Shown one piece after another: positions 1-64,000 of a stretch of DNA of 64,000 nucleotides; the stretch's first letter is position 1; each line of letters begins with the position of its first letter. The notes beneath the pieces were generated by a model. The model saw only the letters and a program-made list of their open reading frames with translations, had not been told where the DNA came from and did not search any database. Both the position numbers and the translations under genes were made by a program. The DNA comes from Octopus sinensis (lineage: Eukaryota), in contig NC_043013.1 of the NCBI RefSeq assembly GCF_006345805.1, forward strand, positions 47,182,001-47,246,000. The letters run 5' to 3'.

Positions 1-216
1 TGAGCGAAAACACCTAAGCTCCACGCGGCTCCGGCAGAAGGTAACGGCGAAACTTCTGCTGATTCTTTCGCCACAACTTTTTCTCCACTGTTTCCTCCTG
101 CATCTTGCAGCTCAACTGCGACGGACCGGCGTCCCGTCCAGGTGGGGAACCTATACGCAAAGAAACCGCGAAGCCGGCCCTTATGAACCAGGCATGTCTC
201 GAGAAGGAACAAACAA
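1..216 (+). mobile_element. SINE family B, 5'-clipped by window edge, variant with V-SINE-like 3' module
   Basis: Shares 'gagcgaaaacacctaagctccacg...ctccggcag' with family B copies at 15117 and 26004; continues into 'ctgcgacggaccggcgtcccgtccaggtgggg...aacaaacaa', also seen inverted at 44030-44240. Confidence 0.75.
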
Positions 217-248
217 TAAAAAAGTGCACTGATCTGGCAAAAGTGAAT

Positions 249-435
249 AGTACCTGTATTTCAAAGGATCGGCCTCGTTACATTACGTGTCACGCTGAAA
301 CTCCCTGAACACGACATTAAGGGTACGCGTGTCTATAGAGTGCTCTTCGGCCGCTTGCACGTTAATATCACGAGAAGGCTGCTACGTTGATCAGGTTAGC
401 TGGAACCCTCGTCATCGTAACCGACGGAGTGCCAG
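249..435 (+). mobile_element. SINE family B 3' portion
   Basis: 'tacctgtatttcaaagg...gtaaccgacggagtgc' matches the reverse complement of 15128-15310. Confidence 0.75.
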
Positions 436-443
436 CTATTCAA

Positions 444-488
444 ACGCGCGCGCACACACACACATGCACACATGTTTATATATGTGCC

Positions 489-522
<34 letters not shown>

Positions 523-691
523 ATATATATATATATATATATGTGTGTGTATGTATGTACATGTGTGTATGCATATATGTGTATGTATGCATGTATTTAT
601 ATGTATATATATGTATATGTGCGTATATATATATATATATATGCATATTTACATAGAAACATACATACACATACTAACACATACCCATAAT

Positions 692-779
<88 letters not shown>

Positions 780-800
780 GGAAGAGACAGGCAGACAGAG
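444..800. repeat. Compound (CA)n/(TA)n/(TG)n/(GA)n microsatellite
   Basis: Directly visible dinucleotide runs. Confidence 0.95.
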
Positions 801-2244
801 AAAGAGTCATCATTTGCACTTCTGGTAACGGCTATATTTGGTTAATGAGTTGTAATTTGGACGAAACATGTCCAAAATTGTCACAGTGCTACTAGAAATA
901 CATCCACTCATTACCTTATTACCTTATATGTTAGTTTTCATTAATTTTAATTAGCGAAAAATCCGGGGTCATCTCCCTTACCTGTTTTGATCAGATTCTA
1001 TAACGAACAAATGATACTTTCATCACACTAGCGGTATAATTTTAATAAATTAATATCTCATGACTGTCTACATTTAATGTGTTAGCATATTTTTTATTAG
1101 ACCGAAATCCCTTAAATCTCATTCCAAATGATATGGAATTTCACAATAAGAATCCTTCACAATAAGGGGCTAATATTAAAACAATGTAAATTTCCAATTT
1201 TAGTTTCCTATTGACTGTTCTGTGGCTATATCTAACAACAGAAAATTGATCAATACAATTCTTGGAGTCCAAATGATATTGATATGCCCTTAGTTTTCTT
1301 TCCCCAACCGTTCGAAATTTAATTTAGAATTTTATTGGAATCTTATACAAAACATTGTAAAAACAATTCAAAATGGGCTGTGCTTGATTATCTACCAACG
1401 GTTTGTAAATTTGTGCAAGAGTGGGGTTAATTAGGTAAGAAAGTTGTATTAAATTTCTAGATTATCGCGGTTCATTAAGTCGGGAGTTTGACGAATTTGT
1501 CGTTTGTCTACTGTTATTTATATTTAGAGTTCGATGTTCATAGCTTAAGACGCAGATAATTACAGAATATTTTATTTTGGTTGCTGATAATTACGTGCGA
1601 AGGTGGAAACCGTCTAATTGTTTACATGTAATTATGTGAGAAAAATTAGAAATGTTTCGATTGGTTCTTCTTAATTGTACGGCGATATATACCATGTCAA
1701 CATATTGACAACGACTAATTACGTGCAAAACGAAAGCTTAGTTGAATATAACTGGCTAGGTTACAGATAATTCAATAAAAGTAGTTGTACAGTATCTCCG
1801 AGCATGTACTATTTATCGTGTAATATGCTTGACTATGTTTCCAAAAATTTTAGTGACAATTTATATATAATTTAGAAGGCTGTTTCAGTTAGCTACCTCG
1901 AGATATTCAGCTAACTTACTTCGTGTAGAGAATTTCACTTAGGATTTGGAGAGATAAATGAATAATTTATAAGCTAAATTGAGTGCCAACTTGAGTCTAA
2001 TTTATATAGTAATTTTAGCCTCTAAGTAGAATATTTAAAGGTATATTATAAGGATAAGTTCAGTTGAACACTTAGAAGTATACACCTTAATTACAGAACA
2101 GAAAGAAAATTTCACTAGAATTATATCAGTTAACCAGATGTGAATGTTATCTATGTAGCTAGCTAATTAGCTAACTATCCATCTAGCTAAATAGAGAGGC
2201 AAATGAATAGATAAATAGCCAGCCAGTAAGACAGCCAGAAAGGT

Positions 2245-2245
2245 T

Positions 2246-2316
<71 letters not shown>

Positions 2317-2359
2317 GAGAAACAGACAACTAGACGGACAGACTAATAGATGAATAGAT

Positions 2360-2457
<98 letters not shown>

Positions 2458-2480
2458 AGATAGATAGAGAGATAGATAGA
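2245..2480. repeat. (GATA)n and (TA)n microsatellites
   Basis: Directly visible. Confidence 0.95.
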
Positions 2481-2729
2481 TCACAAAAACAGAGTGAGAA
2501 TTTAACTTGTGCGTATGTCGGTATGTTTCCAAATAGGTGAAAAAGTATTGTTTCCTTAAATCCTTAAATCCTTAAAAATCTTTTAGCCCAAAGGCCTCGG
2601 TCATGCTGGGGCACCACCGCTGATGCGTTTTCAAATATCATTCTGGTTTGTATCTCCATTCAACATAAAACGCACAACGATTATGTTCATCGATTGAGTC
2701 TTTGACTTGCCGCCTCAAAAGTTGCGATG

Positions 2730-3009
2730 ATACATATACATACATGCATGCATACATACATATATAAATATATATGTATGTGTGTGTGTGTGTATATGAA
2801 TATATATATATAAATATATATATACATGTGTATATATATGTATATGCATGTGTGTATATATATATGCATATGTGTATGTATGTATGTGTATATAAATATA
2901 TATATGCATATATATATTTATATACACATACATACATACACACAAATATATGTATGGATGTGCGTATGTATGTATGTGTATATGTATGTGTTCATGTATG
3001 TATGTATGC

Positions 3010-3050
<41 letters not shown>
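2730..3050. repeat. (TA)n/(TG)n/(TATG)n compound microsatellite
   Basis: Directly visible. Confidence 0.95.
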
Positions 3051-3053
<3 letters not shown>

Positions 3054-3364
3054 CCAATACGAGGCAAATAATTTAGGAGGAACTATATGCGAAGATATTA
3101 CTGACTCTATTATTATCTAGTGTATCAATTTTAAAATGATAATAACAATATCAATAATATAGGCGAATGCAGGCCCCCAAAGCATTAAATAACTAAAGGA
3201 TTAAAATTTATCAAAGGATATACTAAGTATGTCTACCTGCTGGAGATAACAGTCAAAACTCTTATTTAAATCGCCGAAAAGTACTGGTGATAACTACAGA
3301 AATCAACAGTCTGCGGGCAAACGGGCTAGGACAATCTCTCAACATAAATTCAGGTATTTGAACT

Positions 3365-3417
3365 CACGCGGATCGGTTTATGGTCTAGTATTATAGCCCC
3401 ACCTTCCTCAGCGCGCG
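3365..3417 (-). ncRNA. Degenerate minimal type I hammerhead ribozyme
   Basis: Minus strand cgcgcg-CTGAGGA-aggt...acca-TAAA-ccga-TC-cgcgtg; 6 bp stem I, but core G12 is T and stem III is broken. Confidence 0.45.
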
Positions 3418-3688
3418 TTAGTATGTCCTATGCTTAACTTTAATCATCCAGCTATTTAATGCTTTTTGGGCCTGCAATCGCCTATGCTATTGATTCTGTT
3501 ATTATCATTTTTAATTGTTACACTAGATAATAACAGAGTCAATGATATCTTCGCAAATATTTTCTTCTGAATCATTTGTTCCGTTTTGAAATTATTTTCA
3601 CACTAGTGGTTGCTATAACTTCGGCACAAACCGAATCAGTTGAAGCGCAGACTTCAACGTGACGGGTTGGGACTTTCCATCATGGTAA

Positions 3689-3741
3689 CGCGGGCTGAGG
3701 AAGGTGAGGCTATAGCGCAAGTCCGGAAACCGGTCCACGTG
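3689..3741 (+). ncRNA. Minimal type I hammerhead ribozyme
   Basis: cgcggg-CTGAGGA-(24 nt)-GAAA-ccgg-TC-cacgtg; intact core, palindromic stem III (ACCGGT), GUC triplet, stem I with one mismatch. Confidence 0.6.
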
Positions 3742-3949
3742 AGTCCAAATACTTGAATGTATGTTAAGATATTGTACTAGCCCGTTTGCCCGCAGACGGT
3801 GGATTTCTGTAGTTACCACCAGTTTTTTTCAGCGGTTTAAATAAGAATTTTCACTGTTATTTCCAGCTGGTAGACATACTTATTATTCCTTTGATTAATT
3901 TTAATTCTTCTGCTATATATAAATTATTTCAAGGATATAAATACCTCTT

Positions 3950-4360
3950 AAATGGATGTCAGCATCCAAATTCCTCGGTCTTATCCAGTGTATAAGTGAA
4001 ATACTAAAAGATGTTAGCTTTACATTGATAGATATATCCAATTTATTAATTCAAATTCGAAAAATTAAATGAAAGATTCATATAGGATTATAACTTATTG
4101 AACATTTCGCCAGGGTCAGAACTTGGTAGAAAAAAGAAACTACATCCCAATGTGTTGCCTAAACGATATTTTGATACAGTTAATTGTAATTGAAAACATG
4201 TATTCCTAGGTTTTTAAAATACATTAGAATGCACAAGAGCACATATCTGAATTTAAAGATTAGTCTACCAATGATATATCAACACATTGGGATATAGTTC
4301 CCTTTTCGATCAATTTCTGACCCTGACGAAATTGGCGATGGAAACAATTGTAGGTTCTAT
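3950..4360 (+). mobile_element. Decayed Penelope-like element 3' region
   Basis: ~3982-4060 reads YPVYK*NTKRC*LYIDRYIQF, resembling the Cys-rich motif before GIY-YIG in Neptune-type PLEs; a hammerhead motif follows at 4319. Confidence 0.4.
4319..4356 (+). ncRNA. Minimal type I hammerhead ribozyme
   Basis: gacc-CTGACGA-aattggcgatg-GAAA-caattg-TA-ggtt; palindromic stem III (ACAATTGT), GUA triplet, 4 bp stem I, weak stem II. Confidence 0.55.
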
Positions 4361-5013
4361 GAGTTTGATATTGTTCGAATGGTTTAGGTATTTATATGGG
4401 TTTTTTTCAGAAAGAGTGTACATTCTTTTACCGTTTTTGCAACTGTCGGAGTGTTGTCATGTAAATTATCTACCGGAAGTTTGTTCAATTCCTTCCTTCT
4501 AAATTTACAAATACCTTTTGAATATACTCTAGGTGTGGCCGATGAGTTGTTCTGCCAGATGAAAGTATTCTCTAAAATCACACACTACAACACTCACAAT
4601 TATAATATATTTGGTATACATTTCACTCACAATCCCCTTTTCTTTTTCAGACTTAAAATAATTATGTTTAAGCCTCGACAAGACAGGGACAATGTAGTTA
4701 CTGTGTCAGCAATTATAATATGATACAGACTGGCCAAATGGTGAAATTTAAGTGAACTGTATCCTCGTTTTATTTTTTTTCGGTGGTAAGGATTGTAATT
4801 ATTCAATAAAATGAATGTTATTACTTTTCGAATCATACAGAAAATGGCAGTGTGTCAGTGTGTCCCACACATTCTTGTAGTTATTCAGACAGAGTTCTAC
4901 ACAGGTTTAGCCAATGAGTTTGTAATCACGAGGTTTGGGTCGGATCGACGCGATCCCAGATCACACCTATGCAGTGGAATCGAGATCGGAACGTTATGAT
5001 TGTAAAGATATCA

Positions 5014-5164
5014 TTTTCAGTTTCCGTCTACCAAATCCACTCACAAGGCTTTGGTCGACCCGAGGCTATAGTAGAAGACACTTGCCCAAAGTGACACACA
5101 GCGGGCCTGAACCCAGCACCCTATGGTTGGGAATGAAGTTTCTTACCACACAGCCACTCCTGCG
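5014..5164 (-). mobile_element. SINE family A, 5' half
   Basis: Matches head and body of the copy at 5881-6291. Confidence 0.8.
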
Positions 5165-5880
5165 ATTATGCACTTAATTTTGAAATCTTATTGTTTTTGT
5201 AATTAGGATATAATTTTCCCCCAAGGTATTGTAACTTTTTCAGCCCTATATTTTGCTTTTTTCGTTGGTCTTCTTCCGTTTTTAGTCAGCTCAAGTATTT
5301 AAGTGAATCTTGTTTGAGAGAATTTAATTTTTTGCTCTGTCAATTAGATTCGCTATTTTGTCTTTTGCTTTTACTAGCCATCATTATTCTGCTATTTGCA
5401 GCAGTTATTTTCATTCCATATCTTCTTGAAGTTGCATCAAAAATGTGTCCCTTAATCTCTAGGTCCTTCATTTTGCTTTATTACATCACTGTCATTGATA
5501 TAAAAAAAAGGACGACTGACTTCTCTGCCTCTCAGATGCCTTCCGCATTATATTTCCGAGAAACACATTTAAAAGATTTGGTGAAAGAAGACACCATCAG
5601 CTGGCAGCTACTGTTGTTTGAAAGGAGGTATTTCATGAATTTCCATCAAAACAAAACATTTTTTAATATTCATATAATAATTTATTGGCTGGGTGACGTT
5701 ACATTTTTTCAAATGAAGCTATGATGCCCCAGGGCACTCAGGTTTAAAGTTCTTTTCTTCACTCTTTGTCTTTAATTCTAAGAAGTTGTGATGAATACTT
5801 GACTGGTAGATGTTCTTCCTTCTTCGAAATCAACCTATCTTTCATTACGTACACACACACACACACACACACATACAAAT

Positions 5881-6291
5881 ACTCTTTTACTCTCTTTTAC
5901 TTGTTTCAGTCATTTGACTGCGGCCATGCTGGAGCACCGCCTTTATTCGAGCAAATCGACCCCCAGGACTTATTTTTTGTAAGCCCAGTACTTATTCTAT
6001 CGGTCTCTTTTGCCGAACCGCTAGGTGACGGGGACGTGAACACACCAGCATCGGTTGTCAAGCAATGCTAGGGGGACAAACACAGACACACAAACATATA
6101 CACACATATATATATATATACATATATACGACAGGCTTCTTTCAGTTTCCGTCTACCAAATCCACTCACAAGGCATTGGTCGGCCCGGGGCTATAGCAGA
6201 AGACACTTGCCCAAGATGTCACGCAGTGGGACTGAACCCGAAACCATGTGGTTGGTTAGCAAGCTACTTACCACACAGCCACTCCTGCGCC
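5881..6291 (-). mobile_element. SINE family A (tRNA head, CORE-like 'ccttgggcaag' segment, internal TA/TG microsatellite, (GTAAAAGA) tail), full length
   Basis: Minus strand ggcgcaggagtggctgtgtggtaag...gggttcagtccc (Pol III A/B boxes); near-identical copies at 12501, 16950, 33372, 48985. Confidence 0.9.
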
Positions 6292-6954
6292 TATGAATGC
6301 ATACCTTTTTGTTTATTTTTTCATTGTTGGTTTCTCTTTGAGTAAAGCAAACATACAGAAAAACCTCGCCTTGATGACTAATTAATCTAATTGAACGGTC
6401 GGTTGTACACTTTTTGATGCTTGCTTCCTTACTTTGTTACTGCTATGACAATTGATTTTCTCCATTTATTCAAGCAGAAACGAAATGAAAAGTAAAACTG
6501 CTCAAATCAAGTCCCTTACAACACGCTTTCATATCTTCAGACTTATCTCTGTAAACAGGTAAAAGTTTAAATAATTTGAATAACTAAAACAACAAAAATA
6601 TTAGCGGATAAGGTCGTAGCTACCTCAATGAGCAACTCAGGTCTTAATAAAATATCAATTATCAATTTTGCTTGAACCCTTCCTCGCAATCAAAAGCGAA
6701 AAGAACATAAAGACATTGCGATTCTCAGCATTTTATAATGAACCAAAGAATAAATAAACTGATTCTGTCAGACTTCGTCAAGGAATTAATGAAATTGGGA
6801 TAACGGCAAAGGAATTCTTTAAAAAGGCTAAAAGAAAATACAGTGAAAATTTCAAATGAGTGGTGGGGGTGTGAATGGAGGAATGATTGAAAGGCATATC
6901 ACTAATGATCCAGGCTATAAGTGTTACCAACACAATCATTGATCAAGGTGACAT

Positions 6955-6988
6955 CATATATATATATATATTATATATATATATATTA

Positions 6989-7019
<31 letters not shown>

Positions 7020-7034
7020 ACATATATATATGTG

Positions 7035-7080
<46 letters not shown>

Positions 7081-7108
7081 TATACATATATATATATATA
7101 TGTATATG

Positions 7109-7188
<80 letters not shown>

Positions 7189-7321
7189 CATCATATATAC
7201 GTACCTATATACATCTACTCACAAATTTATGTACATATACATGCATATGTGTATGTGTGTGTATTCTTATGTAAATATGTGTATATGCATATACATATAC
7301 TTACAAATGTCTTGAGTGTAT

Positions 7322-7353
<32 letters not shown>

Positions 7354-7410
7354 TATAGATAGAGAGAGAGAGAGTGAGAGAGAGAGAGAGATGTGTGTGT
7401 ATATGTGCGT
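6955..7410. repeat. Long (TA)n-rich compound microsatellite
   Basis: Directly visible. Confidence 0.95.
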
Positions 7411-8242
7411 CTCTATATACACATGTAAATAGTATACATATACATATATGTAAATGTAAACTCACACACATTCATCTCTATATTTGTGTATTGTCTACAT
7501 AAACGTGTATAAAATAATACACATACACGTATATATATATATGTATTTACATGTGTGCATGTATATGTGTGTATATAGAAATCATTATATTAGTGAGAGT
7601 GCGTATCTGTGTGAGTATGATGTAGCAAGCGTGAAAGAGGGAGTTTGTGGATAAGAAAGCTCGATGGAAAGAGAAAAAGATGAAGGCGGCGCATGGCAAA
7701 TGACATTCACTCAACTTCAACCCCGCTACCACAATAGGCTGAAATAATTAAGAAAATAAAAATGGTCTAATTTTTGAAAGAGCGAAATTAGTCTTCACAA
7801 TCGGCTTTTCAATTGGTATTGCTCAATTAGAATTCATATTTCACTGTTTAATTTCAGGAAGACAGCAATAGAGAGAGAGAGAGAGAGAAAAGGAAGGATA
7901 GTGAGATAAAGAGAGTGTTGAGGAAGATGGGAAGAGATAACGAAAGAGAGAAAGGATGTGCAAGAAAGATAAGGAAATATTAAGAGATAAAGAACAAGCT
8001 AATAATAATGAAAAAATCACAGCCTCTCTCTGATAGAATATCGAACACTCCCACTAATGATGAATACAGCGTAAGACTAAATAAACCGAGGGTGATTAGA
8101 GATTGCTAACACCACAGACTCCATGACCGATCACACTAACTGAATACCTTTGATTCGCTCCTCACCCAGTCTCTTGTCATAAAACTAAACTAAATATTTA
8201 CTGCCACTACTAAAACTACTAATAATAATAAATATCTCTAAT

Positions 8243-8545
8243 TTTAGCACGAGGCCAGCAATTTTAAGAGGAGGGCAAGTCGATTACATTGCCCCCTCCC
8301 CCGAGCGAAAATAGTACATATTTGATCAATCGGGAAGGCAATTGGAGGGATTTGAACTCAGAACTTAAAGGCGGGCCAAGTGCTTATAGGCATATTATAT
8401 GGTGTGCTAACGATTCTGCCAGATTGCCGCCTTAACTGCTAGTAATAATATTTTCTACTATAGGCACCAGGCCTGAAAATTTATGGAAGGGGTTTAGTCG
8501 AAATTACATCAACCCCAGTACTCAACTGGTACTTATTTTGTCAAT
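8243..8545 (-). mobile_element. Two diverged SINE family C fragments
   Basis: 'gatttgaactcagaac...gctaacgattctgccag' and 'accccagtactcaactggtactta' match family C. Confidence 0.7.
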
Positions 8546-8659
8546 TCTCTTTCTAGTGTTACCAAAAGCACCGGTTAGCAGCAATGGACTTGTGTGGGCT
8601 AGAATAATTCTAAAGTACTCATATTTCCTTGGTTTCATATATTTATAACTCCACAGTGA

Positions 8660-9860
8660 GCGCATTACTAACTCACTACTCTTTGTATCTCTAAACGTCC
8701 CTTCCGAAAATGTTTTGCTAGGGAATTAGAAAGATATTTTGAAATACATAGCCTTTTTGTTTTTGTCGACCTGTGTGCATTTGTCGACTTGTGTGCATTC
8801 TGCCGACCTTTTGTGCATCTTATGGTACTTTTCTGAGGGTGTGGGAACTTCTCAAACATTTTTATTGCATTTTATTAAGGCTCACACTTATTTTTCCCCT
8901 CTCTATTTTTTAAGATTTTCTTTAGGTTTATCGCTATTCCAGCAATTATTTGTTCTTTAAGATCTTCCTAGTTCCCACCCGTTCATTACAAGATGATGGA
9001 TTAGTGCACTGATTACTATGGCTGGAAGGCATTTATCAGACCGAGCACAAAGTGATATTATCCACCATTTCCGGATTTGTGTCTGAAGGCGATTTGGAAA
9101 TTCGGGCCTGCTTCTCTTGATATCTTTGCTGCTCTTTGCAGCTTTCATTTCTCTATTTTTTCCAGCTTTCCAGTATAAACTACCCATGACCAATTTTTCC
9201 TTCTATTGCATAACATCTTTTTTGACCTGCACCATTAGTCCCACCTCCTTTATCTCAGCATTAATCCAGTTTGGGGTTGAAAGGCACCTACACCTTCAAG
9301 GTAAGATCTTTTAAGTTCGTTATGCTGTCTTATGTCTATTTTTAGCAGACTTCCTGTATTCCATGCTTAACTGTACTTGGGTCATTTTTAAATCACTGGA
9401 AAGTCATTGACTCCACAAGGCTATGATTTTTATCAGTTAATTGACTGCTTCAATTTTAAAAAATGGTAAAATTCTGTCCTTTAGTCTCCCTCTTCATTTT
9501 CGTTCTTTCCTTTCAAAAAACAATTGTCTTTGTTGTCTTAAAAAACTTGTTCCTCGTCACCTGTTCATGTGGTTTTGCAGTAAATGTTTTTTGATTTCTG
9601 CTTTCCTTTATTGTTTCTTTTGACAGTTTGGTACTTGCCTCTGCCACCATTGTTTCTTCTTCATCTCAGCAAAGTGATGTTGTACAACAAATTGCTGGGG
9701 TCAGAGGAACAAGTCTTTATTTGTCTGTTTATAATACTAAATATAAATGGATTTTTGCTCCCATCCTTAGGGTTTTGGTTGATGGAGTTGTTGAAAGTAA
9801 AGTAAGTTATTTTCCTTTTACTGTTTAATTTGATATTTACCGTAGTATTTCGTTTTTTGC
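8660..9860 (-). mobile_element. Possible highly decayed LINE ORF1-like remnant
   Basis: Fragmentary minus-strand peptides (RKSAKIDIR, NWINAEIK, ELG..RTNNC) loosely parallel the ORF at 44426-45061; many stops. Confidence 0.25.
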
Positions 9861-9885
9861 ATCTTTTATTTCTTATTTATTGTTA

Positions 9886-9930
<45 letters not shown>

Positions 9931-11029
9931 TATTATTATTGTCATTATTATTATTATTATTATTAATTAATTAATTAATTAATTAATTAATTAATTAATT
10001 TAGGCTTCAAGGCAATCATCTCTAAGATTTGTCTTAATACGAAAAATATAGTAACTATAAATATTTTCGCTCTGTTTTACCAGTTTCATGCCTTCTGGTC
10101 CGCTGGCCTCAAGTAGGTACAATTCTGATATGAATTTAGGACTTTCCAGAGTCAGGACGATTTACAATTATATTTGGACGTCCCCTAACCACACGCGCCT
10201 TCCGTCAACTCCACTTTTACCACTTACTCATACTAAAGTAACTAGAGTTTATGAATATTCATTGTGCCCGATATCTATAGCTGTTAACCCTGAATTTCTT
10301 TGCCCCATGTACAAGGACACAAATGTATAGGTCAAGGTGTTTCTATCAATTTTGTCTTTTTAATGAGACTTCAGTGAAGAAGGTATTGTCATACCTTTTC
10401 CTCTTTGCAGTTGAGAGATTGTCTACCGACATATCATTAAGTGTTTGTGCTAGCATATAATATCGTGAAGGATAATTAAATCTCGTTTGATTTTTACTAA
10501 ACACAGCTATACAATTGTTTTCTTTGCATACTCTTCGATAAACTATGGTGAAAAAAAAAATGATAAAAATGTTTCATCATACAAAACTTCTCCCACTTAC
10601 TTTAAACCGTTATGTTTAAATAGTCTGTTTTGTTTGTGTAACTGAGACAAGGTTTGCTTTGACACAACTTCTATATGAAAATTTTCAAACGCTGCTATGC
10701 TGTTGTTACTATCACTGTCTTCAAATCATCCATTTTGACTGTTTGAAATATTTTTTATGCATTCGTTGTTAATTTAAATGACCAGTTTTCGTTTGCTCAT
10801 TCAGTTCCGTATCTTGTTTTTGCATTGTCTGTTTTTCTTTGTTAGCTGAAAATATCATGTATATGAAAAAAAGAGAAAAGAAAAAAAATCTATGAAAACA
10901 AATCTTACAAATTCTCTACCCTAATTATGTGCCAGTTTTTGAGCGAAATAAACCTACACGTGTACATTTCAAGAATATTCACCACCACCGATGCAGCAAC
11001 CATCATCCCAACAACCACCACGAATAATA

Positions 11030-11213
<184 letters not shown>

Positions 11214-11685
11214 GGGCATATTACCAGTCAATATACACCACTAAACCCAGAAAGAATATAAGAGACGTCATGACAATATAGCAAGGATTGTCCTTTGAAC
11301 ACTTTGCAACAAGTATGGACTTGACAGAGCAAAATATTGGTAGGAACATAAACCCGATGGCATCATCGGAAATGATAATGCAAAGATGCTTTGGGATTTT
11401 ATGATTTAGTGCGACCATGAGATAGAGAATAGGAAACCAGACATAGTCTTTAGAAGGAAAGCAAACGATGCAGGATCATAGCTATGGCATGACCATCTGA
11501 CAATAAAGTATGCGATAAAGAAAGAAAATTCAATAGATATAACAGGTTAGCTTGGGAGGTTAAGCAGTTTTGGTCGCTGAAAAAGGTGGTAGTAGTACCA
11601 ATAATTCTCGGAGCCCTCGTAAAAGTGAGTAAAAATCTTGAGAAGTACAAGGAACAAGTAGGGGTTGCAATAAGTAGGGGTTGCA
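11214..11685 (+). mobile_element. R4/Dong-clade non-LTR retrotransposon fragment (restriction-like endonuclease domain), pseudogenised
   Basis: Translates QKEYKRRHDNIARIV..LCNKYGL..EHKPDG..NDNAKMLWDFMI*CDHEIENRKPDIV..RYNRLAWEVKQFWSLKKVVVVPIILGAL: RHD, WD, PD and GAL motifs of RLE LINEs; next to (TAA)n. Confidence 0.85.
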
Positions 11686-11687
11686 AT

Positions 11688-11941
11688 AAATGAATGATAA
11701 ATATAATATAATTTGATAATGTATTTTTACTTATTATAATATATTTATCATTCATTTTATACTTTTGAAAAACAAAATTATATATATTACTTGTTATTTA
11801 TGTATTGGTTTATGTATATCACTGTTTGAGTTGCATAATAGTGGTTTTATCTCTAATTTATATTTTATATATTTATATTGTGAAATTTGATTTAATACTA
11901 AATTGAATTTTTCCCTGTAAGTTTGGAGTTTACTCCCTAAT

Positions 11942-11946
<5 letters not shown>
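11688..11946. repeat. Unclassified AT-rich interspersed repeat at a microsatellite; contains a 19 bp-arm hairpin (11688-11757)
   Basis: 11830-11946 recurs inverted at 20545-20650. Confidence 0.6.
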
Positions 11947-12002
<56 letters not shown>

Positions 12003-12500
12003 TATATATAATTTGACCAAGCTGTCTGTAATTACGTGCTATTTCTTATTCATCAGGTACGGTTCGATGAAATCAATATGTTTCTTGTCCTAATATTTAA
12101 ACTGCCATTCGCTTAGTTGCCCTGCTTAACTCTGAGTTCGATTTGATTTTAATATGAGGCTAACGTTTATGCTTTTCCCTTCTTTTCATTTTACTACTCT
12201 AAATATTTATTTTCATAAAGTCAGTTTAATATTTGTAATCTGCTAAAGGTTCATAAAGAATTTGAGAAGTCGTAAAATGTATGGCAAAAATTACACACAT
12301 ACGAAAAATAAAAAAAAAAATTACACAAACCACAAAAATAAACATGAATGAATATTTACATAAATATACTTGCAGGAAATGAAGTATTAGTAGACTTACG
12401 AAAAAAAAATTGAAAATGCAAAAGATATTAAGTAAAACTTAATATATAAATAATATCAAATTTCACATTAGAATATGCAGCGAAATCAGTTTGAAACACG

Positions 12501-12658
12501 AAGTGGCTGTGTGGTAAGTAGCTTGTTTATCAACCACATGGTACCGGGTTCAGTCCCACTGCGTGGCATCTTGGGCAAGCGTCTTCTGCTATAGCCCCGG
12601 GCCGACCAATGCCTTGTGAGTGGATTTGGTAGACGGAAACTGAAAGAAGCCTGTCGTA

Positions 12659-12727
<69 letters not shown>

Positions 12728-12945
12728 TGTGTGTGTGTGTGTTTGTGTGTCTGTGTTTGTCCCCCTAGCATTGCTTGACAACCGATGCTGGTGTGTTTAC
12801 GTCCCCGTCACTTAGCGGTTCGGCAAAAGAGACCGATAGAATAAGTACTGGGCTTACAAAGAATAAGTCCCGGGGTCGATTTGCTCGACTAAAGGCGGTG
12901 CTCCAGCATGGCCGCAGTCAAATCACTGAAAAAAGTAAAAGAGAG
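12501..12945 (+). mobile_element. SINE family A, near full length
   Basis: Reverse complement of 5881-6291 with shared diagnostic variants. Confidence 0.9.
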
Positions 12946-13233
12946 CGAGCAAGAGTAATAGACATTGCATATGTGTTACCCAATTTATTGCTGTTCCATA
13001 CTACGCTACTCTTACTACAGCTGCTTGTTTCATTTGCTTAAGAAAAAAATCTATAATGATTTAATCGATTAACCAGGAGAAGGATATGAGGAGCGAAACG
13101 ATTCAATGCCAACGTGATATATTTCCACATGGTGTTGCATGAATCGTACGCCCATCTAGGTTCTGCGATTTCAGCAGGTCCAATCTTGAATCTGATCCTT
13201 CCGGTGTCAATATAACAAGTATTAATAATCGAT

Positions 13234-13603
13234 GGATCTTTTCGGTTTGAACGGCAGTTTTGTAAAATAATTTCCACGTAACTAAACACTTTTAAACTTC
13301 GTATACTGGTAGAATGTGTTTATAAAACATCTTTCTCTCTTGGCTTTATTAAGAAAATTCTATAATTTGAAACATATTTGTTGTTTTTTTTCTTTAATTT
13401 CTGCAATTTCAACCAATCAATGACGTCTATTAAAGTGAAAACATTCTGTGCCGTATGAATATGTCCCTCGTTTAAGAAACAGATTGGGTTTATTTACATT
13501 TGTGAAGAAAAAAAGATACCCTTTCCCCCACCCCTAACCCTAACCCTAACCCTAAAACATTGAAATGCAATAGATCGATACTAATTATGGATGACAAAGA
13601 TCC
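13234..13603 (-). mobile_element. TTAGGG-containing MITE, one TIR mostly deleted
   Basis: GGATCTTTTCGGTTTGAACGGCAG left TIR, right end only AAAGATCC; TSD TAATCGAT on both sides. Confidence 0.9.
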
Positions 13604-13794
13604 TAATCGATTACTGTCAACGGTGCCAATGGACAAAAAAATTGACAAAAAAAATTGAAATAAATATTATTGAGAGGACGAGGAGAGACGAAATAGCAAA
13701 AGCTGTAGAGCGCCGAACAAAATGACTTTTGGCATTTCATCTCGCTCTCATCATACTCACGACTTACGCAAAGAAAGATTTCCCATTGTTTATC

Positions 13795-14010
13795 TTTTAT
13801 CTTTTACTTGTTTCATTCATTGGACTGCGGCCATGCTGGGGCACAAATACAAAGGGTTTAGTCAAACAAAACTACTCCCGTGCTTATGTTTCATGAAGTA
13901 TGGTACTTATACTATCGGTTTCTTTTCGCCGAACAACAAATGTACAGGTATGTAAACAAACTACCACCAGTTATCAAGCGGTGATAAAGGACAAACATAA
14001 AGACACACAC
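13795..14010 (-). mobile_element. Diverged SINE family A 3' half
   Basis: 'cttttacttgtttca...gactgcggccatgctgg' tail match. Confidence 0.65.
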
Positions 14011-14127
14011 ACACACGCATGCACGCACGCACACACACACACACTCATACAAACACACGCATACATATATATTGTTTTCTCTGATTTTACTCGTTCTCGA
14101 ATTTGATGTACGTAAACCGCCTCAAGA

Positions 14128-14330
14128 AATCTCTAGAGATGACAAGCAAGGACAGACAAACGGATTAAGTCAATTACATCGACCCCAGTGCGTAACTGGT
14201 ACTTATTTAATCGACCCTGAAAGGATGAAAGGCAAAGTCGACATCGGCGGAGTTTGAACTCAGAAGTTAACGGTAGACGAAATACGGCTACGCATTTCGC
14301 CCGGCGTGCTAACGATTCTGCCAGCTCCCA
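14128..14330 (-). mobile_element. SINE family C
   Basis: Reverse complement of 14558-14795. Confidence 0.85.
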
Positions 14331-14557
14331 GCCTTCTGCCTAACGTTCTTCTGTCTAACTAAAGCCACAATACAAATAAGTCTCCCCTTTAGTCAATTCT
14401 GTTGTCAGAGCATAGAACAAAACCACTTGCGTTTCTTCTGATACTTTCTGTTCCGAGTTCGTATCCTGCTGAGGTCAAGTAACCCATTCACTCCCCGCCA
14501 CCACCACCGAGTAGATAAAATAAAGTACTAGTCAAGTAAATCGATGGTATTGAATTA

Positions 14558-14795
14558 TAAGGCGGCGAGCTGGCAGAAACGTGAGCACGCCGGGCAAAAT
14601 GCGTAGCCGCATTTCGTCTGCCGTTACGTTCTGAGTTCAAATTCCGCCGAGGTCGAGTTTGCCTTTCATCCTTTCTGGGTCGATAAATTAAGTACCAGTT
14701 ACGCACTGGGGTCGATGTAATCGACTTAACCCGTTTGTCTGTCCTTGTTTGTCCTCACTGTGTTTAGCCCCTTGTGGGTAGTAAAGAAATAGGTA
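14558..14795 (+). mobile_element. SINE family C (tRNA-like head, Nin-like central domain), full length
   Basis: ggcggcgagctggcagaaacg...gagttcaaattcc (B box) then 'gcctttcatcctt..ggtcgataaattaagtaccag'; many copies in window. Confidence 0.9.
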
Positions 14796-14861
14796 TTGAA
14801 TTACATCCTCGCCTCAAAATTATTGGTCTTGTGCTCCTAAGTTACAATCCATTATTATTGG

Positions 14862-15013
14862 CTTCAAATTTTAGCACAAAACCAACAATTTCGGGGACGT
14901 TGGAAAGGATGAAAGACAAAGTGTACCTCGGCGGAATTTGAGCTCAGAACGATGAAACGGACGAAATGCCGCTAAGCCTGCCTCGGTAACAGGTCTGCCA
15001 GCTCGCCGCCTTA
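14862..15013 (-). mobile_element. SINE family C, internally deleted
   Basis: 'gaaaggatgaaagacaaag..cctcggcggaatttgagctcag..gccagctcgccgcctta'. Confidence 0.75.
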
Positions 15014-15116
15014 GAAACCATTATTATTGAAAGTAAACGACTCCAGTGGGATTTGAAACCAGTAACACGAGACAGCAACATTTCATATGTGATTTTTGTC
15101 TGTGTCATCTAGTATT

Positions 15117-15511
15117 TTTAAGGAGGAAGCACTCCGTCGGTTACGACGACGAGGGTTCCGGTTGATCCGAATCAACGGAACAGCCTGCTCGTGAAATTAA
15201 CGTGTAAGTGGCTGAGCACTCCACAGATACGTGTACCCTTAACGTAGTTCTCGGGGATATTCAGCGTGACACAGAGAGTGACAAGGCCGGCCCTTTGAAA
15301 TACAGGTACAACAGAAACAGGAAGTAAGAGTGAGAGAAAGTTGTGGTGAAAGAGTACAGCAGGGATCACCACCATCCCCTGCCGGAGCCTCGTGGAGCTT
15401 TTTTTGGCGTTTTCGCTCAATAAACACTCACAGCGCCCGGTCTGGGAATCGAAACCGCGATCCTATGACCGCGAGTCCGCTGCCCTAACCACTGGGCCAT
15501 TGTGCCTCCAC
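15117..15511 (-). mobile_element. SINE family B, full length with TSD
   Basis: Minus-strand head tggcccagtggttagg (A box)...ggtttcgattccc (B box); 11 bp TSD CATCTAGTATT at 15106-15116 and 15512-15522. Confidence 0.9.
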
Positions 15512-16038
15512 CATCTAGTATTAGCAAAAGCATTAAAAGCTGTTCCGAACTAATGGAAACAATTAGATTTGGCTACAGTTACCACGTTCCGATTAGAAGC
15601 CGCAATCAGAAAGGTCAGACAAACAATCTATTTATTTATTTCGTTTATCTTTTGACTCTTCATTCCTAAAAATCATTACTCTTTTATATGATTGGCGACC
15701 GTTTCGCCGATTAATGTACAACGCGAGTGACCAATAACCTTGTTGACTAGATGATTCTCATTAGTGTAGCATTTTACAGTCATTCACTTTTGTCTTCAGT
15801 TTTTTTTTCCTTTTTCTTTTTTTTTTTCAATCGAACCTCGTTACTAATTAGTGTGGTTAATGCAGGTCTGTCGCTGTTGCAATGACATAAATATGATTTC
15901 TGTGCTGAGCGCTTCCACGGTATCTGTTATGGTGATTGGCATCAGTACACGTCTCTATAGTTTCGGTTGGATGAAGCATCAGATTTAGTTTACTTCTGCT
16001 CTAATTAACTCAGACACTTGGTTCTACAAGAGGTGCAG

Positions 16039-16108
<70 letters not shown>

Positions 16109-16299
16109 GTGTGTGTGTGAATTAAGGAGTGTGGCAGTTGTGGGTGAATATATGGGCGTGAATGAAAAGGCAAAGAAATAAGCAACAGAAAAAAAATCAA
16201 AGTGCCTTTGTGTGAGAGGTAAAGGTCATGATGATTTGAAACGGGAAAAAATGGTTTGGTTAGAGAAAAAACATCGAGAGCAACGGATAAACTGCTGAA

Positions 16300-16347
<48 letters not shown>

Positions 16348-16482
16348 GTGTGTGTGTGTGTGTGTGTGTGTGTATGAAAAAGCGGGAAAGAAGTGACAGA
16401 ATGGACAAAATGAACAAAAAGTAAGGCGTAAATTCAAAAGAATGCAATGACTGAAGATGTGAAAATGGATAGGATGAGATAA

Positions 16483-16534
<52 letters not shown>

Positions 16535-16949
16535 AGCTAGAAGGGGAGTCATAATACAAAAGATATGGGGCAAAAAGTAAAAATTAGATATAAATATATA
16601 TATAGTTAATCCAAACAAGAAAGCCCAAAAAACACAACAACGCGAGGACGTGGAACAAATATAGTATCATACATATATGTATATATACATATGTGTATGT
16701 ATGTGTGTATATGTATACATGTATGTATATATACATATATGTATGTATGTATATATGTATGTGTACGTATGTGTGTGTAGGAAGGGTAGTACACATAAAG
16801 AAACAAATCTATATATTTAGAAAGAGACATCTGCAACCCAGTGTATGTAATCTTAGGTACACTATAGCTTAAAGAAGACGCACTTCATCATAAGTCTACT
16901 CAATCAACAGTACATATGGAAGGAATAATTACAATGGCCGAACAATATA

Positions 16950-17357
16950 GGCATAGGAGTGGCTATGTGGTAAGTAGCTTGCTTACGAACCACATGGTTC
17001 AGGGTTCAGTAACACTGCGTGGTACCTTGGGCAAGTGTCTTCTACTATAGCCTCGGTCCGATCAAAGCCTTGTGAGTGGATTTGGTAGACGGAAACTGAA
17101 AGAAGCCTGTCGTATATATGTATATATATATGTATGTGTGTGTATATGTTTGTGTTTCTGTGTTTGTCCCCCCCCCATCATCGTTTGAAAACCGATGCTG
17201 GTGTGTTTACGTCCCCGTAACTTAGCGGTTCGGCAAAAGAGACCGATAGGGTAAATACTAGGCTTACAAAGAGTAAGTCCTGGGGTCCATTTGCTCGACT
17301 AAAGGCGGTGCTCCAGCATGGCTACAGTCACATGACCGAAATAAGTAAAAGAGTAAA
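16950..17357 (+). mobile_element. SINE family A, full length
   Basis: Matches family consensus. Confidence 0.9.
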
Positions 17358-18537
17358 CCGACATTCTTTGCCTCATATACTTTGCAAGAGATAAATCAAT
17401 GAAGGAGCATAGCGTAACGTGCTAGAAATAATTACTAAATCACATGATACTGGCTACTCTCAAAAATAGAACAACGAAACAAGCAAGGCCGTCGTAGGTA
17501 CCTTATTCCTGGAATGAAATCAAGGAAACTCAAAGCCTTTCATTTTGGGTCCATTTAGTCATAACAACACAACATTTTATTTTGCAGAATGTTACGTAAT
17601 GTCAGAGTGCAGTGGGGGTAACCATACAGTAAAATGTTGTTAAGTTTAATATTGGCACAACATGGATTAAATCCACCTGTCATAGGAAAATAATATTAGT
17701 TTCCGTAAAAAAACATTAGCACCGCATTTAGTCGGCGACGAATGGCGGTATCTGTAAGGGAGAACGATAAAACATTTTTGTCTGTGTCGCAGGAGGAAGA
17801 AGCTCTAAGAGAGAAAAACATCTGGTGTGTCTGAGCATGCATCGTTGACATAATCATTAATCTTGTCACCCATATCAAGGAGAGGTGGAAGAATATTAAA
17901 GATCAAAATTAATTCCCGTTTCTTGGGATTGTTTCTCACTGTTCTCTGGTTCAAATAACTTGCAATATTTACTGTAAAAACACTGGCCCGCCATTCTATC
18001 AGAATCCGGCGAACATTCCCAGACATTCGTCATGTTTTCACTTTTGTTTATTTTTCTCTCTACTCTACCACTTTACATCAGCATTGTAACAAATATTTGC
18101 CTTTTTAATTACATATATACACACACATACATACACACACTCACACACGTAACTACATACTTACATACATGCATACATACATATATGTGTATATGTAGTT
18201 ATGTAATGTATACACACGCATGCACAGACATATATGTGTGTGCGTTTTGTGTGTGTACATGTGTATGCATGTGTTCTTGTTAGTATATTTGTGTGGATAT
18301 GTTTGTTTTACATCTGATTGTCTGTGTTTTTGTGTTATATGTCTATATTTTTTCGAAAAGCAATGTACTATTTCTAATATTTTGGATTTCAAATTTTTTC
18401 CCTCCATCGAGTTTAATAATATAATGTTAAAAATATGGATTGATGTCCAAAATGCATGCCACACACCCGACATACCCCGAATACATTTCCAGTAATATTA
18501 ATACACGTACACATGCACACATTCATAAATACGCCCA

Positions 18538-18584
<47 letters not shown>

Positions 18585-19088
18585 GTACATCTCTCTCTTA
18601 TACGCAGCCTGAAAGCACTGTCATACAGATTGAAGCACATTGAAATTTATGTAAATGTAGACACATTAAACATTGCACACACAAGCACACATGTAACAAG
18701 GCCCCCACTTAGGATACAGAGAAGTGCGCATACACACATGCGTATATACTGGTCATATAGGAACAAAAAAATCTCCCATGTACACATAGTCTTACTCACT
18801 ATCCACAGAAGTAAACTCATTACGTAGACTCGATAATATAAAAAACAAAAAGAAGTACAAGGAAAAAAAGACAGGCACCAGTGAGGACGATGTATTGTCG
18901 TCGATACAAATTACAACTGCAGGACTTGTTCTCAGTCTGTCATCTGTCGTCATTAATTATCGCCGAAATGAAAAGTAGATGAAGGTAGATGAGATGGCTG
19001 GTGCTAGGAGAGAAAGTTACATAGCGATATATATATGGTTGTGCATCTATTGGATGTATGTTTATATGTATTATACGTCCATACTCCC

Positions 19089-19089
<1 letters not shown>

Positions 19090-19170
<81 letters not shown>

Positions 19171-19310
19171 TAGTTTTATTATATATATTATATATATATA
19201 TTTATATATATATATATGCATGTATATGTATATGCACATATGTTTGCATCTGTAGGCATATTAACATAAATATGTATATATATATGTATATATGTATATA
19301 TACATATGCA
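19090..19310. repeat. (TAT)n and (TA)n microsatellites
   Basis: Directly visible. Confidence 0.95.
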
Positions 19311-19532
19311 TATGAGGGATGAGGAGGAGGGGAGGAGGAAGAGAAAGGGAGAGGAACTGAGGGAGAGAGAGATATATTTAAATATATAAATCAAAGATGT
19401 GATAATGAAAAGAAAAGAGCAGTGAAAATGATAGGGATTGAGAGAAATAAGCTAAGTGGACGGAGATGGGGAGGAAAGGGACAAATTGAAATAAATATAG
19501 GGACAGAGCGGGAGAAAGCGGGAGAGACAGAG

Positions 19533-19569
<37 letters not shown>

Positions 19570-19799
19570 AAGAGAAAATTGATGAATGGCTGTGAGGGGG
19601 AAGTGAGTGAGAGAGAAGTGATGAAAGAAAGACAGAAAAATGACATAGAGAGGAAGAAGGGGTTTATGAAGGGTATGCGATGAGGTGATAGAACATTCGA
19701 GAAGTCTGGATGAGAAAATAATTGCGATGGATTGAAGGAAAGTGATGATGAAGGTGAGGAAGAAATGAAGACAGAGAGAAGCAGAGAAAAAAGACAAGA

Positions 19800-19860
19800 A
19801 GCGCGGGGAGGGGGCGGTTTTAGAAGCAAATAAGAATGGCGAATTTCTCGTAAATAAGGA
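19800..19860. promoter_or_regulatory. Possible GC-box promoter element
   Basis: gcgcggggagGGGGCGGtt in AT-rich context next to a long purine/pyrimidine-skewed tract (19315-19800); motif-only evidence. Confidence 0.2.
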
Positions 19861-20261
19861 TATCTCACTTGAGCGTGTTCTCTGCTATGGGGGACGCTCA
19901 TATTTAATAATAACAAAATTCTTTACTGCCTTCGAATTTAATTCAAAAATTAATGAAGAATAACATAAAGAATTGCAATCTCATTTTTAATTAAAAACTG
20001 TTCCAGTGGAGCTTAGTTTTTGTTTTTGGTGAAAGGAAAATAAAGAGGGAGAAGTATTAAACTAGTTGGGAATAATCTCTTCTATCCTATTTTTCTGAGT
20101 AAGAAAGCAGATAAATATACGTTTTAGTTTTCCAACTAGACATGTTATTGCAGTATTTCTTAATCGCGTTGATATCGTCAGACAATATGTCAGTCGGTCG
20201 GTGCGCTAATCAGCTGTGTTCCATCTTTCATTGTATATTCCCGCCAAATCTATTTTTCACC

Positions 20262-20480
20262 TTTTATATTCTACTGGTTTCAGATATTAGATCGCAGCCG
20301 TACTGCGGGCACGGCCTTGGAGAATTTTATAGTCGATTGAATCGACCACCCCGCGAATTTGCCGAACCGCTGGGGTACGGGGACATAAACAAGCCTACAC
20401 TGATCGTGAAGGAGCGATGGAGGACAAACACAGACACAGAGACATACATATATATGAATATATATATATATATATATATA

Positions 20481-20546
<66 letters not shown>

Positions 20547-20864
20547 TAATATTAGGGAGTATAACTCCAAACTTACAGGTAAAAATTCAATTTAGTATTA
20601 AATTAAATTTCACAATATAAATATATAAAATATTATGCAACTCAATATTTTTATAAAATATATAACTAGACCTCAAAAAGTATAAACATGAATATGTTTT
20701 AATTTATATATACATATATATATATATATGTACGACATGTTAACACGGCTTTGGTCGGCCCGAGTCTATAGTTGAAGACAGTTGCCCAAAATACCAAGGA
20801 GTGGACTGAACCTGGAACTATGTCGCTGTGAATCAAGCTTCTTACCACACAGCCACGCCTGCGC
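20262..20864 (-). mobile_element. Diverged SINE family A split by microsatellites and the 20545-20700 repeat
   Basis: 3' part 20262-20445, 5' part 20745-20864. Confidence 0.65.
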
Positions 20865-21154
20865 CCGTTTCTTCAATTTACTGATATAGTAATACTACAA
20901 AGAAGTCAGCAAATACACAATGACCAGTAAAGACACATATAAAAGATAAATAGAGCGATTTATTTTACACTAGTAGGACCCGTGTAAATTCCCTGACATG
21001 GAAAAAATTAAGAGGACCTATTTGAGAAAGCAAGAATGATTTGCTTATCTTTAGCATTCATAATTTTAGCTTTCTTTAAATATGCTCGATGTTCGTCTAC
21101 ATTCATTTCTTCACATCAGTGTTGTCTTTTTCCTCTTTTTATTATATCTTCTCG

Positions 21155-21574
21155 GGATCTTTTCGATTTGAACGGCAGTTCTTTCTAGCGGTGTCATATG
21201 AAATTGTCACCCATAATTATGACCCTAGTATCGATCTATTGCATTTCAATCTGTTTAAGGATTAGGGTTAGGGGTGGGAGAAGGGTATCTTTTTTTTCTT
21301 CACAAATGTAAATAAACCCAATCTGTTTCTTAAACGAGGGACATATTCATACGGCACAGAATGTTTTTTTACCTCAATAGACGTCATTGATTGGTTGAAA
21401 TTGCAAAAATTGAAGAAAAAACAACAACAAATATCTTACAAACTATAGAATTTTCTCAATAAAGCCAAGAGTAAAAGATGTTTTCTAAACACATTCTACC
21501 AGTATACGAAGTTTAAAAGTGTTTAGTTACGTGGAAATTATTTTAAAAAACTGCCGTTCAAACCGAAAAGATCC
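21155..21574 (+). mobile_element. TTAGGG-containing MITE (Merlin-like ends)
   Basis: ~26 bp TIRs GGATCTTTTCG.TTTGAACGGCAGTT; 8 bp TSD TCTTCTCG. Confidence 0.92.
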
Positions 21575-21599
21575 TCTTCTCGCTGTTCCTCTCTAATCA

Positions 21600-22570
21600 G
21601 TGCTCTATATCTGCGCGTCTTTCTCGGGCAGCTTGTAACCGTATTTCTTGTGAACCTAGATTTTAGGCTAAATTACCCCTTAGAAACAAATACCATTTTT
21701 TAAAGTGAGCAGACGATGAATAATTGCACTTAAGCGTCTGCGATGGTCTCTATAAAAAAATTAGGGATCCTTTCGGTTTCAACGGCAGTTTTTAACATAA
21801 TTTCTAGGTAACTAAAAAATTTTAAACTTCGTATACTTGTAGAATGTGTTTATAAAACATCTTTTTCTCTTGGCTTTATTGAGAAAATTCTATAGTTTGT
21901 AAGATATTTGTTGTTTTTTCTTCAATTTCTGCAATTTCGACCAATCACTGACGTCTATTGAGGTGAAAACATTCTGTGCCGTATGAATATGTCCCTCGTT
22001 TAAGAAACAGATTGGGTTTATTTACATTTCTGAAGAAAAAAAATATACCCTTCTCCCCACCCCTAACCCTAACCCTAAAACAGATTGAAATGCAATAGAT
22101 CGATAATAGGGTCATAATTATGGGTGACAATTTCATATGACACCGCTAGAAAAAACTGCCGTTCAAACCGAAAAGATCCAAAATTAGTTCAATAAAAAAA
22201 AGTACTTTTCAATGTCAACACACCACCACCACCACCACCGCCGCCGCTATCTGCTCCTCTCTCTCAATATAACTGCTTCCCCTGTCCAGCTCTAACCACG
22301 TAATAAATATTCCCTCCCAACCCCACCGCACGTTGCTAGCACTTCTCTTTCTCTGTCTTTTTCTCTCATCGTCTTTTTCTCTCATTTCTGCCTCTGCTTT
22401 CAGCTGACCATGTGACCATTTGGCCTAAGTGTATTAATCCCCTTTCCCTACTTTTCCTCTCTTCTTTCGTCACTCCTCTCCCCTCTCTCCCACTCTTAAC
22501 CTGCCTCTCACTCACTCCACCTCTACCTCTTTAACTAACGGACGAACGAACAAGCAGATTATTATATAGA
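21600..22570 (-). mobile_element. Probable non-autonomous Helitron-like element interrupted by a MITE
   Basis: Minus-strand start A|TCTATATAATAA followed by a (GTTC/GTCC)n-like tract is typical of Helitron 5' ends; internal gcagacg...cgtctgc hairpin; 3' end decayed. Confidence 0.45.
21765..22179 (-). mobile_element. TTAGGG-containing MITE (Merlin-like ends)
   Basis: TIRs as above; 8 bp TSD AAAATTAG; opposite orientation to the 21155 copy. Confidence 0.92.
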
Positions 22571-22971
22571 TTAATAAAGTGTGCACGATGACGCATAAGG
22601 TAGCGAAGAAGAAAATTTTAATTAATCAAAGATTATACATACTTTCATCAGGTAAACGCTGGGTCAGTGCTTAAATATATACAAAAGATGCAAGGGTGAC
22701 GACTTCAAATCTTAAAATCCTGAAAATGACTTGGCTACAACAAAATCTCAGTTAATTTCAATTCAAATTTTGTATGAGGTAAAGGTAAAATTTAATTTGA
22801 TTTCTCACAGAGACAATGTCAACAGCGAACGTGTTTCGGGTTTTAGAGCTCCTCAAGAAGCATACCATGATTGCCAGATGTGCAACTAAGTCATCAGTGT
22901 AATGACTAACGAAAATTAGCCAGGAACGCGATCCACATGGAAAATAGTAAAATGCTAACACACTAAATGTA

Positions 22972-23245
22972 AGCAATAATAAATCTCTGAGCGAGATGTA
23001 AACAGTAAGCGCTCGACAACGTAAAGTATACTAGCCATATCAATATGGCTAACCACTAAGGGTGGGTGTTACTGTAGCTTTTTAGCCCCAGGAGATCATC
23101 GTCTCCAGCTGGCTTTAGACACAATATCATAAGGGCACAGATATTGTGCCTAAAGCCAGCTGGAGACGATGATCTCCTGGGGCTAAAAAGCTACAGTAAC
23201 ACCCACCCTTAGTGGTTAGCCATATTGAGATGGCTAGAATACTTT
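22972..23245. mobile_element. Foldback insertion: ~108 bp near-perfect inverted arms with 12 bp flanking direct repeat
   Basis: Arms 23021-23128 and 23140-23247, 3 mismatches by eye; ACACTAAATGTA at 22960-22971 and 23246-23257. Confidence 0.75.
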
Positions 23246-24351
23246 ACACTAAATGTATCTACCAGAGAAAAATATTAGCTACCAAGATTCATTCGTTGTT
23301 TTCGTTATTGTGGTTTTCGTTCTTTCGCTTCAAAGTTTACCTAATTGAACAGACTTCCCATTAAAGAAATTCCAGTAAGGATTACTCTTTATGTTATCCT
23401 GTGAAAAGGGATTTAAGAGTGAATTGACCCCATTGTTGGTGCATAGTTTAACTATAAAAGTCACTGGTTGTTTTTCAATGTCGATATACTTCCAACATTA
23501 ACTGCTGTTTCGTGTAACAAAGCTGGAGACAACTTATTTCAAAGCCGATAATTCAAGAAATGTTATATATACTTAAACCGTTATTCCTCATCGATAAAAG
23601 TTGCAAATTAATCTGTAAAACAGCAAATCTTTTCTCATCTTTTGCATTCCACATTTTAGTAGATGTCATACGTATAACCAATCAGCAACATGTGTAAAAT
23701 GATCGCTCCCTCAAAGCAATTTGGCCAATCATTATTACTGTAACTTGTGTTTAAAGACCAAGGGGATGACGTCTGCAGTTAACATGCTTTTGAGAAAAGC
23801 TGAGTAATTTTCGACAAAAACAATTTTATAGTATTTAATGATGAGAGAAGAAAATGATCTTTTGATTCGGCAACCAAATGGCTGAATTACGACTGCAAAG
23901 AGAGTGGAAAGGTAACAGAGACTGCAACGAATATGGAAATTAATATTCGCAGCGTAGGATCACACTGTTATTGCACAGTCACCAGAACAATTGGCACCCC
24001 TTTACACAGCGCTGGCTAGGTTAACATAAACCTATCCTTTTGTATTACACATTGGTACTGTGATAGTTTTATACAAAATAAGAATAATAGATTCTGAGGA
24101 AAGAAGGAAGTAAATAATTCCGACGAGAGGGTGTTAGCCGACAATAATGACACCGGTATAAAATTGGTGCTTTAGTCTATTGATTCTGAAAGGATAGCTG
24201 GCAAAGTTTATCTCGGTAAGATTTGAACGCAGAGTGTAATGAGGTCGGACAGGTGTTTCCCTACACTTTAACGATTCTGCCAATGATAACACTATGCTTT
24301 GCAATTAGCATATGTAAGAATTACTAAGGTGGATTATATTGCAAAATATAT

Positions 24352-24567
24352 GTTTCAAATTTTAGCACAAGACCAGCAATTTCAGAGGTGGAGATAGATA
24401 AGTTGATTACATCGATCCCAATGATCAACTGGTAGTTATTTTATCAACTCCAAAATGATAAAAGGCAAAGTCGATCATGGCGATTTTGAGCTCTGAACGT
24501 AAAAAGGACGAAACACTGCTAAGCGCTTTTCCTCAGGTGCTAACGATTCTGCCAGCTCGCCGCCTTA
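24352..24567 (-). mobile_element. Diverged SINE family C
   Basis: 'aaaggcaaagtcga..gctaacgattctgccagctcgccgcctta'. Confidence 0.75.
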
Positions 24568-24599
24568 CTATATTGCAAAATTTCTTATGGTACACGTTG

Positions 24600-24790
24600 T
24601 TATTAACCCAAGGTCAACCCTACTCAAGCAGACCACTGATCAAAGGAGTTCTCGCAGTCAACTAGTCTTTTTTTCGTTTTGTTTCTTCTGAATCAGCTAT
24701 ACATTCCCATATGTCTTTGAGACGGTAGGGAGTAACTTGAAGGAGACTTGACTGCTATTTCTAACAGGTCGAGATTATCTGTAGAACTTC
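24600..24790 (-). repeat. Old interspersed repeat fragment (probable SINE 3' end, (AAC)n tail)
   Basis: 'ctgctagaaatagcagtcaa...gggctaaacaacaac' motifs recur at ~25150, 29570, 30050, 35510 and 57060. Confidence 0.55.
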
Positions 24791-25945
24791 CCTTAGTTGT
24801 TGGTGATTGGTGCTGTTGGTACGAGTGGTGATGGCCGGAGTTGCATTGGTGGCAGCTGTGGTGCCGGTAATGGTTGTGTTGTTGTTGTTGGTGACGACGT
24901 AATGAAGGTTGTTTTTTTAGCTTTTTTATTGTAGGTGGATGACCTTTTCTGAAATTTACTGTAGTGAGGAGGGGGATGAGGTGGTTATATGCCAGGGAAA
25001 TTTTTCTAAACTTCACCTGATCCCCACCCCCACCAGTTGTTTCTGATATCTGACCTGATAAATGCTACCCTCCCACTACCATCATCACCTCCCTTCATCA
25101 TCTCACATAAAACTGCAGCCACTGACAACAATCACTACTGACCAAAGAAACGTCTCCATAGTCGCTTGATCTGCTGGAAATTGCAGTCAAATCTCACTTA
25201 AATTACAAGCTGCAAACAACAAAAACTCTTTTGATCACAGAGTTGTTCGACAAGTGTTGGAAGGGACTAAACAACAACTTATGTACGATGTTGATAATAT
25301 TTTGTAATATAAAATAATATCCCGTAATAAAATAATTATTATTCTAGCGTCATTTTATTTGGGAACACGGTGAATAATATAGCTCTTATTTTTTTCTTTA
25401 AACTTTCACAAATAAAAAAAAAATGTCTGTAAAGAAATCGGTTTATGTGGTCTTAATTATATCAATTATATTCATTTTAGTTACTTCAGTAACAAGTCAT
25501 TTTATCATGAAACAAGCATGTGAATTTGCATCATAAATTTTAGCCCTGACAGATGCTGTAATTCCCTTTATAATTTCGCTCTCTTTACCATCGAATTTAA
25601 GCCGCTTTCTTGAAATATCGACAAATCATTCCCCACTGTCGTTAAATACAACAGAATTGTTCCCTGAGGCGTCATGCCTGCAGACTACATTGTCACAGTC
25701 TCAAATACATAATACATCAATGGTGACTGGTCACTTGAAATAGACAGGGAGGGATGTGACCATACTCATTTGTCAATGGTGTCTAAACGGTCTCACTTAA
25801 AAGTCGAAAGCAAGAACAAATAGAAAAATCTTAGTTGTTTTCCAAATTTATATTCAACTAATATCGATTTTCATCGATGGAGACAATATATCTGTGTGTG
25901 TATGTGTATATGCATGCATACATACATACATACATATATACTTGC

Positions 25946-26003
<58 letters not shown>

Positions 26004-26007
<4 letters not shown>

Positions 26008-26307
26008 AGGCGCAATGGCCCAGTGGTTAAGGCAGCGAACTCTCGGTCGTAATATCGCGGTTTCGATTCCCAGACTGGGCGTTGTGAGTGTTTATTGAGC
26101 AAAAACACCTAAAGCTCCACGAGGCTCCGGCAGGGGGTTGGTGGCGATCCCTGCTGTACTTTTTCGCCACAACTTTCTCTCACTTTTCTTCTGTTGGCGT
26201 GCTCGCTTAGCCAACGGGGTGGCGTCATTTGAAGGCTAAAACGATGCGAAGCGCATTGTGACCAGCGATGTGTAGCAACATCTGATAGCCTGGTCGGTCA
26301 CGGTGAT
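26004..26307 (+). mobile_element. SINE family B with alternative 3' tail
   Basis: Head as in 15117-15511 up to 'aactttctctcact', then unrelated tail ending 'ggtcggtcacggtgata'. Confidence 0.8.
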
Positions 26308-26375
26308 ATATATATATATATAATTTGGTAGAAGGAAACTGACGACATCCAGTCATCTATATATATAGACGACTG

Positions 26376-26632
26376 GCTAGCTTCCATCTACCAAATTTTC
26401 TCAGAAGGCTTGGTCGGCCCGAGGCTATAGTAGAAGAAACTTGCTCAAGATTCCATGCAGTGACTGAATCCGGAACCATGTGATTGGGAAGCGCTTTTTA
26501 CACTTGGACACCACCATGAAAGCTTATTTAATCGGTCTATTTCGCTGAACAGCACTGTTAAGAGGATGTAAACGAACCAACATCGGTGGTCAAGCCGCAG
26601 CAAGGCATACAAAAAGACACATCACTGTATAC

Positions 26633-26701
<69 letters not shown>

Positions 26702-26850
26702 ATGTGCTTTTTACAGTTTCCCTCTACCAAACCCACTCATTCGGGGCTATATTAGAAGACACTTGGTTAAGGTGTCAAGCACTGGGATTGAAACCGCTGC
26801 TATGTGGTTGATAAACAAACTTCTTACCACATAGCCACGCCTGCTCCTGT
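26376..26850 (-). mobile_element. Two diverged SINE family A copies
   Basis: 'ctaccaaa..ggtcggcccgaggctatagtagaaga' and 'cttaccacatagccacgcctg'. Confidence 0.65.
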
Positions 26851-26851
26851 A

Positions 26852-26887
<36 letters not shown>

Positions 26888-27079
26888 TGTATGTATGTAT
26901 GTATGTATGTATGTATGTATGTATGCATGCATGTACGTATGTATGTATGTACGTATGTATGTATGTATGTATGTATATATGTATGCATGTACGTATATAT
27001 GTATGTACGTATGTATGTATCTATTTATCTATATATATATATAGATAGAGAGAGAGAGGGAGAGAGAGAGAGAGAGAGT

Positions 27080-27248
27080 CGTAGGAGTGGCTGAGTGGTA
27101 TGTAGCTTGCTTACCAACCACATGTTTCCGGGTTCAGTCCGACAGCGTAGCACCTTCTGCAAGTGTCTTCTATTATATCTTCGGGTCCACCAAAGCCCTT
27201 GTAAGGGGATATGGTCAAATGACTGAAACAAGTAAAAGAATAAAAGAA
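27080..27248 (+). mobile_element. SINE family A, internally deleted
   Basis: Head joined to tail 'gtcaaatgactgaaacaagtaaaag'. Confidence 0.75.
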
Positions 27249-27257
27249 TATATATAT

Positions 27258-27304
<47 letters not shown>

Positions 27305-27922
27305 AGAGAAAGAGAGAGAAAGAGAGAGTGATAGAGAGAGAGAGAAAGTTATATTAATTAATGCAGTGTGGCTTATGCTTACCAAAGACGCGATGGTCAC
27401 GTTCGGGATACTTTTGATCTTTGGTTTCATAACTGAAGGTTGAATCATGGCCATGTAAGAAGAGTAGTAAGCACCGTTGCTTGAAACAAAGGTAATTATT
27501 CACATGCACAAATATATATATACATATATATATTTACCAATTCATCTTTCGGTCTAAAAATATCATTTATCCTGTATAACTCCCAGTCTATGATTTTTAA
27601 TTAGCTAGATTTTCTTACCTTGGGTTTCATAACACTCGTGGGGGCGTGTAGGTTACTGGAGACGCTACAACGTGTTACCAACTGACATGAACATTAGTTC
27701 AGAGCTATACTTCATCTCATATAAGGAAATTCTCAAAACTTGACCTAGTCACTTCTCGGGGAAGAAATAATCGATAGACTTTCACACAGGAAGTCTCAAG
27801 AGAGAAGCGGAAAGATTGCTTGTAATTTGGTTAAGATGAATATACCGTGCAATGATTCTCTCAACGATCTTTCTAAGACTATAAGTATGTATACATATAT
27901 TACTATGTTTCAGCGTATATAT

Positions 27923-27956
<34 letters not shown>

Positions 27957-28379
27957 CATACATATATATATATGTACACATAAATATGCTTATGTGGTTA
28001 GAGACGTGTGTGTATGTATGCGAGTATGTATGTATATATGTATATGCGTACGTATACATTTATGGGCTTATTGATGTTGGCACGATTACAGCTGACTACA
28101 GGGCATTAACTTCCTGGCTGGGCCGTTGCATCACCTTGGCTGTTCAGTGAAAAGACACACCGATCAACTTGTAAATGGCTGGAGGTGTCGGTGGTCACAG
28201 AGGAGCTTTCTCCTCTTCTTATCTTGCATGACTTCAATTAAAGCACGCAATAAGGAATTTTATTGAGAATGATACTTGCCAATATTCTTGAGACACAATT
28301 TCTCTTCGATATATATATACTGCTGTAATAAGATCTATAAATGTTGCAATATCTAAATGGAACTATGCACAGCATACTA

Positions 28380-28477
28380 CCGAAAATATCTGAACGTATC
28401 GTGTTGAAATGATATATTGCGATATCACAATAAGTAATTGTGATATTGGATTATATCATTCAACAAGATATTTTCGG
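28380..28477. other. Long imperfect hairpin
   Basis: ccgaaaatatct/agatattttcgg basal stem plus ~29 bp upper stem tgttgaaatgatata..atatcacaat [aagta] attgtgatat..tatatcattcaaca. Confidence 0.6.
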
Positions 28478-28574
28478 ATAGGTAATCTAACATTGATAAC
28501 TGAATACAAAATATATTACCACCTGAAACCGCTGGAACTTTAAAGGCTATGGAATGGATAAAACGTAATTATTA

Positions 28575-28810
28575 TTGGGCTGTCCGGAAAGTTCGTGCCG
28601 ATCTTTAAAGGAAAGAAAAAGGTCAATAAATACTTACCATTACATATTTAATCAACCAAATATGAACCATTTTGTTGCACAATGCGTATCCATATTTCCT
28701 ATTTTATGGACTCAACTATGTCAAATTCCATTTTATGGTCTCAACCATGTTCTAAAATAAATCGAAAGGTAAGCTACTATAAATCAGCACGAACTTTCCG
28801 GACAACCCAA
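28575..28810. mobile_element. Mariner-type MITE
   Basis: TIRs TTGGG(C/T)TGTCCGGAAAGTTCGTGC, flanked by TA on both sides. Confidence 0.88.
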
Positions 28811-30450
28811 TAATATTCCGAATTTAATCTGTATTCTTTTATAATTTTTCAGCTTAAATGCTGTTACCATGCTGGGGAACCGCCAGTGAAATATCAGTGC
28901 ACCAGCTTAGGTATTCTTCATAGAATTCTTTTGTTTTATATCTTGGAAAATAACATTTCTTATGCATTTTCTGCGACTGAGTAGTATTTGTTAAATCCTT
29001 TCTCCCGATTCAAATTAATTCTGAATTGTAAAATTTGCAAATACCTTGGTTTCAAGTTTATCCATCAAAGCCTCAAAAACCAAACAGTTTCTTTCAAAAA
29101 TTGGTGACTTCGGCATTCCAACAAGACAAAGTATCAACTAGCAGGAAACTAAAATAATATGTCTTACATAATAATATGTTTTACAATTGTGAAAAGGGAG
29201 GAACAGTTATTCTCCATTAACTATAAAATATACAAAACTTGTTGCGATGGCTTTTTATAAATGGCCTTTTATAAATGGCAACCTACGTCCTTGTGGCAGA
29301 TACAAAATTTATGCTAGCTGTTATGGAAGAATACTTAAACATAGGTTTCTGATCATAAACAAATCTTCCTTAAGGAAATGTGGAGAGAGAAATACGAGCG
29401 TGAATTGGAGGTATTTACTTTGGAGAAGATGTAAATTTAAATTCAACATAAAAAGAATGAGAAAATTTCACGAAAAGAACCGGAAGTGGTGAAATGCTTT
29501 CGTCTTATGTATATCCTCTCAAGAACATATTACAGCTGAAAAAATAAAAAGCAGCTTCTACGAGTTCGTCAGAATTGCTAAGAATAGCAGTCAACTTTCC
29601 CTCAGTGCTATATCATCGTAGACAGACGGGGACATTAAATAATGTAGCCAATACAAACTATATCTGAAAATTAATTTGTAGTCATGTCTGAGGGTTTTTG
29701 ATGAGATCGTAGGCCTTCTTAAAGAAGACAGACCGAGGGCTAAACAATAACATTCATAACAAGAGAAGCACTTTTATTATTAATTGAATATTTGAATATT
29801 TCTTCATCTAAATTTAACCTGGAATAGATTTTATGGTTTAAACTAAGAGATTTATTTTCTCAACCCCATACATTGGATCACAGTAGATGTGTGTAATCTG
29901 CACTGTTTTAGATATTTCTTCAAGAGCACAATGAAACCGGGGAAGAATCTACCTGAGATGAAATTCGGAACGATCAGATAAAATAACGATTCCAAAACCT
30001 AACAAACAGTGAATAAAAAAAAAAACAAAGCGCCTCTTTTTATTGGTCGGATCAGCTAGAAATAGTAAACAAAACACACCCTCTTGTGTTAAACAAAGTA
30101 ACACTACGTTTTTGTTCAATATAATCAAAGATACATTGATGTCTGACAAAAAAGGCGATTGTCGTGGCGGGTTTATTTTTCCATCATAAGTCTCCTAGAT
30201 TAGGGATGACCAGGGATTAAACATCAATTAAACACTGCATGCTCTCACTCTTACTGAGAGTGATTAGTAACAAACATATTATCATTATTGACATTCACAT
30301 CGGGTGACTCAGTCGTTTCGATGGAAAAAGAAATAGTTTATTATAAACACGTTAAATTACATCTACCTAACACATATAATCTATTTAAATTATATAATTT
30401 CCCCAATAGATATATTCTGTGATACTTTATGTTCGGAAAAATAAATTCAA

Positions 30451-30451
<1 letters not shown>

Positions 30452-30505
<54 letters not shown>

Positions 30506-30530
30506 ATATATTATATATATATATATATAG

Positions 30531-30561
<31 letters not shown>

Positions 30562-30619
30562 CATATATATACTATATATACATATACATATATATACATA
30601 TATATATATGTATATATAT

Positions 30620-30676
<57 letters not shown>

Positions 30677-30699
30677 CATATATATATATATGTATATAT

Positions 30700-30771
<72 letters not shown>

Positions 30772-30778
30772 TATATAT

Positions 30779-30827
<49 letters not shown>

Positions 30828-30890
30828 TCACACACACACACACACACACAACACACACATATAATATATATATATTATATATATATATAT
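30452..30890. repeat. Long (TA)n/(CA)n microsatellite
   Basis: Directly visible. Confidence 0.95.
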
Positions 30891-32548
30891 ACGAGCGCAT
30901 ATACATACGCAGGGAATCACATATATGTGTTTTATTTGAAAAGTCTGAAAATCTCTACATTTATGTATATAGTAATATATGCATTTATTTGTTTAAATAT
31001 TTATTTATATACACATATATTTGTGTGTGTATGTGTGTGTACGTTAGCGTTGTCAGAGTTGATTCATAATTAACAAACGAGAATGATACTTCAGACTAAA
31101 TGTTACAAAAAAAGTTACCACGTGGTTAGAATTGCTAAGTGTAATATAATTAGCATTGATTAACAGTATCCTTATAAACCTTCAAATACGAACAGGCTTA
31201 AAGGTCACCAATATTCATCAATGCTTCTAAATTATGCTTCGTCTTCTCTAAATAATTTCCATGTCTACATTACCGTCGAAATTTTACTTCATCACTGCGC
31301 TTTGAAATATTCCTCCTACTTTTTACCCGAAAATGAGTTTATTTCAATCATGTGTTTTACAGAATTTGACAAAATTCTTTCATGATTTTGTTTGAAATTT
31401 TATATTTAATATTTGAAATCATGCATCAATCTGAGGCTAACTTTTATTGCTTCTGTTGTATTTTGATTTACCTGCTTTTAATTTATTTAGTGTTCAATAT
31501 CAATCCGATTATCCATTTATGTGTGTTACATAGAGCAAACACTTCTTAAGGAGAAATATACAATAAATTTTCCAGTTTGACACATCGAATTTCCAACTGT
31601 ATTTTAATTCTGCGGATTTATGTTCATTTGCAATGTCAACTGAAATTGTATTCGGTCTCCTTCTCCTTTCCAGTAGTGCCAAACATTTAGCGATGAACAA
31701 AGCGGTCGGTTTAGTGTTCAGGTTAATAATGCTGAAACAAGATATTCCACCTATAATACAAGTATTATATTTAAAAAATTGTTAAGACATAATAATAAAT
31801 TCTGTATTATTCCTGTATGATAGTTCGTTAGTAATTGTATCTATCGCGATAAAGGTTATGCCGGATGTTCCCTGATAGCAATAACAAACAGCGATTAGAA
31901 TCAAAGAATAGGGGTAAGTTAAAGTCATTGGTAAAACAAACGTTAGTAATAGTTAAATAGCTATGGTGTAAAACTAGAAATAATATGTTACTATGGAATG
32001 TAGTTTCCATTTGAGGCAGAAGCAAATCAGGTACATCAAATACAATAATCGATGTATACATATAACCTGAGAACTAAATTAGTAAGCATGGTATTAAATT
32101 CTGCTGAACACGGCAGCCATTACTGGTAATAAGTTTAGCGATAATTTAGATTGGCTTACATTTTACATTATGGGATAATGTAAGAAAGTTTAAGCTTTGA
32201 AGCGATGAATAGAGGTCTGTGCATCGAAATTTTATATAAGCCTATGATCGACTGAAATGTGAAGATTTTAGCAAATAAATAAGCAAGAACCCAGAAAATA
32301 TAGAGTTAACAACCAGGCATTTTTCCCAAGAAGTATTTTAGCAATTTACTGTTTGAATGCGTCTGTTTTCTGTTGATATTTCTGAATACCTTTAATAATA
32401 AATGACAACAAACACACACACACAAAAAAACACGGTTACAACAAGGACAAACTGAAGAAATCAGTGACATCCAAACAATACCCCACCAACGTAATAAACG
32501 CAATAGATACCAGCTTCGACTTTGTTTAATTGCTTTCGTTTTGTCATA

Positions 32549-32779
32549 TAAAGTGTTGTCCAGAAGTCACCCGACAGTCAATCAAAATTCCTTAAACACT
32601 ATCTGTAATACTGTATTGACTCGAATGGAAAAATGTGTCGCTCAAGAAGGACTTCAGTTTGAGCAATTTTCATGATGTTTCATATTTAGATGCTTCTATT
32701 ATATTCATTCAGTTGTTAAATAAATCTTGGAATTAAATAGTTTTGATTTACTGTCAGGTGACTTTTAGCCAACTCTCTA
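32549..32779 (+). mobile_element. Tc1/mariner (maT/rosa-like) internal deletion derivative
   Basis: Imperfect ~38 bp TIRs (aagtcacc.gacagt.aatcaaaa) in TA context; retains transposase C-terminus RMEKCVAQEGLQFEQFS*. Confidence 0.7.
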
Positions 32780-32984
32780 TATATGAAAAATTGCGTTGAT
32801 GCCTTTATTTCTAATCAAACAACCAGAGTTGAACTGCATGTTAATATTATGAATGGTGAAATGCTGCTGCTGATACATTGCCGGACTATATGGTAATCAT
32901 ATTGAGTCAATGCGATTTGTTATCTTGAACCAATATAACAAATCAATATATGACAATGAGCAGGCAGAACCGTTATCCCACCGG

Positions 32985-33165
32985 ACAAAATGCTTAGCAT
33001 CATTTCGTCCGTCTTTACGTTATAAATTCAAGTTCCACTAAGGACAATTTTACCTTTCATCGTTTCGAGGTCTATAAAATAATTACCAGTTGAGCACTGG
33101 GGTCTATGTAATCGACGTACTCACTCCATCAGACTTACTGGCCTTGTGCCAAATTTTGAAACCAA
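32985..33165 (+). mobile_element. Diverged SINE family C
   Basis: 'atttcgtccgtctttacg..cctttcatc..gcactggggtc'. Confidence 0.7.
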
Positions 33166-33371
33166 TATCATCAATCAATATTGTTATTTCTGAACAGAAT
33201 AATTTAGGTTCCAACATTTGGTTTTTGATTGACTTTTGATGGGACTTCCATCGACACTCAAATTAAAACAGTCAAATTTATTAGGACTATGTAGAACTCA
33301 TTTATTTTTTCAATGTTACTCAATTAGTTTTAAATCATATTTATTTATTTATTGTTAATTGTTTAAATATG

Positions 33372-33785
33372 CTCTTTTACTCTTTTACTCTTTTACTTGT
33401 TTCAGACATTTGACTGCGGCCATGCTGGAGCACCGCCTTAAGTCGAGCAAATTGACCCCAGGACTTATTCTTTGTAAGCCTAGTACTTATTCTATCGGTC
33501 TCTTTTGCTGAACCGCTAAGGTACGGGGACGTGAACACACCAGCATCGGTTGTCAAGCGATGTTGGGGGGACAAACACTGACACACAGGCGCACTCACAT
33601 ATATATACATATACATATATACAACGGGCCTCTTTCAGTTTCCGTCTACCAAATCCACTCACAAGGCTTTGGTCGGCCCGAGGCTATAGTAGAAGACACT
33701 TGCCCAAAGTGCCACGTAGTGGGACTGAACCCGGAACCATGTGGTTGGTAAGCAAGCTATTTACCACTCAGTCACTCCTGCGCCT
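33372..33785 (-). mobile_element. SINE family A, full length
   Basis: Matches family consensus. Confidence 0.9.
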
Positions 33786-34199
33786 ATATGCTTAAATATT
33801 TCATGAATACATTCCGTCCTAATAAGTGTTTCTTCAGAAGGTGAATTGAATATTCTTCTTCAGGGTGAAACAAAGATGCCTTGTTGGAAATCAGAAGCTG
33901 TTATTTATGTACTTAAAGAAATATGCTCTATTTTTTTAATGCCTTAGCGATAAAGATAGTAGTTGACCACATCAAGAGGAGGTGCTGATACCATGTATTC
34001 TACCATTCGTTTATTGTGCCGTCTATGGAAAGATTTAAACAAACTCATGTAATGCAACTAAAACTGTTTACGCTACCACTACACCAAATTGAAAATTCCA
34101 TACGCAGGATTCAGGATTCACTAAATTTCCTGGTCGCTTTAATCAACAGAGAAGTGGTGGCTTGACGTGCTAGAATGAGTACGAAAATCTCACCTCAAC

Positions 34200-35150
34200 T
34201 CACTCACCATTTCATCTCATTTTCTTCGCCTGCTTGCAGGGTCATGTAGGAAGTGTCCCCAAGTACGCCTTCCATCTAGTTCTGTTTGACGCAATCGTCT
34301 CCAACTGATCCGAATGGGTAGCCAAACGTATCCAACCGAGGCCATGGATGTTATTCAATCATGTTGCTCGTGATATACCGCTGGATCTCTTGTCGGTTGC
34401 TTTTGCCCGTTAAATCTATCCAGCGATTCATTTTGGGGACATTCTTACAACCACATCTCCGTAGTATCGAAGTTGTGATCTCTCAATACAGAGAAGGTCT
34501 GGCTCTCCTGATTACTTAGCTATGTTCTCTATCGAGTAACGTTACTCCAAAAACCCCTAGGAATAATCCGTCTTCTGCTGCTTATATTCGCGATTGTATT
34601 CTTTATAAAAGATTCATGACCATACGTAAGGGCAGGCACAAACACAGAATTGAAGCTAGTGAGTTTGCCTTTCACACCTAACTCCATTCTTTTGGCCATT
34701 AAATGCTGAAATAAGCGCATTTCTACAACTGCTGCTGCAATTCTTCCTCGTAATTCATCCCCCTTACGTATATCACTCATGAAAACAGCAACGCGGTTTC
34801 GAACGGATGACGGCCACGAGGTTTCGGTTATGAATTTCTCCACCTACTACAGTGGAACCCTGCCTTTCTTGAAATGATGATTGCCTCAGTCTTCACAACA
34901 CTGATTTTCATTCATACCGAGAAGCACTCGACTGCAAACCTGTCACGTGCATGTCGCTGGGGATTACCTTCCGACGAGTCGAGTAGTGCCATATCGTTTG
35001 TAGGATTGATCCTACTCTAACTGACTGATCCTACTCCCATTTCCAACTCGGATGCCCCTGTCACTCATATCCATGAAGATCATGAACATGGAAAGTGATA
35101 GTACGCACCCTGAGCGGAGTCCGACACCCACATTGAATGATTTCGAAGTA
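34200..35150 (-). mobile_element. RTE-clade (Expander-like) LINE 3' fragment, pseudogenised
   Basis: Minus strand GVGLRSGCVLSLSMFMIFMD (RT QG motif), TNDMALL (ADD motif), MKISVVKTEA, FNSVFVPALTYGHES; 3' end 'gcgaagaaaatgagatg'. Confidence 0.8.
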
Positions 35151-35607
35151 GCACATATGTCATAAAAAAGGCAGAGGCATTAAAAGACGGGATGGTGACA
35201 GTTTGAATTCCTTTGAGCATTGATGCTCTCAATCAGAACAGATCTTGAATCAAATAGCATCACTACCGCCACCAACAACAACAGCTTTCTGAAACTTTGA
35301 CCTTTGCTGCTGTTGAACTTATTGAGAGCCAAATTCTGGTATATTACCAGGAAGCATCTGTGAGTATTTTGCTTCTCCTCCATTACTCACTAATATAAGC
35401 ATGTCGATCAAAGAACAAAGACAACTGCGCTGATGTTGCATCGAACCAAAAATTCCATTATCTAAACTTCGGTTTGTACAATCAGCTTCAACGACAAATA
35501 TTGTAATTGCTCAATCTGCTAGAAATAACAACCAAATCGCCTTCAAGTAATTCCCAACCATCTTGAAAAGGACATTTTAGATAATGCAGTTATTGGCATA
35601 CACTAAA

Positions 35608-35873
35608 AACACGGGAAGGGCACGGAAAGAATGCCTTCTCGATCAAGGTTGACTTTGAGCTAAAATACAATAACAACAACAACTATAGCAATGAATCTTT
35701 AAATAGTTCAAATAACAGGAACCTCTGATATTTAAAAAACTGAGGTTTTTGTTTAGCCAGTCGTAACACGGGAAGGGCACGGAACAAATGCCTTCTCGAT
35801 CAAGGTTGACTTTGAGCTAAAATACAACAACAACTATAACAATGAATCTTTATATAGTTCAAATAGCAGGAAC
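35608..35873. repeat. ~110 bp direct duplication
   Basis: 35608-35722 repeated at 35765-35873. Confidence 0.85.
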
Positions 35874-36344
35874 TGGGGAAAGGAACTTCATCGAGCTAAC
35901 TTGCCCAAGATACCCTATACTTAGAAGCAAATGATATAGGTCTATAGCAAGAGGAGTTATGTGTTACCATAGAAGAATCTACGCCTATCTAACTTACGAT
36001 AATTTGTTTGTCTTATTTTACTTCAGTCATCGTCATAAATACGACAGCAGAACAGTATCTTAGTAAAGACAGGAGAATATTATTTCGTATCACTATTCTT
36101 TATTCTGACTCCAGATTCCATTAAGATGGACTTTATAGTTTATCTCTTTAAGAATCTTGATACAATACACCGTCAATATACCAGTCAACTCTATTCCCAC
36201 CTATCCCCAGTGAAAACTGGCATCGAACCAAGTCTCGAAGAAATCAATGCTCTTATTTCAGGTTCTGAGAGAGTCAGTTTGTCAATGTTGAACATGCATG
36301 CAATTCTCTGTAAAAACTGATATATTTAGTTACAACGCGTTAAA

Positions 36345-36383
<39 letters not shown>

Positions 36384-36855
36384 AAGCAGCAGCAATAGTA
36401 GTAGTAGTATATTGTTACAAATATATTAGATGTAAATCAAGGAGGAAGCGTGCCAATAATGTGGAAATAGAAACTGCAGTCGCAAATCAAATAAATTTAC
36501 TAAGAATTTCTATTTCTTTTTTTTTACTTGGAGTTTTGAATAAAAAAAAAACAGAAAAGAAAATTAAGAAAAGTACGAGAAGAAAATGAAGAGAAAAATA
36601 AACTAGCAGGAAACGAGGAAGATGATGGGGTGGGAAGAAAGGTGAAAAGAAATTGTATTTCAGAAAACAACAGATAGTAACGTTTTGAGAAGAAAAGCAA
36701 AAGAGAGGTTGGTGCGAAATATGTCCGAAAACTTATTATTCTGAAATAATTGAATTTAAAAATGATAAAACTTTGAAAAAAATATTTTGGAATAGCGGAA
36801 AATACGTTGAAGGTTGGGAAAAAAAACGATGTATATAATGATAACAATGTGTGTG

Positions 36856-36857
36856 TA

Positions 36858-36895
<38 letters not shown>

Positions 36896-36926
36896 GGGCG
36901 TCTCTCTGTGTGTGAATACATATATA

Positions 36927-36976
<50 letters not shown>

Positions 36977-37047
36977 TATATATATCTATATATATATATA
37001 TACATATATACATATATACATATATACAAATACATCGATATGTATAT

Positions 37048-37085
<38 letters not shown>

Positions 37086-37109
37086 CAAATACATATATAT
37101 ATATATATA

Positions 37110-37146
<37 letters not shown>

Positions 37147-37157
37147 GATATATATAT

Positions 37158-37188
<31 letters not shown>

Positions 37189-37190
37189 GT
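36856..37190. repeat. Long (TA)n microsatellite
   Basis: Directly visible. Confidence 0.95.
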
Positions 37191-37944
37191 AGATAGGTAA
37201 GAGGTAGGTAGGTATGTACGTGTGAGCTTGTGTGTGCATGTATGTATATCAAATACAGTTAAGTATAAAACGCCGAATTTCGTTTTTGTTTTGAAAAATC
37301 ATGCTGTATGAAAGAATTCCCAAGTAATTTTTTTTCACTATTTATTCTATCACTCCTTTCTTTCTTTCGTTTTTTTTCTTCTTCTTCTTATTATTATTAT
37401 CACCTCCTGTTTGTTCCACGTAAAGCGACTGTAGTTGTGTATATATGCATTCAGCACTTGCGCTAATGTATCTGAGAAATGCTTCATTTGCTGTAGTTTC
37501 CATATCGGTTTGTTTTTTTTTTTTTTCACATTTATCAAATTTTCTTCTCTTCTTTGAATATGTATTTTAAGATTTTGTTCCTGCAGTTCATTATTTTCAT
37601 GTTCAGGGAAAAGAAAACAAAAGAAAAAAAAGCAGAGAAAGAAAGAAAAAAAAATGAATTTTGAATGAACAAAAATAATTTTAGACGGAAAACTTTGAAG
37701 TTATTTTTAGATTTTTAAATGATCGGATTTCTTTGTTTTGTTGGGTTTTTTTAACCCTGTTTTCCTGCTTACATTTTTTTTTACTAATTTTACATTTCAC
37801 AACAGTCTTAAACTTGATTCATATAGACAATACTTAATTGAGTTATTAGATGCAACAAAGGTTTTTCAGTGTGGGCTGAATAAATAGGTATCCAGCCTCC
37901 ATATTGCAAGTTTAATATCCCTTATGTAAACACATACATTCACA

Positions 37945-37948
37945 TATA

Positions 37949-37996
<48 letters not shown>

Positions 37997-38075
37997 TAGA
38001 TAGATATAGATATATAGATATATAGATAGATAGATAGATAGACAGATAGATAGATAGATAGATAGATATAGATAT

Positions 38076-38122
<47 letters not shown>

Positions 38123-38150
38123 TAGATATAGATATAGATATATATATATG
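37945..38150. repeat. (TA)n/(GATA)n microsatellite
   Basis: Directly visible. Confidence 0.95.
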
Positions 38151-38604
38151 TGCATATACCTACAGATAAACACGCAGATACAGACACACACATATCTATG
38201 TATGAATTTTATAAATTTTATATTTATGTTGTTAGTATCTAAATAGTAAGGAACACAAATTATTCTATCATTGCGTTCTAAAAAATTTTTTAAATAAATT
38301 ATCGTAGCTCAAACTAGCATATTCAGAAGGGTAGTTGAGACTAAATGGAACTCTTTGATGTTTTAGCCTCGCTATAAGGTCATTCGCTGTGAAAGTTTCA
38401 ACTAAGAACTGAAAAAGAGATTAGTAACAGGAAAACGCAGGGTTAACCAGAATTTATTGTGATCTGCAAACTGTCTTACGTGCATGGAGAGCAAATAATT
38501 ATACAAACATAGACACGTTTACAGTTATACACAAACACGCACAAAGCGCTACTTCACACACACACACACAGAAACACACACACACGGATACTCACGCATT
38601 TTTA

Positions 38605-38825
38605 ATCTTTTATTTGTTATAATTATAATGTTCAGACCATGCTGGGGCACCGGCTTGAATGGATTTATTCGAACAAATAGACCCCAGTCGGTACTTATTC
38701 TATCAGCCTCCTTTTTTCTGAAACGCTACTAAACGGGGACGGAAACAAGCTAAAACTAGTTGTCAAGCGATGGTGACGGACAGGCTTCTTTCTGTTTCCG
38801 CTTACCAAGTCTACTCACAAGGTTT
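38605..38825 (-). mobile_element. Diverged SINE family A
   Basis: 'ccatgctggggcacc..ggtacttattctatc..ttgtcaagcgatgg'. Confidence 0.6.
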
Positions 38826-38833
38826 TATATATA

Positions 38834-39065
38834 TTTCTTTACTACCCACAAGGGGCTAAACACAGAGGGGACAAACAAGGACAGACAAAGGGATTAAGTC
38901 GATTACATCGACCCCAGTGGGTAACTGGTACTTAATTTATCGACCCCGAAAGGATGAAAGGCAAAGTCGACCTCGGCGGAATTTGAGCTCACAACGTAAC
39001 GACAGACGAAATACCGCTAAGCATTTCGCCCGGCGCGCTAACCTTTCTGCCAGCTCGCCGCCTTA
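38834..39065 (-). mobile_element. SINE family C, full length
   Basis: Near-consensus copy; 'aggttttatata' flanks both sides (possible TSD). Confidence 0.9.
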
Positions 39066-39719
39066 GGTTTTATATAGTTTTGTGTTTGTGTCTACACATA
39101 TATGTATGTGTGCATGTGTATATGTACAGACATACACACCTATACATATGGGAAACACATATATGAGTCATATAATGTGGATCTCATCTGTTGACTATAT
39201 ACACACACACATATATATACACGTAGTGTCTCTGCATTTATTCCTTTTCAGTAGAATGCATTCATGCGTTTTGATGCGATCTGGATGCCACACCAATTAA
39301 CGCGTAACTCAATCTCTTGTTAGAGATACATCTTTCATTAATTGGGTCCCGAAGACTATCTTTTCAGCCGCTAAGTCTCTACTGAGCGAAAATAATATTT
39401 TAAATTTAGAATACAGACATTCGAAACAGATACTACAAGACATCATCACATTCGTCCTTCTAACAATCTCACAAATCTTCCACTCGGAAAGATTATTAGA
39501 CCCAGAAAGAATGTAAGTCAAAGTTGATCTTAACTCAATTTGAACTCAAAGGACAGGGAAACACAATTCTCAAAGGCATTCAACCAGATGGTCTAACGGC
39601 AAATTTTTCATCTTTATACTCTTGTTTTGCTCTTGGTCCCCTTAGTGGATTTTCGGCGTGCTATGCTCCTTCAAATGGTAGCTTTACATGTATTTAGTAC
39701 TTTATCGAATAGTCTTTCC

Positions 39720-40000
39720 ATATCAGAAAAGAATGCACGCCTTCCCTTTTAGTCATTGATGATTATACCAAGAATGAGTATGTCCCCAAGCACAACGATA
39801 TCGTCTTAATCTCGTAATTCTTATATATTTGTCCTTTTGCAATGAATATACGCCTTGTTATGCCAATGAATGTTTCTTTCAAAGCAGCCAGAGTTAATAT
39901 AGATGGCGGTCATCTTATATTTACCACATAACCTATACACTAGTAACTTTGTACCATCCTTGATGCTACGATAATATAGTCCGGTTGCCAGATTTGGTAG
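39720..40000 (-). mobile_element. Possible decayed LINE AP-endonuclease remnant
   Basis: Minus strand KMTAIY...DDIVVLGDI resembles IYAP / IILGDFN motifs; weak. Confidence 0.25.
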
Positions 40001-40473
40001 CGATTACCTTTCTCTGCTTTCAGTCAGGTATGACCTCTTTCTGTCTACGGTACCACTTCCTTAACTTTTGTTACTCCCGGTACATTTCTTGTTCTCCCAG
40101 GTTCTCAGTATTTGTAGCTAGCTCTAGCGTCTTGCATTCTGCTTCAATAATCTCACTCAGATAATATCGATCTCGCTTTCTCTTAGAAGAATGTTGAGAT
40201 ATCAAAGCGCTGTCTTTAATTGTGTAGTCCCGTTCTGATATTTTTCGTATCGGCTGTGTTCCGTTTTTGTTACGAATATTCAAATTGTCTATTGGTGGAA
40301 GACTTGAAGAGTGAGAATTCTATATCATCTGCTAAGAGATGTTCCGCCAACTCAGAAAAATACGTTTCGTATGCAAATGCAACCATGCTGATCGGGTAAT
40401 ATGAGCCGAGGGACAGTGCTACAAGAGGATGTAGAACGAAGACAGGGGTGCATCTCGAACTAGGAATATATTG

Positions 40474-40676
40474 ATTTCAAATTTTGGCACAACGCCAGAA
40501 ATTGTAGAGGAGGGTGCTAAGTTGATTATATTGACCCCTTGTATTCAACTGGTACTGATTTTATCGATCACGAAATGATGAAAGCAAGGTCGACTCTGAC
40601 GGAAATTGAACTCAGAACGAAATGCCACTAAGCATTTTACCCAGCGTGTTAACGATTCTGCCAGTTCGTCGCCTTA
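40474..40676 (-). mobile_element. Diverged SINE family C
   Basis: 'aactggtact..ttgaactcagaacg..aacgattctgccag'. Confidence 0.7.
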
Positions 40677-41961
40677 AAGTGTGAATATATTAATCACAAG
40701 AAGTAAATAATCATTCGCCAACACAATCAGAAAAGTGAATGAAGTTTAATGAATTATCGCCTGTCAAAATAAGCAAATGAATAAATCGATAAAGAGAGAG
40801 AGAGGTGAATGCCAAAAAACAGTTCACAATTCTAAGGTTTGCACTTGTACACAAGACATCACGACCGGCAGCCTTTAAGAAAGTCAGCCATCACCACCAC
40901 TATTACCTTAGAGGTGTTATCACCATCCCCCATGCAAAGACTACTAAACAACCACACGAACGCAACTTTTTGTGCCCCTGACTGATATCTAACTTCTTAC
41001 AATAAAAGGATCGCTTATAGACTCTTTTGCCTACCTCTGCATAACTGCGTGATTTTATTCTGATTGGTTTAACACAAATAAGAAAACCGGCTTCAATTCT
41101 GCTTTCTCCATTGCTTCAGTTTTTCTTTCTCGCACTGCCGGATATGTATTCATATCTAGATATGTATTCATATCTAAATGTGCGACTGATATCCACCTAT
41201 CACCCCTCAATTTCAAAGTTAGCAATGCCCCTCAGCCAGTAGTTTTTAAAATAGTAACTCTGAATGATATTGTCCTGATACACTGTCTGAATAAGAATAG
41301 TTGTCCGATAAGTCTGGGATCAAACAACATTTGCATTTTGCAAGATTGCTCGCCTATGGGATATAGAATATAAGTTCAACTTATGGAATCATAGCTGGCA
41401 AGCCTTACCGAGCTGCATCAAGGCCCGTCGAGCTTTGACAGATGTCAAAAGAGTAAGGCTGTCGGTGTTTAGGCACAGCTATTGTTATAAGCTGACTCTT
41501 TATTTGTGTTTAGATTTTGAATAATCCCAGAGAAAAATTTTGTTTTCTAACTGCATAGAATATTTCAGATCCCTATAAAAAACAAGAAAAAAAATTAAGA
41601 GCCAATCGTATTTGCATTCATTCCGAATGCAACACAGAACTTCACACCTCCAGCCATATTGTTCATATTTACAATCACCGACATTGCGTTTTCTCTGTTT
41701 TCATGTGTCGATGACTTTCAAGTGTTGCTGAGTAGAATATACTTCACCTGTGTTAGTCTTATAAGACTGAAACACCTCCATTACCTTCAGCTGTTGGCGT
41801 TAAAGACAAAAGTTACTTCCATTTGCATTGACTTTATTTGCCAATATTTTCGATAGACTGATATTATTTGGATTATCTTCGTTATTTGCTTTTAGATTCT
41901 AAACATTCCTAGACAAGATGTTAATCGACTAATTGCATCAACTAGTTTCAGTTAATCGAAA

Positions 41962-42222
41962 GTTTTTGCCGAACCGCTAAATTACGGGGACATAAACACA
42001 CCAACACCGGTTGACAAACACGTACAAAAACTCGCGCGTACACGCACACACATACATACATACACACACATACATACACATGCCACGGGTTTCTTTCTTT
42101 CCGTCTATCAAATACTTTCACAAGACTTTGGTTCGGTCGTGGTTATAATAGAAAACACCTGTCCAAAGTCGCAGGTAGTAGGACTGAACTCGGAACCATT
42201 TGATTGCTTCTCAACCACATGG
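41962..42222 (-). mobile_element. Diverged SINE family A
   Basis: 'tttgccgaaccgctaa.ttacggggac..ggactgaactcggaacca'. Confidence 0.65.
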
Positions 42223-43116
42223 ACACATGTTTGTAATGCCCCACTTTTGCGTATATCCATTGGTCCAAAATAACATATTACAAAACAACCAGGACGGAAA
42301 TGGAGTAGAAGAAATATTCGTAAAAATCATAGCTCATAAGCTTTAACTCCCTAAAACTCGCAGGTCAGGATTTGAAGCAATTAACAAATAAAAAAAATGA
42401 TTTGTTGGCCAACTAACCTTTACACCTACAAAAGATAAACAAATTTCTATACTAACAGCACCACCATCTAAATTTGATACGCCTTAATCAGCGCAACTGA
42501 TCATAGAGTCTTACGTGATTGACTGATAACCTCCATCCTCTGAAAACAAGCAGGTTAAATTCCCTAAATAACAAGATGCAAAGAAGTCTGCTGATCAACT
42601 CACCTTATCACCTACCTACATACTTTTGAAATTTTGTTTACAAATTTCATGATCCTACAACTGACACACTTAGATAAATACATCTAATTACAAAACCTTA
42701 AATCCTGGACTGGACCTTGAACTATAAATTTGACATTCTCAAAACATAAAAGGGGAAATCCCCCACTAGTATCCAAACAGAACCAACAGCAACTACACCT
42801 AGTTAAACATACGCTAATCCTTTCAACTCCCTACATTCTTTTATGAACCACTAAACTACAAACCCAAATCCCAAGCTGTCATACCTATATAGAAAAGCAT
42901 AATTACCAAGTACCGAAGGCATAACTGGGTTTTGAAGAATAGCAAAACCCCAACGTTAAAGAATTTTAAAATTTCCAAAATACCTTTCAATCACAACCTA
43001 TGCTACAAACTAATTATCAATCAACAGATTTTATTAAAGAATACCCAATGCCAAGACGAATTCAAATGTATCTCAGTCCGATGATGGCTTAGCAGGCCGG
43101 AGCTCCGGCATGACTC

Positions 43117-43482
43117 AGGCGTAGCTGTGTGGTAAGAAGCTTGCTTCCTAGCCACATGATTCCAGCACCACTGCGTGGCACCTTGCGCAGGTGTCTTCAG
43201 CTAGAACCTCGAGCAAACCAAAGCCTTATGAGTGGATTTGGTAGACGAAAGCCTAAAGATGCCTGTCGCATATCTGCGTGTGTGTGTTTCAGTGTCTGTG
43301 TTTGTCCTCCCACCATCGATTCACAACCTATATTGGTGGGTTTACATATCCGTAACTAAGCGGTTCGGCAAAAAAACTGATAGAAAATGTACTAGGCTTA
43401 CATAAAATAAATCATGTAGTCGAATTGTTCGACTAAAGGTGGTGCTCCAGCATGACCGCAGTCAAATGACTGAAACAAGAGA
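43117..43482 (+). mobile_element. Diverged SINE family A
   Basis: Head and tail match consensus. Confidence 0.8.
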
Positions 43483-43532
43483 ATAAGATAAATACATACT
43501 TGATACATACATACATATATACATATATATGC

Positions 43533-43621
<89 letters not shown>

Positions 43622-43981
43622 CCAATGTGTACGTACGCCGCTATATGTTTGCATATAAAAAATACAAAATGGGACAAGAACGCAAAGCATCCAGACAGTT
43701 AGGTGACACAAAAATGGGACAATAAAACATCCAGATATACGATACAAAGAGATCAAGGATGGGTCATTCGGAGTTTTCTTTCCTCAGTCGAGTTGCAGAT
43801 TATCTTTGCAATTTCGGCTGGTTATACTCAAGATTGCTCCAATCTGGCCAGCCCCAAGGAAAACCTAACCTAAGAGCATTAGATTCGTTGGAAGAAATCA
43901 GCGAATGTATACGAAAACAATGACGGAAAAAACGAAGCATGTTACACAAATACAAATAACAGAACATAACAACAGGTGTCT

Positions 43982-44029
<48 letters not shown>

Positions 44030-44034
<5 letters not shown>

Positions 44035-44240
44035 TGTTTGTTCCTTTTCAAGCCATACCTGGCTCATAGGGCCAGTTTTCCTGGTTTCCTTGGCGTATAG
44101 GTTCTCCACCTGGACGGGGCGCCGGTCCGTCGCAGGAGAGCTGCAAGTTGCAGGAGTAAAGATTGAGAGAAAGTTGTGGCGAAAGAGTCAGCAGAAGTTC
44201 TCCATTACCTTCTGCCGGAGCCACGTGGAGCTTAGGGCCC
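44030..44240 (-). mobile_element. SINE family B variant with V-like module, 5'-truncated
   Basis: Reverse complement of 12-216. Confidence 0.75.
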
Positions 44241-44425
44241 CCCGTGCAGGACAGAATCCCCTCCCTTCGTCCCTTCGTTTTAAGCTTCTTGACAAAGCCC
44301 TCTACTGTCCTCCCTTATGGGAGAGGACCACAAATTCTTATTCCGTATCACGGGGGTGATGTAAAATTTCCATCTTTAGTGGCACAACTCCCACCAAAGA
44401 TGCTTCGGGACACACCGGCAGTGTG

Positions 44426-45045
44426 TCACAACCCACCTGTGATGTCCCATTTTTCTTTTTCTTTATTTTTTTCCTTTGAGTTCCCCTCCCTCCCTCCCGC
44501 AACCCTCGGATCCTCCGGTGGGCAACTATTGTTGTTCACCTTTCGATCTTTTCCTTTTTTCAAGGAGTTTTCCACCTCCTCGACATTCTCCTTCTCTCTC
44601 TCCAATGAGGTAGCAGGGAGCGGTATTTTTATCAACTGCTCCAGGACCTTATTTTGGTCCTTACGACTGTTCATTTTGATATGACCCAGTTCCAGGCACA
44701 TCGACACTTGGGAATGTCTCTCAAGCATCAACGGATACCTAGACACGGCCATTCCCCAAAAATCTAGAAATACCAGATTTTCGGCTGATTGGGTCCATAG
44801 GATCAAAACAGGTTTTGACCCCTCCCAATCAGCCGCAGGCAGAATATTCACATTGAGGAGCTTGGTACTGCTCCCACCCAGACCCCGGCGGATAGTATCT
44901 TCTATCCACTCGGTCTCAAATCCGGGTGGCAAATCGCCGGCCCAAGCCCTCGTTAACTTCTTCCCACAATAAGTGGCAAGGAACAAAATTTCCTTGCCCT
45001 CCAGGAGCAAGGAAAACAGGGTTCTTAGCACACGACCACGCCTGC
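44426..45045 (-). mobile_element. Probable L1/Tx1-like ORF1 (gag-like) remnant, ~200 aa open frame
   Basis: FLATYCGKKLTRAWAGDLPPGFETEWI..., degenerate zinc knuckle (SMCLELGHIKMNS), then a charged low-complexity tail; GC-richer than flanks. Confidence 0.45.
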
Positions 45046-45061
45046 GCCTACATACACACAC

Positions 45062-45113
<52 letters not shown>

Positions 45114-45301
45114 TATATAAAAGGGCTTAGTAAAATAAATTACTTTGCCGCATACTGAACTCATTAGAAATAGTAGCTAAAAAAAACTTTTTTCAAACTA
45201 TTTCTAATACTTAAAGAAAACCTCTCTCATATAGTGTTTGCTCAATTCAACTCACGAAAGTATGGGGGTAAAGACATTAAAAAATCAAATGCAAAGGTTA
45301 T

Positions 45302-45352
45302 TGAGAACGTACGTTTCAAGATTAGTCAATCGACATTTCTATCATCAGCTCA
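45302..45352 (-). ncRNA. Minimal type I hammerhead ribozyme (inverted copy)
   Basis: Minus strand tgag-CTGATGA-tagaaatgtcgattgactaatctt-GAAA-cgtacg-TT-ctca. Confidence 0.7.
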
Positions 45353-45584
45353 GAACTCCTTGGTTTGGATTTGAAAACACTGAAAGTGGGAGCATACCCT
45401 TTCGGCTTCTTATCGCTTCTGAAGATCTGCTCGAACCTAACAGTGCCAGGGGGGAGAAGAAATTCTTCGCTTGCATATTTGAGTTTGCTGGCACTGTTAG
45501 GTTCGAGCAGATCTTCAGAAGCGATAAGAAGCCGAAAGGGTATGCTCCCACTTTCAGTGTTTTCAAATCCAAACCAAGGAGTTC

Positions 45585-45636
45585 TGAGCTGATGATAGAA
45601 ATGTCGAGTTGACTAATCTTGAAACGTACGTTCTCA
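45585..45636 (+). ncRNA. Minimal type I hammerhead ribozyme
   Basis: tgag-CTGATGA-tagaaatgtcgagttgactaatctt-GAAA-cgtacg-TT-ctca; stem I tgag/ctca, stem II aga/tct plus gtcg/tgac, palindrome AACGTACGTT at stem III; predicted cleavage after 45632 (GUU). Confidence 0.75.
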
Positions 45637-46143
45637 AATAACCTTTGCATTTGATTTTTTAATGTCTTACCCCCATATTTCGTGAGTTGAATTGAGCAAA
45701 CACTATATGAGAGAGGTTTTCTTTAAGTATTAGAAATAGTTTTTAAAAAGTTTTTTTAGCTACTATTTCTAATGAGTCAGTATGCGGCAAAGTAATTTAT
45801 TTTACTAAGCCCTTTTATATAATGTAATAATTTGGAATTCGCCTTAAATGGTCCCTTTGCATACTGAATACTTGGTGAAATTGATTAATAATTAATTAAT
45901 TTACCCTCAATTGTTGATTGAAATTATATTCATCTCTCTATATTTAATGCCTCGGATTTTACCGAAAAAAGCATAGGGTTTACTGATTTTAACCCACGCT
46001 GGTGGAAAGGGAAGAGCAGAAATTCTTCGCTTGCATATTTGAGTTGCTGGCACTGTTAGTTTCGAGCAGATCTTCAGAAGCGATAAGAAGCCGAAAGGGT
46101 ATGCTCCCACTTTCAGTGTTTTCAAATCCAAACCAAGGAGTTC

Positions 46144-46195
46144 TGAGCTGATGATAGAAATGTCGAGTTGATTAATCTTGAAACGTACGTTCTCA
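46144..46195 (+). ncRNA. Minimal type I hammerhead ribozyme (second tandem copy)
   Basis: Same motif; predicted cleavage after 46191. Confidence 0.75.
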
Positions 46196-46478
46196 AATAA
46201 CCTTGCATTTGATTTTTTAATGTCTTTACCCCCATACTTTCGTGAGTTGAATTGAGCAACAACTTATGAGAGAGGTTTTCTTTAAGTATTAGAAATAGTT
46301 TTTAAAAAGTTTTTAGCTACTATTTCTAATGAGTTCAGTATGCGGCAAAGTAATTTATTTTACTAAGCCCTTTTATATAATGTAATAATTTGAATTCGCC
46401 TTAAATGGTCCCTTTGCATACTGAATACTTGGTGAAATTGATTAATAATTAATTAATTTTACCCTCAATTGTTGAAAT

Positions 46479-46511
<33 letters not shown>

Positions 46512-48071
46512 GTATATATAATATATATATATGTATGTATGTATGTATACATAAACGTAAATATATGTATGTTTATGTTTATATGTATAAATAATATAAT
46601 ACATATGTGTATATATATATAGATATATATATATATATAATATATATATATATGTATACATAGTAGTATGATACATATGCCCCGTCTGTATTCTTGTGCA
46701 TTCTGTATTTTTATTAATACGTATGGACTGGAGATATTGTTGTTTTGCTTGTCTGGAACCATCATTAAGAAAATGTAGGAGTGCAATTTGTGTGACTGGT
46801 TCTGTTTTTCTTACGATAGTGTGCTTACATTTAGTTGAAGAGAAATTAACCTTTGATGATATTGATCATAATTCGAATATGGAAATAACTATTTGCTGCC
46901 GACATGGAGAAAAAATACATAGAGCAGACAATTTCATCCAGGAACGGTTGATATTTTCTGCTCAAACAGCTTACTTAGTGGTGAAAAATTGTCTGGTGAA
47001 GAAAATAATAGCAATATTTATTAAATATTACATGCATAAAGAATAATAAATAGATAACATTTTATAAACAAGATGGAACTATTGTGATTGGAAAATATAA
47101 ATATAAACATTTTTCTTTAAATGGAAACTTTCAGCAATTTAAAAGTGTTCCACAAGTTTTCTTTGTTAATTCTGTTTTTATCTTTAATTGCATACATACT
47201 TATTTCGGTTTCTATATGTCTGTATATTATTTTGAGCAATGTAGTATAGGTAGTAATATCTCGTTGCAAACTTGTAAACAGGTTTCGATTTCCAGTTCCA
47301 GTTATTTGACTGCTTTTTACACAACTTCCTTTCTTTCCTTCTTTGTAATAAAGTTGACTGGAATGACCGTGAATGAAGCTTGTGTTTAGGTTGGTTATGA
47401 CCACACTTTGAATGATGAAAATAATTCCTATCCGTAAGTACTTTCCGTAATTCATCCGGAATTCCAAACCGTAAGACTTTTGAAATTTTTTGTTCGTAAT
47501 GTCGTTCTTGTAGACATCGGAGGAATGAATCTTATAAAATATCTACGTTCATTCATGACCATATATACTGAATACAGGTCATGAACATCTGGAAAGACAG
47601 AGTCAGTGAGTCTATTAAACTAGAAATAACAAATCTCTGTAGCAGTGAAGAGATATTACTATGATAAAACCTCTAGTGACTGGGATATGTCGAAAGACTA
47701 GATAAAACCCAGTAAGATGAATACTAAATTTACGAATGGCGCGAGATACGGGTCATCAAAGTAGAACTCGACTTGAGAAGACTGCATACTGATAGCCATA
47801 AGTGACAAAGTAAGCCAGGATAAAAAGCTTTGAAGGAGAGTGATCCGTTGCAGACACCGTGACTCATTCATACAGAGAGTCATCAGTGATATTGATGAAC
47901 AGCTTACGATAATGAATGTCATCTTAGATGTTTATCGATCAAGCTTGTACTTGTAATGATCAGTCACGTTTGCTAACTAGTAATTCAAAACTTCAATAAC
48001 TGATAGTGTTCTGTCAACTAATTCATAGTTTGTAGCTACGTATTTATTATTTACGTCATTAATACATTTTT

Positions 48072-48481
48072 GGATCTTTTCGATTTGAACGGCAGTTTTT
48101 TCTAGCGGTGTCATATGAAATTGTCACCCATAATTATGACCTTAGTATCGATCTATTGCATTTCAATCTGTTTTAGGGTTAGGGTTAGGGTTATGGGTGG
48201 AGGGAAGAGTATCTTTTTTTCTTCACAAATGTAAATAAACCCAATCTGTTTCTTAAACGAGGGACATATTCATACGACACAGAATGTTTTTTTTACCTCA
48301 ATAGACGTCAGTGATTGGCAGAAATTGAAGAAAGAAAAAACAACAAATATCTTACAAACTATAGAATTTTCTCAATAAAGCCAAGATGTTTTATAAACAC
48401 ATTCTACCAGTATACGAAGTTTAAAATTTTTTAGTTACCTAGAAATTATGTTAAAAACTGTCGTTCAAACCGAAAAGATCC
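48072..48481 (+). mobile_element. TTAGGG-containing MITE
   Basis: Both TIRs present; imperfect TSD (cattttt / cattttat). Confidence 0.9.
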
Positions 48482-48984
48482 CATTTTATATTGTTAGAAA
48501 TTTCCAGTCCATAAAGACGAGTCTGATGTATCTCTTAATTTCGTATTTTCTTAATATGATTTGTAAAAGTGCTTTCTTAAATTACAGTGAGGAACACAAT
48601 TTTAGTTCAGTTAGATCTGACATTTGTTTTTGAATAACTTTTGGCCACTGGATTGGAAATTGATCCCAATTTTTCTGTATCACGTCAAAATTTTCAGCAA
48701 TAGAGTACCTTCGCTTTGTCTAGCGTAAATAAGGTCTACTAACTCCTTGCATACATACTTTCATGAATTATTTGCAGACTACAATAGTAGTCACCTAGAT
48801 AGAACGGCCAGATGGGCCTGTAACCACTATCCCTGATAGATACGTGTATTTTACAAAAGCATGTATGGATATGCATCAGAAGATGAATAAATTACAAAAT
48901 ACAAAGTTATATCTTGAGATCGTTAGTGACAACAACGCTCAAGATATATAACAGACTGGAATAGTAGTGCTCAAATGAGCTCTT

Positions 48985-49400
48985 TCTCTTTTTTACTCTT
49001 TTTACTTGTTTCAGTCATTTGACTGCGGCCATGCTGGAGCACCGCCTTTAGTCGAGCAACTCGACCCCAGGACTTATTCTTTTGTAAGCCCAGTACTTAT
49101 TCTATCGGCTTCTTTTTGCCGAACCGCTAGGTGACAGGAACGTAAACACACCAGCATCGGTTGTCAAGCAATGCAAGGGGGACAAACACAGACACACAAA
49201 CACACACAGGCATACATATATATATACATATATATACGACAGGCTTCTTTCAGTTTCCGTCTACCAAATACACTCACAAGGCATTGGTTGGCCCGGGGCT
49301 ATAGCAGAAGACACTTGCCCAAGATGCCACTCAGTGGGACTGAACCCGGAACCATGTGGCTGGTTAGCAAGCTACTTACCACACAGCCACTCCTGCGCCT
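48985..49400 (-). mobile_element. SINE family A, full length
   Basis: Shares diagnostic variants with the 5881 and 12501 copies. Confidence 0.9.
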
Positions 49401-50774
49401 ATATACACATTTTTTAATCCGAGAGGAGGCAATGCGAGTAGCAACTCAGAAAACGAATATACATACATATACATTCACACAAATACTCCATACGAGAAAA
49501 GAACAGGGTAGAAACTTAGGCCGCAAACTCCAGAACAGAATCCCACCACACTTCAAACCAACAGTTCGCTCCCTTCAAAGCTTGCCATCTCTCCGCCACT
49601 CCACAAATCTGTTCTCTGTCCTCGTAACATCGAATCCTCTGCATTGATGTAATTGTCCACATTCATGCAATTGCATGCATCTTAGCACCAAGTTAGCTTC
49701 CATCTTCCATCTTGAAACAGGAACTAGACTCTTAAGGATGGAAGACAAGCTGAGCCAACTGACTGATCAATAACTGTGACTTATTTTTCGGAGGGAAATT
49801 TGAAACTGGCTATAGGCTGCCATGCTTTTCAAAACACCACCTTAAATCACCATATTTAAAAACCTCTCGCTCCTTAGTAATAAAATAAAAATAATAATTG
49901 ACCAGTCCTATTACTTACGGACAAACAATACAATTGTACTTACTCAGAGAGTAAACTACAGCAAAAACATAATAATAAACTAATTGTAGTTTCGAAATCG
50001 GCATACCAATTTCAGTCAAAATCAAGTGAAAAAACTCAATGGAAACTATGCTCAAATTTGTTTGCGTGTTGAGCAGTTTAGGCCATCAAATTGTGCTGAT
50101 AGAGTATAGAAGATAATGAGATTACTGGATCACAGAGACGTTATTCAGTGACTTTGTTGAATTGTTATTGAAGTACTATTTAAATGATTTAGGGAATGTT
50201 TTTGCTTAAAAAAATTACTTTTATTGCAGAAAATATATATATATGTCTTCTGCACTATGTCATACGTCGCCATCATACTTAAGCTTACAAGAGTGTATAC
50301 ATACTCAAACGCACACAGCACTACATACAGGTGTGTGTGTGTGTGTGTTTGCATGTGTGTGAATGTATGTGTGTGAGAGAAGGAGAAAGAGAGGGAAAGT
50401 GAAGAGCTGAGAGATAGAAAACGAAATGCTGAGAGGGAGAAATCCGTTTGTCTGTCTGTGTGTGCATGTGTTTCCCCCCTCTATCTCTCAATCATTTTCA
50501 AATTGCTGAAACACATCTGGCGAGGTTCCCAAATTCATTTTTTTTTACAAAATTTCACATGATGTCATTAATTTGTTTTGACTAAACAAAATATATAAAC
50601 ACAATTGTAAATCAGCAAAACATTCGCCAGTCAATGAAATAATTTAATTTATACTTTACGTATATATTACTTCAAATCAATTTGGACTTCTTGGAAAAAG
50701 CTGTCGATCAAATTTGTAACATATGATTTTAAACATGTTCACTTATTCTGCATCTACAAGTAAATAACAGCTTA

Positions 50775-50951
50775 TTGTTGTATTTAGGAATGGTCATTTT
50801 GCCAGTTTAGCCAATAAAAACACACGCACTATATGTTTGGTGTTAATTTGCTTCAACGTTATTTATTTTTTTACATTAATCTTAATCTTATTTCGGCCAG
50901 AGTTCTTTCGTCACACTCCTAAATACAAATGACCATTTCTAAATACAACAA
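50775..50951. mobile_element. Tc1/mariner-type MITE
   Basis: 25 bp TIRs TTGTTGTATTTAG(G/A)AATGGTCATTT with TA on both sides. Confidence 0.8.
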
Positions 50952-52126
50952 TATATGTTTCAACACACGACTTCACATCAAAAATCTTGCAAAACAAATA
51001 TATAAACGTAACAGCTTATTCTTTATCCTTTTATGATTTTTGCAGTAGTTTGATTTCCCCGCTCCATTCCTTTTCCCGGTCAAAGCTGAGCATAAATAAT
51101 TTTATTTCCTTTGGATGTTACATTTAAAAACAGTAAACATTATTGACTTCTTACAAACCTCGTGTGGGCCGTTCATAACAAATTTACGTGGTCGAGCGAA
51201 ATACGTTCTGCTTTAACGATCTGCTCGTCCAAAATGGCACCTACTTAACATACTATAACTCATTTTCCTTTTTAAAAATTCGTAACATTTTCCTTTAACT
51301 TGCCTTCTGCCCCTGACTTCCTTAGACTTCTACATTACAGTTATTATTGTACAAAGCGGTGAACCAGCATGGCCTCTGTCTAATGACTGAAGCAAGTAAA
51401 TGATAGGGCTTGGTATTCGACAGAGTTCTGATTTCGTTTCATATCTGCTTAATTTTTCGGTTAAGATTTCATGCAGTAAGGCAGCTACGTTTAGACGTGT
51501 CTTAATGATGAAGTGTTATAGAACAAAACTCTGTCTAGATTCGTCCTTGTATACCTAGAGGTCAAACGTATTCTTCTTTGCATTCCATACTTTCATTTCC
51601 AACATTTAAATTGTATTATTCATAGCAGGAGGGCTTTGGGGACTTATTAAGAAGCACATGATCAGTGTATGGGGTTGATGGTGTATAACCATTGCATTCT
51701 GCTGTATACGATTAAGCATTGTGTCATATCTGACACTTTGTGATATGTCACATCTGGCATCGTATCGTATATGTCACAGTGTAACCTTGGTGAAAGCTGT
51801 TAGTTCTTAATGATAGAGTCCGACAAAATCTAAGTGAAAATTTGAATAGGAGCAAGTGACAGTTAATGGGTATTTTCATGACTTACAGCGCTGTGTTACT
51901 GTCTTCTGAAAAACAAAAGCTATGTTATAGATCAGAGATCATTTGCCGACACATAAAATTGTTTCATAACTCAAGATGTAATATGAAATATGATACATGT
52001 ACCTTTGATCCCATCAAATTAATAATATTTTTGTCTTTATGCAAGAGAAATGAAGAAATAAAATACAATAAGATATGACGGCTTTTTCAAATGTCCACTT
52101 ATTAGTTTAATATTAATTTTGGGACA

Positions 52127-52710
52127 GGCGGTGAGCTGGCAGAAACGTTAGCACGCCGGGTGAAATGCGTAGCCATATTTCGTCTGCCGCTACGTTCTGA
52201 GTTCAAATTCTGCCGAGGTCGACTTTGCCTTTCATCCTTTCGGGATCGATTAAATAAGTACCAGTTACGCACTGGGGTCGATGTAATCGACTTGATCCCT
52301 TTGTCTCTCGTTGCTTGTCTTCTCTGTGTTTAGCTCCTTGTGGGTAATAAAGAAATAAGTATTTCGTCTGCCTTTACGTTCTGATTTCAAATTCCGCCGA
52401 GGTCGACTTTGCTTTTCATTCTTTCGGGGTCGATTAAATAAGTACCGGTTACGCACTGGGGTCGATATAATCGACTTCATCCGTTTGTCTGTCCTTGTTT
52501 GTCATCTCTGTTTTTAGCCCCTTGTGGGTAGTAAAGAAATAGGTATCTCGTCTCTTTACATTCTGAGTTCAAATTCAACCGAGGTGGACTTTGCCTTTCA
52601 TCTTTTCGGGGTCGATAAATTAGGTACCAGTTGCATATTGGGGTCGATCTAATCGACTGCCCCCCCTCTTCCAAAATTTCGGGCCTTTTACCTAGAGTAG
52701 AAAAAAAATA
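52127..52710 (+). mobile_element. SINE family C head plus three tandem body units
   Basis: Units restart at 'tat(t/c)tcgtc' directly after tail 'aaagaaata(a/g)g'; last unit has the alternative tail. Confidence 0.85.
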
Positions 52711-53229
52711 TTAAGTTTGGGAGTTCTCTCCCTTAACTTTTTGAAAATAACTGTCATTAACACATTATGGTCAACATTTCAATTGAATAATGGTTCTTTT
52801 TGCTTCATTACCTTAGGAAGCATATGTTGCATAAGTTGCAAGAAACACCTGAGATTTTCATTGACCGATCTGTGAAGTATTCTCAAATAATTAGAATATT
52901 TACGTCATGTAACTGTTGATACAGTGACAGCTTAAATGGGAATGTGGGCGAATAATGAAAATTTCATTTTAAGAATCTATTTAGAAGCCGTTGGACAGTG
53001 TCAGTTTTTAGTAATGATAGAAAGAAGGTGGTATATCTGATTTACACACAAATACACACACGCATGCACACACACTTACACACACATTAATACAATCTGG
53101 GTTATAAACTTAGTGTGCTTTCCAAAGCTCCGCTCCGGGTTTCGGCTACCAGTTGTTATCACAGTTTGATTTCTGTTACTGGATATACATATGGAAATCA
53201 GCAAATATCCGTAGACTATAAACAAACAT

Positions 53230-53246
53230 ACACACACATACATACG

Positions 53247-53318
<72 letters not shown>

Positions 53319-53362
53319 CATACATACACACACATATACATACATATATATATATATATATA

Positions 53363-53412
<50 letters not shown>

Positions 53413-53430
53413 AAGATACATATATACATA
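53230..53430. repeat. (TA)n/(CA)n microsatellite
   Basis: Directly visible. Confidence 0.95.
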
Positions 53431-54807
53431 CACGATTATATATAGTAAATCTGTTCTGTATGCGTCCTATCTGAGAGAAAGAGACAGTTTCTAATGTATT
53501 ACAAGATATCACACCGTCTTCAAATGTATTACAAGACGTATGTACTCAACGCAAATGTGAATATATTAGCGACTACCGTTTTTCATAACAGCAATACACT
53601 GGTCACCCAGACAATCATTTCATGAATTTTCTGTCTCACCATAGCTATGTATACGGGGGTTCGTTTGTGGGGGTTGTGCGTGTGCTCGTGCGTGTATCAG
53701 AATTTAAGATTTCATGTGAGCCGTGTGCGATGTAAAATATTATATATTTGTCAAGATACGCACAGTAGCATATAATCTTCAACTTGGTTATCGTGAATTA
53801 TGCTGGGTTTTATGCTTTCATTGCCCAATGAACAGTCCACATGAAACGGTAGAAAAAAATTATATCATCAAAACTAAAACAGTAAATATTCAAACATATC
53901 CTCATAGCAACATCATTTATACTAATGTAGGGTATTCTATAATACCTTTGAACCATCCATAAATGCAAGATCTTGTGTCAGAAACTTTGATATGACACTA
54001 TTCTTATGAATAAAACATTTATTTATTGAATTTTCACACAACTATTATCAAAACAAAAATTATCTAAACTTGTAGATTTATGAGACAGTTGTCTGGAGTA
54101 AAAACTCTTTCTCAAATTAGATTTTGATAAAGAAGTCTCTAGTTTTTCTTCTTTGTCGCTGTTTTGACTAGAATTTCTTCACAAATTTCAAAATGAATTG
54201 CTTTATTTCTATCAATATTTCTAGTCTTTAAGAAATTGAGAAATATCTATATAATCAGTAATTTAAAATACCATTAACTACTTAACTTATTACTACATTG
54301 AATTTAATTAATTCTGTTGATCCTATTAATACCAGAATGTCTGAAATTCAGTGCTGCCAGCTACTAAACACTCATGAATCATGGCACACCTTACTTCCAA
54401 GTTTAAGGTATTTATTTACATCTATGCGGCCAAGCGATACGTTTAATGACCAGGAACTGAGTTTACAGCCATGCGACAATTATACGATCCTTAGAGGAAA
54501 ACACGAAATGTGCCTCCCCATTGGACAAGGAATCTGAACAACCAAACTGTTTGTGAAAACGTTTCCAGGACTTTTAGTGGGGGTTATTTCACACTCTAAA
54601 TGTTCTATGGTTTTATAGTGTTGAATGCTATCCTTCTAGATAAATGTCAGTTCTTAACTTTCTTGTAATTTATCTAGAGTTTTAAATTTTGTGAGCAGCA
54701 TCATAGTTATTTCCTGCTTTGGGCCACATGGTCATTGCTCTTTGCCTTTCAGTGACTTGGTGTTAAAGCAACACGTCATATATTTTTCACTTTCCTACTG
54801 CCTAGAA

Positions 54808-54995
54808 CAGTGCTTTTCAAACGGAACCCCAAGGAAACATTCCACTGGCTCGAGGAACCCCTGTGCAATAATTTATTAGTCTTATGTACACATATCTGCA
54901 CAGGAGAATTAAAAACTGCTGCCAATTTTAGCAGTTTTGTAACTTCTTGCGGAACCCCTGGACTGTACTGGCGGAACCCTGGTTGAAAACCACTG
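54808..54995. mobile_element. hAT (Charlie-like) MITE
   Basis: TIRs CAGTG(C/G)TTTTCAA; 8 bp TSD GCCTAGAA/CCCTAGAA; repeated 'ggaaccc' subterminal motifs. Confidence 0.8.
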
Positions 54996-55419
54996 CCCTA
55001 GAAGCATAATTTTACCGACATGCGACACGATGGTAATGCTCAGTGATGTGGTTTGAGATCATTACAATTACTACACTAACAAAAGTTGAAATCAATACCT
55101 CTTGTATTAGATATTTAAACAGTAACCTAACTATTGGTTTTCTACCTCAAAAATGTCTACATTTCCTTCTCCAACCAATCTGCAGTCTTATGCATTCATA
55201 TCGTGATTCATACAGCATTATGTCGGCAAGAAAGGCGAAGTAAATGCTTCGCTGATGAGATCATAGTACGAGATATTTGCCAGGAGTTGTCTTCCATACT
55301 CGCTGAAAGAATTAAAAATTATTTTATTATTATTGACTAATATTGTTTTCTTTATATTTGTCACTGAACTGTCCTTTTTAGCTCTCGTTTTCTTTTAGCT
55401 TGCTCTGTCTATAGGAAGA

Positions 55420-56400
55420 GACAGTGCCCATAAGCCGATGCAAAGCCCATCAAGACCATGATATCGATTCCGTCTAAATCTTTTCAAGTAAACATCTGCG
55501 GGAAAGATATGAGCAGAAACGGAAACCTAGAGAATCGACGTTTTGGGAAGGATCGACTAAGCGTAGTGAATCGTTCAAAGCCTGGGACTTGGAGACAACA
55601 TTCGTGAAAGGAAAGACGAAAAGTCCTACCAGCACGAAAGACTAGAAAAGGCAGAGAGAGGTTGGAGATTATCCGTAAGTGGCTTTAAACCTCTCAGTAT
55701 TGGAAACCCTTTACTTGATGCGGTCTAGGATGTTAGTGTGATCAGCAATAGCATAGTCTGAAATGTGAAAGCAATACCATATTGGGGCCTCACCAGAATG
55801 TTGTCGAGTATTAATGATGTTGGAGCCTGAAGTGCCCACTGCCTTCAACAGAAAAGCCAGATGTTGCGCTCTGATCCTCGCTATGTGCTTTCCTTAAGAA
55901 ATATCCGCGGTTATAGTGAGACCTAGCCATTAGAGTCATTTGGAGCACTTTGACTGCTGCTCGTGATTGAGGGCGACGTTCGATGATATTTTCTTGATAT
56001 GAGTTTTCTTGCTAATGAAAGAGACTCGAATATCTCTGTTGGATGTTGCTTCCAAGATTTCTGTTCATGTAATCAATATTTGACATGTGATGTTTAAGTT
56101 GTGAGTGGATAATGCTTGGTTAGAGAATGGTAAGAAGAAATGAAAGGTAGGATCTTAAGTATTGGAGTGGGCGCTGTGTGATACGGCAGCAAATAAGTTA
56201 TTTATATATTGAAGGAGGAAAGTTTGCTGGATTTGATGGAATGAGAGACAGAAAGTATCTCCGTCAACGCAAGCGGCAATATAACAATACGAAGCTTACT
56301 GATCTAAGAGATGAGAAGCAGGTGGAGCGCATAGGTAGGAAGATTTGTTAAGAGGTTTACATGCCAGTCACAGCCGAAAGCTTTACTGATATGTGGTGTA
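55420..56400 (-). mobile_element. CR1/Jockey-group LINE RT 3' fragment, pseudogenised
   Basis: Minus strand HISKAFGCDWH (cf. DISKAFDRVWH), LVRPQ..YCFHI (cf. IRPxxEYCSHIW), HTNILDRI. Confidence 0.7.
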
Positions 56401-56594
56401 TTGATTTGTTCTATTAATCAATGTTAGTGCATGCAGGACATTGTTTGGAGACGGATTCTTGGGTTTAAGGACACACTGTTTTCAGTATATTGGAACATCA
56501 CAGAAAGTTAGAAATTCACTAAAATCTGAATAGAATGTTGCCATGAAAAAATTCCCTATGTAATAATGATTTCAAGGACCCCTAAATAACAATA

Positions 56595-56680
56595 GGGAAG
56601 TCGACCTCGCCGGGATTTGAACTCAGAACGTGAAGCATTTTGCTCGGTATGCTAACGATTCTACCAGCTCGCCACCTTAA
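56595..56680 (-). mobile_element. SINE family C 5' fragment
   Basis: 'gtcgacctcg..gatttgaactcagaacg..ccagctcgccacctta'. Confidence 0.7.
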
Positions 56681-58639
56681 GTCCTTATGTAATAATGATA
56701 TATACAAAGAACACTTTTAGACGTTGTAGACAGTTGAGAATAATCTTTGAAATGAATGTTATGAATTGATCTGATAATTCTATGAGTAAAGAAGCATTCT
56801 GTTGACTTCGGATTTTCTCTTCTTAAGAACTATGAATGAGTTTATTAAAATTTATATTAAAAGAGTAAGAAAGCGTTTCAAAATTTAAATACCAACAAAA
56901 CTAAAAGAGGCTAGAATTTCAGGTGCACTCTGACCGCGAAGACATATGGTCAAAGGCATTTCTATATTTTTCATCCAGTTTGTTTAATGTTAAGACGAAC
57001 TACCATATCTCATGTACTCGTCTCTAACTTAAAGGGGTCGTGTGTGAGTTGAAGATTTGGCTGCTATTTCTTGTAAATCAATACACGATGTCAAGGAATT
57101 TTCATTGACTCATCCTAGCTTCCTTTGTTGCTGAGAGACATTGGTTTTAGAAAATGGTTACATTTAGGTTCAACTGCTATATTTTTTCTCCAAAAAGTGT
57201 TCTATACTTCTGAGCAACGTTTCATGGACAACAGGGTTGTAAAAAATTAAATTTTCTTTGACAACAAACAAAGATTCTCTTAAATATTTCTAATGAGCGA
57301 ACGTACATCATTTTGAAAAGATTTTCATTAAATTTCATTACAATATTGCATTATTGGTAAATGTTTATGAGATATATCACAGTTTATAGTTTCCTGATCG
57401 AAAAATACTGAATTCTGAAATACCATACCTCTCCACATTCATCTTTAGACGTATGAGAAAACGGGCGAGCATAAACCGTTTCTGTATTATGGAAATTTCC
57501 TTTAATTGATTGGTTTTAAAAGTAATAATATATTTCCATCAGAATTCTAAATGACATTCCTTAAAGTAATTAAAATCTCTCTTATTTACAGATAATATTT
57601 AGAATTGGAGAGAAAACGGCTGTAAGTTATGAATAATGGTATATTAAACAATCTTAATCATTTCCCAAGTGACCTCCTCCCAAGAAATCAACTATATTTA
57701 CCAATATTGTGACACATTATTAATGTTGTACAAATAAAAAGTAATTTTTCAAAAAGACAGAGTGGAATCGAATTTGCAAGCTCCGTTTGATTTTTGCTGT
57801 GCAAAATACAATTGTACTCCATTGTTGATACATAATAATGCATCAATGAGGATGCCATGGTCTAACCAAACAACACCAATACTGTTTATATGGTTCTTAG
57901 TAATAGGCAGACGTTTGATCGCCATATTGGCTAGCGAAATTTTTTTTCTCTCTTTTACTGTCACGTTATACTCGTTTAAAGAATTGCTTATGTCTTTCGA
58001 AAACTAACCAGTACACATACTCTCAGACCGACTGACTCTTCGTATGTACAGAGAAAACCTGGCCTAGACATTCCCCTCTCTCCCCGTCGGATCTCAAAAG
58101 ATTCGTGTAAACTGAATATTTTCTCAGCTGTCATCTCGCTGGAATAGTTCATCTGATTGAAAATTGTTTAATATTTAATCATTTGCAATCTTTTTTCACT
58201 TTTTTTTTTTTTTCCTGTTTATCAGAATGAGTTGTAGTTTTATTCTGAATAATTCCAAATAATGTAGTTAACAAATAACAATGAAAATATGATATTTTTT
58301 ATGATGAGATAAAGTAAAATAAGGATATGATATCATCAATCTTAAAGTTCAACAGCAAACAAAAGGAAATATAACATTCATGTTTTTCATATACTTTAAA
58401 ATATTTTTTCCAATTTACATCTGACGTTTGTAGAATGCTATCATGCATCTTTCTTTCTTTTTTGCGAATAATAATGTATGCGACAGACTAATAGAAAGAA
58501 ACACATAATGCTATTGTACGAGGAAAATAATGAAAATAAACTAGAAGAAACACTGAATATAAAGTTGTTATCTGTGTAGGTTCGAACCTCCTTCTCCATA
58601 GCTTAAAAAGTTTTTCGTCGAAATTTTAATAAATAATCA

Positions 58640-59272
58640 TTTCTATTAAAGGCACAAGGCCCCGAATTTTGAGGGAAGGGACTAGTCGATTACATTGACC
58701 CCAGTGTTTCAGTGGAACTTAATTTATCCAAATCATAAGGATGGAAGGCATAGTCGACCTCGGCGGAATTTGAACTCAGAACGTAGCGGCAGACGAAATA
58801 CCTATTTCTTTACTACCCACAAGGGGCTAAACACAGAGAGGACAAACAAGGACAGACAAACGGATTATGTCGATTACATCGACCCCAGTGCGTAACTGGT
58901 ATTTAATTTATCGACTCCGAAAGGATGAAAGGCAAAGTCAACCTCTGCGGAATTTGAACTCAGAACGTAACGGCAGACGAAATACGGCTACGCATTTCGC
59001 CCGGCGTGCTAACGTTTCTGCCAGCTTGTCGGCGATAAATATATATTTCTTTATTACCCACAAGGAGCTAAACACAGAGGGAACAAACAAGGACAGACAA
59101 ACGGATTAAGTCAATTACATCAACCCCAGTGTGTAACTGGTACATAATTTATCGACCCCGAAAGGATGAAAGGCAAAGTTGACCTCGGCGGAATTTGAAC
59201 TCAGAACGTAACGGCAGACGAAATACAGGCTACGCATTTCGCCCGGCGTGCTAACGTTTCTGCCAGCTTGTC
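58640..59272 (-). mobile_element. Tandem cluster of SINE family C units
   Basis: Full copies ~59045-59272 and ~58803-59032 plus a body unit with alternative tail at 58640-58802. Confidence 0.85.
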
Positions 59273-59329
59273 GGCAATAAATATAATTAAATTTAAATAG
59301 TCGTTCCCTTATAAAACATTACAAAAGTG

Positions 59330-60575
59330 TGATTTACACACCAGCAATATACTTTATTCAGAACCACTATAACATATAAACAGCGATATAATTTACATAC
59401 CAGCAACCCAGCTAACGTAGCACTTTTATAATTTATTGAACAAAAATTATAATTTACTGGGCAAAATATATAATTTACACTACAACAATAAATTTATAAA
59501 ATGGTAAGCTGACAGAATCGCTAAAACGTAAAATAAACTGCTTTGTGACATTTCCTCGGACTCTTTAAGTCCTGAGTTCAAATCCCACAGAGGTCAACTC
59601 TGCCTTGCAGCCTTTCGGAATTAGTAAAATAAAGTACCGGTCAAGTTCTGAGATCTATGCGATCGATTTGTCCCCTCCCCTAAAATTGTGAACTTTGAGC
59701 AGTGCACGGAAACCGGGTAACCGGCCTTAGGATTGTCAGGACTCAAGATAAAAAATATATATATAATACACGGAAAAAAGAAAAACAGCTAACTTACCAC
59801 AAAGAGAATTTACGCAGTAGCAGTATATGTTTACATGGTACCAAAATAAATTTACACTGAAGAAATATAAGTTACACAGTAGTGTTCAGCCGTAATAAAA
59901 ATTTACACAGCAACGATACAGATTACACGATGTAATCGACTTAATCCGTTTGTCTGTCCTTGCTTGTCCCCTCTGTGTTTAGCCCCTTGTGGGTAGTAAA
60001 GAAATAGGTAGTGAAAATAATACACAAAAATATTATAATAAAGTTAACACGGACACCAGTATAATTTGCACACCAACAATGATATAATTTACACAGTTGT
60101 AACATAATTCACACGGTATTAATATAATTTACGCAGCAATTTACTAATTTATGTTGCAGTAATAAATTTTAAACAGAACTAAGCGGACATACACCAAGCA
60201 ATATAAAATACATGACACCACTATAATTTTCGTGGCAGTAATATAATTTAAGGCTACGGATATAATTTACACAATCGTAACATTATTTATATAGTATCAA
60301 TATAATTTACATAGCAGCGATATATTTTGCACAACAATAAAATTTACACGTCAGTAGTAATATAACATAGACATGACAACACGGTATACGAAACGAAATA
60401 ATTTACACACCAGTGATAGAAACAGTCATACTATTTACACATTCCTAATATAATTTACACAGCAACAATTGTTTTAAGTAACAACGGTGTAATTTATATG
60501 ACAGCCACAAAATTTACACAATACTAATATTCTTTACGAAGCAGGATTATAATTTACGCAGTACAAATATATTTT
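59330..60575 (+). repeat. Degenerate ~20 bp minisatellite (core ATAATTTACAC) interrupted by SINE C fragments at ~59500-59690 and 59929-60010
   Basis: Core recurs dozens of times with short variable spacers. Confidence 0.7.
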
Positions 60576-60597
60576 AGTCACTAGCAAATTGAGTTTC

Positions 60598-61620
60598 TTT
60601 TTTTTTTTTTTCATAAATCATATCTTGTGATGCAATAGGACACATTGTTACTGATAATACCTTGGGTCACAGTATGTTTTGGATCTTTCAATAATTGGAT
60701 ACCGGATTTTTTCGGTTTGAACGGCAGTTTTTTCTAGCGGTGTCATATGAAATTGTCGCCCATAATTATGACCCTACTATGGATCTATTGCATTTCAATC
60801 TGTTTTATGGTTAGGGTTAGTTAGGGTTAGTCAGGGTTAGGGTTAGTTAGGGTTAGGGGTGGGGGAAGGGTATCTTTTTCTTCACAAATGTAAATAAACC
60901 CAATCTGTTTCTTAAACGAGGGACATATTCATACGGCACAGAATGGTTTTTTTTTACCTCAATAGACGTCAGTGGTTGGTTGAAATTTCAGAAATTGAAG
61001 AAAAAAACAACAAATATCTTACAAACTATAGAATTTTCTCAATAAGCCAAGAGAAAAAAGATGTTTGATAAACACATTCTACCAGTATACGAAGTTTAAA
61101 TTTTTTTAGTTATCTAGAAATTATATTAAAAACTGCCGTTCAAACCGAAAAGATCCTTGGATACCTTCACACGCTGACCCAGCCAGTATTAAGCAATCCC
61201 CAAGTTGTATCAATTTGGCTCTATCCCAAGTAGCACTAACCCATCTGGGGCTCAAGCATTTGCTGATCCACAGCCACCTTGAAGCATCCTCTTCTTCCCA
61301 TGTCACTGCCATTCAACCAACAGGTCATTTGAGATGCCCAGTATATTAAAAGCTCTGGAGAGGGAGTGGCCTGCAAACACTCTGTTTCCCACTTCAGTGG
61401 CATCATATGTTATTCGCTTTGCTTTCTTTAGACATAACTGCATGTGCTTAATGTATAGTTTGATCTTTTCTCTTATTCACCTGCTCAATATAATCGTCCA
61501 AGAGAATGTAATGTTCTAATATAATTTGACGACATTTAGCATGAGGGTCAGTGGCAAGTGGTGACACATTTCTACCCTGTCCAATTCAAATACTGAATAA
61601 ACATTGAAGCAACGCAGTTT
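60598..61620 (-). mobile_element. Hero-clade (R2 group) non-LTR retrotransposon 3' fragment with poly(A), interrupted by a MITE; may extend to ~62000
   Basis: Minus strand RQIILE..ITFSW..DYIEQVNKRK, EVGNRVFAGHSLSRAFNILGIS, EEDASRWLWISK; 3' UTR continues across the MITE to the T-tract at 60598-60611. Confidence 0.75.
60704..61156 (+). mobile_element. TTAGGG-containing MITE with expanded repeat tract
   Basis: TIRs; 9 bp TSD TTGGATACC. Confidence 0.92.
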
Positions 61621-63164
61621 TTCTGAAAAAGCATCCGAGACTTTTTCAATACAACTGTTGGATTCTTCAAAAATTGTCTCCTCTCAGTACTTTTTCAAAA
61701 TCTTCCTAGAAAACAACTCACGGGTGACAGAAATCTTACTCTTCCATTTCCATTGGAGGACGGCCCTTCGTAGCATGCATTTTCTAAAAATATCGACCTA
61801 ATGGAAAAGTAACTAAATAAACGACCAGAGGCTCGTCCCCAGCACCCAAATCGTACAGAATAGAAGTCAGTTTAGGAAAGAACGCGCTTTTGATGAAGAA
61901 CCACGAAGGGAATGTAGCAGCCAACATCATGCTCAACTTTAAATACCTTGCATCCACTTTGAACAAAAAAGCAGCTCATTGAAAGAGGTGAGCAAGGCTT
62001 GGCCTAACATCATCTAGTCGTTGATGCTGAACGTCATATGCAAAACATCTCTAGTTTTCTCGTGAATCGCAATTTGTACATGCTCCTGGTGACACATCCA
62101 TATATCTGTATAGTGGTGAAGGCTGGATACCCGCAGATGGCACAGAATGTAAACTCCTGTTGTTCTGGCACATATGTTACAACATACAGATACACATCTT
62201 GCACAAACAGCTTTACAAGTAACGATTTCACAAAATATGCTGATCGCTAACAAAACATTCCTAAGTAGATTGAAACACCAAAGTACTCTCCTGGTTCGAA
62301 CATGTTTAATGAAGCGACTCTCTGTATAAATTCATTTTTCAGAAATTTATGAATGAAAACGAAGAAAACGCAGATAAACAAAAACGGTCTGACAGCATCA
62401 AAGACTGGATCGGTCTCCGAACCACGTTCGTTTAGTATGTGGTGGTGCGTGGTCACAACTATCTACAAATAGGTGAAATGGATGGTGAACGGCCAACAAT
62501 TACAAACAAGATCTTTGAAAGGCTAGGATCTTAACCACAGGTTCTACATACGATTCTGCATTTGTTTGTAGGATATCGGTAGCCCTTAAAATTGTTGAGG
62601 ATATTGAACGTCAGCGTGCCAAATCAATTATTATATACTTTCATTATGAACACTCTCTGTTCCTTCTTCCCTTATTGAATGCAATTAACTTCTTTAAATT
62701 TAATTTTCAGTATTGAAGTGGCCATTGTTTATGTCCACTTTATATCTATGAAAGTATTTTAAATTAAATTTTAATATAATTTATACGGAAAACAGCAAAT
62801 CATTGGATATTAAAACAAAGTAGTTTCAAGCCATAAAAAAATAATGAGTAAATATTTAATTTAAGAGCAAATCAAGGATATAAATAAACGATTAAAATTA
62901 TAAATTATTCTAGTATAACAATAAGAATGTTTACAAATGTTGAAACACAATCATGCTTATATATGTCATTGCAATATACCCACGAAGATACAGTTCATTT
63001 GCTTCAATCTTTCACCGGTATAACACTTCAAGGATTCACAATCATTCTGGCATGCAGGCAAATTATAAGGATTCACAAAATACGTTGCTCAAAGTGTAAT
63101 GGTCAAATATATAGAATAAGCATATATATATATTTGAAGAAGTATTTATTATCTTTTCTACAAT

Positions 63165-63370
63165 AGGATCAACGCCGGAGATTTGAGTGGGGGACAGATG
63201 TAGCCGATTACATCGTCCTCAGTGTTCCACTGGTATTTATTTCATCGACCTTGAAAAGATAAAAGGCGAAGTCGACCTGAACGGAATTGGAACTCAGAAC
63301 GTATATGATCGGCAAAATGTTGCAAAGCATTTTGTCCGTCATGCTAACGATTCTGCCAGCTCGACAACTT
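63165..63370 (-). mobile_element. Diverged SINE family C
   Basis: 'aaaggcgaagtcgacc..gaactcagaacg..gctaacgattctgccagctcg'. Confidence 0.7.
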
Positions 63371-63579
63371 AATGAAGTATTTAATAATACAGAAAGCATT
63401 CGCTAATGAAAGCATTCCATAATTAATTAATTATGCTCATCTCCATTATCATCGAAATTACAACTACCATCATATTTAGTACTAATGACTTATTAGGAAA
63501 TAAGAATTAGGAGTACTAGTATTTGAATTTAAAACTTTTAATGAAGTAAGATATTTGCTTGCCATATTGTTATGTAAGA

Positions 63580-63795
63580 CGGAGGTTGTGAGCTGGTAGG
63601 ATCGTTAGCACGCCGGAGAAAAATACTGAACGGTGTGTCGTCCGTCTTTACGTTCTGGATTCAAATAACGCTGAAGTCAACTCTGCCTTCCATCATTTTC
63701 GGGGCGATAAAATAGGTACCTGTTGAGAACTGGGGTCGAGGCAATCGATTTATACCCTCGCCTGAACTTGCTGGCCTTGTGCCAAAATTTAAACT
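63580..63795 (+). mobile_element. Diverged SINE family C
   Basis: 'gagctggtaggatcgttagcacgccgg..gccttccatc..ctggggtcga'. Confidence 0.7.
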
Positions 63796-63804
63796 AATAG
63801 TATT

Positions 63805-64000
63805 TATGTATTTATTGCCCACAGGGGGCTAAACATAGAGGATACTAACAAGGACAAACAAAGGGTTTAAGTCGATTACATCGACCCCCAGTACGTAACT
63901 GGTAATTATTTAATCGACCCCGATAGAATGAAAAGCAAAGTTGACCTCGGCGGAGCTTGAGCTCAGAGCGTAGCGGCAGACGAAATACCTATTTCTTTAC
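63805..64000 (-). mobile_element. SINE family C tandem unit, runs off window end
   Basis: 'ggggctaaac..gtcgattacatcgacccc..gacgaaatacctatttctttac'. Confidence 0.8.

Follow-up and report, generated by a model that had tools for sequence, protein, structure and literature searches.

Penelope-like elements (PLEs) leave a set of marks on insertion: a partial tandem, an adjacent inverted 5′-truncated copy, a tail and a preference for (TA)n (Craig et al. 2021, PMC8557442). Most PLE insertions are 5′-truncated and comprise terminal repeats only, and pairs of hammerheads on opposite strands, 100–700 bp apart, have been described as truncated PLEs (PMC4209133). The hammerheads themselves are minimal, with a stem I of 4–5 bp, an extra nucleotide after A9 and a palindromic stem III; in the supplement of the same paper we counted U17 by eye in 20 of 44 rows, including all three mollusc rows. 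They cleave poorly even as dimers (PMC4209133), a low activity also noted in review (PMC6765202), and of nine Xenopus dimers one cleaved and eight did not (bioRxiv 10.64898/2026.07.22.740005). Naiad PLEs have spread without canonical hammerheads, and cephalopod Naiads appear with (TA)n in four supplement rows (PMC8557442). In D. willistoni, a 450-bp hammerhead unit labelled SINE forms tandems of up to 85 (Fig. S5A, PMC4209133), and in the row for this species in Fig. S3 the base of stem II has three pairs as well as U.U, with no G10.1–C11.1 pair.

Circles have been shown for the retrozymes of coral, mussel and axolotl, which carry canonical hammerheads, and one axolotl type has a U.U base to stem II (PMC7229834; PMC8967140 and PMC7761336 are background only). 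From co-occurrence and pLTR similarity, a 2026 preprint argues that animal retrozymes are non-autonomous PLE derivatives; it calls the mechanism of their mobilisation open and notes that invertebrates have hardly been examined (bioRxiv 10.64898/2026.07.22.740005). A multi-copy cephalopod unit with a PLE-marked insertion is a test case for mobilisation of retrozymes by PLEs. Octopus vulgaris has 190 PLE families, which occupy 6.83% of the genome and of which 31 were recently active (PMC13282606); neither 'ribozyme' nor 'hammerhead' was found in the available text and supplement of that paper. The giant squid genome gave 235 Hammerhead_1 matches, reported without context (PMC6962438), and the literature examined, in the parts available, describes no link between squid hammerheads and Octopus PLE families. 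Nor did we find a description of a hammerhead-bearing repeat family from octopus, or of the present family from cephalopods, in the literature outside Repbase, Dfam, preprint supplements and file 1 of PMC4209133; Lunse et al. 2017 or the supplement of PMC7229834 may list cephalopod motifs. The original prediction knew of no description of such a family from cephalopods; with the squid matches and the Octopus PLEs already reported, the novelty is modest.

We analysed a 64,000-nt window of the Octopus sinensis genome, in which two (TA)n tracts recognized by TRF flank the insert: the insertion target on the left (45063..45111, no strand assigned; called by TRF as 45063–45119 with period 2) and a second tract on the right (46479..46662, no strand assigned). 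The direct part of the insert is a plus-strand tandem of 1.85 units of 559 nt (45448–46482), with the copies 559–560 nt apart. Direct copy 1 (45448..46007, +) is one full unit of 559–560 nt with 34% G+C and no coding signal, and direct copy 2 (46008..46482, +) is 0.85 of a unit. Across their shared span the two align with 455 identities, 4 mismatches and 14 gap positions, and the unit portion at 45929..46007 (+) occurs only once at the locus. The original prediction of about 1.8 near-identical copies across 45112–46482 within a (TA)n tract was right about the copy number and about (TA)n, which stands on both sides; the tandem, however, begins at 45448. What had been taken as its first part, 45112..45449, is an inverted, 5′-truncated copy of 0.6 unit on the minus strand, equivalent to unit positions 45488–45826 (blastn and alignment), with a minus-strand hammerhead of its own. 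Its 338-nt arm is identical to copy 1 at 334 of 337 aligned bases, and a 38-nt spacer that separates the inverted arms by alignment (45450..45487, +) marks the 5′ truncation point of copy 1.

This organization is that of a PLE insertion: a partial tandem or pseudo-LTR, an adjacent inverted truncated copy at the 5′ side and a (TA)n target, all as described for the pseudo-LTRs and insertions of EN+ PLEs (PMC4209133, PMC8557442). With the inverted copy, which had been missed, the link to PLEs is stronger than was first argued. There is a 3′ extension as well, but the right end of copy 2 reaches 98 nt beyond the end point of the inverted arm, whereas the published PLE tail is 30–40 bp. Both outer ends of the insert fall on TATA-like unit letters that merge with the (TA)n tract, and a (TA)n target allows no target-site duplication to be read.

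The three copies are a mosaic: the inverted arm shares its state with copy 1 at eight places and with copy 2 at three, and five states are common to copies 1 and 2. Such a mosaic could also arise from errors of assembly or from later repair between the arms. Copies 1 and 2 appear to differ by more than would be expected if one circle had been copied round once, some of their differences probably being assembly errors. At 45501, copy 1 and the inverted arm have G in common where the family has T at 99.8–100% of depth; at 45744, T is common to copies 1 and 2 where A makes up 96–98% in the sequencing runs X1 and X2.

In each of the three copies the catalytic core is complete and includes U16.1 and H17; stem I measures 4 bp and a palindrome is present, as had been predicted for the tandem copies. 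Hammerhead 1 (45585..45636, +) has stem I at 45585–88/45633–36, core segments at 45589–95 and 45621–24, a weak stem II at 45597–45619, a palindrome at 45624–31 and U17 at 45632. Hammerhead 2 occupies 46144..46195 (+), and the predicted cut sites, after 45632 and after 46191, are 559 nt apart, which confirms from the motif the positions originally proposed. A third hammerhead lies in the inverted copy (45302..45352, −), with a predicted cut 3′ of 45306, and brings the type I motifs at the locus to three. There is an extra U after A9, at 45596, and stem III is two pairs closed by a palindromic tetraloop, an 8-nt palindrome in all. Stem II is weak, with 3+3 bp flanking a 3×3 internal loop and a base of U.U followed by A–U; it lacks the G10.1–C11.1 pair and does not form a long (7–8 bp) helix. 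In an active hammerhead, A14 and U17 stay unpaired. The 10-nt palindrome that had been proposed in place of stem III is present and takes in both residues, which leaves 8 bp of usable stem III for sharing between copies.

We scanned for the motif with a descriptor that required the core together with a palindromic stem III and 4 bp or more of stem I. In the window it matched at 45589 (+), 46148 (+) and 45348 (−), plus an unrelated position, 4323, which we took as a chance match since shuffles of the window gave one in 3 of 60 cases; shuffles of the unit gave one in 2 of 5000. An alternative register that takes the GAAA at 45598 for the core has neither stem II nor stem I and was rejected on inspection by eye. 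No Rfam hammerhead family matched at E ≤ 5, at E ≤ 10 or at the gathering score; the matches to miRNA families in Rfam reflect the inverted repeat and (TA)n and all fall far under the gathering score. A metagenome scan with a 16-letter motif returned 118 loci, which we regard as chance because the full motif was present in 0 of the 118 and the best blastn E was 0.004, over 19–26 letters.

The predicted layout places the hammerhead among the weak PLE hammerheads of dimer type, with a 4-bp stem I, a U.U base to stem II and U17. It shares with the hammerheads of EN+ PLEs the minimal type I form, the short stem I, the extra nucleotide after A9 and the often present U17 (PMC4209133); the octopus unit departs from those elements in having no RT or GIY-YIG, an extension of 98 rather than 30–40, no G10.1–C11.1 pair and a 3×3 loop in stem II. 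The missing pair is a known variant layout, as the D. willistoni row likewise lacks it. Indeed, by layout alone the octopus unit is closest to the D. willistoni motif, with which it shares the U.U and three-pair base of stem II, the two-pair stem III and the palindromic tetraloop; D. willistoni differs in its A17 (not U17), 5-bp stem I, unbroken 6-bp stem II and long arrays (PMC4209133).

The unit is best read as a PLE derivative that would work much as a non-LTR retrozyme does. It is a non-coding tandem with a G+C content below 45% (34%) and a type I hammerhead in each copy, as in metazoan non-LTR retrozymes, for which mobilisation by PLEs has likewise been proposed, and its length is within the 51–972 bp range of the retrozymes of Li, Clavereau and Pollet 2026. 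We have not filed it as one, because the canonical retrozyme hammerhead (6-bp stem I, 4-bp stem II) is not found, stem I being 4 bp and stem II broken, and because TRF with the settings of Li et al. 2026 called only the (TA)n tracts and not the 559-nt tandem. It also differs from retrozymes in its minimal PLE-type hammerhead, in having fewer than two copies and in its inverted head, a feature that we have not seen described for retrozymes in the available parts of the literature examined. Non-autonomous Chlamys PLEs such as MRC1 are also similar, being non-coding, with pLTRs, head-to-tail insertions and reliance on an autonomous PLE (PMC8557442), but they are green algal, mostly have no hammerheads and have a demonstrated 3′ similarity to an autonomous family.

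The unit had been predicted to encode neither an RT nor a GIY-YIG domain, and Pfam searches bear this out: there was no match near the curated cut-off in the six frames of the unit or in the ten frames of the unit and its flanks, and nothing at the curated cut-off, and no RT or GIY-YIG, in 67 frames of the window. An open frame for RT and GIY-YIG, as in an autonomous EN+ PLE, is absent. The best plus-strand frame (45454–45609), the only one taken into the large searches and a weak test, gave no candidate among longer proteins; a single protein match (P0002, E 5e-4) was rejected: it is an unnamed repetitive singleton that contains internal repeats and lacks a curated Pfam match. To the left of the insert there is a decayed zinc-knuckle gag-like frame on the minus strand (aligned 45019–44486), which shows 63% identity to an uncharacterised protein of Octopus sinensis; its nearest Atlas clusters are zf-CCHC, and the first 83 residues are absent from the window. 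This gag-like flank is an element separate from, and older than, the insert. It lies between two (TA)n tracts, in a GC-richer 1-kb piece (44031–45062) that probably represents part of an older LINE-like element; within this piece, 44034–44236 is 86% like window positions 13–216.

To examine the unit beyond this locus, contigs of 4 of the 24 listed sequencing runs (X1, X2, X8 and X19, from four studies and two organisms) were placed on one unit; X8 and X19 are RNA by guess only. There were 7,341 contigs in X1, 2,325 in X2, 50 in X8 and 188 in X19, contig depth being no copy number and one run possibly being the source of the window. At 10% of depth or more, 27 places vary in X1 and 28 in X2. 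Thousands of variant contigs point to a diverged multi-copy repeat. All 29 unit bins were covered in all four runs, including 45929–46007, the portion that occurs once at the locus; this joins the unit start in two of the four, with five X2 contigs carrying it ahead of the unit start and one X19 contig crossing the junction. The tail-to-head junction is thus not private to the locus. The share of the placed sequence running on into unlike sequence was 0 in X1, 0 in X2, 0.15 in X8 and 0.03 in X19, and one X8 contig exits the unit near 45833 into (TA)n. Among the 24 of 217 loose ends listed, none enters a different long sequence except (TA)n or variant unit ends. Low-copy, ORF-bearing forms are possible given that the repeat contigs are short, that 24 of 217 loose ends are listed and that depth is no copy number.

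The variants allow a view of the hammerhead across the family. Its core, described in the original prediction as intact in each tandem copy, is intact in the three copies at the locus, and in X1, where all A changes could be placed, no core A varies at 10%; however, the core variant U4>C makes up 13.6% of depth in X1 and 15.6% in X2. The motif (52 of 579 nt) holds 3 of the 24 placed variants in X1 (3 of the 27 being unplaced), and the run variants, which are few, gave no signal of purifying selection on it. The two listed stem II variants sit in unpaired positions, and the 8-bp palindrome is kept.

We then considered predicted folding, in equilibrium models that ignore tertiary contacts and co-transcriptional order. 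The monomer hammerhead fold is at −0.6 to −2.2 kcal/mol compared with best folds of −9.2 to −10.5, and the active form of the double hammerhead is at −17.3 to −19.0 compared with best two-strand folds of −27.8 to −29.0 kcal/mol, a gap of 9–11. In a predicted 45450–46482 transcript, the shared 8-bp inter-copy stem III has a probability of 0.97–1.0 while stems I and II have a probability of at most 0.04, since the core is captured by a competing hairpin; in cis, the active double hammerhead can be forced at a cost of 15.2 kcal/mol relative to the best fold. Where transcription takes in the whole insert, 332 of 338 inverted-arm nucleotides are predicted to pair with copy 1, burying 50 of the 52 nt of hammerhead 1. 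Li et al. 2026 ask for two complete motifs in succession, with fold energies below −5 kcal/mol; those here are at −6.6 and −5.7, values that belong to best folds other than the hammerhead fold and were obtained without the rnabob models of those authors. These predictions agree with the low activity published for minimal dimers and with the single active dimer in nine from Xenopus. They weaken the original proposal that a read-through transcript would release a 559-nt monomer. The G at 45608 helps to lock the core in the competing hairpin; this G is replaced by T in 42–59% of family depth and is absent from the inverted copy, and activity may therefore vary from copy to copy.

Taken with the absence of a coding signal, the diverged multi-copy family, the recurring junction and the PLE insertion marks argue for a non-autonomous PLE derivative. 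We consider it likely, as judged from sequence, that the unit is a non-autonomous Penelope-like element copied in by the RT and GIY-YIG endonuclease of a putative autonomous PLE partner. Whether a ribozyme would take part in this spread is roughly an even question. The feature is real; its PLE signature is cleaner than had first been seen, and the case for active circle-making is weaker. Of the initial description, the tandem, the cores, the (TA)n context and the cut positions stand, while the inverted copy had escaped it and Rfam was negative. The class assignment, a non-autonomous PLE derivative with dimer-type hammerheads, is supported, and the inverted copy adds to the case.

The insert could instead be only the 5′-truncated pseudo-LTR end of an autonomous PLE, duplicated at insertion, with no independent family behind it. 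Truncated insertions are the commonest kind and opposite-strand hammerhead pairs at 100–700 bp are known from them (PMC4209133); moreover, an exit into an ORF might be hidden by the short contigs, and X8 does show an unlike run-on of 0.15. Against this, past the 3′ end of copy 1 there are 79 nt and then re-entry at the unit start, with no ORF. The same junction recurs in X2 and X19, unlike run-on is 0 in X1 and X2, the 24 of 217 loose ends listed show no exit to other long sequence, and there is no protein remnant; we therefore think this reading unlikely. A local duplication–inversion or assembly artefact between microsatellites, bearing a hammerhead-like motif by chance, is far less credible again: the many 1-base indels between copies do resemble long-read errors and Rfam gave no match, but the descriptor arises in only 2 of 5000 unit shuffles, the unit is multi-copy with the same junction in runs of two organisms, and variants distinguish the three copies from one another.

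Other readings concern the role of the ribozyme. A non-autonomous PLE derivative might spread through linear tandem transcripts, its hammerhead being inactive or dispensable and the motif a relic or an RT-recognition signal; only the role of the ribozyme would separate this from the explanation that we prefer. The predicted misfolding, the U4>C variant at 14–16% of depth, the lack of variant depletion in the motif, published motifs that cleave little or not at all and the spread of Naiads without canonical hammerheads (PMC8557442) all speak for it, whereas the core is intact in three of three copies, no core A varies at 10% in X1, the stem II variants are in unpaired positions, the palindrome is kept and the models that predict misfolding ignore tertiary contacts. 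We hold it to be a serious, if less probable, possibility. Conversely, the locus might be an active retrozyme whose read-through yields an abundant 559-nt circle, as suggested by two complete motifs 559 nt apart, by the predicted inter-copy stem III and by the circles shown for the retrozymes of coral, mussel and axolotl, with a U.U base to stem II in one axolotl type (PMC7229834). Those retrozymes carry canonical hammerheads, however, and in a read-through transcript of the present insert the inverted arm is predicted to pair with 50 of the 52 nt of hammerhead 1 and the active fold is disfavoured, which makes such activity quite improbable. Improbable, too, is an undescribed high-copy octopus retrozyme family with the full PLE signature that has moved through unit-length circles and whose hairpin-rich RNA is A-to-I edited, the inverted arm and the editing switching individual copies on or off. 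If that were true, the octopus family would be direct structural proof that PLE machinery moves hammerhead repeats via unit-length circles.

Under the preferred reading, of a non-autonomous element copied in by a PLE partner, events might run as follows. A tandem donor copy would be transcribed and a PLE endonuclease would nick a (TA)n tract, where AT-rich stretches of the unit could prime reverse transcription; the TATA-like letters at the outer ends would be their trace. Synthesis would exceed one unit and end in a switch that makes the inverted 5′ arm. The hammerheads would act only as a slow double hammerhead, in which two copies share the 8-bp stem III, and would release unit-length RNA, which may circularise. 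As its inverted arm pairs with copy 1, the present insert would by prediction yield little of this RNA. Whether the template is circular or linear could be decided from how tandem copies differ at many loci. The locus would leave what is known of hammerheads and PLEs unchanged: precedents exist for the type of motif, for the architecture and for non-coding carriers in tandem.

Some minor observations concern the 3′ part of the unit, where a hairpin is predicted at 45728..45774 (+) with a 13-bp outer stem and −15.0 kcal/mol. Variants at the paired positions 45740 (T>C) and 45762 (A>G) are two sides of one predicted pair of this hairpin (U–A to C–G or U.G). In X8, A>G changes at 45661, 45700, 45705, 45729, 45732 and 45738 reach 27–48% of depth compared with 0–12% in X1 and X2; three of the sites fall in the predicted hairpin stem, each is covered by 1–3 contigs, and position 45942 belongs to the same observation. 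A-to-I editing is a possible source of this pattern. We did not accept the overall excess of A>G/T>C as evidence of editing (in X8, 36 compared with 12 C>T/G>A); relative to X1 and X2 combined, Fisher tests gave p 0.09 for X8 and p 0.78 for X19.

Elsewhere in the window, tandem repeats at 52176–52658 (184 nt, 2.6 copies) and 58796–59285 (241 nt, 2.0 copies) are built of a dispersed repeat with many occurrences in the window. There is a short degenerate TTAGGG-like tract at 60805–60858. A dispersed repeat is also present at 21204–21574 and 21765–22130, in opposite orientations ∼190 nt apart, and both of these copies match 13234–13597.
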